From contig NC_090387.1 in assembly GCF_036365525.1 (NCBI RefSeq), positions 76,569,300 to 76,633,299 of the forward strand: a stretch of DNA of 64,000 bases, read 5' to 3'. Source of the DNA: Heterodontus francisci. Taxonomy: Eukaryota. Every line of letters starts with the position of its first letter. Within the stretch, counting starts at the first letter, position 1. A program made the translations under genes and the position numbers. This document shows positions 1 through 64,000 of this stretch, piece after piece. The notes beneath the pieces were generated by a model. It searched no databases. It was not told the DNA's origin and saw only the letters and a program-made list of their open reading frames with translations.

Positions 1-1040
1 TTGGGCAGAGGGCAGGAGAGATTAAATAATAAAGCTGTCCTGGGACTGAGCAGAGGTGTTCCGCAAAGTGGTTACCTCCAGCGTGATGGCACCACCAAAC
101 ACATCTTCCCTTCCCCTCCCCTGTCAGCATTCTGAAGGGATCGTTTCCTCTGTGACACCCTGGTCCACTCTTCCATCACCCCTGACACCTCGTCCCCTTC
201 CCACAGCATCTTCCATGCAATCACAGGAGGTGTAATACCTGCCCTTTTACCTCCTCTCTCCTCACCATCCAAGGCCCCAAACACTCCTTCCAGATGAAGC
301 AACAATTTACTTGTACCTCCTGCAATTTAGTATACTGTATTCACTGCTCACAATGCAGTCGCCTCTATATTGGGGAGACCAAAAGCAGATTAGGTGACTG
401 CTTTGCGGAACACCTCTGCTCAGTCCGCAAGCATGACACCGAGCTTCCGGTTGCTTGCCATTTCAACACCCCCTCCCCTGCTCTCATGCCAACATTTCTG
501 TCTTTGGCCTGCTCCAGCGTTCCAGTGAACATCAACTCAAGCTTGAGGAGCAGCACCTGATCTTTCGATTAGGCTCTGTACAGCCTGCAGACTGAACATT
601 GAGTTCAATAACTTCAGAGCGTGACTGGCCTTTGTTTATATTTTTATATTTTTTTAAATTTCGTTTTATTTTATTTTTTAAACACACGTCTGTTTTTCTT
701 GTAGACAGAGCTGCTCATTATCCCACTATTAACACACTCTCTGGACTAATGCTTTGTCTTTCACCACAAGCATTAACACACCCTTTGCTTTTGTCCCAGG
801 ACAGCTTTGTTATTTAATCTCTCCTGCCCACTGCCCTATCAGACACCTTCCCTTTTGTTCTCTTCACCTCTCCCCCCCCCCCCCCCCCACCCCCACCAAC
901 AACCTTCACTTGCTTAAAACCTGATTCTTTTCTAACCTTTGCCAGTTCTGATGAAAGGTCACTGACCTGAAACGTTAACTCTGATTCTCCACAGATGCTG
1001 CCTGACCTGCTGAGTATTTCCAGCACTTTCTGTTTTTATA
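1..1040 (+). mobile_element. Penelope-like retroelement 3' fragment (GIY-YIG endonuclease + pLTR) with inverted 5' pieces
   Basis: ORF 294-560 NLVYCIHCSQCSRLYIGETKSRLGDCFAEH...PVACHFN is a PLE GIY-YIG; 1-46 is the reverse complement of 793-838 and 45-77 of 392-424. Confidence 0.9.
944..980 (+). ncRNA. Minimal type I hammerhead ribozyme in Penelope pLTR
   Basis: AGTT-CTGATGA-a-AGGTC-act-GACCT-GAAAC-GTT-AACT: core, stem I AGTT/AACT, stem II AGGTC/GACCT, palindromic stem III ACGT. Confidence 0.8.
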
Positions 1041-1474
1041 TATAATGCAAATTGCTGTTGTTGTTGGATAGTTTATGGAGGAATTTTGAACTGACCTGAT
1101 GATGTTCTTTTGTTCCTTTATAGAATGTCATTCATGGCAACTCTTAATACTATTAAGAGTATCAGCAAAGGACAAATATTGTTAAAAGTGGCTGCAGTCC
1201 CGCTTCACTATCTCAAAAGCTCAGGTGCTGTTCCTCGAGCTTGCGTTGATGCTCATTGGAACACTAGAATAGACCAGACAGAAATGTTGGCAAGAGCAGG
1301 TTCACTAGTTCACTATCTCCTTATTCTACTTTCGGATGAGGCGTGTTGCAGTTGCCATGGTCCAACAGTATTAAAGAGCTCCACCGCTGGCTGCCCCAGT
1401 GGCTGCAATTCCTATCCGGTCTTTCGGCGGCGCCGTTGTGGGAGACGTTGTTCTTGGTGGTGTGCCGGGTGTTG

Positions 1475-1490
1475 CCGGGAATTGTAGTTC
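1475..1490 (-). promoter_or_regulatory. ZNF143/THAP11 (SBS) motif in OGFOD1 CpG-rich promoter
   Basis: Reverse complement GAACTACAATTCCCGG contains ACTACAnnTCCC, about 60 nt upstream of the ATG in a CpG-rich stretch (~1340-1820). Confidence 0.7.
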
Positions 1491-1550
1491 TTCGGTAAGG
1501 CAGTGGGAGGCGGTGATCAGTAAGATTGGAGCAGCTGCTCCGGGGAAGGG

Positions 1551-1704
1551 ATGAGTTCTAAGAGGCTACGGAGCGCTCCGGAGAGTTGGGTCGGAAGGAA
1601 GAGGCAGCTAAAGAGGCGGGAGGTCGCAGAACTCAACCCGCTCCTGTTGGAAGCGAAGGAGCGAGTGAGTGAGGCCTGGAGCCGGGGGCTCGAGTACTCA
1701 CATG
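1551..1704 (+). CDS. OGFOD1: OGFOD1 exon 1 (coding part)
   Basis: ATG 1551, MSSKRLRSAPESWVGRKRQLKRREVAEL...EAWSRGLEYSH; basic NLS-like N-terminus and EAWSR match vertebrate OGFOD1; donor G|GTGAGG at 1705, phase 1. Confidence 0.9.
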
Positions 1705-2177
1705 GTGAGGGGAAGCGTATATGGGACTGGGAGAAGGGGCTGCAACTCTCAGACGGCGAAGAGAGACAGAAAGTTAGGAAGCGGGACAGTGAGAGGTGTC
1801 AAGATCGGAGAAATAATTGAAGTGTCGGCTTGAATCAGTGGGTGCTGTCCTGTATCAGTCAGAGGTCATGGATTCAAGCCCAATTCTCAGATTTGCGCAC
1901 GTGATGTAGACTGACAGTTCAGTGCAGTACCGAGGGAGCGCTGCATTGTCTTTCACACGCAACATTGGCAGATGATGACTAAACTGTCAGCATTAGCCAT
2001 TATATCTCTGAAATTGATGGCAATATCTGAATTCCGCAAGTGCATAATTAAATGTGGAAATCCAGAAGTTACTGTCAGGGATTCCACACTTCCTCAAAGG
2101 GTGTGCTGTTAAGACCCCCAGTCTGCAATCAATTTGAATTCACTGAACTGACAAACTTGCACTTTGACGCTATTAAT

Positions 2178-2437
2178 GCACCGCAGCCTCACAGCTCCAG
2201 CGACCCGGGTTCAATTCCGGGTACTGCCTGTGTGGAGTTTGCAAGTTCTCCCTGTGTCTGCGTGGGTTTCCTCCCACATGCCAAAAGACTTGCAGGTTGA
2301 TAGGTAAATTGGCCATTAGAAATTGCCCCTAGTATAGGTAGGTGGTAGGGAAAATATAGGGACAGGTGGGGATGTGGTAGGAATATGGAATTAGTGTAGG
2401 ATTAGTATAAATGGGTGGTTGATGGTCAGCACAGACT
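2178..2437 (+). mobile_element. HE1-type tRNA-derived V-SINE (truncated)
   Basis: B-box GGTTCAATTCC, core TGTGTGGAGTTTGCAAGTTCTCCCTGTGTCTGCGTGGG, near identity to other copies. Confidence 0.9.
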
Positions 2438-2884
2438 ACTGCTGAACAGCATCACTGTCCCTGGAAGACTAATTTTATATTTGTGGAATAACAAATTTCT
2501 TCCAATAATCACATTTTAAATTTTGTTTTAAAAATTGTTTTATATTTCAGCTGCTACCTTAATCCCATGTGTATATTCCAATCATATATTTCACTGTCAG
2601 TAAAGTTTTAATTAAAAGTGAAAAGTTAAGTGCATTTTACCTCCTAGTTTGCTGTCTGTGAGAATATTTCAATGTGGTTGGCTGCTTACCCTTCTTGATG
2701 GCATCACCGTTGCTGGACATCTGGAGATCCCCATGGCTTGGCATCAGGTTTAGATTGATGTTGGGGAAGGGGAAATACATGAATACATGCCACAGATATT
2801 GCAAGACAAGATCTTCGTCGGCAGATTTTATTTTAGGTCAGCGCCAAGCGCTGTCACTTCACCGCTGTCTATGAAATCCAGGCT

Positions 2885-3110
2885 ATTAAATCGAAGCCTC
2901 ACCTGCTTGTGTAGGTGAACGTAAGAGATCTGATTTCAATGTTTTAAGTAGAGTAGGGAAGTTCTCCCAGTGTCCTAGCCAACGTTTATCCCTCAACCGA
3001 CCAACTCCACCAAAAAAGGGATTAACTGCCCATTCATTTCTGCAGATTTTTTTGAGAGCTTGCTGTGGGAAATGCTGTGTTTGCCTACATAACAATAGTG
3101 ACTATGCTGT
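2885..3110 (+). mobile_element. Deu-domain SINE (SacSINE1-like) 3' part; 5' part at ~1830-1955
   Basis: GTTCTCCCAGTGTCCTAGCCAACGTTTATCCCTCAACC...CTTGCTGTG...CCTACATAACAATAGTGACTA. Confidence 0.7.
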
Positions 3111-4147
3111 GTGAAGGTCTTGGATTCAAAAACTTGGCTCTTCAATCCCATAATAATTCAAGATAAAAATAATGAGCATTTAGAAATCTGTTGGTTAATC
3201 AAGGACACTCAATATGGATTTGCTAAAGGGAATCATGTTTTACAAATTTAACAGGATTTTATTTTGCAGAGATGAGTGGCTAGATAAAGGAAATGGATAT
3301 TTAGAAGCCATTTGATAAGATGCCTTACAAAAAGGCTTGTGAGAAAAATCCAGGTGTTTATTGAAGAGGAAATGTAGCCCTGCCTCAGAATCAAGCAACA
3401 TGGACACAAAGTTGGTTGCTGGATAGGAAACCAGGATTTAGGGTAAATGGATACTTGCTTTGGAGGTTAGTGGTGCCTTCACAAGTTTCAGGCTGCTTCC
3501 AGCTGGCAGTTTTAAAGTATAAGACATGTACAGTAGGGGTAACTGATGGTGCACTTATGCATAGAATTTAGAGTCATTGAGAAGCAGGCTCTGTTTGACA
3601 CTGTTGCTAAGGTTACAGTATCAATCTGAAGTTCGGTGATGATTTGACTTTGGAGAGAAACGGTATGAGGTTCTCCAGAGGGAGCAGCCTTGATGGGCTT
3701 GGATTAAAGAATGGGCTGTAACTCCAGTTTGGTATCAAACCTGTGTTCATAAAGTGCTCAGAAAGTCTATCAGACCTCTTAAGCATATTTGATTTGATTT
3801 AATTGCAAAGAGAGTGTGAATGCACTGAGCTGCACAATTTTTACATTCAGGCATTAATGGCCAGTATGAGAGCCCTGCACATGTTGAATTTTTACACGGC
3901 CAGGATAATTCCATTCCAAACCAGGTGGTATAAATGAAAGTGTACTTGGCTGCGACCAATGGTACTAGTTACAGTGCACAGTTATTTCTTCTTTGTTGTC
4001 TCTTTAGGAATCTGTGACAATTCAACTTCCTTTTTACTTTTGAAAAGATGCTGAATTGTAAACAAAATATTCCCATGTCTGTAATTTATTGCAGCAAAAT
4101 GCTCCTTGCCAAGGTATTTAACATTGCCTTTCCTTTTCCCTTTACAG

Positions 4148-4296
4148 AGCAGGGTCTGCTAGTGAGCACTCAGCCATTTACACACTGTGTGATTCCAAAT
4201 TTTATCCAGAGTCAAGCATTCCTGGAAGGGCTTCAGAATGAGCTTTTGCAGCTGAACTTTCATGAAAAATCAAATGATCTCTATAAATTCAAACAG
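4148..4296 (+). CDS. OGFOD1: OGFOD1 exon 2
   Basis: tttacag acceptor; [41 protein letters not shown]; donor CAG|GTGAGA. Confidence 0.96.
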
Positions 4297-4743
4297 GTGA
4301 GAAACAGATTGGGGCAAAGGAAAGGTTTGGGTAGAGAGAGCTAACAAAGAGGCAAGAACTGTTGCTATGTGCACATCAATAAAATTGAGCTATGGAGTTC
4401 CTAGTTCCATTGTTTGAATGCTGTTGAATGAAAGGACCTCATGTATCATGGTGCAACAGATACAGAAGAGCGGTGTAGATTAAGGGAATATCTGTACAGC
4501 AGATGGACCAGATACACTGGAGTAATGTAGGGCAAGAGAATCACTGTGCAGCAGAGTGGAATGGACACACTGGAGTGATAGAGTCAGATGAAAGAGAGAA
4601 GAAATTAACTTGCCTTTATGTAAAGCTTTTCCCGCAACCTCAGGACATCCCAAGGCCATGTTTTTATCTTTGAAGTGTAGTCACTGTTGTAATGTGGGAA
4701 GGTCTTTCTGCAGCAAAATGTTTGGAAGGGTGTTGAATGAGCT

Positions 4744-5140
4744 GATTCTTGTGCAGCACAAATCCTGCAATGATGTCAAGTGAGGAGATTGTTGTGCAGC
4801 ACAAATCCTGGAATGTTGTTGGGTGAGGAGATTCTTTGCAGTCAGAATCCTGGAATGATGTCAAGTGAGGAGATTGCTGTGTAGCACAAATCCTGGAATG
4901 ATGTTGAGTGAGGAGAATGTTGTGCAATCAGAATCCTGGAATGATGTTAGGGGAGGAGATTGCTGTGTAGCACAAATCCTGGAATTCTGTCGGGTGAGTG
5001 ATTCTTGTGCAGCACAAATCCTGGAATGATGTCAGATGAGGAAATGTTTGTGCAGTCAGAATCCTGGAATGATGTCGGGTAAGGTGATTCTTGTGCAGTC
5101 AGAATCCTGGAATGACGTTGGATGAGGTGATCTTGCGAGA
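4744..5140. repeat. Minisatellite, ~42-43 bp unit, ~9 copies
   Basis: Unit approx TGTGCAGCACAAATCCTGGAATGATGTCAAGTGAGGAGATTGT, variants CACAAATCC/TCAGAATCC. Confidence 0.92.
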
Positions 5141-5204
5141 GTGATATAGGACAAGCAAATTACTTGTTCGTTCCACTTATGAGCACTTGCCATTTTTAGT
5201 CTCT

Positions 5205-7740
5205 TAAGACAAGACCATAGCTTGTGGAATGTAGATTGGGAGCAGCTGTTTGAAGGTAAATCCACATGTGATATGTGGGAGGCTTTTAAAGAGAGGTTGA
5301 TTAGCGTGCAGGAGAGACATGTTCCTGTGAAAATGAAGGATAGAAATGGCAAGATTAGGGAACCATGGATGACAGGTGAAATTGTGAGACTAGCTAAGAG
5401 GAAAAAGGAAGCATGCATAAGGTCTAGGCGGCTGAAGAAAGACGAAGCTTTGAAAGAATATCGGGATTGTAGGCGCAATCTGAAACGAGGAATTAAGAGG
5501 GCTAAAAGGGGTCATGAAATATCTTTAGCAAACAGGGTTAAGGAAAATCCCAAAGCCTTTTATTCATATGCCGCTATGGGCGGCACAGTGGTGCAGTGGT
5601 TAGCACCGCAGCCTCACAGCTCCAGGGACCCGGGTTCGATTCCGGGTACTGCCTGTGTGGAGTTTGCAAGTTCTCCCTGTGTCTGCGTGGGTTTTCTCCG
5701 GGTGCTCCGGTTTCCTCCCACAAGCCAAAAGACTTTCAGGTTGATGGGTAAATTGGCCATTATAAATTGTCACTAGTATAGGTAGGTGGTAGGGAAATAT
5801 AGAGACAGGTGGGGATGTTTGGTAGGAATATGGGATTAGTGCAGGATTAGTATAAATGGGTGGTTGATGTTCGGCACAGACTCGGTGGGCCGAAGGGCCT
5901 GTTTCAGTGCTGTATCTCTAATCTAATCATATATAAGGAGCAAGAGGGTAACTAGAGAAAGGATTGGCCCACTCAAGGACAAAGGAGGAAAGTTATGCGT
6001 GGAGTCAGAGAAAATGGGTGAGATTCTAAACGAGTACTTTGCATCGGTATTCACCGAGGAGAGGGACATGACGGATGTTGAGGTTAGGGACAGATGTTTG
6101 GTTACTCTAGGTCAAGTCGGCATAAGGAGTGAGGAAGTGTTGGGTATTCTAAAAGGCATTAAGGTGGACAAGTCCCCAGGTCCGGATGGGATCTGTCCCA
6201 GGTTAGTGTGGGAAGCGAGAGAGGAAATAGCTGGGGCCTTAACAGATATCTTTGCAACATCCTTAAACACGGGTGAGGTCCCGGAGGACTGGAGAATTGC
6301 TAATGTTGTCCCCTTGTTTAAGAAGGGTAGCAGGGATAATCCAGGTAATTATAGACCGGTGAGCCTGACGTCAGTGGTAGGGAAGCTGCTGGAGAAGATA
6401 CTGAGGGATAGGATCTATTCCCATTTGGAAGAAAATGGGCTTATCAGTGATAGGCAACATGGTTTTGTGCAGGGAAGGTCATGTCTTACCAACTTAATAG
6501 AATTCTTTGAGGAAGTGACAAAGTTGATTGATGAGGGAAGGGCTGTAGCTGTCATATACATGGACTTCAGTAAGGCGTTTGATAAGGTTACCCATGGTAG
6601 GCTGATGGAGAAAGTGAAGTCGCATGGGGTCCAAGGTGTACTAGCTAGATGGATAAAGAACTGGCTGGGCAACAGGAGACAGAGAGTAGCGGTGGAAGGG
6701 AGTTTCTCAAAATGGAGACGTGTAACCAGTGGTGTTCCACAGGGATCCATGCTGGGACCACTGTTGATTGTGATATACATAAATGATTTGGAGGAAAGTA
6801 TAGGTGGTCTGATTAGCAAGTTTGCAGACGACACTAAGATTGGTGGAGTAGCAGATAGTGAAGGGGACTGTCAGAGAATACAGCAGAATATAGATAGATT
6901 GCAGAGTTGGGCAGAGAAATGGCAGATGGAGTTCAATCAGGGCAAATGCGAGGTGATGCATTTTGGAAGATCCAATTCAAGAGTGAACTATACAGTAAAT
7001 GGAAAAGTCCTGGGGAAAATTGATGTACAGAGAGATTTGGGTGTTCAGGTCCATTGTTCCCTGAAGGTGGCAATGCAGGTCAATAGAGTGGTCAAGAAGG
7101 CATACGGCATGCTTTCCTTCATTGGACGGGTTATTGAGTACAAGAGTTGGCAGGTCATGTTACAGTTGTATAGGACTTTGGTTCGGCCACATTTGGAATA
7201 CTGCGTGCAGTTCTGGTCGCCACATTACCAAAAGGATGTGGATGCTTTGGAGAGGGTGCAGAGGAGGTTCACCAGGATGTTGCCTGGTATGGAGGGCGCT
7301 AGCTATGAAGAGAGGTTGAGTAGATTAGGATTATTTTCATTAGAAAGATGGAGGTTGAGGGGGGACCTGATTGAGGTGTACAAAATCATGAGAGGTATAG
7401 ACAGGGTGGATAGCAAGAAGCTTTTTCCCAGAGTGGGGGATTCAATTACTAGGGGACACGAGTTCAAAGTGAAAGGGGAAAAGTTTAGGGGGGATATGCG
7501 TGGAAAGTTCTTTACGCAGAGGGTGGTGGGTGCTTGGAACGCATTGCCAGCGGAGGTGATAGACGCGGGCACGATAGCGTCTTTTAAGATGTATCTAGAC
7601 AGATACATGAATGGGCAGGAAGTAAAGAGATACAGACCCTTAGAAAATAGGCGACAGGTTTAGATAGAGGATCTGGATCGGCGTAGGCTTGGAGGGCCGA
7701 AGGGCCTGTTCCTGTGCTGTAATTTTCTTTTGTTCTTTTG
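5205..7740 (+). mobile_element. Young 5'-truncated CR1 (HER1-type) LINE, ORF2 reverse transcriptase
   Basis: KSPGPDGI, NYRPVSLTSVVGK, QHGF, YMDFSKAFDKV, GVPQGSMLGP, KFADD; 3' tail GGGCCGAAGGGCCTGTTCCTGTGCTGTA..(TTCTTTG)n. Confidence 0.96.
5570..5926 (+). mobile_element. HE1-type V-SINE nested in CR1 ORF2
   Basis: Full tRNA head GGGCGGCACAGTGG...GGTTCGATTCC, (TCTAA)n tail, TSD TCATAT 5564-5569/5927-5932. Confidence 0.93.
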
Positions 7741-8001
7741 ACTTTTTTTAATGTCTGAGCTTTTACTAATATAATCAACAGAGACTGGGAATAAAACACA
7801 ACCAACCTCCATATTGTGATACCTGAAATGACAGGTTATAGCACTGGTAAGATGCGATTCTGAATGCAAATATACACACTAAGCTGATAGAGTGACATTC
7901 TAGATGTGAATATTCAGAGCTAATTGATGTTCTAGATGTAGGTAATCAAATGAAGCTAATAAAGGAAAGGTTCTAGATATATTTTATTTTCCCTTTGACA
8001 G

Positions 8002-8048
8002 TCTGATGACCTCCGGAAGAAGAAAGAATATCATATTTCAGCATTAAG
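8002..8048 (+). CDS. OGFOD1: OGFOD1 exon 3
   Basis: ccctttgacag acceptor; SDDLRKKKEYHISALR; donor AG|GTGAGT, phase 2. Confidence 0.94.
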
Positions 8049-10397
8049 GTGAGTTACTGTGAACCCATCTTCTCTGAGCTTGCTCAGGGAACTATTTGAA
8101 TTGATTATTGGACTAAAATGTGTTGTGTTTTCAGACCTGTTTCCCTTGTTGCAGCACTGATTTTCATTTGAGTGGTCTCCAGTATGCTTTGTATATGTTA
8201 TGAAAACTAGTGAGATGGTGAAGTTAGTACCTTTGAGAGAAAGCTGCTGCTGCACATTTGGATGAAATGCAATAGGAATAAGCTATTGGAAGAGTCACTG
8301 GCAGAAAATAAATTACGTTTGGTAAAACTTTTCTAAGAAGCAAATTGAACTCAACCAAGCCATCTCACTGTGCAGAAGCATATTTATTGTTACTTCCACT
8401 CTGTTTGTGAAATCTGCAAGCTGGTGTTTACTTCTGCACAAATTCTGGGAATCTCTCTCAAATATTTTTTTTTCTGACCTTTTTGTTAAAAGTTTTCTCC
8501 GTTTGTTTGGTCTCATGTACTAGACACTTTCTCTGGCTGAGACAGGAACACAATAATTAACAGCATGAAGGAAAAAGGTTATACAAACCAGCATGATGAT
8601 GAAGGATTACATTGTTCAGTTCCTGTTCTCTACAAAATGTTTTCTCACAGACGCTCAATCATATCTCTTTTCTGCAACATTCACTGATGGCCTCACCACC
8701 ATATTGCATTGTGTTCCCTCCAACACTTTCATTGAGTACACTGTCCTTAATACATGGTAATACAAGAAAAGTTCTTTTCCACTGAGTTCGCTAGCACCAC
8801 CGGTGTTTTGAATGACCATAAAGTTTGTATCTCATTGCCATTGCCAGGCACATTACAAGAATATAAGAAAGTATTCATGAATGACCTTTCCCCAACATGT
8901 TCTCTGAGACATTGGGTAAAATCTTCTTGGTCACCCTCAGGCAGGTTTAAAGGCAGGACTGGGAGAAAACTTGGAAATTGGGGCATCAGGTTGGCAGGCA
9001 GGCCGGCACGTTCCCGTCTCTGGGCAATCTTGCCAGAGGGGTATGTATGTGGACTGTTGCTACCTGCCTGGAAGTGGCGGGTAGCCAATAATGAGGGAGA
9101 TGGGAAGGGCCCTGCCAGGATCTTCTCAGCATTGGAGTCGACTCCCAATGAGTGTTGAGCCCAGCAGCTCTATGGAGGTGTACTCCCTGCAGCAGAGGCT
9201 GGGTGGTTGTCTGAGCTGGAGGCTCCATGCCCCAAGGATAGGGCCACAGGTAGGAAAGACCACACTGGTGGCTCAAACAAATCCTCCAGAGGGGTTTCCC
9301 TTCTGTTCTGAGGGACCTACCGTCTTCAGCCCTCCTTATTTATGCAATTTTAAGAACGCTTCCGAGGGCATCTTCATTTTGAGGTTCCCTCGCACTCTCT
9401 TTTCTGCCTGAGCTGTGCCCACTTCTCCCTGTGGGGCTGCTGGCCTTTCACAGCTGTGGGCCCTCTGGGCCTGCAGTCTCAGGAACCTGTCTGCCATCCT
9501 TAATTGGGTGGCGGTCGTGGAGGTGGCCAGTGAAGAGGCTACTTGCTGGAAGATTGCTCCAGAAATGGACCGGATCCCTGAAAATAAAAAATTACCAGAA
9601 TATTCTGTCTATCATCTCCAGCAACTCTGATAAGATGAAGAAACCTATCTAATACATTCAATAATAGATCCTTTTCTCAATTTGTTCCCTTGTGGGCCTT
9701 CTTGATGCTTTCAGTGGCAAGCTTTGCCCACTTCCTGGCCCCTTGCTGATAAATTCTGCAGGGAGGAGGTGTAGCATGCATTGGGGCACAAACCACCGGT
9801 CAATTAAAGGCGACAGATTTCAAAGGAAGATGGCATAGCTTAAGACCAACTGTTTTTTTTTGATTTGACGAGATAAGGGAAATGCAGATAGTGAAGAGCT
9901 GTGCCCTGACCAGCAGGGTTACTGTGCACATTGCCAATCACTTTCTGAATCGTTCATTTTTAAAACTTTAATTCTCTAGATTGGATTTATAAAAGTGATT
10001 AACATGCTAACTGACTGCCCTTTTTAAAGGGGAGAGAGAGGTTAGTTTGATCATTTTGCACTGTTTTCACCAGGGTTTGCTAGAATATATGTGCTATAAA
10101 ATCTTAGTACTTCACCTAAGGGGGTGCAGGCAGGAACATGGGTAAACATTTGTTACTCAGTAGCCCTCTCAGAAAATGGCATCATATCTTCCTTCACTGT
10201 GGTGTCAGTATTGGCGTAAACGCTAGATTTCAGTAGGTACCTGGTGAAGTAATGTACTATAATTTTAGATGATATCTACAGTTCTCATGGAGAATTTTTC
10301 GCTCCCCAGTCTGTTTAAATTTTGTGGAATTTATGATCGAATTTGGGTTTAGCTAAGATTCAGTCATTCAGCTGTTTTTCTCTCTCTCTCTCTCCAG

Positions 10398-10498
10398 GAA
10401 GGTACTCTTTGAAGACTTTCGTACGTGGCTGTCAGATATTGCTGGTGTAAAATTGGAAAGCACAGTGGATTTATCCTGTGCTAAATATGAATACACAG
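10398..10498 (+). CDS. OGFOD1: OGFOD1 exon 4
   Basis: (TC)n polypyrimidine tract then ccag; [33 protein letters not shown]; donor G|GTATGC. Confidence 0.96.
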
Positions 10499-11336
10499 GT
10501 ATGCAACATTCAGTACATAGTGTGGTACACATTGGGTTTATTGCACACATACCATTTTACAAGGGTACTTTATGTATTATATTACATTGGGGTTATTGCA
10601 CATGTGATATCACACTGGCACTGTTGCATTACACTGAGCTATTGCATATGTGGCATTTCACAGGTACTGTAGTAGGTACGGCGGATATTAGATAAACCGT
10701 ATTCCATTTGTTAGGTGAAATGACTAAAATGATCACTCAACACCTCAGGTCTGTGGTTCAATTGCCAAGCTATTTTACACCGGTGGGGAGACAATATCTA
10801 CTGGTCAAGCCAGGAGACTTCTCCACAGATACAAAGATTTGTGCGATATTTATCCTTCATGTTGCATTGAATATGGTGCCTTTCTTTAAACTCCTCCAAT
10901 CACGGCTAAAACACGTACACTTGAGCTCTGCCCATATTACTAATATAGCTTTTTGACGGTTTACCCGTATTTTGCTGATACGGCAGTGACTGTTGCCCCA
11001 CTTGGTGCCTTTTTCAAAAACATGTTTTCCTCATCTATTTTTGTGACCCAGACCCTCGAAGCAGTCATGTCTACTAATTGTTCCCCTTATCCTTCCCATC
11101 TGTTTCCTTTGTGGTCAATCATTGTCTTAAAGTTATTTTTTGTTAGTTGCTGTTAGTATCAGCAGTTATCAATCCTATATTTAATCTTCTGATTCTTAGC
11201 AGCTTGGAACTTATAATGTTTAAATGTTCCTCTTCACATTGGAGATAGTTCTTGATGATATCACACTGGTACTGTTAAACAGAATGGGAATGCTGCACAT
11301 TAGGTGTACCAAAGCAGTGGCATACACTAGAGATAA

Positions 11337-12509
11337 TTTTTTTATTCATTAATGGGATGTGGGCATCGCTGGCTAGGACAGCATTTATTGCTCATCCCTA
11401 ATTGCCCTTGAGATGGTGGTGGTGAGCTGCCTTCTTGAGCCACTGCAGTCCATGTGGGGTAGGTACACCCACAGTGCTGTTAGGAAGGGAGTTCCAGGAT
11501 ATTGACCCAGCGTCAGTGAAGGAATGGCAATATAGTTGCAAGTCAGGATGGTATGTGGCTTGGAGAGGAACTGGCAGATGGTGGTGTTCCCATGCATCAG
11601 CTGCCCTTGTCCTTCTAGGTGGTAGAGGTTGTGGGTTTGGAATGTGCTGTCTAAGGAGATGTCAGGCTGTTACTTTACTAGTAGAACAGCTCTCCAAACT
11701 TTGGCACAAGCCCCCAGGGCGGCACAGTGGCACAGTGGTTAGCACCGCAGCCTCACAGCTCCAGGGACCCGGGTTCGATTCCTGGTACTGCCTGTGTGGA
11801 GTTTGCAAGTTCTCCCTGTGTCTGCGTGGGTTTTCTCCGGGTGCTCCGGTTTCCTCCCACAAGCCAAAAGACTTGCAGGTTGATAGGTAAATTGGCCATT
11901 ATAAATTGTCACTAGTATAGGTAGGTGGTAGGGAAATATAGGAACAGGTGGGGATGTTTGGTAGGAATATGGGATTAGTGTAGGATTAGTATAAATGGGT
12001 GGTTGATGTTCGGCACAGACTCGGTGGGCCGAAGGGCCTGTTTCAGTGCTGTATCTCTAATCTAATCTAATCTAATCTAATGTTAGTAAGGAGGACTTTG
12101 CAGGGTCATGAGGGCTGGGTTTGCCATTGTCGTGTCCGGTGCCTAGGTCGATGCCAGGTGGTCTGTCCAGTTTCATTTCTTCTTGACTTCGTAGCGGGTT
12201 AGATACAACTAGGCTTGCTAGGCCAGTTAAGAGTTAACCACATTGCTGTGAGTCTGGAGTCAGATGTAGGCCAGACCAGGTAAGGACAGGAGATTTCCTT
12301 CCCTAAAGGAGATTAGTGAATCAGCTGGGTTTTTAAACAATCAACAACCGTTTCATGGCCATCATTAGACTAGCTTTTTTTAAAAAAATTCCAGATTTAT
12401 TAATTGAATTTCAATTGAATTGAAAGGGATTCGAACCTATGCCCCCAGAGCAATACTCTGGGTCTCTGAGATACTAGTCCAATACAATACCACTACGCCA
12501 CCGCCTCCC
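11337..12509 (-). mobile_element. Internally deleted copy of the same LINE family
   Basis: Head (12509 to ~11661) joined directly to the 3' end (~11660-11337); contains HE1 insertion. Confidence 0.85.
11717..12079 (+). mobile_element. HE1-type V-SINE
   Basis: Full-length, (TCTAA)5 tail, interrupts a minus-strand LINE derivative. Confidence 0.93.
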
Positions 12510-12540
12510 TTTATAGATGATCTTGTGTTATGGTATGCAT

Positions 12541-15500
12541 AGGGGAGGTGGTGGTGGTGGCATAGTGGTAATGACTCTGGGGACATGGGTTCAAATCCCA
12601 CCATGGCAGCTGGTGGAATTTAAATTCAATTAATAATGCTGGAATTTAAAAAAAAAAAGCTAGTCTCAGTCATGAGCCATGAAACCACTGTCGATTGTCA
12701 TAAAAAAACAATAGTTCATTAATGTCATTTAGGGAAGGAAATCTGCCATCCTTACTTGGTCTGGCCGACATTTGACTCCAGACCCACAGCAATGTGGCTG
12801 ACTCTTAAATGTTCTGTGAAATAGCCTAGTAAGCCATTCAGTTGCACCAAACTGCTAGAAAAAAGTCTAAAAGGAATGAAACCGGACGGACCACCCGGTA
12901 TCGACCTAGGCACTGGAAATGACAAGGGCAAACCTATCCCCGTTGACCCTGTAAAGTTTTCCTTGCTAACATCTATTGACATAGGCATACTCACAGAATC
13001 ATACCTTACAACCAATGTCCCAGATGCCACCATCACCATCCCTGGATGTGTCCTGTTCCAGCACAGTGGCATACAGTCGGGAGGGTGTTGTCCTCAATCC
13101 TGACTCCGGGCCCCATGAAGTCTCATGGCATCAGGTCAAACAAATTCTGATTACCACCGACCCACTCCCGTCGTCTCAGCTGATGAATCAGTACTCCTCC
13201 ATGTTGAACATCACTTGGAAGAAGCATTGATGATGCAAGGGCACTAATGTACTCTGCATGGGGGACTTCAATGTCCATCACCAAGAGTGGCTTGGTAGCA
13301 CCACTACTGACTGAGTTGGCTGAGTTCTAAAGGATATAGCTGCGACTGGGTCTGCGGCAGGTGATGAGGGAGGCAACAAGAGCGAAAAACCTACTCGACT
13401 TGTCCTTACCAATCTGCATGTCGCAGATGCATCTGTCACATTCCAAACCCACAACCTCTACCACCTAGAAGGACAAGGACAATATAGTTAGGAGCGACCA
13501 CCACACAGTCCTTGTGGAAACGACATCCCGTCCTCACATTAGGGACGTATCGTGTTGTGTGGCACTACTACAGTGCTAAATGGGCTAGATTTCAAACAGA
13601 TCTAGCAACTCAGAACTGGACATCCATGAGGCACAATGGGCCATCAGCAGCAGAATTGTATTCAATGACAATCTGTAACCTCATGGCCCGGCATATCCCC
13701 TACTCTACCATTACCATCAAACTAGGGGACCAACTCTGGTTCAATGAAGAGTGCAGGAGGGCATGCCAGGAGCAGCACCAGGCATACCTAAACATGAGGT
13801 ATCAACCTGGTGAATTTACAATATCGGACTACTTGCATGCTGAACAGTGGAACCAGCATGCGATAGACAGAGCTAGGCGATCCCACAACAAACGGATCAG
13901 ATCTAAGCTCTGCAGTCCTGCCACATCCAGTCGTGAATAGTGGTGGACAATTAAACAACTAACAGGAGGAGGAGGCTCCACAAATATCTCCATCTTCAAT
14001 GATGGGGGAACCCAGCACATCAGTGCAAAAGACAAGGCTGAAGCATTTGCAACCAACTTCAGCCAGAAGTGCTGAGTGGATGATCCATCTCAGCCTCCTC
14101 CTGAGGTCCCCAGCATCACTGCCAATCTTCAGCCAGTCCGATTCACTCCACATGATATCAAGAAATGGCTAAAGGCACTGGATATTGCAAAGGCTATGGG
14201 CAACTATGACAATATTCCAGCAATAGTACTGAAGACCTGTGCCCCGAACTGGCTGCGCCCCTAGCCAAACTTTTCCAGTACAGCTGCAACACTGGCAATT
14301 ACCCGACAATTGGAAAATTGCCCAGGTATGTCCTGTACACAAAAAGCAGGACAAATCCAACCCGGCCAATTACGGCCTCTCAGTCTACCTTTGATCATCA
14401 GCAAAGTGATGGAAGAGGTTGTCAATACTGCCATGAAGCGGCACTTACTCAGCAATAACTTGCTCACTGATGCTCAGTTTGGGTTCCACCAGGGCCACTC
14501 AGCTCCTGACCTCATTACAGCCTTTGTCCAAATATGGACAAAAGAGATGAACTCAAGGTGAAAGTGACTGTCCTTGACGTCAAGGCAGCATTTGACTGAG
14601 TATGGCATCAAGGAGCCCTAACAAAACTGGAATCAATGGGAATCGGGGAAAGCTCTCCACTTGTTGGAGTCATACCGAGCGCAAAGGAAGATGGTTGTGG
14701 TTGTAGGAGGTCAGTCATCTCAGTCCCAGGACATCACTGCAGGAGTTCCTCAGGGTAGTGTCCTAGGCCCAACTATCTTCAGCTTTTTCATCACTGACCT
14801 TCCCTCCATCATAAGGTCAGAACTGGAGATGTTTGCTGATGATTGCACAATGTTCAGCACCATATGCAACTCCTCAGGCACTGAAGCAGTCTGTGTCCAC
14901 ATGCAGAAAGACCTGGACAGAATTCAGACTTGGGCTGATGGGTGACAAGTAACATTTGCACCACAAGTTCCAGGTAATGACCATCTCCAACAAGAGAGAA
15001 GCCAACCATCTCCCTTTGACATTCAATGGCATTGCCATTGCTGAATCCCTCACTATCAACATCCTCATATTTACCATTAATCAGAAACTAAACTGGACCA
15101 GCTAAATTAGTACTGTGGCTACAAGAGCAGGTCAGAGGATAGGAATTCTGTGGCGAGTAACTCACTTCCTGACTCCTCAAAGCCTGTCCACCATCTACAA
15201 GGCACAAGTCAGGAGTGTGATGGAATACTCTCCACTTGCCTGGATGAGTGCAGCTCCAACAACACTAAAGAAGCTCGGCACCATCCAGGACAAAGCAGCT
15301 TCCTTGATTGGCACCCCATTCACCACCTTAAATATTCACTCCATCCCCCACCGATGCACAGTGGCAGTAGTGTGTACCATCTACATGATGCACTGCAGCA
15401 ACTGCCCAAGGTTCCTTCGACAGCACCTTCCAAACCCGCGACCTCTACAGCCTAGAAGAATAGGGGCAGCAGATGCATGGGAACACACCACCTGCTAGTT

Positions 15501-15715
15501 CCCCTCCAAGCCACACACCATCCTGACTTGGTCCTATATTGCTGTTCCTTCGCCGCCGCTGGGCCAAAATCCTGGCATCCCCTTCCTAACAGCACTGTTG
15601 GTGTGCTTACACCATATGCACAGCAGCGGTTCAAGAAGGTGGCTCACACCACCTTCTCAAGGGTAATAAATGCTAGCCTGGGCAGTGACGCCCACATCCC
15701 ATGAAATAATGGAAA
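12541..15715 (+). mobile_element. Near full-length decayed LINE (CR1/L2 group; APE+RT) with tRNA-like head
   Basis: ILTESYL, MGDFNVHHQEWLG, SDH (APE); QFGFHQGHSAPDL, GVPQGSVLGP, MFADD (RT); head ..GGCATAGTGGTAA..GGGTTCAAATCCC; tail ..GACGCCCACATCCCATGAA. Confidence 0.9.
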
Positions 15716-15984
15716 AAACATGCCCTGAGACTGTTGCAGACAAGTAATTAATTTGACTCAGCTGTATGGATGGGTCTTTAACGTTATCCTAATAGCCCAA
15801 TGTGACTCAAACCTCCGCAACCTCTTTTCCCTAGCTTTAAATTTATTTTGAATGCTGTGTTTGATGTACTGGATGTATTTAGAGAAAAACACAGTCTACA
15901 TCTGATGCAGTTGTGTTCCTGGCTGCCATAACAAACCAGATTCTAGAAAGGCTGACAAAACTTGAGGTTTTAAGAGAGAGATGG

Positions 15985-16290
15985 ACTTGATTTACACAGT
16001 GCCTTTATCATGTCCCTCACAAATGTCACAAAAAGCTTTGCTCGCAATGGCTTACTGAAAGTGCAGTGACTTGCCATGTAGGTATATGCAAATTAATAAC
16101 CAGTAAATTTGTTTTTGGTGTAGGTTGAGCGGGAATTGCTGACCAGGACACTGAAGGACCCTGCTTTGTTGCCCACTGCAATCTAGACAGACAACTGGGG
16201 CCTCCGTTTGAAGTTTTGTCAGAAGGATGCATTTTTAGCAATGCTGCACTACTGCAGCGCTGCACTGGAATGTTGACGTTGATTCTATTA
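15985..16290 (-). mobile_element. Deu-domain SINE, diverged
   Basis: Reverse-complement similarity to the other Deu-SINE copies. Confidence 0.65.
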
Positions 16291-17170
16291 GAATGACACT
16301 TATCATAGAATGGTTATAATACTGAAGGAGGCCATTTTGCCCGTTGTGACTGTATTGGCTGTCTGCAAGAGCAACTCACCTCGCCCCACTCCCTCGTCTT
16401 TTCCCCATAGCCCTGCAAATCTTTGCTCTTCATCTAATTATCCATTTTTCTTTTGAAGGCCTTAATTAAATCTGCCTCCATCACGCTGTCAGGCAGTGCA
16501 TTCCAGACCCTAACCAGTTGCTGCATAAATAGTTTTTCCTCGTGTCGCTGCTACTTCTTTTGCCAGTTGCCTTAAATTGGTGTCCTCTGGTCCTGGATCC
16601 TTTGGCCAATCTACCATCTAGTCTGTCCAGACCCCTCATGATTTTGATTTGTTCTTATGATCTAATTCAGAGGTGAGAGTGTTGCCAAGTAAGCTGTACT
16701 GATGTTGATGTGGGTTAGGAAATCTGTCTTTTTCCAGGGAAATCCTGTGAAGACTGACCAGGAAATATTCTTTGCCCAACCAAAAATGACTGCTAATAGC
16801 TGTCCAGCCCTATACACAAAATGTAATTCCTCACTTGAGACTGGATTATGAGTATTAACAGGAGCCATTACAGCTGAACACAGCCTTGTTGTTGCCTGTG
16901 CACTTTGCAGCATGGGCCGTTGAATTTGTAGTGTTCCTATTCCAGTGATTGCTAGAAGCATCAAACTCCACACAGATCAGTAATGGAATCTGGAACCTGC
17001 TTGACCTGCGTAGCGTGGTGTACAGGATGTCAGATGTTACTCATGAGGCCATCAGCAGAGTTCCAGAGGAAGATATTTTTGAAAAAGCCAGAAATATGCC
17101 AGTGAGAATTGTTAAACTGAAAATGAAATGCTCAAGCTGTGCTGAAATTTTGAACCCGATGTTATTGCAG

Positions 17171-17287
17171 ATGTGTTGCTCTGTCATGATGATGAGTTAG
17201 AAGGGCGGAGAATAGCGTTCATCCTGTATCTTGTTCCTGAGTGGGAAACAAGTGACGGTGGCACTTTGGACCTTTATGATGTAGATG
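17171..17287 (+). CDS. OGFOD1: OGFOD1 exon 5 (HxD iron-binding motif)
   Basis: ttgcag acceptor; [39 protein letters not shown]; donor G|GTGAGT. Confidence 0.97.
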
Positions 17288-18174
17288 GTGAGTAGGACTT
17301 ACTAAATATAACAGCACATTCTAGTTTTAAGCCCAGACTCATTAGTGCCTCCACCTCAGATGTGTTAATCTGACACCCATCACGGTTGTGGGCATAAGTT
17401 TTGTGTTGAACTTGAAGCTACAATTCTCAACAATTAACATTATGAATACCTTGGCACATTGCTGGGTACTGGGCATAACCATTGTTTTATCACTGTGCAC
17501 GCATTTGCGTATTAGCACTGTGTACTAACGCTATTGGGAAGATTTGGGGTGTTTATGGACAGTGAGGCTGCAGCAGGCTAAATGGACTTTGCGGATCACA
17601 GTCCAGTTTCTAATGCTGGAATTTAGAATTAAAAGTAGTATTGTGTCAGACCAAGTTAAAATAAGGAAACAAATAGGCCATTTTGCATAAGCAAGGGAAT
17701 CTCGTGCTGTGAAATTATAATGCTGCTGTCTGTTAACATACAAGGAAGTGTGTTAGAAGCCTCTCTTTTTTTTTTAGTTTTGGCATTCTCTTACTAACCC
17801 AGCTGAGGCTTCCAAGATTAAGGTCTCCTCTTTTGAATGTAGTGCTGGGTGGAATATTGTATTAGAACTGTGTCCAATGACTTGAAACCCAACTTGAATC
17901 TCAGTTCTACAGTGTAGCTGAAAATTTCCACTGCCTGATCCAGAACTAGATGATGTCGTTGATTAGATTTCTTTTGATTCACTTCCAGTCTGTAATTTGA
18001 GGTTAGGGCAGATTTGGGGGTGTGGGAGGGCAGAAGTTTTGACCTGATAATTCTAATGTGAAATGGACACAAAATGATATTGCAGTTTATAACTAGGATT
18101 TAAACATACCTTACATTCATGACTCAAAAACTGCAACCTTATGATTATGCAACTGAATTAATTGTCTTTTACAG

Positions 18175-18266
18175 ATCATTGTCAGCCTCAGCAGATCGCC
18201 AAGTCTCTAACTCCTTCGTGGAACACATTAGTTTTCTTTGAGGTTTCTCCTGTGTCTCACCATCAG
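18175..18266 (+). CDS. OGFOD1: OGFOD1 exon 6 (distal His)
   Basis: ttttacag acceptor; [30 protein letters not shown]; donor CAG|GTACAA. Confidence 0.96.
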
Positions 18267-18291
18267 GTACAAATGTGATAAAGTTCAGGAT

Positions 18292-18643
18292 AGTTTTAGT
18301 TTTAGAGATACAGCACTGAAACAGGCCCTTCAGCCCACCGAGTCTGTGCCGACCATCAACCACCCATTTATACTAATCCTACACTAATTCCATATTCCTA
18401 CCACATCCCCACCTGTCCCTATATTTCCCTACCACCTACCTATACTAGGGGCAATTTATAATGGCCAATTTACCTATCAACCAGCAAGTCTTTTGGCATG
18501 TGGGAGGAAACTGGAGCACCCGGAGGAAACCCACGCAGACACAGGGAGAACTTGCAAACTCCACACAGGCAGTACCCAGAATTGAACCCGGGTCGCTGGA
18601 GCTGTGAAGCTGCGGTGCTAACCACTGCGCCACTGTGCCGCCC
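18292..18643 (-). mobile_element. HE1-type V-SINE
   Basis: Full-length reverse-complement copy with (CTAAAA)n tail. Confidence 0.93.
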
Positions 18644-19593
18644 CTGGGTAAGCTGGGTAATAACCAGAGGCACATCCTCTGCCTGGCTGTGATTTGTGGA
18701 ACTGACTACATAGGCTCCAGATCCACAGACAGCCAGATGCAGAGCTGTGCCATCTGTTGCAGGGATGCTGCAGCTAATGTGTAGCATAAAGTATGGAACG
18801 GCCAGTGATTAACTGTGCCCTCAAATGCTTTGCCTTCTTCAAGGCATGTTGCAATGCTATCCTCGGGAGGGGCACCCTGGAGTGGAAAGCAGGGTTGCCC
18901 TCCTCACTTTCAGTTCATTTTGCATCACTTCCACTTCAGCTGTTAGACTGGGGTTGGAGAGTTGCCCCAATCTATCACTCGGCAATATACTCCACTTCCT
19001 GCCTCCACATTTTACTAGTCAGCCAGTGAGTTTTGCCAAACATACTTTTAACCCATACAAAGTTTGCAAGTGCTGAGATATGCATTTAAAGTACTGCCAA
19101 TCTTTGTGAAGGTGAGGCCCATTTTTATGCCAGTATGCAGCTACTTGGCACTTTAAGGCTGCATGTATACGATTTCTGTCCCCACTCTGGTGAGCTCCCA
19201 ATTGCTAGGCCCAATGTTGACTGGAAGCTTGTAAATGGAGCTGAAAAATTAGGTGGGATCAGCACACTAATGGTTGAATGAGTGCTTGTAAATACATCAC
19301 CTGACTAATGCCTTATTGGGGGTTCAATCACAAGATCTACCATCGTTTGATGTTGAAAATGATATGTAGCTTTTGCACTGGTCTTGTTTTCATGCCACAT
19401 AGTAGGCTACATAAGGTATTGCTGTTGTTTCAGTTTCATTATGAGGGAGGGTTTGCTATTTATAAGGACATTCATTATTGAAATGTGATTTAATAAAGCA
19501 GCAAATAGCTTGTTCTCAGTGCAATGTGTAACATGGCTGGTTGAGTTTTAGCATTTGATGCTTAATGCTGTGCTGCATGCTTTACCTATTCAG

Positions 19594-19722
19594 GTGTCCG
19601 AAGTTATGTTGGAGGGAAAGTGCCGTCTTTCTGTCAGCGGCTGGTTCCATGGGCCATCACTGGAGAGGCCACCTCGTTACATCGAATCTCTTTCTGCCCG
19701 ATCTCCACATATCGCAAGTGAT
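19594..19722 (+). CDS. OGFOD1: OGFOD1 exon 7 (2OG-binding RxS)
   Basis: [43 protein letters not shown]; attcag acceptor, GAT|GTAAGT donor. Confidence 0.96.
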
Positions 19723-19874
19723 GTAAGTTCAGATCCTACCATTTTGGTCACAATCAGCACACTAAAGTCTCAGTCTGATTAAAATAATATGCTTTGGGGG
19801 ATGGGAACTGAATGCTGCTGTGGAATATCATCTTACCATTTCACCTCTGAGACTTGGGTTCCAATCCAGTACAG

Positions 19875-21385
19875 CTTCTTCTTTGGCCTTCTTGTCTCGA
19901 GAGACAATGGGTAAGTGCCTGGAGGTGGTCAGTGGTTTGTGAAGCAGTGCCTGGAATGGCTACAAAGGCCAATTCTAGAGTGACAGACTTTTCCACAGGT
20001 GCTGCAGATATAATTGGTTGTCGGGGCTGTTACACAGTTGGCTCTGTCCTTGCGCTTCTGTCTTTTTTCCTGCCAACAGCAAAGTCTGTTCGACTCGCCA
20101 CTCTTTAGCCCCGCCTTTATGGCTGTCCGCCAGCTCTGGCGATCACTGGCAACTGACTCCCACGACTTGTGGTCAATGTCACAGGACTTCATGTCACGTT
20201 TGCAGACGTCTTTAAAGCAGAGACATGGATGGCCGGTGGGTCTGATACCAGTGACGAGCTCACTGTACAATGTGTCCTTGGGGATCCTGCCATCTTCCAT
20301 GCGGCTCACATGGCCAAGCCATCTCGAGCGCCGCTAGCTCAGTAGGGTGTATATACTGGGGATGTTGGCCGCCTCGAGGACTTCTGCTTTGGGGCTTTGG
20401 TCCTGCCACCTGATGCCAAGGATTCTCCGGAGGCAGCGAAGATAGAATGAATTGAGACGTCGCTTTTGGCTGACATATGTTGTTCAGGCCTCGCTGCCGT
20501 AGAGCAAGGTACTGAGAACGCAGGCTTGATACACTTGGACTTTTGTTTTCCGTGTCGGTGCGCCATTTTCCCACACTCTCTTGGCCAGTCTGGACATAGC
20601 AGTGGAAGCCTTTCCCATGCGCTTGTTGATTTCTGCATCGAGAGACAGGTTATTGGTGATAGTTGAGCCTAGGTAGATGAACTCTTGAACCACTTCCAGA
20701 GTGTTGTCGCCAATATTAATGGATGGAGCATTTCTGACGTCCTATCCCATGACGTTCATTTTGTTAAGGCTGATGGTTAGGCCAAATTCGTTGCCGGCAG
20801 CCACAATCCTGTCTGAGTCTTTGCAGACACTGTTCTGTGTGGGATGTTAATGCAGCATCGTCAGCAAAGAGGAGTTCCCTGATGAGGACTTTCTGTACTT
20901 TAGTCTTCGCTCTTAGACGGGCAAGGTTGAACAACCTGCCATCTGATCTGGTGTAGAGGAAAATTCCTTCTTCTGAAGACTTGAATGCACGTGAGAGCAG
21001 CAGGGAGAAGAAGATCCCAAACAGTGTAGGTGCGAGAACACAGCCCTGTTTCACGCCACTCAGGATAGGAAAGGGGTCTGATGAGGCACCGCTATGCTGA
21101 ATTGTGCCTTTCATATTGTCATGGAATGAGGTGATGATACTTAGTAGCTTTGGTGGACATCTGATCTTTGTTAGTAGTGTGAAGAGACCACGTCTGCTGA
21201 CGAGGTCAAAGGCTTTTGTGAAATCTATGAAAGCAACGTAGAGGGGCATCTGTTGTTCGCGGCATTTCTCCTGTAGCTCATGAATGGAGAACAGCATGTC
21301 AATGGTGGATCTCTTTGCTCAAAAGCCACACTGTGCCTCAGGGTAGACATGCTCAGCCAACCTCTGGAGCCTGTTTAAAACGACT
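19875..21385 (-). mobile_element. RTE-clade LINE, 5' truncated
   Basis: LQEKCREQQMPLYVAFIDFTKAFDLVSR, GVKQGCVLAPTLF, LLFADD, RMEDGRIPKD, C-terminal CxxC..H..H-like CSTCGKVCHSRIGLCSH; (GAA)n tail. Confidence 0.93.
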
Positions 21386-22881
21386 GGTATATGAAATGAG
21401 CTTGGGCACAAATTGGCATTTGTTTAGCCACTAAAGCAGCTGGCATTGGAAATGGAAAATATCATACTGATGCAGTAGGGATTGATCCTTTGGGGCTGAG
21501 GTGTGTTGTTGCCCAGAGTATGGGAAGGTTTGCTTTGTGGCTAACCTATGTTATACCTTATCTGTGATTCCTCTCTGGCAACGATGCTTATGTAAAGTGC
21601 TCAAATCAATGTAAAATGTACCAAAAAGTATTTAAAAATTAGGTACTGGCGTAGGCCATTCAGCTCCTCGAGTCTGGTCTGTCATTCAGTTCTTCATAAC
21701 AATAACAACAACCTGTGTTTATTTAGCACTTTTAACGTAACAAAATGTCCCTAGGTGCCCATCATGGTTCCATACCCTTTGATACACTTACCTAACAAAA
21801 ATCTATCTCTGTCTTTAAAATTCCAATTGACCCAGCATTCATATCTATTGGCATGGGAGTACCAGAAATCTTCTGTCCTTTAAGTGAAAAAATGCTTCCA
21901 GATTTCCCTTCAGATTATGTCCCCTTGTTCTTGATTTCTCTCACCAGAGGAAATAGCTTCTCCATCAATCCTATTCAATCCGTTTAACATTTCAAACAGG
22001 TCACTCCTCAACATTGTATACGCAAGAGAATACGTCATATTTATGCCATCTTTCCTCAGAATTTAATCCTCTAAACCCCACCATTATTCTGGTGAATTAC
22101 AGTATGTATTCCAGTTTTTGAGTTTGAGATGCAGCCTGATCCTCAGATAATAGGAATGTTTCAGATGTGACTCAAGGGTGCTTGTTGGTTTCTTCTTTAA
22201 ACTCATAATTTGAAGAAAGACTGGAGAACTTCTCCTACATAAAGCTATATTAAATAATTTGTTTTATGATTTTATTGAGGCCTTTCTGCTAACCAACAGG
22301 ATGGAATCCTTTTGCCACACTTCATTCCCTAAGAGTCCTCTAGCAACTGTGTCCAACTGAGCGCAGCATGTGCAGTACCCAACTTCCACCACAAGAAGCC
22401 ACTGCATCATTATTTCAGCAGCAGGATATAGTCTAATTATCAGATAATTAAAACATTTTAGCACTATGTTCTCGTTATGCTGTGGTATTTAGTTTTTTAA
22501 GTGAAAAGTTCCTGAAACTTCCAGGAATAGTGTGATGTAGTAGCAGAAAGAACACCAAGTAATAACAACTTCCATTCATGTAGCACCTTTGATGTTGTAA
22601 AATGCCCAAAGGCACTTCACAGGAACTTTGCCAAACAAAATTTGACCCCGAGCTGCATAATGAGATATTAGGACAGGTGACCAAGAAATAGATTTTAAGA
22701 AGCATCTTAAATGGCGAGAGATAGGTAGAGAGGCAGAGAAGTCCAGTGCTTGGGATAAATACCTAATCAGAACACAGCACCAATGCTGTACTGGAACAGA
22801 GCAGGTAGCTGACATATTGGGATCTCAGTATTGCAGCGACACCAATCAGATGAAATATATTTGCTTCCTTTTATGTTTCAG

Positions 22882-22995
22882 GAAGAAATTCTTTATGACT
22901 GGATCAATCCAATTTACCTGGATGTGTCAGCTCAAGTCCACATCCAGGAGGAGTTTGAGGATAAATCAGAGATACTTCTAAAGAATTTTTTCAAG
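22882..22995 (+). CDS. OGFOD1: OGFOD1 exon 8
   Basis: [38 protein letters not shown]; tttcag acceptor, AAG|GTGAGA donor. Confidence 0.96.
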
Positions 22996-23176
22996 GTGAG
23001 AGGTCAGTTGGGGCTTAATTCCGTTGAAAGGCAGGAGCTCTTTTAAAAAAAAAAATGCTTGTTGAGCATGAACATTAAAATGTATGTGATTCATTGACAA
23101 CAGCCATGGGAGGGCCCTTGGAGTGAATCTATTTCTTTGTTCAAGTGTCAGCGTAAGGTGTTTTTTTTTTATTCAC

Positions 23177-23559
23177 TGGTATTGTCACTGGACTAGTAAC
23201 CCAGAGACCCAGGTATTGCTCTGGGGACATGGGTTCGAATCCCGCCACAACAAAGTGGAATTCGAATTCAATTAATAAAAAAAAAAATCTGGAATTTAAA
23301 GCTAGTCTAATGATGGCCATGAAACCATTGTCGATTGTTGTAAAACCCCATCTGGTTCACTAATGTCCTTTAGGGAAGGAAATCTGCTGTCCTTACCTGG
23401 TCTGGCCTACATGTGACTCCAGATCCACAGCAATGTGGTTGACTCTTACATGCCCTTGAAATGGCCTCGCAAGCCACTCAGTTCAAGGGCAATTAGGGAT
23501 GGGCAATAAATGCTGGCCTGGCCTGCGACGCCCACATCCCATGAAAGAATCAAAAAAAA
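23177..23559 (+). mobile_element. SINE-like derivative of the tRNA-headed LINE
   Basis: tRNA-like head GGGTTCGAATCCC, body homologous to 12570-12843, then LINE tail CAAGGGCAATTAGGGATGGGCAATAAATGC...CCCATGAAAGAAT-polyA. Confidence 0.88.
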
Positions 23560-23830
23560 ATGTTCATCATATGCAGATATCAGGCATGATTGCGAAATCA
23601 GCTCTTGTGGAGAAAGAGGTTGCTTTTTTTTTAACTAAAAGCTACCACTGGAGTCAGAATTTTCAAAAAGAAGAAATATGGACACTGAAAGGTAGTCTGT
23701 CTTTTGGCAACCAACTGTCTAGGCAGTCAGGCAGAAAAAGACTCTGATTGACAAGAGACTGAAGGGAGAAGAGATTCTGTCCCAGGATTGTAGGGCAGAA
23801 TGCAGAATCCTTATTCTGCCTACATTGGTG

Positions 23831-24185
23831 GTTTAGTTTAGTTTAGAGTTTAGTTTAGAGATACAGCACTGAAACAGGCCCTTCGGCCCACCGAGTCTGT
23901 GCCGACCGTCAACCACCCATTTATACTAATCCTACAGTAATCCCATATTCCTACCACATCCCCACCTGTCCCTATATTTACCTCCCACCTACCTCTACTA
24001 GGGGCAATTTATAATGGCCAATTAACCTATCAACCTGCAAGTCTTTGGCATGTGGGAGGAAACCGGAGCACCCGGAGAAAACCCACGCAGACACAGGGAG
24101 AACTTGCAAACTCCACACAGGCAGTACCCAGAATTGAACCCGGGTCGCTGGAGCTGTGAGGCTGCGGTGCTAGCCACTGTGCCGC
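23831..24185 (-). mobile_element. HE1-type V-SINE
   Basis: Reverse-complement copy with (CTAAA)n tail. Confidence 0.92.
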
Positions 24186-24389
24186 GTTCATTTTTTAATA
24201 GTACGTGAAGCTGCATTGTATTGATTTAAGGTAAGCGACCTATTAGTCCATACAATCCACTTTATTGAATTGTGCAGGACAGCTTAGGAACTCAAAGTAA
24301 TCTTTGTCTCACCTAGTTTAACTCAGTTGACCTTCAGAGGGATTGCAGAAGTACAAATGCAAAAGACATGAGGGGATTCTATTGTCACA

Positions 24390-24578
24390 ATCCTGGGCCC
24401 TGCTACTATACAGAAACCTGGAACTCCCTTCCTAACAGCACTGTGGGCATACTTACACCACATGCTCTGTAGAGGTTCAAGAAGGTGGCTCGCCACCACC
24501 TTCTCGAGGACAATTAGAGATGTGCAACAAATGCTGGCCTTGCCAACGCACCCACATCCTATAGAAGAATAAAAAATA
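24390..24578 (+). mobile_element. Short LINE 3' tail fragment
   Basis: CCTGGAACTCCCTTCCTAACAGCACTGTGGG...TTCAAGAAGGTGGCTCGCCACCACC... Confidence 0.75.
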
Positions 24579-24804
24579 GATATCAGGCAGTGTGAGTCAT
24601 CTCCCAGAAAAATAAGATGCTCAGACCATTTACTGGAGCAATTGATGCCACTGCAAGCAAGAAGGTGTCTGCGACAGTATCAAATTTCTATTGAGCTTAA
24701 AGAACAGCAAACTTCTTTAAATTGTCATTTTTGTTATACATATAGAAAATGGTTGAATGTGCTGGTTAATATTTTGCCTGTTTTTCTGCTTCTGCGAATC
24801 AGTT

Positions 24805-25205
24805 TATTTAGAAAGAACTTGCATTTACACAGTGCCTTCATGATCTCAAAATGTCCCAAGGTGCTTCACAATGAGTGAAGCACTTTTGAAGTGTACTCAT
24901 TGTTATGTCGGGAAATATAGCAGCCAATTTGCAGACAGCAATCTTCTACAAACAGCAATGAGGTAATGACTAGTTAATTCGGTAATGCCTGGTTAATGGA
25001 TAAATATGAGCCAGGACACCAAGAGAACTCCTCTGCTCTTCTTTGAATAGTGCATTGGGATATCTTGCACCTGAGCGGGAAGGCAGGGCCTTGATTTAAT
25101 GTCTGATCTGAAAGACAGCATCTCCATGTCAGCCTGGTTTATGTGCTCAAGTCTTGCAACCTTCTGACTGAGGTGAGAGTGCTAAGACTGAGCCAGGCTG
25201 ACACA
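24805..25205 (-). mobile_element. Deu-domain SINE
   Basis: AGAAAGAACTTGCATTTA...GCAGCCAATTTGC...GCCAGGACACC..GAGAACTCCTCTGCTCTTCTTTGAATAGTGC. Confidence 0.8.
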
Positions 25206-25955
25206 GTAAATAAACCTGAACACTAGTTTAAGCTGTTGAGTATTGTGAATATTTCCACTTTTTGAGTTGATGGAAAATGGAGTGGGCATCCTGTTGTTCT
25301 CCAGTAAGCAGTTTACAATGATCATTCGTTAACTGTTAGGCCAGGTTTATGTACTAGTGGCTAGTTCCAGTTTCTAAGTTATTTTCTGCTTGTGAAAACT
25401 TTGAAACGCTTGCATGAGAAATAGGTGCTGTGTCATTGCCTTAGTGCTAAATTAGAAAAGTCTGGTTGGATCTTTGCATGAAATAGCTGTCGTGCACCTT
25501 GTGGTGCCTGTCTCATGTCACATTAAACCTTTTAGTGTTTGAGTTGCTATAGCTTCTCGTATACTATATTACATCATACATGTACAGAACATAGCTTTGA
25601 GACATGAACTGCACTGTATTGGGAGCACATTATTCCCTTTTACCTGGTGTGTCCTGTAAATAGTGAAGAAATGGCACCATGACATATACTATTATAGTCT
25701 TATATTGGAGTGACATTGCCTTTTACCTAATGTCTAACTGTACATGCAAAGGAGCTGACACTGAGATGTATGCGAGCCATACAACTGTGTAATATGTGTT
25801 TAGTTGATACCAATAAATATGTGAGCTACACAGTATTAGATTGATCAAGTGGTTTGTTTTTCTACCAGCAATGTGCCATACAAATGGAATTGCCAATAAC
25901 ATGTTGGCACCCAGGAGTATAACCATAACACCCATATTTTCTTCTACTTGTGCAG

Positions 25956-26035
25956 AAAGCAAAGTTTCAGATGGTGTGTGAGGCTTTACACAGCCCAGAG
26001 ATTAAATGGAAGAGAAGAGGACCTGCCAACAAGAG
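25956..26035 (+). CDS. OGFOD1: OGFOD1 exon 9
   Basis: KAKFQMVCEALHSPEIKWKRRGPANKR; gtgcag acceptor, AG|GTAGGT donor. Confidence 0.95.
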
Positions 26036-27399
26036 GTAGGTGGATCAGAACTCTGAGAACATTGATGCTAATGGATATTCGAGCCGCAGAGTGATTAAAG
26101 GCATAATTAACCAGTAGCATATATTGTGAAGAAGCATCTACAAAAAAGATGCAGCAGGAAATTGCTGTAACCTTACATCATGCTTAAAAAAAAAATCCAA
26201 GAGATCTAAACCTGGAACAGAAGAGAATGGCAATGTCGCAACAACTTCTTGTTTTGGGAAAACAAAACTTTATTGGTTTCACTGTAATATATAAAAAAAT
26301 TAACCTTTATTCAATTTCTCTGTCATACGCTTGCTCTTCCACATACAAAGAGGGTGGGCTTTATAACCTGCTCACAGGACTTGCCAGCATGTTTATAGGT
26401 CTGTACAATGGGCCTGCCTTTGACTCTCTTTCTAATTTTTCATTACCCGCAACAATATGGATGATGGGCTCTGTACAGTTGTTCAATTGAGCATGTTTTG
26501 CTCAGTGGTACTATGTATTGTTGCAGTAACACAATGTGCTTTCCTCCAAAAAACATTTTGGGCTGCATTTTCTGATCATCATCTTGGCATCATGGGAGCA
26601 GAAGACCAGGGGGCAAGGCTGGCAAGGACAATTAGGCTGCCAGCTGCCCATAACGATGGCAGCAGCTGGCAATGTGGGCAGACTGTCAAAATTTGGGCCC
26701 AGTGGCGATGAGGGGCAACATCCTCTGAAGGAAGGGTTGAGCCCCAGGCATCAGGAGGGCAGGGGAAAGGAATGAGATGCAGGGAAGACAGGGAGGCCGT
26801 ACCCTCAGCTTAGGATCTATCGCCGAAGAAGGAGCTACCTGGAGATGACTGAGACCCAGTGCCACAGGAGACTGCCACACAGACATCTGTTCCCTTGTTG
26901 CCGAAGACCTGCTCAGTATTGATCACCATGCCCTGCCAGTAGTTGTCAAAGTCACTGGGGCCTTGAACTTCGAAGCAGATAATCATAGAAAGTGTACAGC
27001 ATAGAAAGAGACCACTTGGCCCATCGTGTCTTTGCTGGCAAAAAAAAAACAAGAGCCATCCAGCCTAATCCTACTTTCCAGCATTTGGTCCGCAGCCCTG
27101 CAGGTTATGGCACTTTTGGTGCACAACCAGGCACCTTTTAAGGGAACTGAGGTTTTCTGCCTCTACCACCCTTTTTAGGCAGTGAGTTCCAAACCTCCAC
27201 CACCCTCTGGATGAGGTGCGGTTCAAGAAGGCAGCTCACCACCACCACCTCATGAGAAATTAGGGATGAACAATAAATGCTGGCCTGGCCAGCGATGTCC
27301 ACATCACGTGAAATGAATTTTAAAAAAAATGAGTGATAGCCTTGGAGAGCAGAAACCTCTGCAGTGCTGTGGCTTCCCAATGCAACTTGGTGTTCAGCA

Positions 27400-30300
27400 G
27401 GGGAATTGGGAAAACACTCCGCTGGTTGGAGTCCTATCTAGCACAAAGAAAGATGTTTGTGGTTGTTGGAGGTCATCTCAGCTCTAGGACATCGCTGCAG
27501 GAGTTCATCAGGGTAGTATCCTCGGCCCAACAGTCTTTAACTGCTACATTAATGACCTTCCCTCCATCATAAGGTCAGAAGTGGGGATGCTCGCTGATTG
27601 CACAGTGTTCAGAACCATTTGCGACTCCTCGGGTATTGAAGCAGTCCATGTCGATGCGCAACAAGACCTGGACAACATTCAGACTTGGGTGATAAGTGGC
27701 AGGTAGCATTAGTGCCACTCAAGTGCCAAGTAATTTTTTTTTATTTGTTCATGGGATGTGGACGTCGCTGGCTAGGTCAACATTCATTGCCCACCCCTAA
27801 TTGCCCTTGAGAAGGTGGTGGTGAGCTGCCTTCTTGAACCGCTGTCGTCCATGTGGCGTAGGTACACCAACAGTGTTGTTAGGAATGGAGTTCCAGGATT
27901 TTGACCCAGTGAAGTGAAGGAACAGCGATATAGTTCCAAGTCAATAAGGTGTGTGGCTTGGAGGGGAACTTGCAGCTTGTGGTGTTCCCATGCAAATGCT
28001 GCCCTTGCCCTTCTAGTTGGTAGAGGTCACAGGTTTGGAAGGTGTTGTTTAAGGTGCCTTTGTGCGTTGCTGCAATAGATCTGGTAGATGGTACACACTG
28101 TTGTCACTGTGCATCAGTGGTGAAGGGAGTGAATGTTTGTGGATGGGGTCCGTCAAGCGGGCTGCTTTGTCCTGGATGGTTGTTGGAGCTGCACCCATCC
28201 AGGTAAGTGGAGAATATTCCATCACACTCCTGACTTGTACCTTGTAGACGGTGGACAGGCTTTGGGAAGCCAGGAGGTGAGTTACTCGCTGCAGGATTCC
28301 TAGCTGCTGACCAGCTCTTGTCGCCATGGTAGTTATATGGCTACTCCAGTTCATTTTCTGGATAATGGGGGATTCAGTGATGGGAGTGCCATTGAATGTC
28401 AAGGGGAGATGGTTAGATTCTCTCTTGTTGGGATGGTCATTGCCTGGCACTTGTGTGGTATGAATGCAACTTGCCACTTGTTGGCCCAAGCTTGGATATT
28501 GTCCAGGTCTTGCTGCATTTCTATATGGACTGCTTCAGTATCTGAGGAGTCGAGAATGGTGCTGAACATTGTGCAATCATCAGTGAACATCCCCACTTCT
28601 GACCTTATGATTGGAGGAAGGTCATTGATAAAGCAGCTGAAGATGGTTGGGCCTAGGACACCACCCTGAGGAATTCCTGCAGTGATGTCCTGGAGCTGAG
28701 ATGATAGACCTCCAACAACCACAACCATCTTCCTTTGAGCTAGGTATGACTCCAATCAGTGGAGAGTTTTCCCCCTGATTTCCATTGACTTCAGTTTTGC
28801 TAGGGCTGCTTGATGCCATACTTTGTCAAATGCTGCCTTGATGTCAAGAGCAGTCAGTCTCAGCTCACCTCTGGAGTTCAGCTCCTTTTGTCCATGTTTG
28901 AACCAAGGCTGTAATGAGTTCAGGAGCTGAGTGGCCCTGGCGGAACCCAAACTGAGCATCACTGAGCAGGTTATTGCTAAGCAAGTGCCACATGATAGCA
29001 CTGTTGATGGCACCTTCCATCACTTTACTGATGATTGAGAGTAGACTGATGGGGCAGTAATTGGCTGGGTTGGATTTGTCCTGCTTTTTGTGTATGTGAC
29101 ACACCTGGGCAATTTTGCACAATGCCGGGGAGATGCTAGTGTTGTAGCTGTACTGGAAGAGCTTGGCTAGGGCGCGGCAAGTTCTGGAGCACAGGTCTTC
29201 AGTACTATTGCCGGAATGTTGTCGGGGCCCATAGCCTCCGCAGCATTCAGTGTCTTCAGTCATTTCTTGATATCACGTGGAGTGAATGGAATTGGCTGAA
29301 GACTGGCATCTGTAATGCTGGGGAGTTCAGGAGGAGGCGGAGATGGATCATCAACTCGGCACTTCTGGCTGTAGATTGTTGCAGATGCTTCAGCCTTATC
29401 TTTTGCACTGATGTGCTGGGCTCCCCTATCATTGAGGATGGGGATATTTGTGGAGCCACCTCCTCAAGTTAGTTGTTTAATTGTCCACCACCATTCATGA
29501 CTGGATGTGGCAGGACTGCGGAGCTTAGATCTGATCCGTTGGTTATGGGATCGCTTAGCTCTCTCTATCGCATGCTGCTTACGCAGTTTGGTATGCAAGT
29601 AGTCCTGTGTTGTAGCTTCATCAGGTTGACACCTCATTTTGAGGTATGCCTGGTGCGGCTCCTGGCTTGCCCACCTGCATTCTTCATTGAACCAGGGTTG
29701 GTCCCGTGGCATGATGGTAATGGTAGAGTGGGGCATATGCCGGGCCATGAGGTTACAGATTGTAGTGAGTACAATTCTGCTGCAGCTGTTGGCCCACAGC
29801 GCCTCAGTTTTGCATTGCTAGATCTGTTCTGACCATTTCCAACAAGTGAGAATCTAACCATCTCCCCTTCACATTCAACGGCATTACTTTCGCTGAATCT
29901 CCTAACATCAACACACTGGAGGTTACCATTGACTAGAAACTTAACTGGACCAGCCATATAAATACTGTGGCTACAAGAGCTGGTCAGAGGTTGGGAATTC
30001 TGTGGCGCGTAACTCACTTCTTGACTCCCTAAAGCATGTCCACCATGGTTTTTCTTTCTTCTTTCAGACCCTTAGAAAATAGGCGACAGGTTTAGATTTA
30101 GGATCTGGATCGGCGCAGGCTTGGAGGGCCAAAGGGCATGTTCCTGTGCTGTAATTTTCTTTGTTCTTTGTTCTACAAGGTACAAGTCAGGAATGTGATG
30201 GAATACTCTTCGCTTTGCTGGATGAGTGCAACTGCAACACCATTCAGGAAGCTCGACACCATCCAGGACAAAGCAGCCCTCTTGATCAGCACCCCATTCA

Positions 30301-30710
30301 CCACCTTAAACATTTACTCGATCTACCACCGGTGCACAGTGGCAGCAGTGTGTACCATCTACAAGATTCACTGCAGCAACTGGCCAAGCCTTCTTCGACA
30401 CCATCTTCCAAACCCGTGATCTCTACCACCTAGAAGGACAAGGGCAGCAGACACATGGGAACACCACCACTGCAAGTTCCTTTCCAAGTCCCAAACCATC
30501 CTGACTTTGACCTATATCACTGTTCCTTCACTGTTGTTGGGTCAAAAATCTGGACCTGCCTCCCTGAACAGCACTGTGAATGCACGTACAGCAGGTGGAC
30601 TGCAGCAGTTCAAGAAGGCTCACTGCCACCTTCTCGAGGACAACTAGGGATGGGCCACAATGCTAACCTTGCCAGCAACACTCACATCCCAAGAATGAAT
30701 TAAAAATAAA
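27400..30710. mobile_element. Nested cluster of the same LINE family: + copy (27400-27731, 29831-30710) split by a - copy (27732-29830)
   Basis: Minus ORFs GIPQGGVLGP, MFTDD, QFGFRQGHSAP; + copy resumes CAAGTGCCAAGTAA|TGACCATTTCCAACAAG. Confidence 0.88.
30065..30173 (+). mobile_element. Severely truncated HER1-type CR1 3' end
   Basis: Near-identical to 7633-7738; interrupts another LINE at ...GTCCACCAT|CTACAAGG. Confidence 0.88.
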
Positions 30711-31319
30711 ATGAGCACATTGCTCTCTATTTATCCCTTCATCTATCTTTTAATAAAAGAAAATCCTATCTCTCTGTGAATATATGGCTGCATCATATCA
30801 TGTTAAAGTTCTTTGGGCCTTGTCATTTGATCTGTGATAGGCGTGTGGTATTGTAGGTTATGTGATTAACAGTGACCACTCACAATGATAGCCATGCAAA
30901 CGGTGTCCATTTTTGATCTTACGCCAGCATTTCTGCTCCCATCTGACTGAAGACAGCTTTCCTCTGTCATCTCCCAGCCTGATTCTGCCTCCCTCCCTGT
31001 CATAGTCTGTTACACTTCTGGTCTGACTGCCATCTTACGCCCATCTGATTGGACTTCAGCTGGAAGCCCCCCTTTGGCCTGCTTCTGCCTCAGTATACAT
31101 GACATATCCTGCTGATGTTGAAGTATGTGACGGATTCTTTTAGTATCGAGACATGTGAGAAGCCTGATTGATGTTGAAGTATGTTGCAGACTTTCGAGAT
31201 ATGACTGGTCTCACTATACAACGAATATAAATGACAAACCTTGTTAATGTTGAGGTATCTGGCCCTTTTATTTCACAGGTATGTGACCGGTGCTGTGATA
31301 TTACCTCTTTGTTTTATAG

Positions 31320-31609
31320 ATGCTATGATCAAGCGGAGGAAGATGGCCTCCCTGACATTATTACCAAGTGTATGGAGCTGTTTTGTTCTGAGGCCATGTT
31401 CCTGCTTCTATCCAATTTTACTGGCTTAAAACTGCATTTCCTCGCAGCCTCAGATAATGATGGTGAAGATGAGCAAGAGGATGATGTAGATAATTCTGAT
31501 GGTAATGAACACGCATGTTCTAGCAGTGAAAAAGACTGCAAATCTGATTTAACAGATCACGAAGACAGGGAGGGAGAAAAGGCTGGAACAAAGGAAATTG
31601 TGGTGCAAG
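31320..31609 (+). CDS. OGFOD1: OGFOD1 exon 10 (includes acidic variable loop)
   Basis: [55 protein letters not shown]...; ttttatag acceptor, G|GTAAGC donor. Confidence 0.95.
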
Positions 31610-32417
31610 GTAAGCTTCACTGAAAAGCATTCTAAAACTCTAGTATGTGATTAACTGCTATTAGGAGTTCAGAACTAATATTTGAAGCCATTTTGGAAAT
31701 GATATCAGTAAAATAATACATTTCTGCTTTTAGATGTCTGCATGCACAGAATTCTGTGAATTTCAATGAATGGTTCAATTTACATTAGATACATTGTCCC
31801 AGTGACCTAAATGGACGTGCCTGTTGGGAAACTGATGAAATAGGGCATAACACTGATTTTACATCCCGCCCGACATTACTCACCCAAACATCCAAATCTG
31901 CCAATTTTTCGATGGGGGGATTAGTTTAAAATTTCCCCCATTGTTTCAGGTGAAGGCATGGAGAGGTGCTGAGTAGCTACATAGGTGAGGTAAGGCTTTT
32001 AATGGGCCGTGTCTTGGCAACAGACTGAACAAAGATTGAACGATACACAAGATTACGGACCACTGGGTTTGGTCTTAATTTGCAACCAGGGAAGTTGGTA
32101 GAGTTGGAGGCATGCAGATGCTGGCAAGAATCGGATAAGATGACATCAGTCTTGGTAGTGAACTACAGGAAATTTTTCTTGGACTTTAAGTAGCAGGCAG
32201 TGATACAGCACAGCAACATTGTCTTAGTAGCACTGACAGTGTACTGAGACCAAGTAACTTGTGTGTTGATTGGTGAATGTCCCAGGGAAACTAAATAAAA
32301 AAGGAGATAAAATACTATAAATACAAATAACAGGTGGAGTCGATATTTGGCTTTTCACGTACTCAAAATCAATTGGTTAAAGACTGAAAAGAACTTTCAT
32401 TATGTCTGACTTCTCAG

Positions 32418-32543
32418 ATCCTGATCCTGTTTGCCGAGGGGAATTACGACAGTGGAGAAATGGATACTACACGCTTGTCCATGATACCAATGTGGAAAAT
32501 TCAGAGTTTGCCCTGGATCTGCTGTTGTGCTGTGGGTGTGAAG
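32418..32543 (+). CDS. OGFOD1: OGFOD1 exon 11
   Basis: [41 protein letters not shown]; ttctcag acceptor, G|GTAAGT donor. Confidence 0.96.
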
Positions 32544-33339
32544 GTAAGTGTTGATTGTTTTATTCTACCATAAGTGAATTATTAACCTTCTTGTGGAGTT
32601 GTGAAGAATGATCTTGTAAATGTGGTGGGAGACAGAACATAAGTGGCAAAAACAGAGACAAACTGAAATGAAGAGTAAACAGTAGTCTATTTGACTTCTG
32701 TTAAGGTATTGCTGTTCGATGTAGATTTTATAATACATCAGCGGACCAGATACCCAAACTGAAAAGTTACATTTTATTTTGGTTTAACCTGCATATTTTC
32801 CTTGGGTTTAGCGAGACTGGTTGTTTCTATATGCAGACGTTGTATCCTTTATGAATCAGATATGCCTGTACATATTCAATATCTGAGTGAACAAAGTGAA
32901 ACTTGGGCTGAAATAAAAACCCTCATCATTGTACTTCATACAGATCATATGTTACATGAGCTCCTTGATTGATGGGAGGGAGATTGTGGCTCAGGCTTTA
33001 AAACAACATTAAGAGGAAAGTGAACACTGCTCAGTCCAGCAGGATATTTACTGTAATTATAATCTGTACTATCCTCAATGTCAAAGCAACAACCATGCTA
33101 ACCCTTAATATAAAATGATACAAACTTAGACTGATGACAGGAAAGTCTTCCTCACGCAGAGTGATCAATGTAGATCATAGGGAAGCAGAGGTGAAAACCC
33201 TGGAATCTTTTGAGAAAAAATTGAATGCTGAAATGGGAGGAATTTAGCATTTTTGGATGGATGTATTAAGATAGACCAAGTGGCCTTCATCATCTGTGAT
33301 CCCAGAATTGCTGGAACTACACATTAGGAAAGACTGCAT

Positions 33340-33745
33340 CAAAAGCAAAATACTGTGCATGCTGGAAATCTGAAATAAAAACAGATAATGCTGGAAATAC
33401 TCAGCAGGTCTGGCAGCATCTGTAGAGAGAGAAATAGAGTTAATGTTTCAGGTCAATGATCTTTCATCAGAACTGGGAAAAGTTAGAAATGAATAGGTCT
33501 TAAGCAAGTGAAAGGGGAGAGGGTGGAAACAGAACAAAGTGGAATGTCTGACAGGGTGGAAGAGAGGAGAGATTGAATGACAAAAGAGCTGGTGGTGAAG
33601 TGTCAAAGGGAGTGGTAATGGGACAAGTAAAAAAACAAAAGATGTGTCCAGAGGAAGTGTGAATGGCAGAACGATGAACAGCTGCCATCCAAAAGCAAGA
33701 GAAAAATGAGAGTAAACCAAAACCTGCTAAGAGAAAGGAAACGAA
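33340..33745 (-). mobile_element. Penelope-like pLTR fragment with degenerate hammerhead (33438-33474)
   Basis: Reverse complement similar to 650-1040, incl. CAGTTCTGATGAAAGATCATTGACCTGAAACATTAACT. Confidence 0.85.
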
Positions 33746-34222
33746 ATAAGGAAAGAGATTACCCTGGGCGCACACTTCTCCCATGTTTAGTAGTGGCATG
33801 CACCCTCAGGCTACTTAGTGGGTGTGTCTGCTGGTGGCTGCAGAGCTGGAGACCTGTCATCTGTGTGCTGCACTGCACACACCTTGCCAGAATGAAGAAA
33901 GTCATTAGACTTCTTTCAATGCTGCACCCAGGTCTTCCTAATGACACTGTGGCTGTTTACATACTCTGCCACCTCCAGCCAGACATGCTTAGTTTGACTG
34001 AGTGACCCTCTCCTGCAACCCTCCAGGAACCAGACCCTTTTCACCTTTCACGCACAGCCTCCAACATGACCTCAAGGGTTGCATTGCTAAACCCTGGGGC
34101 AGCCATGCCATGAATGCCTGGCCTCAGCCTTTCCTCCTGCTGACTTCTGCCTTTAATTGAATTGCAAGATGGCTGCCATCATGCCTTTAAATCGGGTCTG
34201 CATTTTCAGACTGCCACTTACA

Positions 34223-35350
34223 AAAGGTGAAGTCACACGGGATCAGAGGTGAGCTGGCAAGATGGATACAGAACTGGCTCCATCAGAGAAGACAGAGGGT
34301 ATCGGTGGAAGGGTGCTTTTCTGAATGGAGGGCGGTGACTAGTGGTGTTCCGCCGGAATCAGTGCTGGGACCTTTGCTGTTTGTAGTATATATAAATGAT
34401 TTGGAGGAAAATGTAGCTGGTCTGATTAGTAAGTTTGCGGACGACACAAAGGTTGGAGGAGTTGCGGATAGTGATGAGGATTGTCAGAGGATGCAGCAGG
34501 ATATAGATCGGTTGGAGACTTGGGCGGAGGAGAAATGGCAGATGGAGTTTAATGCGGACAAATGTGAGGTAATGCATTTGGAAAATCTAATACAGGTGGG
34601 AAGTATACAGTAAATGGCAGAATCTTTAGGAGTATTGACAGGCAGAGAGATCTGGGTGTACAGGTCCACAGGTCACTGAAAGTGGCAACACATGTGGATA
34701 AGGTAGTCAAGAAGGCATACGGCATGCTTGCCTTCATCGGTTGGGGCATAGAGTATTAAAATTGGCAAGTCATGCTGCAGCTGTACAGAACCTCAGTTAG
34801 GCTACACTTAGAATATTGCGTGCAATTCTGGTCGCCACACTACCAGAAAGACATGCAGCTTTGGAGAGGGTACAGAAGAGGTTTACCAGGATGTTGCCTG
34901 GTCTGGAGGGCATTAGCTATGAGGAGAGGTTGGATAAACTCTGATTGTTTTCACTGGAACGACGGAGGTGGAGGGGCGACATGATAGACATTTACAAAGT
35001 TATGAGTGGCATGGACAGAATGGATAGTCAGAAGCTTTTTCCCAGGGTGGAAGAGTCAGTTACTAGGGGACATAGGTTTAAGGTGCGAGGGGCAAAGTTT
35101 AGAGGGGATGTGCGAGGCAAGTTCTTTACACAGGGTGGTGAGTGCCTGGAACTTGCTGCCGGGGGAGGTGATGGAAGCAGGTACGATAGCAACGTTTAAG
35201 AGGCATGTTGACAAATACATGAATAGGATGGGAGTAGAGGGATACGGACCCCGGAAGTGCAGAAGGTTTTAGTTTAGGCAGGCATCAATATCGGCGCAGG
35301 CTTGGAGGGCCGAATGGCCTTTTCCTGTGCTGTACTGTTCTTTGTTCTTT
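34223..35350 (+). mobile_element. CR1 (HER1-related) LINE 3' fragment, frameshifted
   Basis: GVPPESVLGP, KFADD, LEYCVQFWSPHY; same type of 3' tail. Confidence 0.92.
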
Positions 35351-36075
35351 GATAAGTGGCAAGTAGCATTCGTGCCACACAAATGCCAGGCAATGACCGT
35401 CTCCAACAAGAGAGAATATATCCATCTTCCTTTGACATTCAATGGCAATACAATCGCTGAATTCCCCCACTGTCAACATCCTGAGGGTTACCATTGACCA
35501 GAAACTAAACTGGAGTAGCCATATAAATACCATGGCTACAAGAGCAGGTCAGAGGCTAGGAATCCTGTGGTGTGTAACTCATCTCCTGACTCCCCAAAGC
35601 CTGTCCAGCATCTACAAGGCACAAGTCAGGAGTGTGATGGAATACTCTCCACTTGCCTGGATGGTTGCAGCTCTAACAACATTCAAGAAGCTCGATACCA
35701 TCCAGGACAAAGCAGCCCACTTGATTGGCACCCCATCCACAAACATTCACTCCCTCCACCACCAACGCACAGTGGCAGCAGTGTGTACCATCTACAAGTT
35801 GCACTCCAGCAACGCACCAAGGCTCCTTAGGCAACACCTTCCAAAACCACAACCTCTACCAACTAGAAGGACAAGGGCTGCATGTTCCTATCCAAGTCAC
35901 ACACCATCCTGACTAGGAACTATATCGCCATTCCTAACAGCACTGTGGGTATACCTACCTCATGTGGACTGCAGCGGTTCAAGAAGGCAGCTCCCCACCA
36001 CCTTCTCGAGGGCAATTAGGGATGGACAATAAATGCTGGCCTAGCCAGCGATGCCCACCTCCCATGAAAGGAAAA
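35351..36075 (+). mobile_element. LINE 3' fragment (same family as 12541-15715)
   Basis: IYKAQVRSVMEYSPLAW...KLDTIQDKA and the family tail. Confidence 0.88.
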
Positions 36076-37444
36076 AAATACTTTTTTTCCCCATTTCATC
36101 ATTTTGGTTGCCCTTTTCTGGTTTCTAAAACGCTCTCAATCCTCAGGCTTACAACTATTCTTTGCAACATTATAAAATTCTTTTAATCAATCACTATCCT
36201 TCACTTCCCTCATACTCCAGGGACAGATCTCTGTTACTGAGTTTTTGTTCTTTAATGGAATGTATTTTTTCTGAACATTTAGAATTGTTGCTTTAAATGT
36301 TTCTCACTGTTTATTTACTGATATCCCTTTAACTCTATTTACCCAGTTAACCTTAGCCAGCTCTTCCCTCATCCCTATGCAATTGGCTTTAAGATTCTTG
36401 TTTGGGACTGGAGTATGTTGCTTCCAAACTTAATATGGAATTCAGTTGTATTATGATCACTTTTTCCCCAGGCGATCTTTTACAATGAGATTATTAATTA
36501 ATCCTGCCTCATTGCACAATACTAGATCTAAAAAAGCTTTATCCCTAGTTGGTTCCACAATGTATTATTGTGGGAAACTGCACTGAGTTGGGTTTGAAGT
36601 GACTGTCTTCACTGGGTGATTTGCTCAGTTGTGCCACAGGTAGTGGCAGAGAGCAGCCTATTGAAAGAGGAGGAAATAATTCTCAGAGCCTATCTTGCCT
36701 TCTCAAAACAATCATGCTGCCTAATAATTATAGGATTGCATTGTTTGAAAACCAAATGGCTGTCCTTCTATCTGGGGCTAGATTTTCAAATCCCAGTGAG
36801 TGCAGAAGTAAGTGCACGTGCGATTTGAAGATTGCATTCTTGGAGGCCAACACTGGCTCTCGCCACCTCTGGAACACACAGCAGTTTTTAAAGGAATGCA
36901 GGGAGGGAGGGAACGGGAAGTATGGCCGCCTTCTGAAAATTGGCAGTTGAGCTCATTGTGGAGCTCATTGAAAGGCTTGGCGGGAGCAATTTGTAATTTA
37001 TAATTGGGGTACATAGGAACATGGCAGGGTTTAGAAATCGTAAACTCTGTGAAGGTCCAAGAGGGGTATTGGGATAATCTAACATATTATGGAAGCCTAG
37101 AATAAAGCTTAGCTGCTTGAAAATTGCCACAGAGTAGTCATTTCTGGAGCTGAAAGATTTGCATTCAGCAGTGATGAGTGATAGAAATCTGGAGAGGGAC
37201 ATGAGGCCACTGGCATCACTTGGGCACCTGGGGTTGGCAGGGGAAGACCTCGTGCGTGAATGTGCACCAGCTGAGGGAGTTCAGATGGGAACAGGTTACT
37301 CTGACATTGGACAGAGCAGCCAGGATGGCCTTCAGCAGATGTTTCCTCCTGGACAGGAGGAGGTCCAAGGAGCATAGTGGGGGGCTGTAAGGGGAAGAAG
37401 GTGCTACCCGAGACATCAGGTTTACTGCCCAAAAGTCATGAGCA

Positions 37445-38015
37445 GTGAGTAACCTACCTCCTGTCTCCCCAAACCCTGCCCACCATCTACAAGTCAGGAG
37501 TGTGATGGAATATTTTCCAATTTCCTGGATGACTGCAATTCCAACAACACTCGGGAAGCTCGACACCATCCAGGACAAAGAAGCCCCCTTGATCAGCACC
37601 CCCATCCATCACGTTAAACTTTCCCTCCCTCCCACCACCAACACAGGGCAGCAGTGTTACCATATACAAGGCGCACTGCAGCAACTCACCACGCCTCCTT
37701 CAACAGCACCTTCCAAACCCATGTTCTCTTCCACGTAGAGGTTCAAGGCAGGAGACGCATGGAAGCACCACCACCTGCAAGTTCCCTGCAAGCCACACAC
37801 CGTCCTGACTTGGAACTATATCGCCATTCCTTAACTGTCGCTGGTTCAAAATCCTGGAACTCCCTCCCTAATGGCACTGTTGGCGTACCTATATCAGATG
37901 GACTGCAGCGTTCAAGAAGGCGGCTCCCCATCATCTCTCAAGGGCAATTAGGGATGGGCAAACAAATGCTGGTTTAGCCTGTGATGACCATATCCCACGA
38001 AACGAATAGAAAAAA
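37445..38015 (+). mobile_element. LINE 3' fragment inserted within the Harbinger element
   Basis: QVRSVMEYFPISW...KLDTIQDK, family tail, A-run. Confidence 0.85.
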
Positions 38016-38019
38016 AACC

Positions 38020-39055
38020 CTGCAAATGACGGAACACCAGCGTTGGAGGAGGATGTGCCTATCCAGGCAGATGGCCTCTGACATTTGTGCTCTAATCCAC
38101 AATGACCTGAGGCCTCGTGGCCCCCCGGCAGTCCCTTACCTGCAGCTGTCAAGGTCACCGATGCCCTGAATTTCTGTGCAGCTGGGTTCTTCCAGAGATC
38201 AGCTGCAGACCTTGGTGGCATCTCGTAGTCAGCAGCTCATCACACCGTCAGGCAAGTCACAGATGCCATATTCTGGAGGGCGAGGGACTAGATGGGCCAA
38301 TTCAGACCCAGAGGGCATTGGGCTTTGCCACCATTGATGGATTTCCCCCAGGTTCAGGGGGTCATTGATTGCACCCATGTAGCCATCAAGGCACCGACAC
38401 ACCAGCCAGTTAGATTCCTGAACAGAAAATGCTGTTGAATGTCCAGCTGGTTTGTGACCACAGGAAGTGAATCTTGCAGGTCTGTGCCCGGTTCCTGGTC
38501 AGTTGTCATAATTCTTTTATCATGCAGGAGTCCCGGGTGCTGCAGCTCTTGAGCCCCATATCCACACTCAGTGGGTGGCTGCTGGGAATTAAGAGTTATC
38601 CCCTAAAGAGATGGCTCCAGTTGCCCATCTGCTGCCCAGACATGGATGGAGAGAGGTGCTATACCACCAGAGCCATCTACTTACACGGACCTGCATTGAA
38701 AAGACCATTGGCATTTTGAAGATGCGCTTCCATGGCTTGACTGGTCAGGTGGTACCCTTCAGTATGAGCCAGCCAGAGTGTCTCTGATTGTGGATGTTTG
38801 CTGCACCCTGCATGACATGACAATACAACAAGGCCTGGAGATGGATGAAGAGGAGGACCTGGAGTGCCACTCCTCCTCAGAGGAGGACTAGGAGAGGATG
38901 AAGACTTGGAGGAAAAGGTGGAGTTAGGATTTTCTCAAGAGGTAGCTGGTGACCAGGCAGCGGAGGATTCCCAGCCGTGCCGTCCCAGACCTCAGGGTGA
39001 ACAGCAGGCTGACCTGGTCACAAGGGCTATGCTGATTCAGCAGCATTTCACATGA
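38020..39055 (+). pseudogene. Harbinger DDE transposase (HARBI1-like) remnant
   Basis: Across frameshifts: ALNFCAAGFFQ, GFPQVQGVIDCTHVAIKAP, NVQLVCDH, CARFLVSCHNSFI, GWLLGIKSYPL, IEKTIGILKMRF, LQYEPARV, CCTLHD, acidic tail. Confidence 0.88.
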
Positions 39056-39889
39056 TCTATTCCGAGCTCTTATGACTAAAGAAACATGAAATCACCTTCC
39101 AGCATGGTGAGCTATCACTCCTCAAAGACCTATATCTACGACGTCCCATTGCCAGCCATAACCATGAAGAATGAGGTTTCCACCGCCAATACTCCAACAT
39201 CACAAAGCATGAAAATACAGCAATCCCAGAGCCCTATTGGCACCCTCCTTTCGCGCCCCCCCCCCCAACCCCAAACCAACCCAACCCACAAAACTCCAAC
39301 CCCCCTCTGCAACTGGCCCTGCAGGAAACACAATAAAGTGGAAATGAGAGCTCATCCTATGCAACAATTGCCTCAGCACAACCATCCCCTTAGATGATAG
39401 TGTTCGAAGAGCCACAGGACGCATTAGGAAGGAATCTCCTCCATGCCCTTCACCTCAAGATAGAGCAACCAAATGACCCTGCTGTTCACTGCCTCCTTGT
39501 TATCCCCCATGGACTGACTCGGGAACCATGGCGATCTCCAGCGTCGCTTCCTCCATTGGCATCCGAGTTTGGAATTGGCCCACACCACCACCTGTCCTGG
39601 CCATTTGTTGAGCATTTATGGTCTTGCTTCTCCTGCAGGATGAAGAGAGAATGATTCATGAGTAGACTGCCCTCCCTCATCTCTTCCAGCATGACATACA
39701 CATCAACTAACATGCCCCTCCGTGATGTTCCCTTCTGAATAGTGCCCATATGTGTGGGTGGCTCAGTGATGCAACTGGAGATTTGATCTGACAATGTTAG
39801 GGAGAATATGGACATCCTGTGAGGTCAGCTTGTATGCATATGGGTGTTTACAGAGTTGGTGACCAATCACCTGGGTGCCGTTGGCCACT

Positions 39890-40170
39890 AACCAGACCTT
39901 AACAGGTCATTGAATCTCTTCCTGCACTGGACCCATGTCCTTCTGGTGAGTTCTTGGCTGTTGACCTACGTAGCCACCTCCAGTTATGCAGTCTTGGTCT
40001 CTCTGGGGAATTTCTCCCTCCGGGCACCATCTCTCCTGACTGCCACTGCATCCATTAATGCTCAAGGGAGGCATCAGAGAATCATGGGGATGGAAGCCTA
40101 TGCCTGCACTGGCCCTCTGAGTTCCCTGCTGTTCCATATCTTCAGGCAATGCCAAGTCCAGTCATGGCTG
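39890..40170 (-). pseudogene. Harbinger Myb/SANT-like DNA-binding gene remnant
   Basis: Minus-strand translation LEVAT*VNSQELTRRTWVQCRKRFNDL, trihelix pattern. Confidence 0.78.
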
Positions 40171-40449
40171 CCATTTGCCTTTTAAAATCACTCTCCATTT
40201 CCAGGTCCTATCTCCAGGCCATTCCCGGCACCTCCAATTGGGTGCCAAACTCACCCCTAGGCCGATTAGGCCCTTTGCATTTGAAAATAGCGTTGGGTCG
40301 TCAATGCTGATCTGACATGGTGTGGAAACATGGAAATGTTCCGGGCGTCAGGTTCTCGACCGTGGAACAAAATTCAGCCCATGGTATTGGAAGGCATCGG
40401 AAAAGGATCTGATTAGGGAAGTCAATATGTATCTTTTTCTCTGTTTCAG

Positions 40450-40508
40450 GCTGGGATGAGGAATTTGGTGGTGTTACCTCATACATTGCTAAGGGAGAAG
40501 ATGAAGAG
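40450..40508 (+). CDS. OGFOD1: OGFOD1 exon 12
   Basis: GWDEEFGGVTSYIAKGEDEE; tttcag acceptor, GAG|GTACGT donor. Confidence 0.96.
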
Positions 40509-40534
40509 GTACGTTCTAAGTTCAATTCAGTAAA

Positions 40535-40910
40535 GAAAGAAAGACCTTGCATTTATATAGCACCTTCCATGATCTCTGGATTCCCCAAACAATGAAGTAA
40601 TTTTAAGGGTTGCCACTATTGTAGGAAACTTGGTAGCCAATTTGTGCACAGCAACTTCCACAAACAGTAGTGATAATGACCAAATAATCAGATTTAGCAA
40701 TTTTGTTAGGTTTATTGGCCAGGACACAAGGGAGAGCACCCTGCTGTTTTTCAAAATAGTGCCATGGGATCTTTGATGTCACCTTAGAACCTAGGCAGAC
40801 TCAGTTTTATGTTGAATCCAAAAGATGGCTCCTCCAACAGTGCAGCACAGCCTCAGTACTATACTGAAGTGTTGGCCTGGATTACCTCGAGGTCTCGGAT
40901 GGGACTTGAA
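40535..40910 (-). mobile_element. Deu-domain SINE
   Basis: CTTGCATTTATATAGCACCTT...GGCCAGGACAC..CCCTGCTGTTTTTCAAAATAGTGCCATGGGATCTT. Confidence 0.8.
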
Positions 40911-42005
40911 GAAGGTTAAGTAGTGACTTCAATGAAGGTATATAAAATATCAATTGCCAAAGGAAACCAACAATGTCAGTCTGAGGTAAGTCAGGGCAGT
41001 AGGATCAGTCAGCGTAAATTTAAAGTAGTAAGAAGTAAATTTAAAGCAGGTATTAGGAAAAAAAGTCTGACTCAAAAGATATTTGTTTAGAATAACTTGC
41101 CGTTCAATTGCCCAAAAGACATTGGAACACTCAAAATCTAGTCGGATGCTATCCTGGGGCATCTGGAGCCCCAGAAGTTTGAGCTTTAAGAGCCAAGGGG
41201 CTTTTTGTTGTCTTTCTCTGTACTTGTGTTGGATTGTTACAGATAGAAAAATAATAATCTCAAGCAGCTTGGTAACCCAAGTGGGATATCACTTACCTTT
41301 CAGCCAGAATCTCATGAGTTTGATGTACAGGAATGCCCAGCATTGTCATTTACTCGGTTCATTTTAATAAGTCACATCCAATAACAACTGGCATCCAAAA
41401 GCAGTCTGTGTACAACCATGGCATTCTGCATCATGGGAGATTAAAACTGCCAGTTTCTCCATCTGAGTTGAGGACTGTAATTCAGCCAGTCAGAGAATAG
41501 TACTGGCAGTGACCACTGGAGACAAACCCATTCTCCCAAGTGGAGAATGTGCACTTGCATGAATATTCTGAAAAGTTTTACAACATGAACAGTACAATAA
41601 CCTTTTGGGGGTGGAAGTGTGGTACCCTTATGCACACCACATTCCTAAATTAGTGTCTGTAAGATGCCAAATGTGATTATCCATACATCGAAATCCTAGT
41701 TTTAGCCAAGTTATTGAGAAGGGGGCCATACCATCCTAAGGAGGCACTAAACGAAAGCCTAGTGCTCCAGTGAAGTGAAGGAGCAAAATGTGGGTAGTGA
41801 ATCACCCAAGATAGCCTCAGCCTCAGTGCAAATACCAGCAAAGTATTAACTCACAGCAGAACAGCAGAGGTCTGGGAGTTGGTCATATGCCTCCCATCTT
41901 GACCAGAGATAAAGTGTAAGTAGGGAGTCGAGAAGAGGAAAAGAAGAAATGAAGTGTTAACTAAATATAATAAAAAACCTTTTAACGGTTTGTGTTGCAT
42001 TTCAG

Positions 42006-42167
42006 TTACTTACCCTTTGCCCAGAAGACAACTCATTGGCCTTGATCTACCGAGATAAAGAAACACTCAAGTTTGTGAAACACATTAACCAGCGAAGCTT
42101 CACTCAGTGTAAGAGGACACATGAGAGAAAAGGTTTCTGGGACTTTTCCTTTGTATATTATGAGTGA
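42006..42167 (+). CDS. OGFOD1: OGFOD1 exon 13 (terminal coding)
   Basis: [31 protein letters not shown]...[11 protein letters not shown]; TGA 42165-42167; summed CDS 1620 nt in frame. Confidence 0.97.
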
Positions 42168-43299
42168 TGGCACACCTGTCTTCTCTGACTAAACCTTTGC
42201 ATCTGATGTGGGATGAAGCATCAAAATACTGAATGACGTGATGATACTGATAGAGGCTTTTTGTGGTATGTGCACCAGTGCCTTCTAAGATCTGATATAC
42301 GATGGTGGCAGTTAGATCACTACTGCGCTTCGCAGGGGCTGCTTTTGGCTTTGCCAGATGTTCGTTCATTTGAAGAAAGACTTACTTGGCTTGGTAGAGG
42401 ATGGTGTTAAAGTCTAAATTGCCAGATCAATCGGCTGTAATGTCATTAAAATACTTTTGGAAGAGTTGTGATTTTTTAAAATTAAAAATAATTTTTAATA
42501 ATGGAGTTAAACCTCCTTTAATTTCCTTTTGTCTCTCTCTTGAATTGGCCTCTCTTTACAATCATCTATGGGCAGCTTGCAAAACTAAGTTTCCCATGGT
42601 GGTGTACTCAAAATTTCAAGCATTTTATAGACCAAGTGTTACTGCTTTTAATGGGTGTTTACTTTTGTAATGATATAATCTTGTGGTGATTTTTTTTTTG
42701 GTTACTTTCTGTTGGTTTTTCCTCCAATTTATATTCTTTTGTCTCTGAATCTCTTCCATGCACCAGTCCTTGAATGAGAGGACAGATAGATGACATATTG
42801 CTAGTCCTCTGCCAATTTTGCTTGGAAGCAGGCTGCTGGAAGGTACGCAAGTAGCTGAGGCAACGACTGCTTCTTTGATTTACATCACTACATTAGGCAT
42901 TAACTAATATGAAGTTGATGGTCTCACTCAGGGAAGCATCAAAGATAATTGGCGGGGGAAATATATGTGTCACCAATGTGCAAGAGCAGCTACTGTCCTG
43001 AGATTGAGAAGTCAGATACATTCTCTACATCTAACCATGCTGCAGGAAAAAAGCATTTGCCTGGCCTAGGATGCTTTGATGCTGGTTCTCAGTGCACAAA
43101 ATGGGAAAAGCATTCCACCTTTTTCGCACTTGCATCCTTTTCAGTGATGAGTGCAGCAAATTAGCTAATTATATGCTGTGGAAACCAGGTCAATATACCA
43201 CACAGCAAAGTTGTGAGCAGAGAATGGGTGCGGATTGAGAATGAGTACAAGACAAAGCTTGAGATAAGGGCAGTCCGATAGACCAAATCACCAATTCAG

Positions 43300-43970
43300 A
43301 AGTTATATTAGTCTTTATTGCAAGGGGGTTGGAGTATAAGAGTAAGAAAGTCTTGTTGCGATTATATAGGGTTTTAGTGTGACCATACCTGAAGTCATGT
43401 GTACAGTTTTGGTCTCCTTGCCGAAGGAAGGATATACTTGCCTTACAGGAAGTGCAACAAAGGTTTACTTGGATTGATTCCTGGGATAAGAGGGTTGTCT
43501 CATGAAGAGAGATTGAGTAGTATGGACCTATATACACTGGAGTTTAAAAGAATGAGGGACAATCTCATTGAAAAATATAAAATTCTTAGAGGGCTTGACA
43601 GTGTAGTTGCTGCAAGGCTGTTTCTCCTGGCTGGAGGGTCTAGAACTAGGAGCCATAGTCTAAGGATGAAGAGGTAGGCCAATGAGAACTGTGATGTGGA
43701 GAAATTTATTTACAAAGTGTTGTGAATTTTTGGAATTCTGTACCCCAGAGGGTTGTGGATACTCAGTCGTTGAGTATATTCAAGACTGAAAACAATAGAT
43801 TTTGGGGCACTTGGGGAATCACGTGATATGGGTAATAGGATGGGAAAGTAGAGTTGATGTAGAAGTTCAGCCATGATCTTATTGAATGATTAACTAGAGG
43901 TCATGATCTCAGAATAAGGAATTGAGGTACCATATGGCCTACTCTTGCTGCCATTCCTTATTTTCTTATA
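43300..43970 (+). mobile_element. Old CR1 LINE 3' fragment
   Basis: LIPGIRGLSHEERL...RMRDNLIEKYKILRG. Confidence 0.82.
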
Positions 43971-45005
43971 ACAATGAAGAAAAGTCATTAAGATTAACAA
44001 CTTAGTTTGATTATGTTACACACTTTGACAGGCGTATGCTCAACAAATAGCTTTGGTCCTTTTATTTTTGCCTTAAGGTAAGCCACCTTACATAAGGTAG
44101 CAAGGCAAAGACAGTCAAATGACCCGTTGTCTTAACTCCCGGTGTTAGACAGAAGCCAAGAATGGATGAATACTGGGATTTCTCCCTAACAATTCTCTCC
44201 AACAATAGCTCTTTTGAATAAGGGATCACTGCATGGAACGTGAGGGGAGATAAGTGGTCCATTACTGGATAGTTTTCTCGCACTAACCCACTTCCATTAA
44301 TCAATAAAAAACTGGCTAATTTATTTAATCAAAGGCAAAAGTGTGAGATTTAAGGGAGGAATTTGTGTTCAGTTTGGAAATCTAGACTGAAGAGACATTT
44401 GACCTAAAGCTATAGGGCAAGTCCAAGTTAGTGAGATATTTTCTATAATTAATACTTATGTGAAATGAGTAAACAGAATTTGTTTCTGGAGTTTGTGTTG
44501 ATGGGAATTCATACTGATACTGTTTACATTTTGCGTTTAGTTAGGAAAAGAGGGCCTGCAGTTGTTGGGAGGAAACTCATGATGTTTGTGGAGTACGATA
44601 TGTGAGCCATCATTATTCTGTTATTGTATCCAGGAGCAGCACCATTTTGAACTAAATTTTGTAAATTTGAGTTGCTGGAGCAAAGGAGTTTTGTACATGG
44701 AGAGTGGTTGGCTACAATCCATAGCATTAGGGAGGATAGTGGTGGATTGTACTTGACAGAAAGTAATCGCCCAAGAGGCAGTGGTAGACAGGTGAGAATG
44801 CAGAGATGGTGTAGGAGGAGAGAAGTAGGAGACCATTCTCAGCTAATAATTTCTGGACATGTGCTGGACAGATTAAGGACAGGTTGATTGAGAAGGTCAT
44901 CAGGTGATTACTTGACTGGTGCAAGAGTTTTTTGTTCAGGTATTGGTCAGTTTTGGAACAATGAAAAGCTATATAGAAGAGACCTGAGTTGAACTCAACA
45001 GTATT

Positions 45006-45287
45006 TGATTTGATTTTGATTTAGAGATACAGCACTGAAACAGGCCCTTCGGCCCACCGAGTCGGTGCCGACCATTAACCACCCATTTTATACTAATCCT
45101 ACACTAATCCCATATTCCTACCACATCCTCACCTGTCCCTATATTCCCCTACCACCTACCAAGACTAGGGGCAATTTATAACAGCCAATTTACCTATCAA
45201 CCTGCAAGTCTTTTGGCTGTGGGAGGAAACTGGAGCACCCGGAGGAAACCCACGCAGACACAGGGAGAACTTGCAAACTCCACACAG
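45006..45287 (-). mobile_element. HE1-type V-SINE, 5' truncated
   Basis: Core and tail present, (TCAAA)n tail, probable TSD GTATT. Confidence 0.9.
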
Positions 45288-46353
45288 GTATTCTTGTGGA
45301 AAGAGTAAATAGAGCAGTGGGGAATGATTTTAAATGGTCTGGCACTGGGAAGGGGTTTGAGACGGAGAGCCTTATTGATAAAACTAGGGTGTTTCCTTGG
45401 CTCAGTGGTAGCCCTCATTCCTCTCATGGACTTGAACATATAATTTCACCCTGCAGTACAGTACAGTACAGTGCAGTAATGAGGGAGCACTATATTTTTA
45501 AAGGTACTGAGGAAAAAAATGGATAAGGCCTGAAAATAGGTATGGGGATCACAATGTGCTAGGAAGCTGCACCCGTTCCTTCCGATGCAGGCAACATGCA
45601 AACTGTGTGCTGTCTGCTAACTTACATGGTTGCAGAGACCAGCCCAATGCAAAGTGTGCTGTTGAGTGGCTGCACATCTCACCCTGAGGCCCAGGTTCGT
45701 GCGATGCTAACACTATTTAAAGCTAGCCTGCACTACATGAAACAAGCCTGCACCTCTTAAAGGGTAGCTTTATTCTGGCTGCAGCAGGTTTTGGAACTCA
45801 CCCACATATCACAGCTTGCACACACTGCCAGCTATTGAATTATGACAGGCACATCATCCAAAAACACACTTTCATCTCTGTTACAAGACAAGGTGACCCA
45901 CAACCGCAGGCAGCAGCACCTAATGAGCAGGGACGTCTCCTTGTCCTGATAGGAGTCCATGCTTGCCATCATTGGAACAGCCACACTTGAGCCTGTGGTT
46001 AACGGTGGCGCTAAAACCATCGAGGATGATGGTATATTCCAACCTAAAGCTGCTCTCATCCCACTTCCCCCTCATCCCACAATCTCTTCTGATTTAGAAG
46101 CTGCAGATGATTTAAGCATGTATCACTTGCTGCCCTCTGTGCCCCTTCCCTCACTACAACTCAACCCATGTACCTGGCAAGGGTTGCCAGATGGCACCTG
46201 CCACCTGGCCAGGCAGTGGTGCAGGAGTGTGAAGTGCACGGGGAATAAGAGACTGATGAAGAAACACTGTCACTCTACCTCACGCTTGCAGCCACCAGCT
46301 CAGATTCTGGCACTGCATACTTTAGAGGGTAGCATAGAGTGGGATCTGCATGT

Positions 46354-47240
46354 TGTTACGACCAAGGTGGAAGCAATGCATGGTCAATTCAGTCCCATCA
46401 CTCCACAGGTCACAGCATATTATTAAAGTTTGCCCACCTAAGTGGAAAAACAGCCAAATTAAACACTCCAGTAACCCCCAGAATAAAACGAACCAAACCA
46501 GGTATCTTTAGACAACAACAAATTAACTTTTTATTCAAAAAACTAAATCTTAAACACGATTAAGATAAACCTATGTCTAAAGAGCTTAGAACTTATTTTA
46601 CCTAACTTCCCCCATTCTCTCACATACAATCAAAAATCAATAGTTAACTAGTTTTAAAAGTGGTTTTTTAAAAGCTGTTTCTTAAGTATAAATAAATATG
46701 TAAGTCTTTGTGGGTTATGTTCCTGATGGGCGAGGTGTCCTACTGTAAAAATAATCAAATGCCTCTCGAAGTCTTCACATGGATTTGATGAAACAGTCTG
46801 TTCTTGATAGGCATTCAAAGCACTTTGGCTGCAGGAGGCATCAAACAGTTCTTTGAACAAGGTGGGTAGCTAAGGGTCCACTTGGATTTTAAAACCGAGT
46901 CTCAGTTTAAAATTTATTTCAGCAATACAAATGATCTCTTCAAACGACCCTGTAGCTCATTGTAGAATTTCTGCTGGAGAAATAGATGGATCTTTTCTTC
47001 AGTAGCACGTGTCTGGTGAGTCTCTCAAAACTTTTTTTTCTCTGGTTTTTCCATACAGCTAAATCGTTACATTACACCAGGTGACACCTCCTGCTGTAGC
47101 CTCGGAGCAGGTGCAGCTGGCATACTGTGCCTCAGAAATCCAAAACTTCTCTCCCTGTCTTAAAGGTACACTGTTTATAGCAGAATCTTAAAGGCACACT
47201 GTTCTAATCCAAGGAGAAAAATAAATACGGTTCCCTGACA
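46354..47240 (-). mobile_element. Solo LTR (887 bp)
   Basis: TGTTACG...CCTGACA termini, 4-bp TSD ATGT at 46350-46353 and 47241-47244; AATAAA on the minus strand near 46530. Confidence 0.8.
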
Positions 47241-47819
47241 ATGTGGTTAGTCACTGGAAAAGGTCGTGCAGGTTCCAGCTGCCAGGAGGGCAAGCTTACA
47301 CATGAGTTCTGCTGCCGAGGACTCAGATGAGGACATCGATGGGGCAGTGCCCAGAAAAAGGCTGATGGCTATGCACAATAAAATGTTTGGTGCAATGGGA
47401 AGCCTGCAGTGGCCATAAACTAACAAAAAAAATAAAAAGATAAACTGCAATTGGTAGAAATCTGAAATAAGTATGGACAGTGCAGGAACTAATGGACACT
47501 TCTGTGAACACCTGGAAAGGAAAAGTGAATTTAGTGTTTATTCTCTTACCCCTTAGGTTTCAGCTGTTCCCAATAAATGGATTTGCAGACTTCTTAACCT
47601 ATGACTTGCCTTCCTATAACACGTGTCACTAACCCTGGTTAATTTTACTTTGTAATTTTCTTACTTAGCCCTTTATAGAGATTTCTCTTCTGGCTCATTT
47701 CCAGTGGAATTACTTGCCAATTTTCTGATTATTGACAGAAGTCCTGTGTATTTTGAGCAATTTCTGTCCTTGTACCAAACGGTAAGAACTGAGAGGTTAT
47801 ACTTAACAGGAAAAATTAA

Positions 47820-48200
47820 ATGGACTGGGGTTCCTGAGAAGGCTGAAGGGTGACCTGATCGAGGTCTTTAAGATTATGCAAGGGTTTAAAGGGTGGACAT
47901 AGAGAAGATGTTACTACTTGTAGGGAGACCAAAAGTAGAAGGCATATATTAGTCACTAATAAATCCAAATACGGAGTCCAAAGAAACTGAGCTACCCACA
48001 GAGTGGTTAGCGTGCAGAACTCACTGCCACTACGAGTAGTTGAGGCGAATAGCATAGATGTATTTTAGCGGAAGCTGGATAAGCAAATGAGGGAGAAAGT
48101 AATAGGTTAGATGAAGAGGCATGGAAGGAGCTTGTATGTAGCATAAATACATGAACGTATTGGGCCTAATGACCTATTTCTGTGCTTTATATTCTATGTA
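47820..48200 (+). mobile_element. Old CR1 3' fragment
   Basis: AGGCTGAAGGGTGACCTGATCGAGGTCTTTAAGATTATG and CR1-type tail. Confidence 0.7.
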
Positions 48201-48850
48201 AACTCCCCAACGACCAAAGCTAAGGCACTGATACAGTTAACATGATGACGGTGAGGAATAAATCTGATTAATAGCTGTCCTTGAAAAGTTCCTGTTGCGG
48301 GGCGCACTTCTCCTTAAATGAGCAAATCAGATGCAGACCTCCTTTGGCTTGGGATGGTGGGGAGGAAGCTCGCGTGTCCTACGTTGGCTGAAGGCTAAGG
48401 GGTGGGGGTGGGTTTGAGGCCGCAGAGAAAGTCCGAGTTAGAGTATTAAGGAAGTGCAAAGGGTGAAGGGGCCTCTTGTGCGTTTTAGCTTTTGCAGAGC
48501 TGTGAATGCTACAGCCAACATCTGTGCATGTGTGAGGTGCGGAGACCGCAGAAAACAGGCCTGCAGAGAGGAAACTGATGGACAACTCACCCCCAGCACC
48601 CTCCTATCTCCCGGCACTCACCACCTTCCCTCCTCCTCTCGCATGGCGTGACCTTTGATTTCTGCTTCAGATAAAAAAATAATCGCTTGAGTAGATCTCG
48701 AGAAACAAAAACAGCGCGATTTATACTTCTAGCGTACATGATGTGCAGATCTTACCTACCCATCACCCAGTATTGAAACCGCAAGATTGCAAGTGTGATA
48801 TCGAACAATTGCACATCACATTATCTCAAAAAAAGTTTACTCTCCTCTTC

Positions 48851-48868
48851 CCGCGCCCCGCCCAATCC
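48851..48868 (+). promoter_or_regulatory. Overlapping GC box and CCAAT upstream of IgSF leader
   Basis: CCGCGCCCCGCCCAATCC about 50 nt before ATG 48915, in a CpG-rich region. Confidence 0.45.
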
Positions 48869-48914
48869 AGCCCAGGGTCTGGTGCCCAGTCGGTCCTTAG
48901 TTCCAAGTGTCAGT

Positions 48915-48969
48915 ATGTCTGGAAGAACCCAACTTCACTCCATACTTATTCTGGTCGTTTCTTGCACAG
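48915..48969 (+). CDS. IgSF VJ-C1-TM gene, leader exon
   Basis: agtATGt; MSGRTQLHSILILVVSCT signal-peptide-like; donor G|GTACGT, phase 1, matching the V exon. Confidence 0.8.
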
Positions 48970-49280
48970 GTACGTGTCTTCAGTTTAACACCTCCTACAT
49001 AGTGAAAGCAGTAAATGAAGCTCACAAAAATATTCACAACGTATGTATATTAAATTATATAACTTTATAGCTGAACTTCTTTCATATTGTTCTTTGGAGA
49101 GTAACAATTCTTTTGATCGCCATATGTTTAGGAGAGGGGATATTTCTAACTAAGGAATAAAATTTACTCAGCAGTATGCGACTGAAGGGAATGCTATTGT
49201 CCCGTTTTCTACTAATTATATCCGCTCACCCTCCTCCTCCCATGAATAAATGTTTGGTGTTTTCTTTATTTTGTTACTAG

Positions 49281-49583
49281 TTGCTGATGAAGTGCTTCAG
49301 TTCCTCGATATAAGGAATGCAATCGCAGGGCAGACCGTGACTTTTCACTGTTCGTTCCCCCTGTTCAAAGATAAAAATAAAATCGTAGTGCACTGGTGGA
49401 AAGACGGCGAACGGGAATTCTTAAACTCGAGACCAGATCCCAGGAGACGTTTCCGTGTTGAGAGCAAAGCGAGCGCTATGTTGAGCCTTCTGAACGTGCG
49501 TGTCGGAGACTCTGGAGTCTATTATTGCAGAGTGCAAGGGGAATTTACTGGAAATGGGACCGGCAAAATGCTTAATGTAAGCG
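49281..49583 (+). CDS. IgSF gene, V-set exon with germline-joined J-like segment
   Basis: ttactag acceptor; GQTVTFHC...VHWWKDG...LSLLNVRVGDSGVYYCRV...GNGTGKMLNVS: B-strand Cys, C-strand Trp, DxGxYYC, GxGT; donor G|GTGAGT, phase 1. Confidence 0.93.
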
Positions 49584-50258
49584 GTGAGTGATCATTCTCA
49601 GCGACTTAGAAATCACAAGTTACATCTGTTTCTAATACTAATCGGGGCCAGTGAGATAGGACAGGGATGGAGTGAGAAAAAGGCTGGGACGGATGAAGCG
49701 AATTGTCGTTAATTTATTAGTTACGACTCTCCCATTATGGTACATTTAAAGAATAACCAGAGCACAGCAGATTATTGTGGCCGGGGAGCTAACAGAACTT
49801 AGGTGCAGCTGTACCAAACATCAGTCACTGGGCACGGGTGATCGGCGCTTTTGTTGCTCAATCAAGTCTGGTGAAGGTTGACGAAAAAGCCCAATGCTGA
49901 GCATTACACAATTGGTCTCACACCTTGACATTCATCTATTGTTCTGGGGGTTACCGCAGGCTCCTGCTTTAGCTGCTATTTCGAAATCATTTACTGCGTA
50001 AAATAATTTTTAAAAGTATGTCGTAATCTTCCCAGATAGTTACATTTCACATCGACATCTTCTAACAAGCGTTTCCCATTATCCATAACCTTCCGGCCAG
50101 TGAAATCGCTAACTTCCCCTCTCGTCTTGGACTTTTTATGTTAGAATGAAATCCGCTAGTTTGAACCTTTTTATTATTGCCCCTCTTAAAAACAGCTCGT
50201 CGGGGTTTTCCGAATGGAAATCGCGGGCTGGGCGGCACAGAAAGGGAAACCTCGGCCA

Positions 50259-50449
50259 TAATAAAAGCAAAATACTGCAGATGCTGGAAATCTGAAATAA
50301 AAACAAGAAATGCTGGAACCACTCAGCAAATCTGACAGCATCTGTGGAAAGTGAAGCAGAGTTAACGTTCCGAAGAAGGGTCACTGACCCGAAACTTTCC
50401 ACAGATGCTGCCAGACCTGCTGAGTGGTTCCAGCATTTCTTGTTTTTAT
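50259..50449. mobile_element. Penelope pLTR-derived fold-back insertion
   Basis: 55-bp inverted arms 50297-50351 and 50395-50449; flanking direct repeat CTCGGCCA at 50251-50258 and 50450-50457. Confidence 0.85.
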
Positions 50450-52374
50450 CTCGGCCAAGTCTTTACCGGAATGGCCGCGGACCGAAATTTTTTCAACTCT
50501 CACTGGGCAACATCGAATCGTTTTCTGCAAGGAAAACTGCAAATTTTTCTGCAGATTGGTTGCTTAAAAAAATCGGTCCGCTTTGATTTAGTTACAATAA
50601 CATACAGTGTAAGGCGTTCTGCGGGAGGAAAAAAATCTCGCACTGAGAGTGGAAAGTAGTAATAATTTCCAGGCTCATGTCCAGGATACATTGGGGACAC
50701 TGTTAGCTGGACTAAACTGAAGAATGACAGGTATGAATAACATGGATACTCCTGTCCACGGGAGAGTGAAGAATGATTCATTTTCAAGGATGCCGGTGTA
50801 GGATTTGTTTCTCCCGGTCTGCGTAGACATGCCTGGAGATTTTTTCTGCTTGGGTACCTCGAGCGAAATGGTTGACAATGATGTTTTTACCACTTCGCTC
50901 CAGCTAGCAGATTCTCCCAAACTCAGGAGCAGATTCTCCCAAACTCCAGTCGGGGATCAGAAGCATTCTAAAGGGATAGGGGGTTATAACTGAATTATGA
51001 CATTCCGCCGAGTCCAGTTATTGCATGATTCTTGCCATCAGACGGTGCTGTAAATGAAAGATGAAGACTGTTACCGCGACCTATAATTGACACTGTTTAT
51101 ACTGAATGTATCTGCAGCTCTTTCTGTAATTTGTTTAGAAAAAGTTCTGACCAAACGTAAAACAGGCGGCGGATCCAACATCGTCCATTTTACTCAATGG
51201 CACATTTCTAGCCTGACAGGAATGATAGTGAATCGACAGCCCATGTTACATCTCGCCAACCTTTTATTTCCATTGATATCACCCGTTTTACCCTGTTGCA
51301 CAAAGTCAAAATTACTCCCAGTGGTCCTTAACTATTGTTGCAAACTAAAACAAACTGCAACTCATCGGCTGTCCAAACCCCTGTATTAACGGGTCATTTT
51401 GTTATATATATCGGAAGCTCGCGGGCCACGCATAAAGAATCACATTACCAAACACCGAAGTTCCAGGATTAAACATGAGAGAAATGCTTCCGTAAACGAA
51501 GTTACAAAAACTGTTTTAAGGTGTGCTGCTGCGGCTTTACTCCGGGAGTAACCTTCAAGAGGACGAGTCTCCCAATGGGGAAAGGTTTCAAGGGCTCGTC
51601 CATTGAATCTGGCTCCCCGAGTCTAACATTCCTCTGGTCTAAGTGAAACACATATTGGATTAGTCCAAAATCTAGAAAACAAAATCTCCGACCCCTGAAA
51701 AGTAATAGGAAGTAGTATTCAAATCGGAACATTTAGTATTCAAATGTTAAAACCTATAACCAGTCAACTTCGTGACAAATGCATTTTCCTCTCAAATTGT
51801 TTAACGGCCAATTCAAACCCAACTATTCACTTACATTAGTGTTTCAAACTTTGACGTGCTCCAGTGAAACAGCTCGAATGAGTAGATGTGCCAACTAATT
51901 GGGTAAGAAAATTCAAGGTCTAATTTTGGGACATTGGAACTTTAATTGTCGTTTGAATCAGAACCACATCAGGGACCAAGCCTGGGATTTAATTTGTGAT
52001 ACTGTGTCCTGTAATTTATGATCTTCACTAACAGCCATCATTTCTCACTTCCATTATTAGTTGGGATGTTGGTGTAGTTTGAATATAGTTTCACTGGTCT
52101 GATGTTAAACAGTACCCCCACCCCCACCCCGCTGGAAATGCAAAGAAGTTAACGATTTTTGTCCTGTCGTTTTCGTCAAAAGCCGTAACGTTCAGAATAT
52201 CTGGAGATGCAGAAAATTGACAGACCCAACAGTCAACCCAACAGCCTGTCTTTAGCCCATAGCACCAAGCTATTGTTTAATTAAAGGACGTTTCATATTG
52301 CTGAAAGTAAACTATTTGCAACATAAATTTACACAGATATTGTAACGGCCACCTAGTCGGTGTTAACATAAGAT

Positions 52375-55070
52375 AAGAGCATAAGAAATAAGAGTTGGAG
52401 TAGACCATTTGGCCCTTCGAGCCAGCTCTGTCACTTAAAAAGATTGTCGCTGATCTTCTACCCCAATTCCACTTTCCTGTATTAGCCCATTTTCCCTTCA
52501 TTCTCTTTGTTGCTGAAAATACACAGCCCTCTAGGGTACAGAATTCCAAAGATTCACAACCCTTTGAGTGAAGAAAATTCTCCTCATCTAAATCCTAAAT
52601 GGCCGACCCCTTATTCTGAGACTGTGACCCTGTGTTCCAGATTCCCCAGCCAGGGGAACCTTTTTCTGCCCTGTCAAGCCCCTTAAAAATGTATGTGTTT
52701 CAATGAGATTACCTCTCATTCTTCTAAATTGTAGAGAATATAGGATTTGCCTATTCAATCTCTCCCCATTGGACAATCCCCTCATCCCTTTGTGAGCCTT
52801 TGTTGCACTTCTCTAGGGCAAGTATCTCCTTCTTTGTGTAAGGAGACCAAAACTGCACAAAGTATTCCAAGTGTTACCTCACCAATGCCCTGTATAATTA
52901 TAGTAAGACTTCTTACTCTTATACTCCAATCCCTTTGTAACAAAAGCTAACATGCCATTTGACTTCCTAATTACTTGATGTACCTGCATATTAACTTTCT
53001 GTGATTCGTGAACAAGAACACCTAGGTTCCTCTGAATGCAAACATTTCCCAGTTTCTCGACATTCAAAAAAGTTTTGCTTTTTTAAAATTTTTCTATCAA
53101 AATGGATATCTTTACACTTCACTACATTGTATTCCATCTGCCACATTCTTGTCCACTCATCCAACTTGTCTATACCTCTCTGTAGCTTCTTTGCATTCTC
53201 CTAACTGCTTACTTTCCCACCTAACTTTGTATCATCAGAAAGCTTGGATACGTTATACTCAGTCCCCTCATCTAAGGCACTAATATATATTGTAAATAGC
53301 TGAGGCCTAAGTACTGATCTTTGCAGAACCCCACCAGTTACACTTTGCCAACTTGAAATTGTCCTGTTTATTCCTGCACTCTGTTTTCTGTCCATTAACC
53401 AATCTTCAATGCATGCTACTACCCCCAAATTCTATGAGTCCTAAATTTGTGTAATAAACTCTTGTGTGGCACCTAGTCAAATGATTTTTGAAAATCCAAA
53501 TACACATCACCTCTATCCATCTCCTTCGTTACTTCCTCAAAAAACCCTTACTGATTTGTTAAACAGAATTTCCCTTTCATAATTCTGTGTTGACTCTGCT
53601 TAATCATGTAATGATTTTCTAAGTGCCCTGTTACCACATCCCTGATAATAGATTCTAGCATTTTACCTATGACTGATGTTAGATTAACTGGCCCGTAGTT
53701 CCCTATTTTTTCCCTTTTTCCTTTCTTAAATAGCAGGATGCTACATTCCTGTCCCTGGAAACTGTTCTAGAATCTAAGGAATTCTGGAAGATCAAAATCA
53801 GTGCATCAACTATCTCTACAGCTACCTCTTTTAAAACCCTAGGATGCAGATTGTCAGGTCCGGGGATTTTTCACCTCTTAGTCCCATTAATTTCTCCAGT
53901 ACAATTTCTCTACGAATACTGATTTCTTTTAAGTTCCTCATTTTTGCTAAACCCTTGGTTCCCCATTATTTCTCGAATGTTTTTTGTTTCATCTATCGTG
54001 AAGACAAATACAAAGTATCTTTTTAATGTCTCTGCGATTTCCTTATTTTCCATTATATCACTTGTCTCTGCCTCGAATGGGCCACATTTACTTTCACTAA
54101 TCTCTATTTACATATCTATAGAGACATTTACAATCAGTTTTTATGTCTTTTGTTAGTGTGCGCTCATTCTCTTTTCTGTTTCCCTATCAAGTTCTTGGTC
54201 CTCCTTTGCTGAATTTTAATGTTGTTCCAATCTTCAGGCTTACTACTCGTTTTGGCAACATTACAAGACTCTTCCTTGATCTAATACTATTTTTAATTCC
54301 TCTTGTTATCCATGGTTGGACTACTTTTTGTATGGGGATTTTGGAATTTATATTTGTTGCAAATCATGTATTAATTCTTTAAATACTAACCATTGCATGT
54401 CTGCTGTCATATTTTTAATGTAGTTTTGCAATCTACCTTAGCCAACTTGCGCTCATACCTATGTACCTACATTAAGATTTAAGACCCTAGTTTCAGACTT
54501 GACTAAATCACTTTTAAACTCAATAGAAAATTCTGTCATATTATGACCACTATTTCCCAAAGTCCCATTTACTACAAGGTTATTAATTAACTCTTTCTCA
54601 TTGCACAATACAAGATCCAAAGTAGCCTATTCCCTAGTTGGTTCCTTGACATACTGATTTAGAAAACTATTTCTATACATTCCATAAATTTGCTCTCCAC
54701 ACTATTACTGCAAATTTGGTTTGACCAGTCTATAGGAAGGTTAAATTTTGAGATGATTGCTGTATTATCTTTATTACATGTGTCTCTAAGTTCATGATTT
54801 ATACTCTGCCCGACAATACAACTAATGTTAGGGCTCCTTTAAACAACTCCTACCAATGTTTTCTGCCCTTGCTGTTTCTTAGCTCCAGCCAAACCGATTC
54901 TACTTCTTGATTTTCTGAGCTAAGATCCTTTCTCTCTACTGTCTTTTTTCCCATCCTTTATTTAAGGGGCTACACCTCCTTTTCCACTTTATCAACCCCT
55001 TCTAAAAGTTAAGTATCTTGAATATTTAGTTCCTAACATTGGTCTCTTTGCAAGTACATCTCTGTAATGG
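52375..55070 (-). mobile_element. Old CR1 LINE fragment
   Basis: Minus ORF remnants WQSVTGGVLQRSVLRPQLF, KLSDDTKLGG, RRMRGNLIE; CR1 3' UTR. Confidence 0.85.
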
Positions 55071-55239
55071 CTATTAGATCAAATCTTTTAATTTCAATCT
55101 GTTTTTCTGCCCTTTATCCTAAATCTCTCACATTCAACCATATCTCTATATCCATATCTCTTTTTCCCTTTGGTTCTAGACTAATTTATTATAATTTCAT
55201 AAATTTGCTTTCATTGTAGATGGTGATGTTCTTAACAGC

Positions 55240-55570
55240 CATGGTTCAGTGCCAGCATTCTTGCGTGAGAGTTCAAGCAGCACTCCAGGGACTTCAGCAC
55301 ACAATCTAGGCTAAATCTTCAGTACAATAGTGATGGAGTGTTAAACTAAGTGCATGACTGCCCACTTGGGTGGAAGTAAATGTTCTCATGGCACTATTTA
55401 AAGAGCAGTATTGTTGTCCCAGTGTCCTGGATGACATTTATCCTTCAACCAATACCATCGAAAAATTACCTCATTACTGCTTGTGGGACTTACTGTGGAC
55501 AACTAGATTGTTGTGAATTTTGTTGGCAGCAAAGTGTTTTGTAACATTGTGAAAGATGCTAAGAAAATGA
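55240..55570 (+). mobile_element. Deu-domain SINE, diverged
   Basis: ATGGCACTATTTAAAGAGCAG...CCAGTGTCCTGG..ACATTTATCCTTCAACCAA. Confidence 0.7.
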
Positions 55571-56239
55571 AAGTTCAGCTTTGACAGTGATGTGCATTTC
55601 ATCTGAGAAGGGGAAACATTCAGATGAAAATATTTTAGCAGTTTAGCTCCTGACAAAATATTACATCACAGCCTTCTTTTTGTGATTCTGTATTTTTTTA
55701 AAAATGTGCTGATCAAGGTGCTGGAGAATGCAAATCTTCCCATTTAGGCACCCAGTGTTAGTATCAGGCACTTCTAGATCAGGTAAGGCCACTTATTCCC
55801 AGTCTTGTGAAGGTGCTTAAATAAAAATGAATTCAATTTTTTTTGTTTAGTTATAGAACCACAGAACTATAGAAAAATTATAACATAGAAGGAGGCCATT
55901 CAGCCCATCGTGTCTGTGCCGGCCAAATAAACTAGCCGCCCAATCTAATCCCACCTTCCAGCACCTGGTTGGTAGCCTTGCAAGTCACAGCTTTGCACAT
56001 CCCCAAGTCACAAGTGATACAAAGCAGAAAGATAAAATTAAGATGAAAAGGTAAAAGCTCAGAAAAACAGTCTGTAGTTGCATTGTAAGTATTAAAATGG
56101 GGGAATGAAAATTACTCTAGTCTTTGTGTTGCACATGCCAATATAGTAATAAATATTTCCTCTGATTGGTAATTCTAGGAAAATTGGAAAGAGTACATTT
56201 GCAATTATACTAGAAACTCTGACCAAAGAAAATCTTTCC

Positions 56240-56545
56240 TCTCATGGATGAATCTAGAATTAGTTTCAGAATAAGGGATTGCCCATTTAAGACGGAGAGG
56301 AGGAGGAATTTCTTCTCAGAGGGTTGTGAATCTTTGGAATTTTGTACTCCAGAGAGCTGTGGAGGCTGAGTCATTGAATATATTCAAGACTGAGAGACAG
56401 ATATTTGAACTATAGGGGAGTTGAGTGTTATGGGGAACAAGCTGAAAAGTGGAGTTGAGGCCAAGATCCGATCAGCCATGATCTTATTGAATGGTAGAAC
56501 AGGCTTGAGGTGCTGTATGGCCTACTCTTGCTCCTATTTCTTATG
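56240..56545 (+). mobile_element. Old CR1 3' end
   Basis: GAGGAGGAATTTCTTCTCAGAGGGTTGTGAATCTTTGGAATT...CAGCCATGATCTTATTGAATGG. Confidence 0.75.
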
Positions 56546-57754
56546 TTCAGCCATGTTGTACTTTGGGATATTGTGTACATGCTTAATGCATTTATATGAA
56601 ATAGACTCACACGAATGCACTTCCAGTGTTGCTGCACAGAGCAAACAGCATTCTTCTGCCTGCATGATCTCACAACTACTAAATCTATCAGTGGTTGAAG
56701 CAGATAGCATTGACACTTTTAAAGGAAGGGTTGATGCATAAATGAAGATGGGAATAGAAAGATATGGGGCAGGATGGGATGTGGTATTGTGAAGAATAAG
56801 CTAGCTTGGCTGAATGACCTGTTTCTGTACTGTAGATTCTAGTCCTGGGTCTTCTATTGCAGCAGCATGCACCAAATGTTGATATTGGCAATTATTATTC
56901 TTGTTGAAACAGTATTCTGAATAAAATGTCACAGTTAATTTAAAGTTTTTCTTGATCCCAATTAGAAATAACAATTATAGAATGGTTACAGCACAGGAGG
57001 AGGCTATTCAGTCCTTCGTGTCCATGCCGGCTCTCTGCAAGAGTGACTCAGCTTGTACCACAGCCCTGCCCTTACCCCGTAGCCCTGCAAAAAAATTTTG
57101 TTGAAAATTTCTACCAATTTAAACAAGCTAAATGCCACATTTTGTACACTAGTAGATTACAGCATTCACCATTATCATTCAGCTGTCCCTCTCTTATCTG
57201 TTCAACATCAATAGTGCTTAAACATCCAATGTGTTTGCCTGAACAATGAGTTTCAGGAAACATTACAACGAAGCCTAAATATATCCTGAATGGATATTCT
57301 CAGACGCTGCTGGGTGGCAATTTGAAGCATGGGCTAATTTTAATTTTCCCTTCCCAGCTCTGGGATGCTCAGCCAAATTGTAACTATTCAAGATAACACT
57401 GGCTAATCCCATATAGACCAGAAATTGAATCAATAAACAATACATTCACCCAATGTGTTCTTGGATAATCTACATTTTTGTATGCCATGTTACTACATGA
57501 CAATGTATTATGAAGACACCAAGTTTCTGTTGCTTTATTGCTTACGTGAGAATGTTCTGGGCATCCAGGCTCTGAAAATTGATACAACTTAATTCACAAT
57601 CACACCAGGAAGCAGTTTCTATGAACTGTGGAGCAGTTAAATATTCATAGATAAAGCATGACTACAATTTCGTTAAATGATGCCAAGAGGAATATATCAA
57701 TATTTTGTATTCAATATAGAAATCAGGAAATTTATTTTTTTTGTTTTTCTATAG

Positions 57755-58051
57755 CTTCTCCACATCCTCTGAAGATTTTACCAAAGTTTTTTGCAAATGG
57801 CTCTCTAACATGTTTATGTAAAACATCTGGGTTCTACCCTGCTGATTACACCATTGCTTGGCAGAAAGATGGTCAAAAGATTGTGGCTGGAGTAACGACA
57901 TTCAGAGAGAAGAATGCTGATGGACTATTTGAAGTTTCCAGTTATTTGCACGAGACACGGCCTGTTCAGATTGGGACTATTTATATCTGTGAGGTATCTC
58001 ACTCTACCCTCAAGAATCCAACATGGGTTAATTATACTGTCAGTAGTACAG
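57755..58051 (+). CDS. IgSF gene, C1-set exon
   Basis: ttctatag acceptor; CKTSGFYPADYTIAWQKDG, NADGLFEVSSYL, YICEVSHSTL (YxCxVxH C1 signature); donor G|GTAAGC, phase 1/1. Confidence 0.94.
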
Positions 58052-58671
58052 GTAAGCAAAAGACCTATTTAGCTGCAAAATTGTTGTATATCGTGGTTTC
58101 AGTGCATTTGGTAGGACAAGTTTTTGCATTGTAATAATGCCAAAAAAGGCGGAGAGTGCAATGCTGGTGATTTTGCAGAATGTGAGTTCAATGGAGGTGT
58201 TGAGACTGATGTACCAGCTGCAGCTGCTGAGCTCAGCAGTAGGATTTAACACTACTTCTAAAGCTTACTTTTACTCGATTTTTTTCCCCCTTCTTCTCTC
58301 TCTTCCTTTTCTGGGTGCACTGTGTCTTGCTGTTCTTCATATGTGATCAGGATGTGGAGACCACCACAAGCAGTCTACTTTTGTTCTCATCCTAAACACA
58401 CCCATGTGCACGCTCACACAGTCATTCCAGTAAGTATCACTGGAAATCAATCAGGAATTTATTTTACCCTCCTTGTAGCACATCAACAACTGATCTCTCT
58501 GGCTAACCTAGCACAGGCCAGGATTTGAACTTGAAACCTTTTGACTGATTTTTGACTGAACAACTGTAGTGAAAAGAGAGAAGATAAAAAAAGGGCAAAA
58601 ACAAAATAACACAAACAGAACTGACAATGCATTGTGATTTACAGTCAACAGTGGGTAGATGAACCACAGTC

Positions 58672-59080
58672 TATTTTATTCATTTACTGGATGTGGGCAT
58701 CACTAGCAATACTTATATCCATCCTAAATTGCCCTTGAAAGGATGGTGATGAGCCGCATGCTTGAATACATCTGAATGGTTTGCTAGGCGATAATAAGAC
58801 AGTTAAGAGTCAGCCACATTGCTGTGGGTCTTGAATCACATAAATATCAGACCAGGGAAGTATGGCAGATTTCCTTTCCTAAAGGAAATTAGTGAACCAG
58901 ATAGGTTTTTATGATAATCAGGTAGTTGCTTGGTTACCACTACTGATGCTAGCTTTTTGTTCCAGATTAAATTAACTAATTGAATTTAAATTCCCCATCT
59001 GCCATAGTGGTATTTGAACTCATGTCTCCAGTTTATTAGTCCAGGCCTATGGCTTACTAGATCAGTAACATAACCGCTAT
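58672..59080 (-). mobile_element. Older SINE-like derivative of the tRNA-headed LINE
   Basis: Diverged reverse-complement match to 23177-23559 with a longer 3' tail portion. Confidence 0.78.
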
Positions 59081-59589
59081 CCTGTCATCACTTATTGCCT
59101 CAGCCTGCCTGCTTGAGTAATTGAATTACAGATCTCAGATGATGAGTGCTGAGAGCCACAAGACAGAAATAACATGGCAATCTGTAGATAGTAATTATGA
59201 AAGATTATATTTAGTGTGAGAGTAACTGGGAAACACAGTTGTCTCACTATTCCATCAATTGTTTTCAAGCCATAAGAAAGTTACTTGTTAGTTGGTCAGT
59301 GAATGTTGTTCCTTTATGAGCTTAAGTGTGTACGCAGAGCTCTGTGTTCCACACTCTACATTGACCCTGAGCAAGCGGTGAAAACACGCTGACAAGTGGT
59401 TTCACTATTTGATATGCAGCAATTGTTGCAGGACAAAGGGGTCTTAAAGCAGATAATATTCCCAAAGTTAGAATGAATTCCCATTGGCAGTCGCCTCATG
59501 TTTTGTGTACTTATATGTTTTTTGCCCTAATGTCACCCCTTCCCCCACCACCTCTTTTCAAGACAATGACATTTGCCTCACCCCCAGTA

Positions 59590-59945
59590 CTTCATCCACA
59601 TGTGAGTTTAGACAGTGTCTGTCACCAATTTTTAACCATGGGAGCTATGCAACTCAACATGTACTGTCAGGTGTTCATAAGAGATTCCTTTGCACTTTTC
59701 AGAGAAGAGCAGGGTAGGTCTCCCTGTGTCCTGGTCAACATTTATCCATCACCTAACATTATAAAGAGATGAACTGGTCATTTATTTCATTTGTGTTTGT
59801 GGGATCTTGCTGTGCACAAATTGCCTGCCATGTTTCCAATATTATTACAGTGACTACAATTTCTAAAAAGTAATTAATTGGCTGTAAAACACTTTGAGAT
59901 GTCCCAAGGTTGTGACAGATGCTTGTATAAATGCAAGTTCTTTCA
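59590..59945 (+). mobile_element. Deu-domain SINE
   Basis: GAAGAGCAGGG..TCTCCCTGTGTCCTGGTCAACATTTATCC...GGGATCTTGCTGTGCACAAATTG...ATAAATGCAAGTTCTTTC. Confidence 0.8.
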
Positions 59946-60589
59946 TTAAACAGGACAGACAGAAAAAAAAGGATGCCAATAATCCAAATTAGCCATGTGA
60001 TTTCAATTAAATGTTAATTCAACGTTTTATGACTGTAATATGTGAAAATCAAGATATTGTGTTGTTGGACTAAAACACACTGTAGTAAGAGTTCAAGGAA
60101 CAAAAGCATTTTTAAAGATTTACCGTATTTAGCATTTCTCGTGTAATTGTTGTGTTCTTTACCAGCGTATTTACAATTTCTTTAGAAATTGCAACAACAG
60201 TTTCCACAAATACACTTATAAAGTTGTTGCTACGTTATAGCAAATGGAAAATTTCCCTCTCTCAATGTATCGATGCTTCAATTTACAATGTTTTATTACT
60301 GTTTTATCTTGGAAATATTTTTTAAATGTATGTGTTTGGGGGAGTTTAATTTCAAGCTCAACCAAGGTGAGTGGGTAAGATGCAGAGTAAAACATCCTTA
60401 ACTCCATGCTTAGAAGAGCACCATCAACTATACGTACGCCAATTTTCCATTCCTATTAGCCAACCTTGTGGATTGTTTGACTGATATAACCTATAAACTA
60501 CTTATTGCTAATCTGGACTGAATTTTGAACAGTTTTGACCCACGTCATCCAGGAACTGGATGAGATTCTCAAAGTCATTACACCTAAGG

Positions 60590-60906
60590 TAAAGCCTGGC
60601 TCGAGTATAAAATGAAAACCCGACTGGGCCTGACCCAACCACAGCCAGCTCGAACCCGACCGGGCCTGAGTCCTTCAATTTTTTTTCATGCCTGACCCAA
60701 CCCAAAAATATCAAACATGTTATTAATACAGAAAAATAAAACACATCAAAACGTAGATTAAAAAGGTATCAATACAAAACAAAACCTGACCACAGCCAAC
60801 CTGAACCTGACCCGAGCCGAGCCCGAATGCTGGACACTGAATATGGACCCGAACCCGACACACATAGTTGGGCTTGGTCAGGTTCGGGTTGGGTAGCCAG
60901 GTTTTA
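60590..60906. mobile_element. hAT-type MITE (317 bp)
   Basis: TIRs TAAAGCCTGGCT / AGCCAGGTTTTA, 8-bp TSD ACCTAAGG (60582-60589, 60907-60914), repeated subterminal ACCCGA/TGACCC motifs. Confidence 0.9.
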
Positions 60907-61170
60907 ACCTAAGGGTCACGAGGTGTAATTTTATGCATTTGGTAGTTCTGGCACAAACTTTTATGGCCCAGGCACAGTAATTGAAATATTGGGTGTGAAG
61001 GGTGGCATACTGTTTTTGTGCAGGGAGCTTAAATTCATCATATATATCTAGAGCCATCAGAATGAGTTGGTGTCTTAGAAAGTGAAGTAAGAACCTGCTA
61101 ACCTACTGTACCATCGTTTTCCTTCTGAAAGTGAATTACTTTATTTTTCTGATTTGTATGTGCCTTGCAG

Positions 61171-61281
61171 GCGATGGTTTCAGTGCCTCCTTTCCTTGGT
61201 GGATCTATCTCTGTGGAGCAATATCTCTACTACTTCTGATTATTTTGCTGGTACTTTGTTGTAAATTCTGTAAATGTAAAG
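61171..61281 (+). CDS. IgSF gene, transmembrane exon
   Basis: ccttgcag acceptor; GDGFSASFPWWIYLCGAISLLLLIILLVLCCKFCKCK; donor G|GTAAGG, phase 1/1. Confidence 0.88.
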
Positions 61282-64000
61282 GTAAGGGAGCCATCTCATT
61301 TCATTCATGGTTGGATTTCTAAACTTAATCATCATCAATTGTACCAACACAAAAATGACAAGCTGAAAGGATATTGTGAACTAATCATATTAATCAGAAA
61401 TAATGACTTTAGGATCAAAAAATATGACTCCTTTTTTTAGATGTTTTGTGCAATTTATTTTTGAGCTCATCAAGGTGAAGGATGTTAGTGTTACAATTGG
61501 AACACTTCCATTCTAGTCACTAAGAACTTCCAGATTATGTATAGCACATTAAAAGACCGGGTAAAGTTTCTCCTATTCTCCCCAGAAATTTGGTACAATT
61601 CAGAAAATCCCCTACTGTGCCAGTGTGACATTTTCCCAGTTGTCACGTCCTGGTATGAGATTGTCAGTTAGTTATTATTTAGGCACAGTTTGTGCTGTGG
61701 TACCTCACAACTATGAGGAACTGAAATGAAAGTGCCCGAACCCATTATTTTTAAAATCCTTACAATCAACTGACAGAGAACACTTTCATCCCACCAGTCT
61801 AGGTTTAATTCGAACCCAGGTTCCAGAGGTCAAAGGCCACTGTCTAACCCCTGCATCACTCAGTCACATTTTGTGTCTAGTATAAATTATTTTCTTCTAT
61901 ATTCCATGCTGCATTCAACGATGAGATTAGTTACCCACTCCCAGGCATTTGCAAATACCAGTCAAGGCAGATCTTGAGAATGGCACAAATTGAATAACAT
62001 TATTTTCCCAGCTCCTTAGGGTTAAACCACTTGCCCTCCTCTGTCTGCCTTCTGATTTGAAGGCATATCTGAGATTCAGAACTCTGTGTGGGGAACCTTG
62101 GATCCTGGCTCATGTTTCTTAATATAATGCGGCCAACTTTCATCTTCCTTATGGCCCTAAAAACTGGAGCAAAGGAGAGCTAACTTGGGTGAAAATCAAC
62201 TCTGCACAAGTTTTTCTTCAGGTTTGGAGTGTGTGAAAGAAGTTCCATTTGAAACAGGTATGAGCTTAATTAGCATTTTAAAATGGGGGTGTGAAAGTGC
62301 CCTATTTAATTTTCTTCTTTGATGGTGGACTTGCTGAGCACTGAGTCCAACCCACATCCAAGAAAACCAAGCACACGTCATTCTGTGGGTGAACCTTTCA
62401 GACATATAAAGGGCATGAAATGTTGTTAGACCATTTCTGGGTCATTTGGGGAAATACCTTTTTTTTTCTCTGTTGGGCTCATGAAAGTGCAAGTACCATT
62501 CTGCTACTTCTCTTAATTTAGTTTTTATCCTGCACACTTTTTTTTGAATCAATGAGTTTTCCAATGGGAATCTTCCAGGCAAGCATGTTTGGCAGAAAAT
62601 AAATACCTCTTGAGGGTTGTTGAGCAGGTCAGGCTGCCCAACAGGTGCCTAAATCCATCCCACCAACACCCATATCTGTAGGGAGAGGTGAATTTACTTT
62701 ACTTTGGTAGATATAATGCTGATGGAGGATCCAGTTCCCAAAGAAAACTGTGCCACAGACGATGTCACATCTATATGCTGACAACTGTTACGCTGGATGA
62801 TATGTCATACTTTATGTAGTACTACACGAAAGAATGACTGGCAGTATGATCAAGACTTAGCATTGGCTGCGCCTGCCAAATTGCCAGCAACATTGTTGCA
62901 GGCCATGGTTCACATGATTGGCAAAGACAATGGGAGCCAGTCTTCTTAAGGTCTGGACCTAAAGAGAGGTGGATGCAGAGCTGTGACATCATCCACAAAG
63001 GCAAGCATCTTAAAACTGCCACACACACTGATAATGACAATTAGTTTTGGCTTGAAACTTGGCTGAACCTCTTTGCAGGTCTGCTGCAATGCTGGCTTAT
63101 GGAAATATGATACTATGGAGTGGTACATGAACATCTCATGCAGCACTAAGATAAATTACACAGCTTTCATACCATTGGTTGGGTGTTAGTTTTGCCACCA
63201 TTTGCATGCAGACTCATGCATACCCCTAGGGTTCCAGTTCCCTTAATTTTGCAGAATATTTCTTAATCCCCTCTCCCTTCAGCCTTAGCAAAGATTGTTA
63301 AGGGCCTGAAATGGCTTTTGAGTTATCCAAAGGCTTTCTGAATTTTCTGAACTTTCTGACTCTGTCCTTAATTGTTCTCATCCATTTAAATCTGATTTAC
63401 ACACAAGTTTCCTCTCCCACCATTACTGTCCTTTCTAGACCTGTTTGACTCTGTATCTTTCCCTATAAAGAATTAGGCAAACAAGTTTACAACAGAGCAT
63501 TCAGTGCAATAAAATCTCAGTTCCTTTCAACTTTTTTAAAGACACATTTTTATGTTGCTTGCAAATAAACCAACAACTCACCTTATCTTTTGTTCAATCT
63601 TTAGTCCTTCATCTACTGAATTATTTGTCTTTGTTAACTTTCATTATCTCAACTGAAACTCCTATATTTCCACCAGTAACTGTTGCCTACAAGAAGTTGA
63701 CTTGAAATTTACATTCATCAATTCTTTATCTTTATCAAAACTTAAATTCTGTTATATTAAGAGAGGCTCTCCTATGACTAATCTCATAGTCATATCTCTT
63801 AGGACATCCTTCTCTCCCTTCTTGCCTCCAACTCCTCTCTCTCCTTTGCACCTTTTCTCACCTGTTTTACTTTCAAAGATGCTGCAATGGTTATTTATCT
63901 CTTGAATTTTCCTCTCTTGCCTAAGTTCCAAATAAGTCATCATACACATTGTACTTCCTTCTTGCAACCTCACTTTGTAAAATGAAGACTCATAGCACTG

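Follow-up and report, generated by a model that had tools for sequence, protein, structure and literature searches.

A non-rearranging leader-VJ-C1-TM gene of the horn shark within a chondrichthyan VJ-C1 receptor family

The locus analyzed here raises the question of what kind of gene encodes, in a single unrearranged chain, a V domain with its own J-like strand followed by a C1 domain. It is located in the window, i.e., the entire stretch of 64,000 nucleotides of Heterodontus francisci DNA that was analyzed, and the original prediction had read it as a chain that joins a V domain resembling NKp30 to a C1 domain resembling the NKp30 ligand B7-H6. We conclude that the window gene is a genuine, expressed horn shark gene that is never rearranged and that it belongs to a large chondrichthyan family of VJ-C1 paired inhibitory/activating receptors, which diverges rapidly and is located on the same chromosome. 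Most probably, the stretch contains the first four exons of a gene for a type I membrane glycoprotein, a motif-free and slowly evolving member of this family with the role proposed below.

The gene corresponds to the RefSeq entries XP_067905825.1 (321 amino acids, P0161) and XP_067905826.1 (P0165), the latter being a model (isoform X2) from which the TM exon is left out. The original prediction of four phase-1 exons that splice in frame was confirmed by the canonical splice sites read from the sequence and by the translations of all four exons, which are contiguous and 100% identical in P0161/P0165; the exons add up to 55 + 303 + 297 + 111 = 766 nt, with phase 1 throughout (Table 1). The leader is split, which has been named as a feature of antigen receptor genes (PMC12227049). 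The upstream part of the window contains only LINE fragments. Intron 2 harbors an inverted repeat with arms of 59 nt (positions 50294 to 50452), and several transcribed repeat copies are found inside intron 3.

Table 1. Features of the horn shark gene in the window (a slash marks the exon-intron boundary).
Feature	Position	Strand	Splice sites	Description
Exon 1	48915..48969	+	Donor CAG/GTACGT, after 48969	Starts at ATG; bulk of signal peptide, MSGRTQLHSILILVVSCT plus 1 nt; first half of split leader; residues 1-18 of P0161 and P0165 (100%)
Intron 1 (leader intron)	48970..49280	+		311 nt; arranged as in Ig/TCR V genes; exons 1 and 2 contiguous in P0161
Exon 2	49281..49583	+	Acceptor ..CTAG/; donor GCG/GTGAGT	Leader end and VJ-type Ig domain; residues 20-119 of P0161 (100%)
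Intron 2	49584..57754	+		8171 nt, repeat-rich; V and C1 contiguous in P0161
Exon 3	57755..58051	+	Acceptor ..ATAG/; donor ACAG/GTAAGC	C1-set Ig domain, ..SLTCLCKTSGFYP..WQKDG..GLFEVSSYL..YICEVSHSTL..
Intron 3	58052..61170	+		3119 nt; absent from transcript contigs
Exon 4	61171..61281	+	Acceptor ..GCAG/; donor AAAG/GTAAGG	Phase 1-1; short stalk, uncharged TM helix WWIYLCGAISLLLLIILLVLCC, juxtamembrane Cys/Lys cluster KFCKCK
Intron 4, start	61282..64000	+		Tail exon(s) expected past window end

The junction between the C1 and TM exons was found in RNA-type contigs from 4 runs of 3 studies, which contain the joint 58051/61171 with GT..AG borders and 3119 nt skipped, exactly as predicted; as mapped, the joint runs from 58048 to 61168 (cut +3) in X1, X2, X5, and X8. 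These contigs cover exon 3 at 57754 to 58048 and exon 4 at 61168 to 61281 before they leave the stretch, and their depth is zero on unique intron sequence and likewise on unique sequence at 61300 to 63699. The V and C1 exons are 8.2 kb apart, and since this gap exceeds the stretch limit of 6 kb, the V-C1 joint is not directly visible in reads; the basis of this junction is the RefSeq models, 752 nt of contig sequence upstream of exon 3, and a cDNA-based record of the elephant shark orthologue (NP_001279892.1). The product is a non-rearranging leader-VJ-C1-TM type I protein encoded by a single transcript unit. Isoforms in which the TM exon is skipped have been modelled in Heterodontus, Hemiscyllium, Chiloscyllium, Heptranchias, and Callorhinchus; the horn shark form is a gene-model prediction only, because it is absent from the contigs listed.

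The layout of a leader-VJ-C1-TM type I protein was thus as predicted, whereas its completeness in the window was not. The four-exon model contains no stop codon, and the donor of exon 4 is in use. An mRNA contig goes on for 951 nt past position 61281, and a tblastn search of the window with the 66-amino-acid cytoplasmic tail of P0161 gave no match. Taken together, these observations show that the gene runs on past base 64000 and is incomplete in the window.

Exon 2 alone codes for YYCRVQGEFTGNGTGKMLNV, a germline VJ-type Ig domain with a GxGT-type G strand. Cys23, the Trp of HWW, DSGVYYC, and the J-like GNGTG..L.V strand are all located in this exon, and the in-frame translation yields YYCRVQGEFTGNGTGKMLNVS as the C-terminal end of the domain. 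The exon matches the Pfam families V-set (3.8e-9) and I-set (1.8e-7), and the AF2 model of the domain has a pLDDT of 95.9. In a scan of positions 48800 to 62000 for heptamer/nonamer pairs, we retrieved 11 RSS-like pairs compared to 7.1 in shuffles, which corresponds to the level of chance, and none was present where the V exon ends; the claim that the V exon includes its J-like strand and is followed by no RSS was therefore upheld. A rearranging antigen receptor (IgL or TCR) was rejected as a candidate on the grounds that V and J are in the same exon, with no RSS beyond chance.

The combination of a split leader, a VJ domain, and a C1-set domain in a single chain is shared with IgL and TCR, and the protein might accordingly be regarded as a relic antigen receptor chain, in which V and C1 would pair with a second copy or with a partner into an Ig/TCR-like dimer. 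The VJ-C1 layout, which has been proposed as that of the precursor predating RAG (PMC10751288), the split leader, and a C1 domain that is nearest to pairing-type C domains (CL, MHC II beta2, and UrIg2 C1) are consistent with such a chain. However, the ectodomain has no membrane-proximal Cys for an interchain bond, the window contains no partner gene, and SIRP and B7-H6 possess C1-type domains that do not pair; we therefore consider a relic chain very unlikely. A homodimer structure prediction for the window protein gave a score of 0.01, which is neither support for a dimer nor a verdict against one.

A specific resemblance of the V domain to NKp30, as originally proposed, was not borne out. 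In the structure comparison (VIA), the leading matches were IgNAR V, VH, and NCAM, and NKp30 (6yjp_A) occupied rank 31 of 50, with a Z score of 12.2 and 24% identity over 99 of 100 residues. Its Z score was tied with those of IgNAR V, VH/VL, CD79b, and even the I-set domains of NCAM and titin, and NKp30 was found neither in the best 50 Foldseek matches of the V domain nor in the best 60 of a profile search of solved structures. These data bear on the possibility that the gene belongs to the shark NCR3 (NKp30) family, i.e., that it is an NKp30 homologue that has retained an ancestral C1 domain and serves NK or T cells as a receptor for a B7H6-like ligand. This family reportedly comprises eight divergent subtypes in the nurse shark (Kinlein et al. 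2021, Immunogenetics 73:333), and B7H6/NKp30 of sharks are also said to have been described (Flajnik et al. 2012). The alignment over nearly the entire domain, the VJ-type V with CRV..GNGT, and the automatic name "natural cytotoxicity triggering receptor 3-like," given to an isoform of the Pristis orthologue that has V alone, argue for this possibility, and the G strand of human NKp30 carries an N-G-T sequon, as does the horn shark V domain. Mammalian NKp30, in turn, has a V-only ectodomain and a TM Arg for pairing with CD3-zeta/FcR-gamma. The rank of NKp30 among the matches, the C1 domain of the window gene, and its TM helix devoid of Arg all argue against membership in this family, which we judge to be unlikely.

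The second domain, encoded by exon 3, is confidently predicted to have a generic C1-set fold. It matches the Pfam family C1-set (1.1e-12), its AF2 model has a pLDDT of 93.1, and its fold matches in VIA and Foldseek are C1-set domains throughout, in agreement with the domain type first proposed. The VIA matches with Z scores of 12 to 13.4 include CL, MHC II, IgNAR C, UrIg2, and B7-H6. Regarding the proposed similarity to B7-H6, this protein indeed shows the highest structure-based identity (34% over 90 residues, Z score of 12.0), but MHC II beta2, which heads the Foldseek list, CL, IgNAR C, and UrIg2 C1 are equally good or better matches by Z score and Foldseek E value. The impression of an NKp30-like V joined to a B7-H6-like C1 is echoed by automatic NCBI names, since several V-C1 orthologues are called "NCR3LG1-like," whereas the fold comparison is not specific.

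It is in this context that a shark ligand of the B7 family, a relative of B7-H6/NCR3LG1 or CD276 that cells would display and an NKp30-like receptor would read, has to be weighed. The V-C-TM layout, the phase-1 exons, and the motif-free tail resemble those of many B7 ligands, the C1 identity peaks with B7-H6, "CD276 antigen homolog" is a further automatic name, and the closest protein atlas clusters are ICOSLG, CD80, BTN, CD276, and PD-L1, according to atlas scores, which are not alignments. However, (i) the J-like strand with its GxG bulge and the split leader are typical of a V domain of the antigen receptor type, (ii) the V domains of B7 proteins are only tied in fold score with those that lead the list and are in no case distinguished (B7-H4 at rank 48 in VIA, PD-L1 at rank 10 in Foldseek), and (iii) the nearest paralogues, which possess an ITIM tail or a TM with a charged residue, are evidently receptors. 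A B7 ligand thus appears to be a rather improbable explanation.

Orthologues were found in at least 14 chondrichthyans, with a full-length one in each species searched. The orthogroup is single copy, slowly evolving, and kept in sharks, rays, and the chimaera. In the phylogenetic tree, the window sequence, 13 orthologues, and one Heptranchias paralogue (P0026, with a TM of the same type and a tail that contains Tyr) were split at 97/93 from 28 paralogues; the internal order of the orthologue clade corresponds to chondrichthyan phylogeny, and its branches are short. The orthologue and paralogues are located on one contig in seven chondrichthyans (horn shark, Heptranchias, Callorhinchus, Hemitrygon, Carcharodon, Scyliorhinus, and Chiloscyllium). 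Searches with phmmer retrieved dozens of chondrichthyan V-C1-TM proteins with 35 to 58% identity. Conservation is higher in the V domain (0.46) than in C1 (0.37), and the CDR3-like segment has a mean pairwise identity of 0.72, with a value of 0.86 for the pair of horn shark and chimaera. The initial view of a candidate uncharacterised elasmobranch immune receptor was correct as to the elasmobranch origin, but the gene is not unannotated, since RefSeq already contains it, it has these orthologues, and it is one of a large set of VJ-C1 genes in the horn shark genome. Its automatic names are misleading, and the orthogroup may already have been published under some name.

Many members of the VJ-C1 family are automatically named "SIRP-alpha-like," and the gene could correspond in chondrichthyans to SIRP or PRARP, derived from a VJ-C1 lineage common with bony vertebrates and having lost an ITIM tail. 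Several data are compatible with this origin: the paralogues form ITIM/charged-TM pairs that recall SIRP alpha and beta, P0026 lies in the same clade, domain D2 of SIRP-gamma matches the C1 domain with a Z score of 12.2, and PRARP is described as VJ-C1-TM-ITIM and MHC linked in the account of Fu et al. (2019) cited in PMC10751288. Arguing in the opposite direction, the window gene has one C1 domain and not two, the identity with SIRP-gamma D2 is just 22%, and there were no bony-vertebrate proteins among the matches whose names were looked up. We consider a shared lineage of this kind to have a low probability and retain the assignment to the chondrichthyan VJ-C1 family.

Within that family, the window protein stands out by its tail. 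The horn shark tail is basic, Cys-rich, and free of Tyr, and those of the 15 orthologues contain 0 to 2 Tyr and 2 to 7 Cys; none of the 15 has an ITIM, ITSM, or ITAM, or a charged TM residue. The paralogues, in contrast, fall into inhibitory forms with an ITIM tail and activating forms in which the tail is short and the TM contains Arg or Lys. From chimaera to sharks, C266-x-R268-C269 and H311 are strictly conserved, and KKH.K almost strictly. The KFCKCK cluster is of the palmitoylation type, from which we infer that the protein may be palmitoylated. A Tyr-free tail does not prove that signalling is absent.

We propose that the protein would be displayed at the cell surface and that the predicted TM-skipped isoform would be secreted. 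Its nearly invariant CDR3-like/J face may bind a conserved, probably host-encoded partner. Because the window protein has no charged TM residue, ITIM, ITSM, or ITAM, signalling in the manner of its paralogues, NKp30, or SIRP would be excluded, and its most likely role would be that of a ligand, counter-receptor, or co-receptor. Any signal might proceed via the invariant CxRC and the polybasic tail or via lipid-raft targeting.

A comparison with known systems places the gene as follows. (i) With NKp30/NCR3 (3NOI, 6YJP), it has in common a non-rearranging VJ-type domain in a single exon and CRV...GNGT in the F-G region; it differs, apart from the low identity, in the additional C1, the TM WWIYLCGAISLLLLIILLVLCC that lacks Arg, and another tail. 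(ii) B7-H6/NCR3LG1 (4ZSO, 6YJP) shares the V-C ectodomain, phase-1 exons, and the motifs ASP (start), SGFYP, and Y.C.V.H..L, whereas the V domain of the window gene differs by its split leader and a J-like strand with a bulge, and its C1 Z score is tied with those of many C1 domains. (iii) SIRP alpha/beta/gamma likewise have a J-like V followed by C1-set domains, and the paralogues of the window gene occur in comparable inhibitory/activating pairs; however, SIRP proteins combine a pair of C1 domains with an ITIM tail or charged TM, compared to one C1 and neither of these features here. (iv) PRARP of bony vertebrates is also a non-rearranging VJ-C1-TM gene family, and on the description given by Fu et al. 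(2019) via PMC10751288 it is set apart by a tail with an ITIM, which the window tail lacks. (v) UrIg/UrIg2 (9DMX; Flajnik et al. 2023, 2025) are elasmobranch genes in which a split leader and a non-rearranging VJ exon precede C1-type domains; UrIg2 C1 matches the C1 domain with a Z score of 12.8 and 28% identity, and phmmer gave 7.9e-20 across the whole UrIg2 chain. UrIg has three C domains and UrIg2 up to 9 to 11, and they are disulfide-linked dimers, either secreted or Ig heavy chain-like (PMC12227049), whereas the window gene encodes one C1, a TM, a distinct tail, and no ectodomain interchain Cys. (vi) The chondrichthyan VJ-C1 paired receptors (e.g., horn shark XP_067905922-25), automatically named SIRP-alpha-like, tapasin-related-like, NCR3LG1-like, or Ig lambda-like, have the same exon plan and leader-VJ-C1-TM order, are found with it on one chromosome in seven species, and share the motifs WWK.GE, DSGVYYC, GNGTG, the PL(K)I linker, FYP, GLYE.SS, and VY.C.VSH. 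Compared to them, the orthogroup of the window gene is single copy and slow, devoid of ITIM or charged TM, and characterized by its basic, Cys-rich CxRC tail.

Direct reading of window positions 48500 to 64000 reproduced all four exons (E1 to E4, coding for the leader, a VJ-type V domain, a C1-set domain, and the transmembrane [TM] segment) where the original prediction had placed them, in phase 1 throughout and with a total of 766 nt. The translation of E1 is a hydrophobic leader. E2 encodes a V-type domain in which the canonical Cys, the HWW Trp, and DSGVYYC are present and GNGTGKMLNV forms the J-like strand; the C domain of E3 shows ..CKTSGFYP..W..DG..Y.C.V.H..L, the signature of C1, and in E4 a TM helix free of charged residues precedes KFCKCK. 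Pfam profiles matched these domains as V-set (3.8e-9), I-set (1.8e-7), and C1-set (1.1e-12). Since the four-exon model lacks a stop codon, E4 is not the last exon. The V exon was searched with HMMER against 1.84 billion representative proteins, followed by a name look-up of the matches. Two RefSeq proteins of H. francisci are 100% identical to the exons in the predicted order, namely, P0161 (XP_067905825.1; 321 aa; automatic name "CD276 antigen homolog isoform X1") and P0165 (XP_067905826.1; 284 aa; "tapasin-like isoform X2"), the latter corresponding to P0161 minus E4. Because E4 is symmetric (phase 1-1), its skipping preserves the reading frame. Beyond E4, P0161 has a further 66-aa tail, for which no exons were found in the window. 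The gene is well defined and belongs to a known class, the non-rearranging VJ-C1 IgSF receptors; it is not uncharacterised, as had been proposed, if that is taken to mean unannotated, as it is already in RefSeq, under inconsistent automatic names.

Exons of the gene and repetitive elements in the window
Feature	Position	Strand	Details
LINE-type reverse transcriptase ORF	5999-7663	+	Pfam RVT_1, 9.6e-36
LINE-type reverse transcriptase ORF	20764-21297	-	Pfam RVT_1, 5.6e-14
E1	48915-48969	+	begins at ATG; donor CAG/GTACGT
E2	49281-49583	+	acceptor AG 49279-80; donor GCG/GTGAGT
Inverted repeat, intron 2	50294-50452		59-nt arms, 93% complementary, 41 nt apart
E3	57755-58051	+	acceptor AG 57753-54; donor ACAG/GTAAGC
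Repeat, intron 3	58700-59100
Repeat, intron 3	59700-59900
Repeat, intron 3	60500-60900
E4	61171-61281	+	acceptor AG 61169-70; donor AAAG/GTAAGG

No paralogues or extra Ig exons were found in the window, where tblastn with each exon matched the exons alone. Across the 48.9 kb that precede the gene, ORFs of at least 110 aa were either LINE reverse transcriptase fragments or without a Pfam match, and an Rfam search of this region gave no match. The inverted repeat in intron 2 resembles a MITE or a hairpin element.

Contigs of four small, transcriptome-like runs (three studies, two organisms) were mapped to positions 57700 to 63699. One contig in each run covers E3 and joins 58051 to 61171, skipping 3,119 nt with GT..AG borders, and contig depth on unique intron sequence was zero over this interval in the four runs. 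The longest contig (2,112 nt) includes 752 nt upstream of E3 and 951 nt past 61281, which shows that the E4 donor is in use and puts the next exon beyond 63699. As to the proposed junctions, the E3-E4 joint is confirmed by these transcriptome-like contigs from four runs and three studies, and the V-to-C1 join, between exons 8.2 kb apart, is based on the RefSeq models, the presence of V and C1 together in the protein of every orthologue, and an elephant shark cDNA-based record (NP_001279892.1/AFK11468.1). These analyses show that the spliced mRNA encodes a type I glycoprotein with VJ, C1, an uncharged TM, and a basic tail rich in Cys. Isoforms lacking the TM exon, in which V-C1 continues in frame directly into the basic tail, appear in the gene models of five species, ranging from chimaera to sharks, and none was present among the contigs listed for 57700 to 63699 in the four runs. 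If real, such an isoform would place a polybasic tail at the C terminus of a secreted protein.

Two side observations were made on the same contigs. (i) Those of organism B (runs X5 and X8) differ from the window at 57785, 57921, 58003, and 61249-61250, the changes being K>T, silent, and S>A in C1 and CTG>CCA (L>P) in the TM. Organism B probably represents a different species or population of Heterodontus. (ii) At the three repeat copies of intron 3, summed contig depth reached ~35,000, with all four runs contributing, and many short contigs mapped at 90 to 95% identity; these copies belong to abundant transcribed repeat families and do not form part of the gene.

In the favoured picture, antigen receptors before the RAG transposon split the V exon were encoded by non-rearranging VJ-C1 genes. 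To our knowledge, few genes of this type have been characterised, namely, UrIg, UrIg2, PRARP, SIRP, and NCR3. The germline-joined VJ without a recombination signal sequence (RSS) that had been predicted here was upheld: V and J are encoded by the single exon E2, and a heptamer-spacer-nonamer scan of 48800 to 62000 on both strands, which gave 11 weak sites versus 7.1 in shuffles, found no RSS at the V-exon end. The leader is interrupted by a 311-nt intron, and PMC12227049 describes a split leader as a layout typical of antigen-receptor genes. According to PMC10751288 and PMC12227049, the current model of the pre-RAG receptor is a VJ-C1 precursor, and non-rearranging VJ genes in the shark MHC or its vicinity include NCR3, UrIg (VJ plus three C1), and UrIg2; PMC10751288 presents PRARP (Fu et al. 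2019) as a bony-vertebrate VJ-C1-TM-ITIM family.

Homologue searches with the gene's domains returned named matches exclusively from cartilaginous fishes. Full-length orthologues with 39 to 72% identity occur across sharks (Carcharodon, Cetorhinus, Mustelus, two Scyliorhinus species, Stegostoma, Hemiscyllium, two Chiloscyllium species, Pristiophorus, and Heptranchias), rays (Hemitrygon, Hypanus, Pristis, and Narcine), and chimaera (Callorhinchus). RefSeq naming in the VJ-C1 family is unreliable, this one orthogroup carrying five conflicting automatic names (Ig lambda-like, NCR3LG1-like, SIRP-alpha-like, tapasin-like, and CD276), and a V-only isoform of Pristis is named NCR3-like. A maximum-likelihood tree was built from the V and C1 parts of 43 proteins, the window being represented by its V-exon and C1-exon translations end to end (P0161 residues 20 to 119 and 121 to 218). 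The window, 13 orthologues, and the Heptranchias protein P0026 were split from 28 paralogues with support of 97/93. Within the orthologue clade the order matches chondrichthyan phylogeny (galeomorph sharks, squalomorphs, and rays, with the chimaera outside), and end branches measure 0.02 to 0.25, versus 0.2 to 1.0 in the paralogues. Orthologue and paralogues share a contig in seven species, and in the elephant shark their accession numbers are almost consecutive. Taken together, these data show a single-copy orthogroup conserved throughout cartilaginous fishes, and the gene is a well-supported, very old example of non-rearranging VJ-C1, present from chimaera to sharks. P0026 (Heptranchias perlo, XP_067853539.1), a paralogue placed inside the orthologue clade, has the WWIY.C TM type of the orthogroup, but its tail is longer and contains two Tyr (..VYTAI.. 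and ..VYATP..); this paralogue may connect the motif-free orthogroup with the inhibitory family. Kinlein et al. 2021 reportedly distinguished eight divergent subtypes of a "shark NCR3 family," and the orthogroup may already have been named in print, for example among these. Literature text searches turned up no account of any VJ-C1 family of sharks that has a CxRC-type basic tail.

The paralogues have either a long tail with an ITIM or ITSM or a short tail together with Arg/Lys in the TM, which is the pattern of inhibitory/activating receptor pairs. In contrast to these fast-evolving pairs, the orthogroup is a useful anchor for dating and rooting the VJ-C1 family. Its conservation is characterised as follows. 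(i) The tails of 15 orthologues contain no ITIM, ITSM, or ITAM, with 0 to 2 Tyr and 2 to 7 Cys, and none of the 15 has a charged TM residue. (ii) In an alignment of 12 orthologues, C266-x-R268-C269 is invariant, as is H311 within a KKH(R/H)K(R/K) stretch, and the WW.Y.C TM start and a cluster of Cys on the inner side of the membrane are conserved. A CD8-alpha-like "CKC" motif, also put forward earlier, was rejected, since in the same alignment rays do not share it and have LCYKLCKHK instead; it is CxRC, further downstream, that forms the invariant Cys motif. (iii) Conservation is highest in RVQGEFT, the CDR3-like segment, and in the J-like strand, with mean pairwise identities of 0.72 and 0.71 and horn shark-chimaera identities of 0.86 and 0.73, respectively; between the latter two species the V domain (0.46) is better conserved than C1 (0.37). 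A receptor driven by pathogens would be expected to show the opposite, and the pattern suggests, at the level of sequence, a near-invariant predicted binding loop with a fixed partner. As a single-copy gene with such a loop, it lends itself to a search for that partner by pull-down.

The protein would be displayed at the cell surface, and the predicted isoform would also allow its release through TM-exon skipping. Its CDR3/J face would bind a conserved partner, the inner-face Cys cluster is perhaps palmitoylated, and any signalling would proceed via CxRC and the polybasic tail, presumably with no use of ITAM adaptors or ITIM phosphatases. A homodimer prediction for the ectodomain (residues 20 to 218, two copies) scored 0.01, a value that carries no evidence for or against a dimer.

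The original prediction saw in this chain an NKp30-like V joined to a B7-H6-like C1. V and C1 were folded separately with family alignments (pLDDT of 95.9 and 93.1, respectively), and the models were compared with solved structures. For V, Z scores were tied at 12 to 13.3 for IgNAR V, VH/VL, TCR V-delta, and CD79b and also for the I-set domains of NCAM and titin; NKp30 (6yjp_A) ranked 31st (Z of 12.2; 24% identity; 99 residues aligned). It was absent from the best 50 Foldseek matches of the V model and from the best 60 rows of single-sequence and profile searches of solved structures, in which the best single-domain matches were V-NAR, TCR, and CD79b. Judged from these comparisons, the resemblance of V to NKp30 is not specific. 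With 59 residues between its Cys and no C'' strand in the model, V fits a short domain of the V/I type. The top matches of the C1 model were C1-set domains only, tied at Z scores of 12 to 13.4 (CL, MHC II alpha2/beta2, IgNAR C1-C3, UrIg2 C1, TCR C, Fc domains, and SIRP-gamma D2), and Foldseek ranked MHC II beta2 first. B7-H6 was absent from the best 60 rows of the solved-structure sequence searches, which multi-Ig proteins and antibodies dominate; in the structural comparison, B7-H6 (4zso_E) had a tied Z of 12.0 and, with 34% over 90 residues, the top structure-based identity, so that its resemblance to the modelled C1 appears real and modest. The proposed combination is thus only partly supported, through the identity of C1 to B7-H6, and V shows no likeness specific to NKp30. 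We give little credence to the most far-reaching reading, which takes the orthogroup as the conserved founder of VJ-C1 receptors in chondrichthyans and as a still extant relative of an ancestor, VJ-C1 in layout, of both NKp30-type V and B7-H6-type C1. On that reading, its invariant CDR3/J face would bind a single fixed self partner, and the tail, with its invariant CxRC and its polybasic stretch, would form an undescribed signalling or kinase-docking module. The orthogroup may also be of use in asking if NKp30 and B7-H6 have a VJ-C1 ancestor in common.
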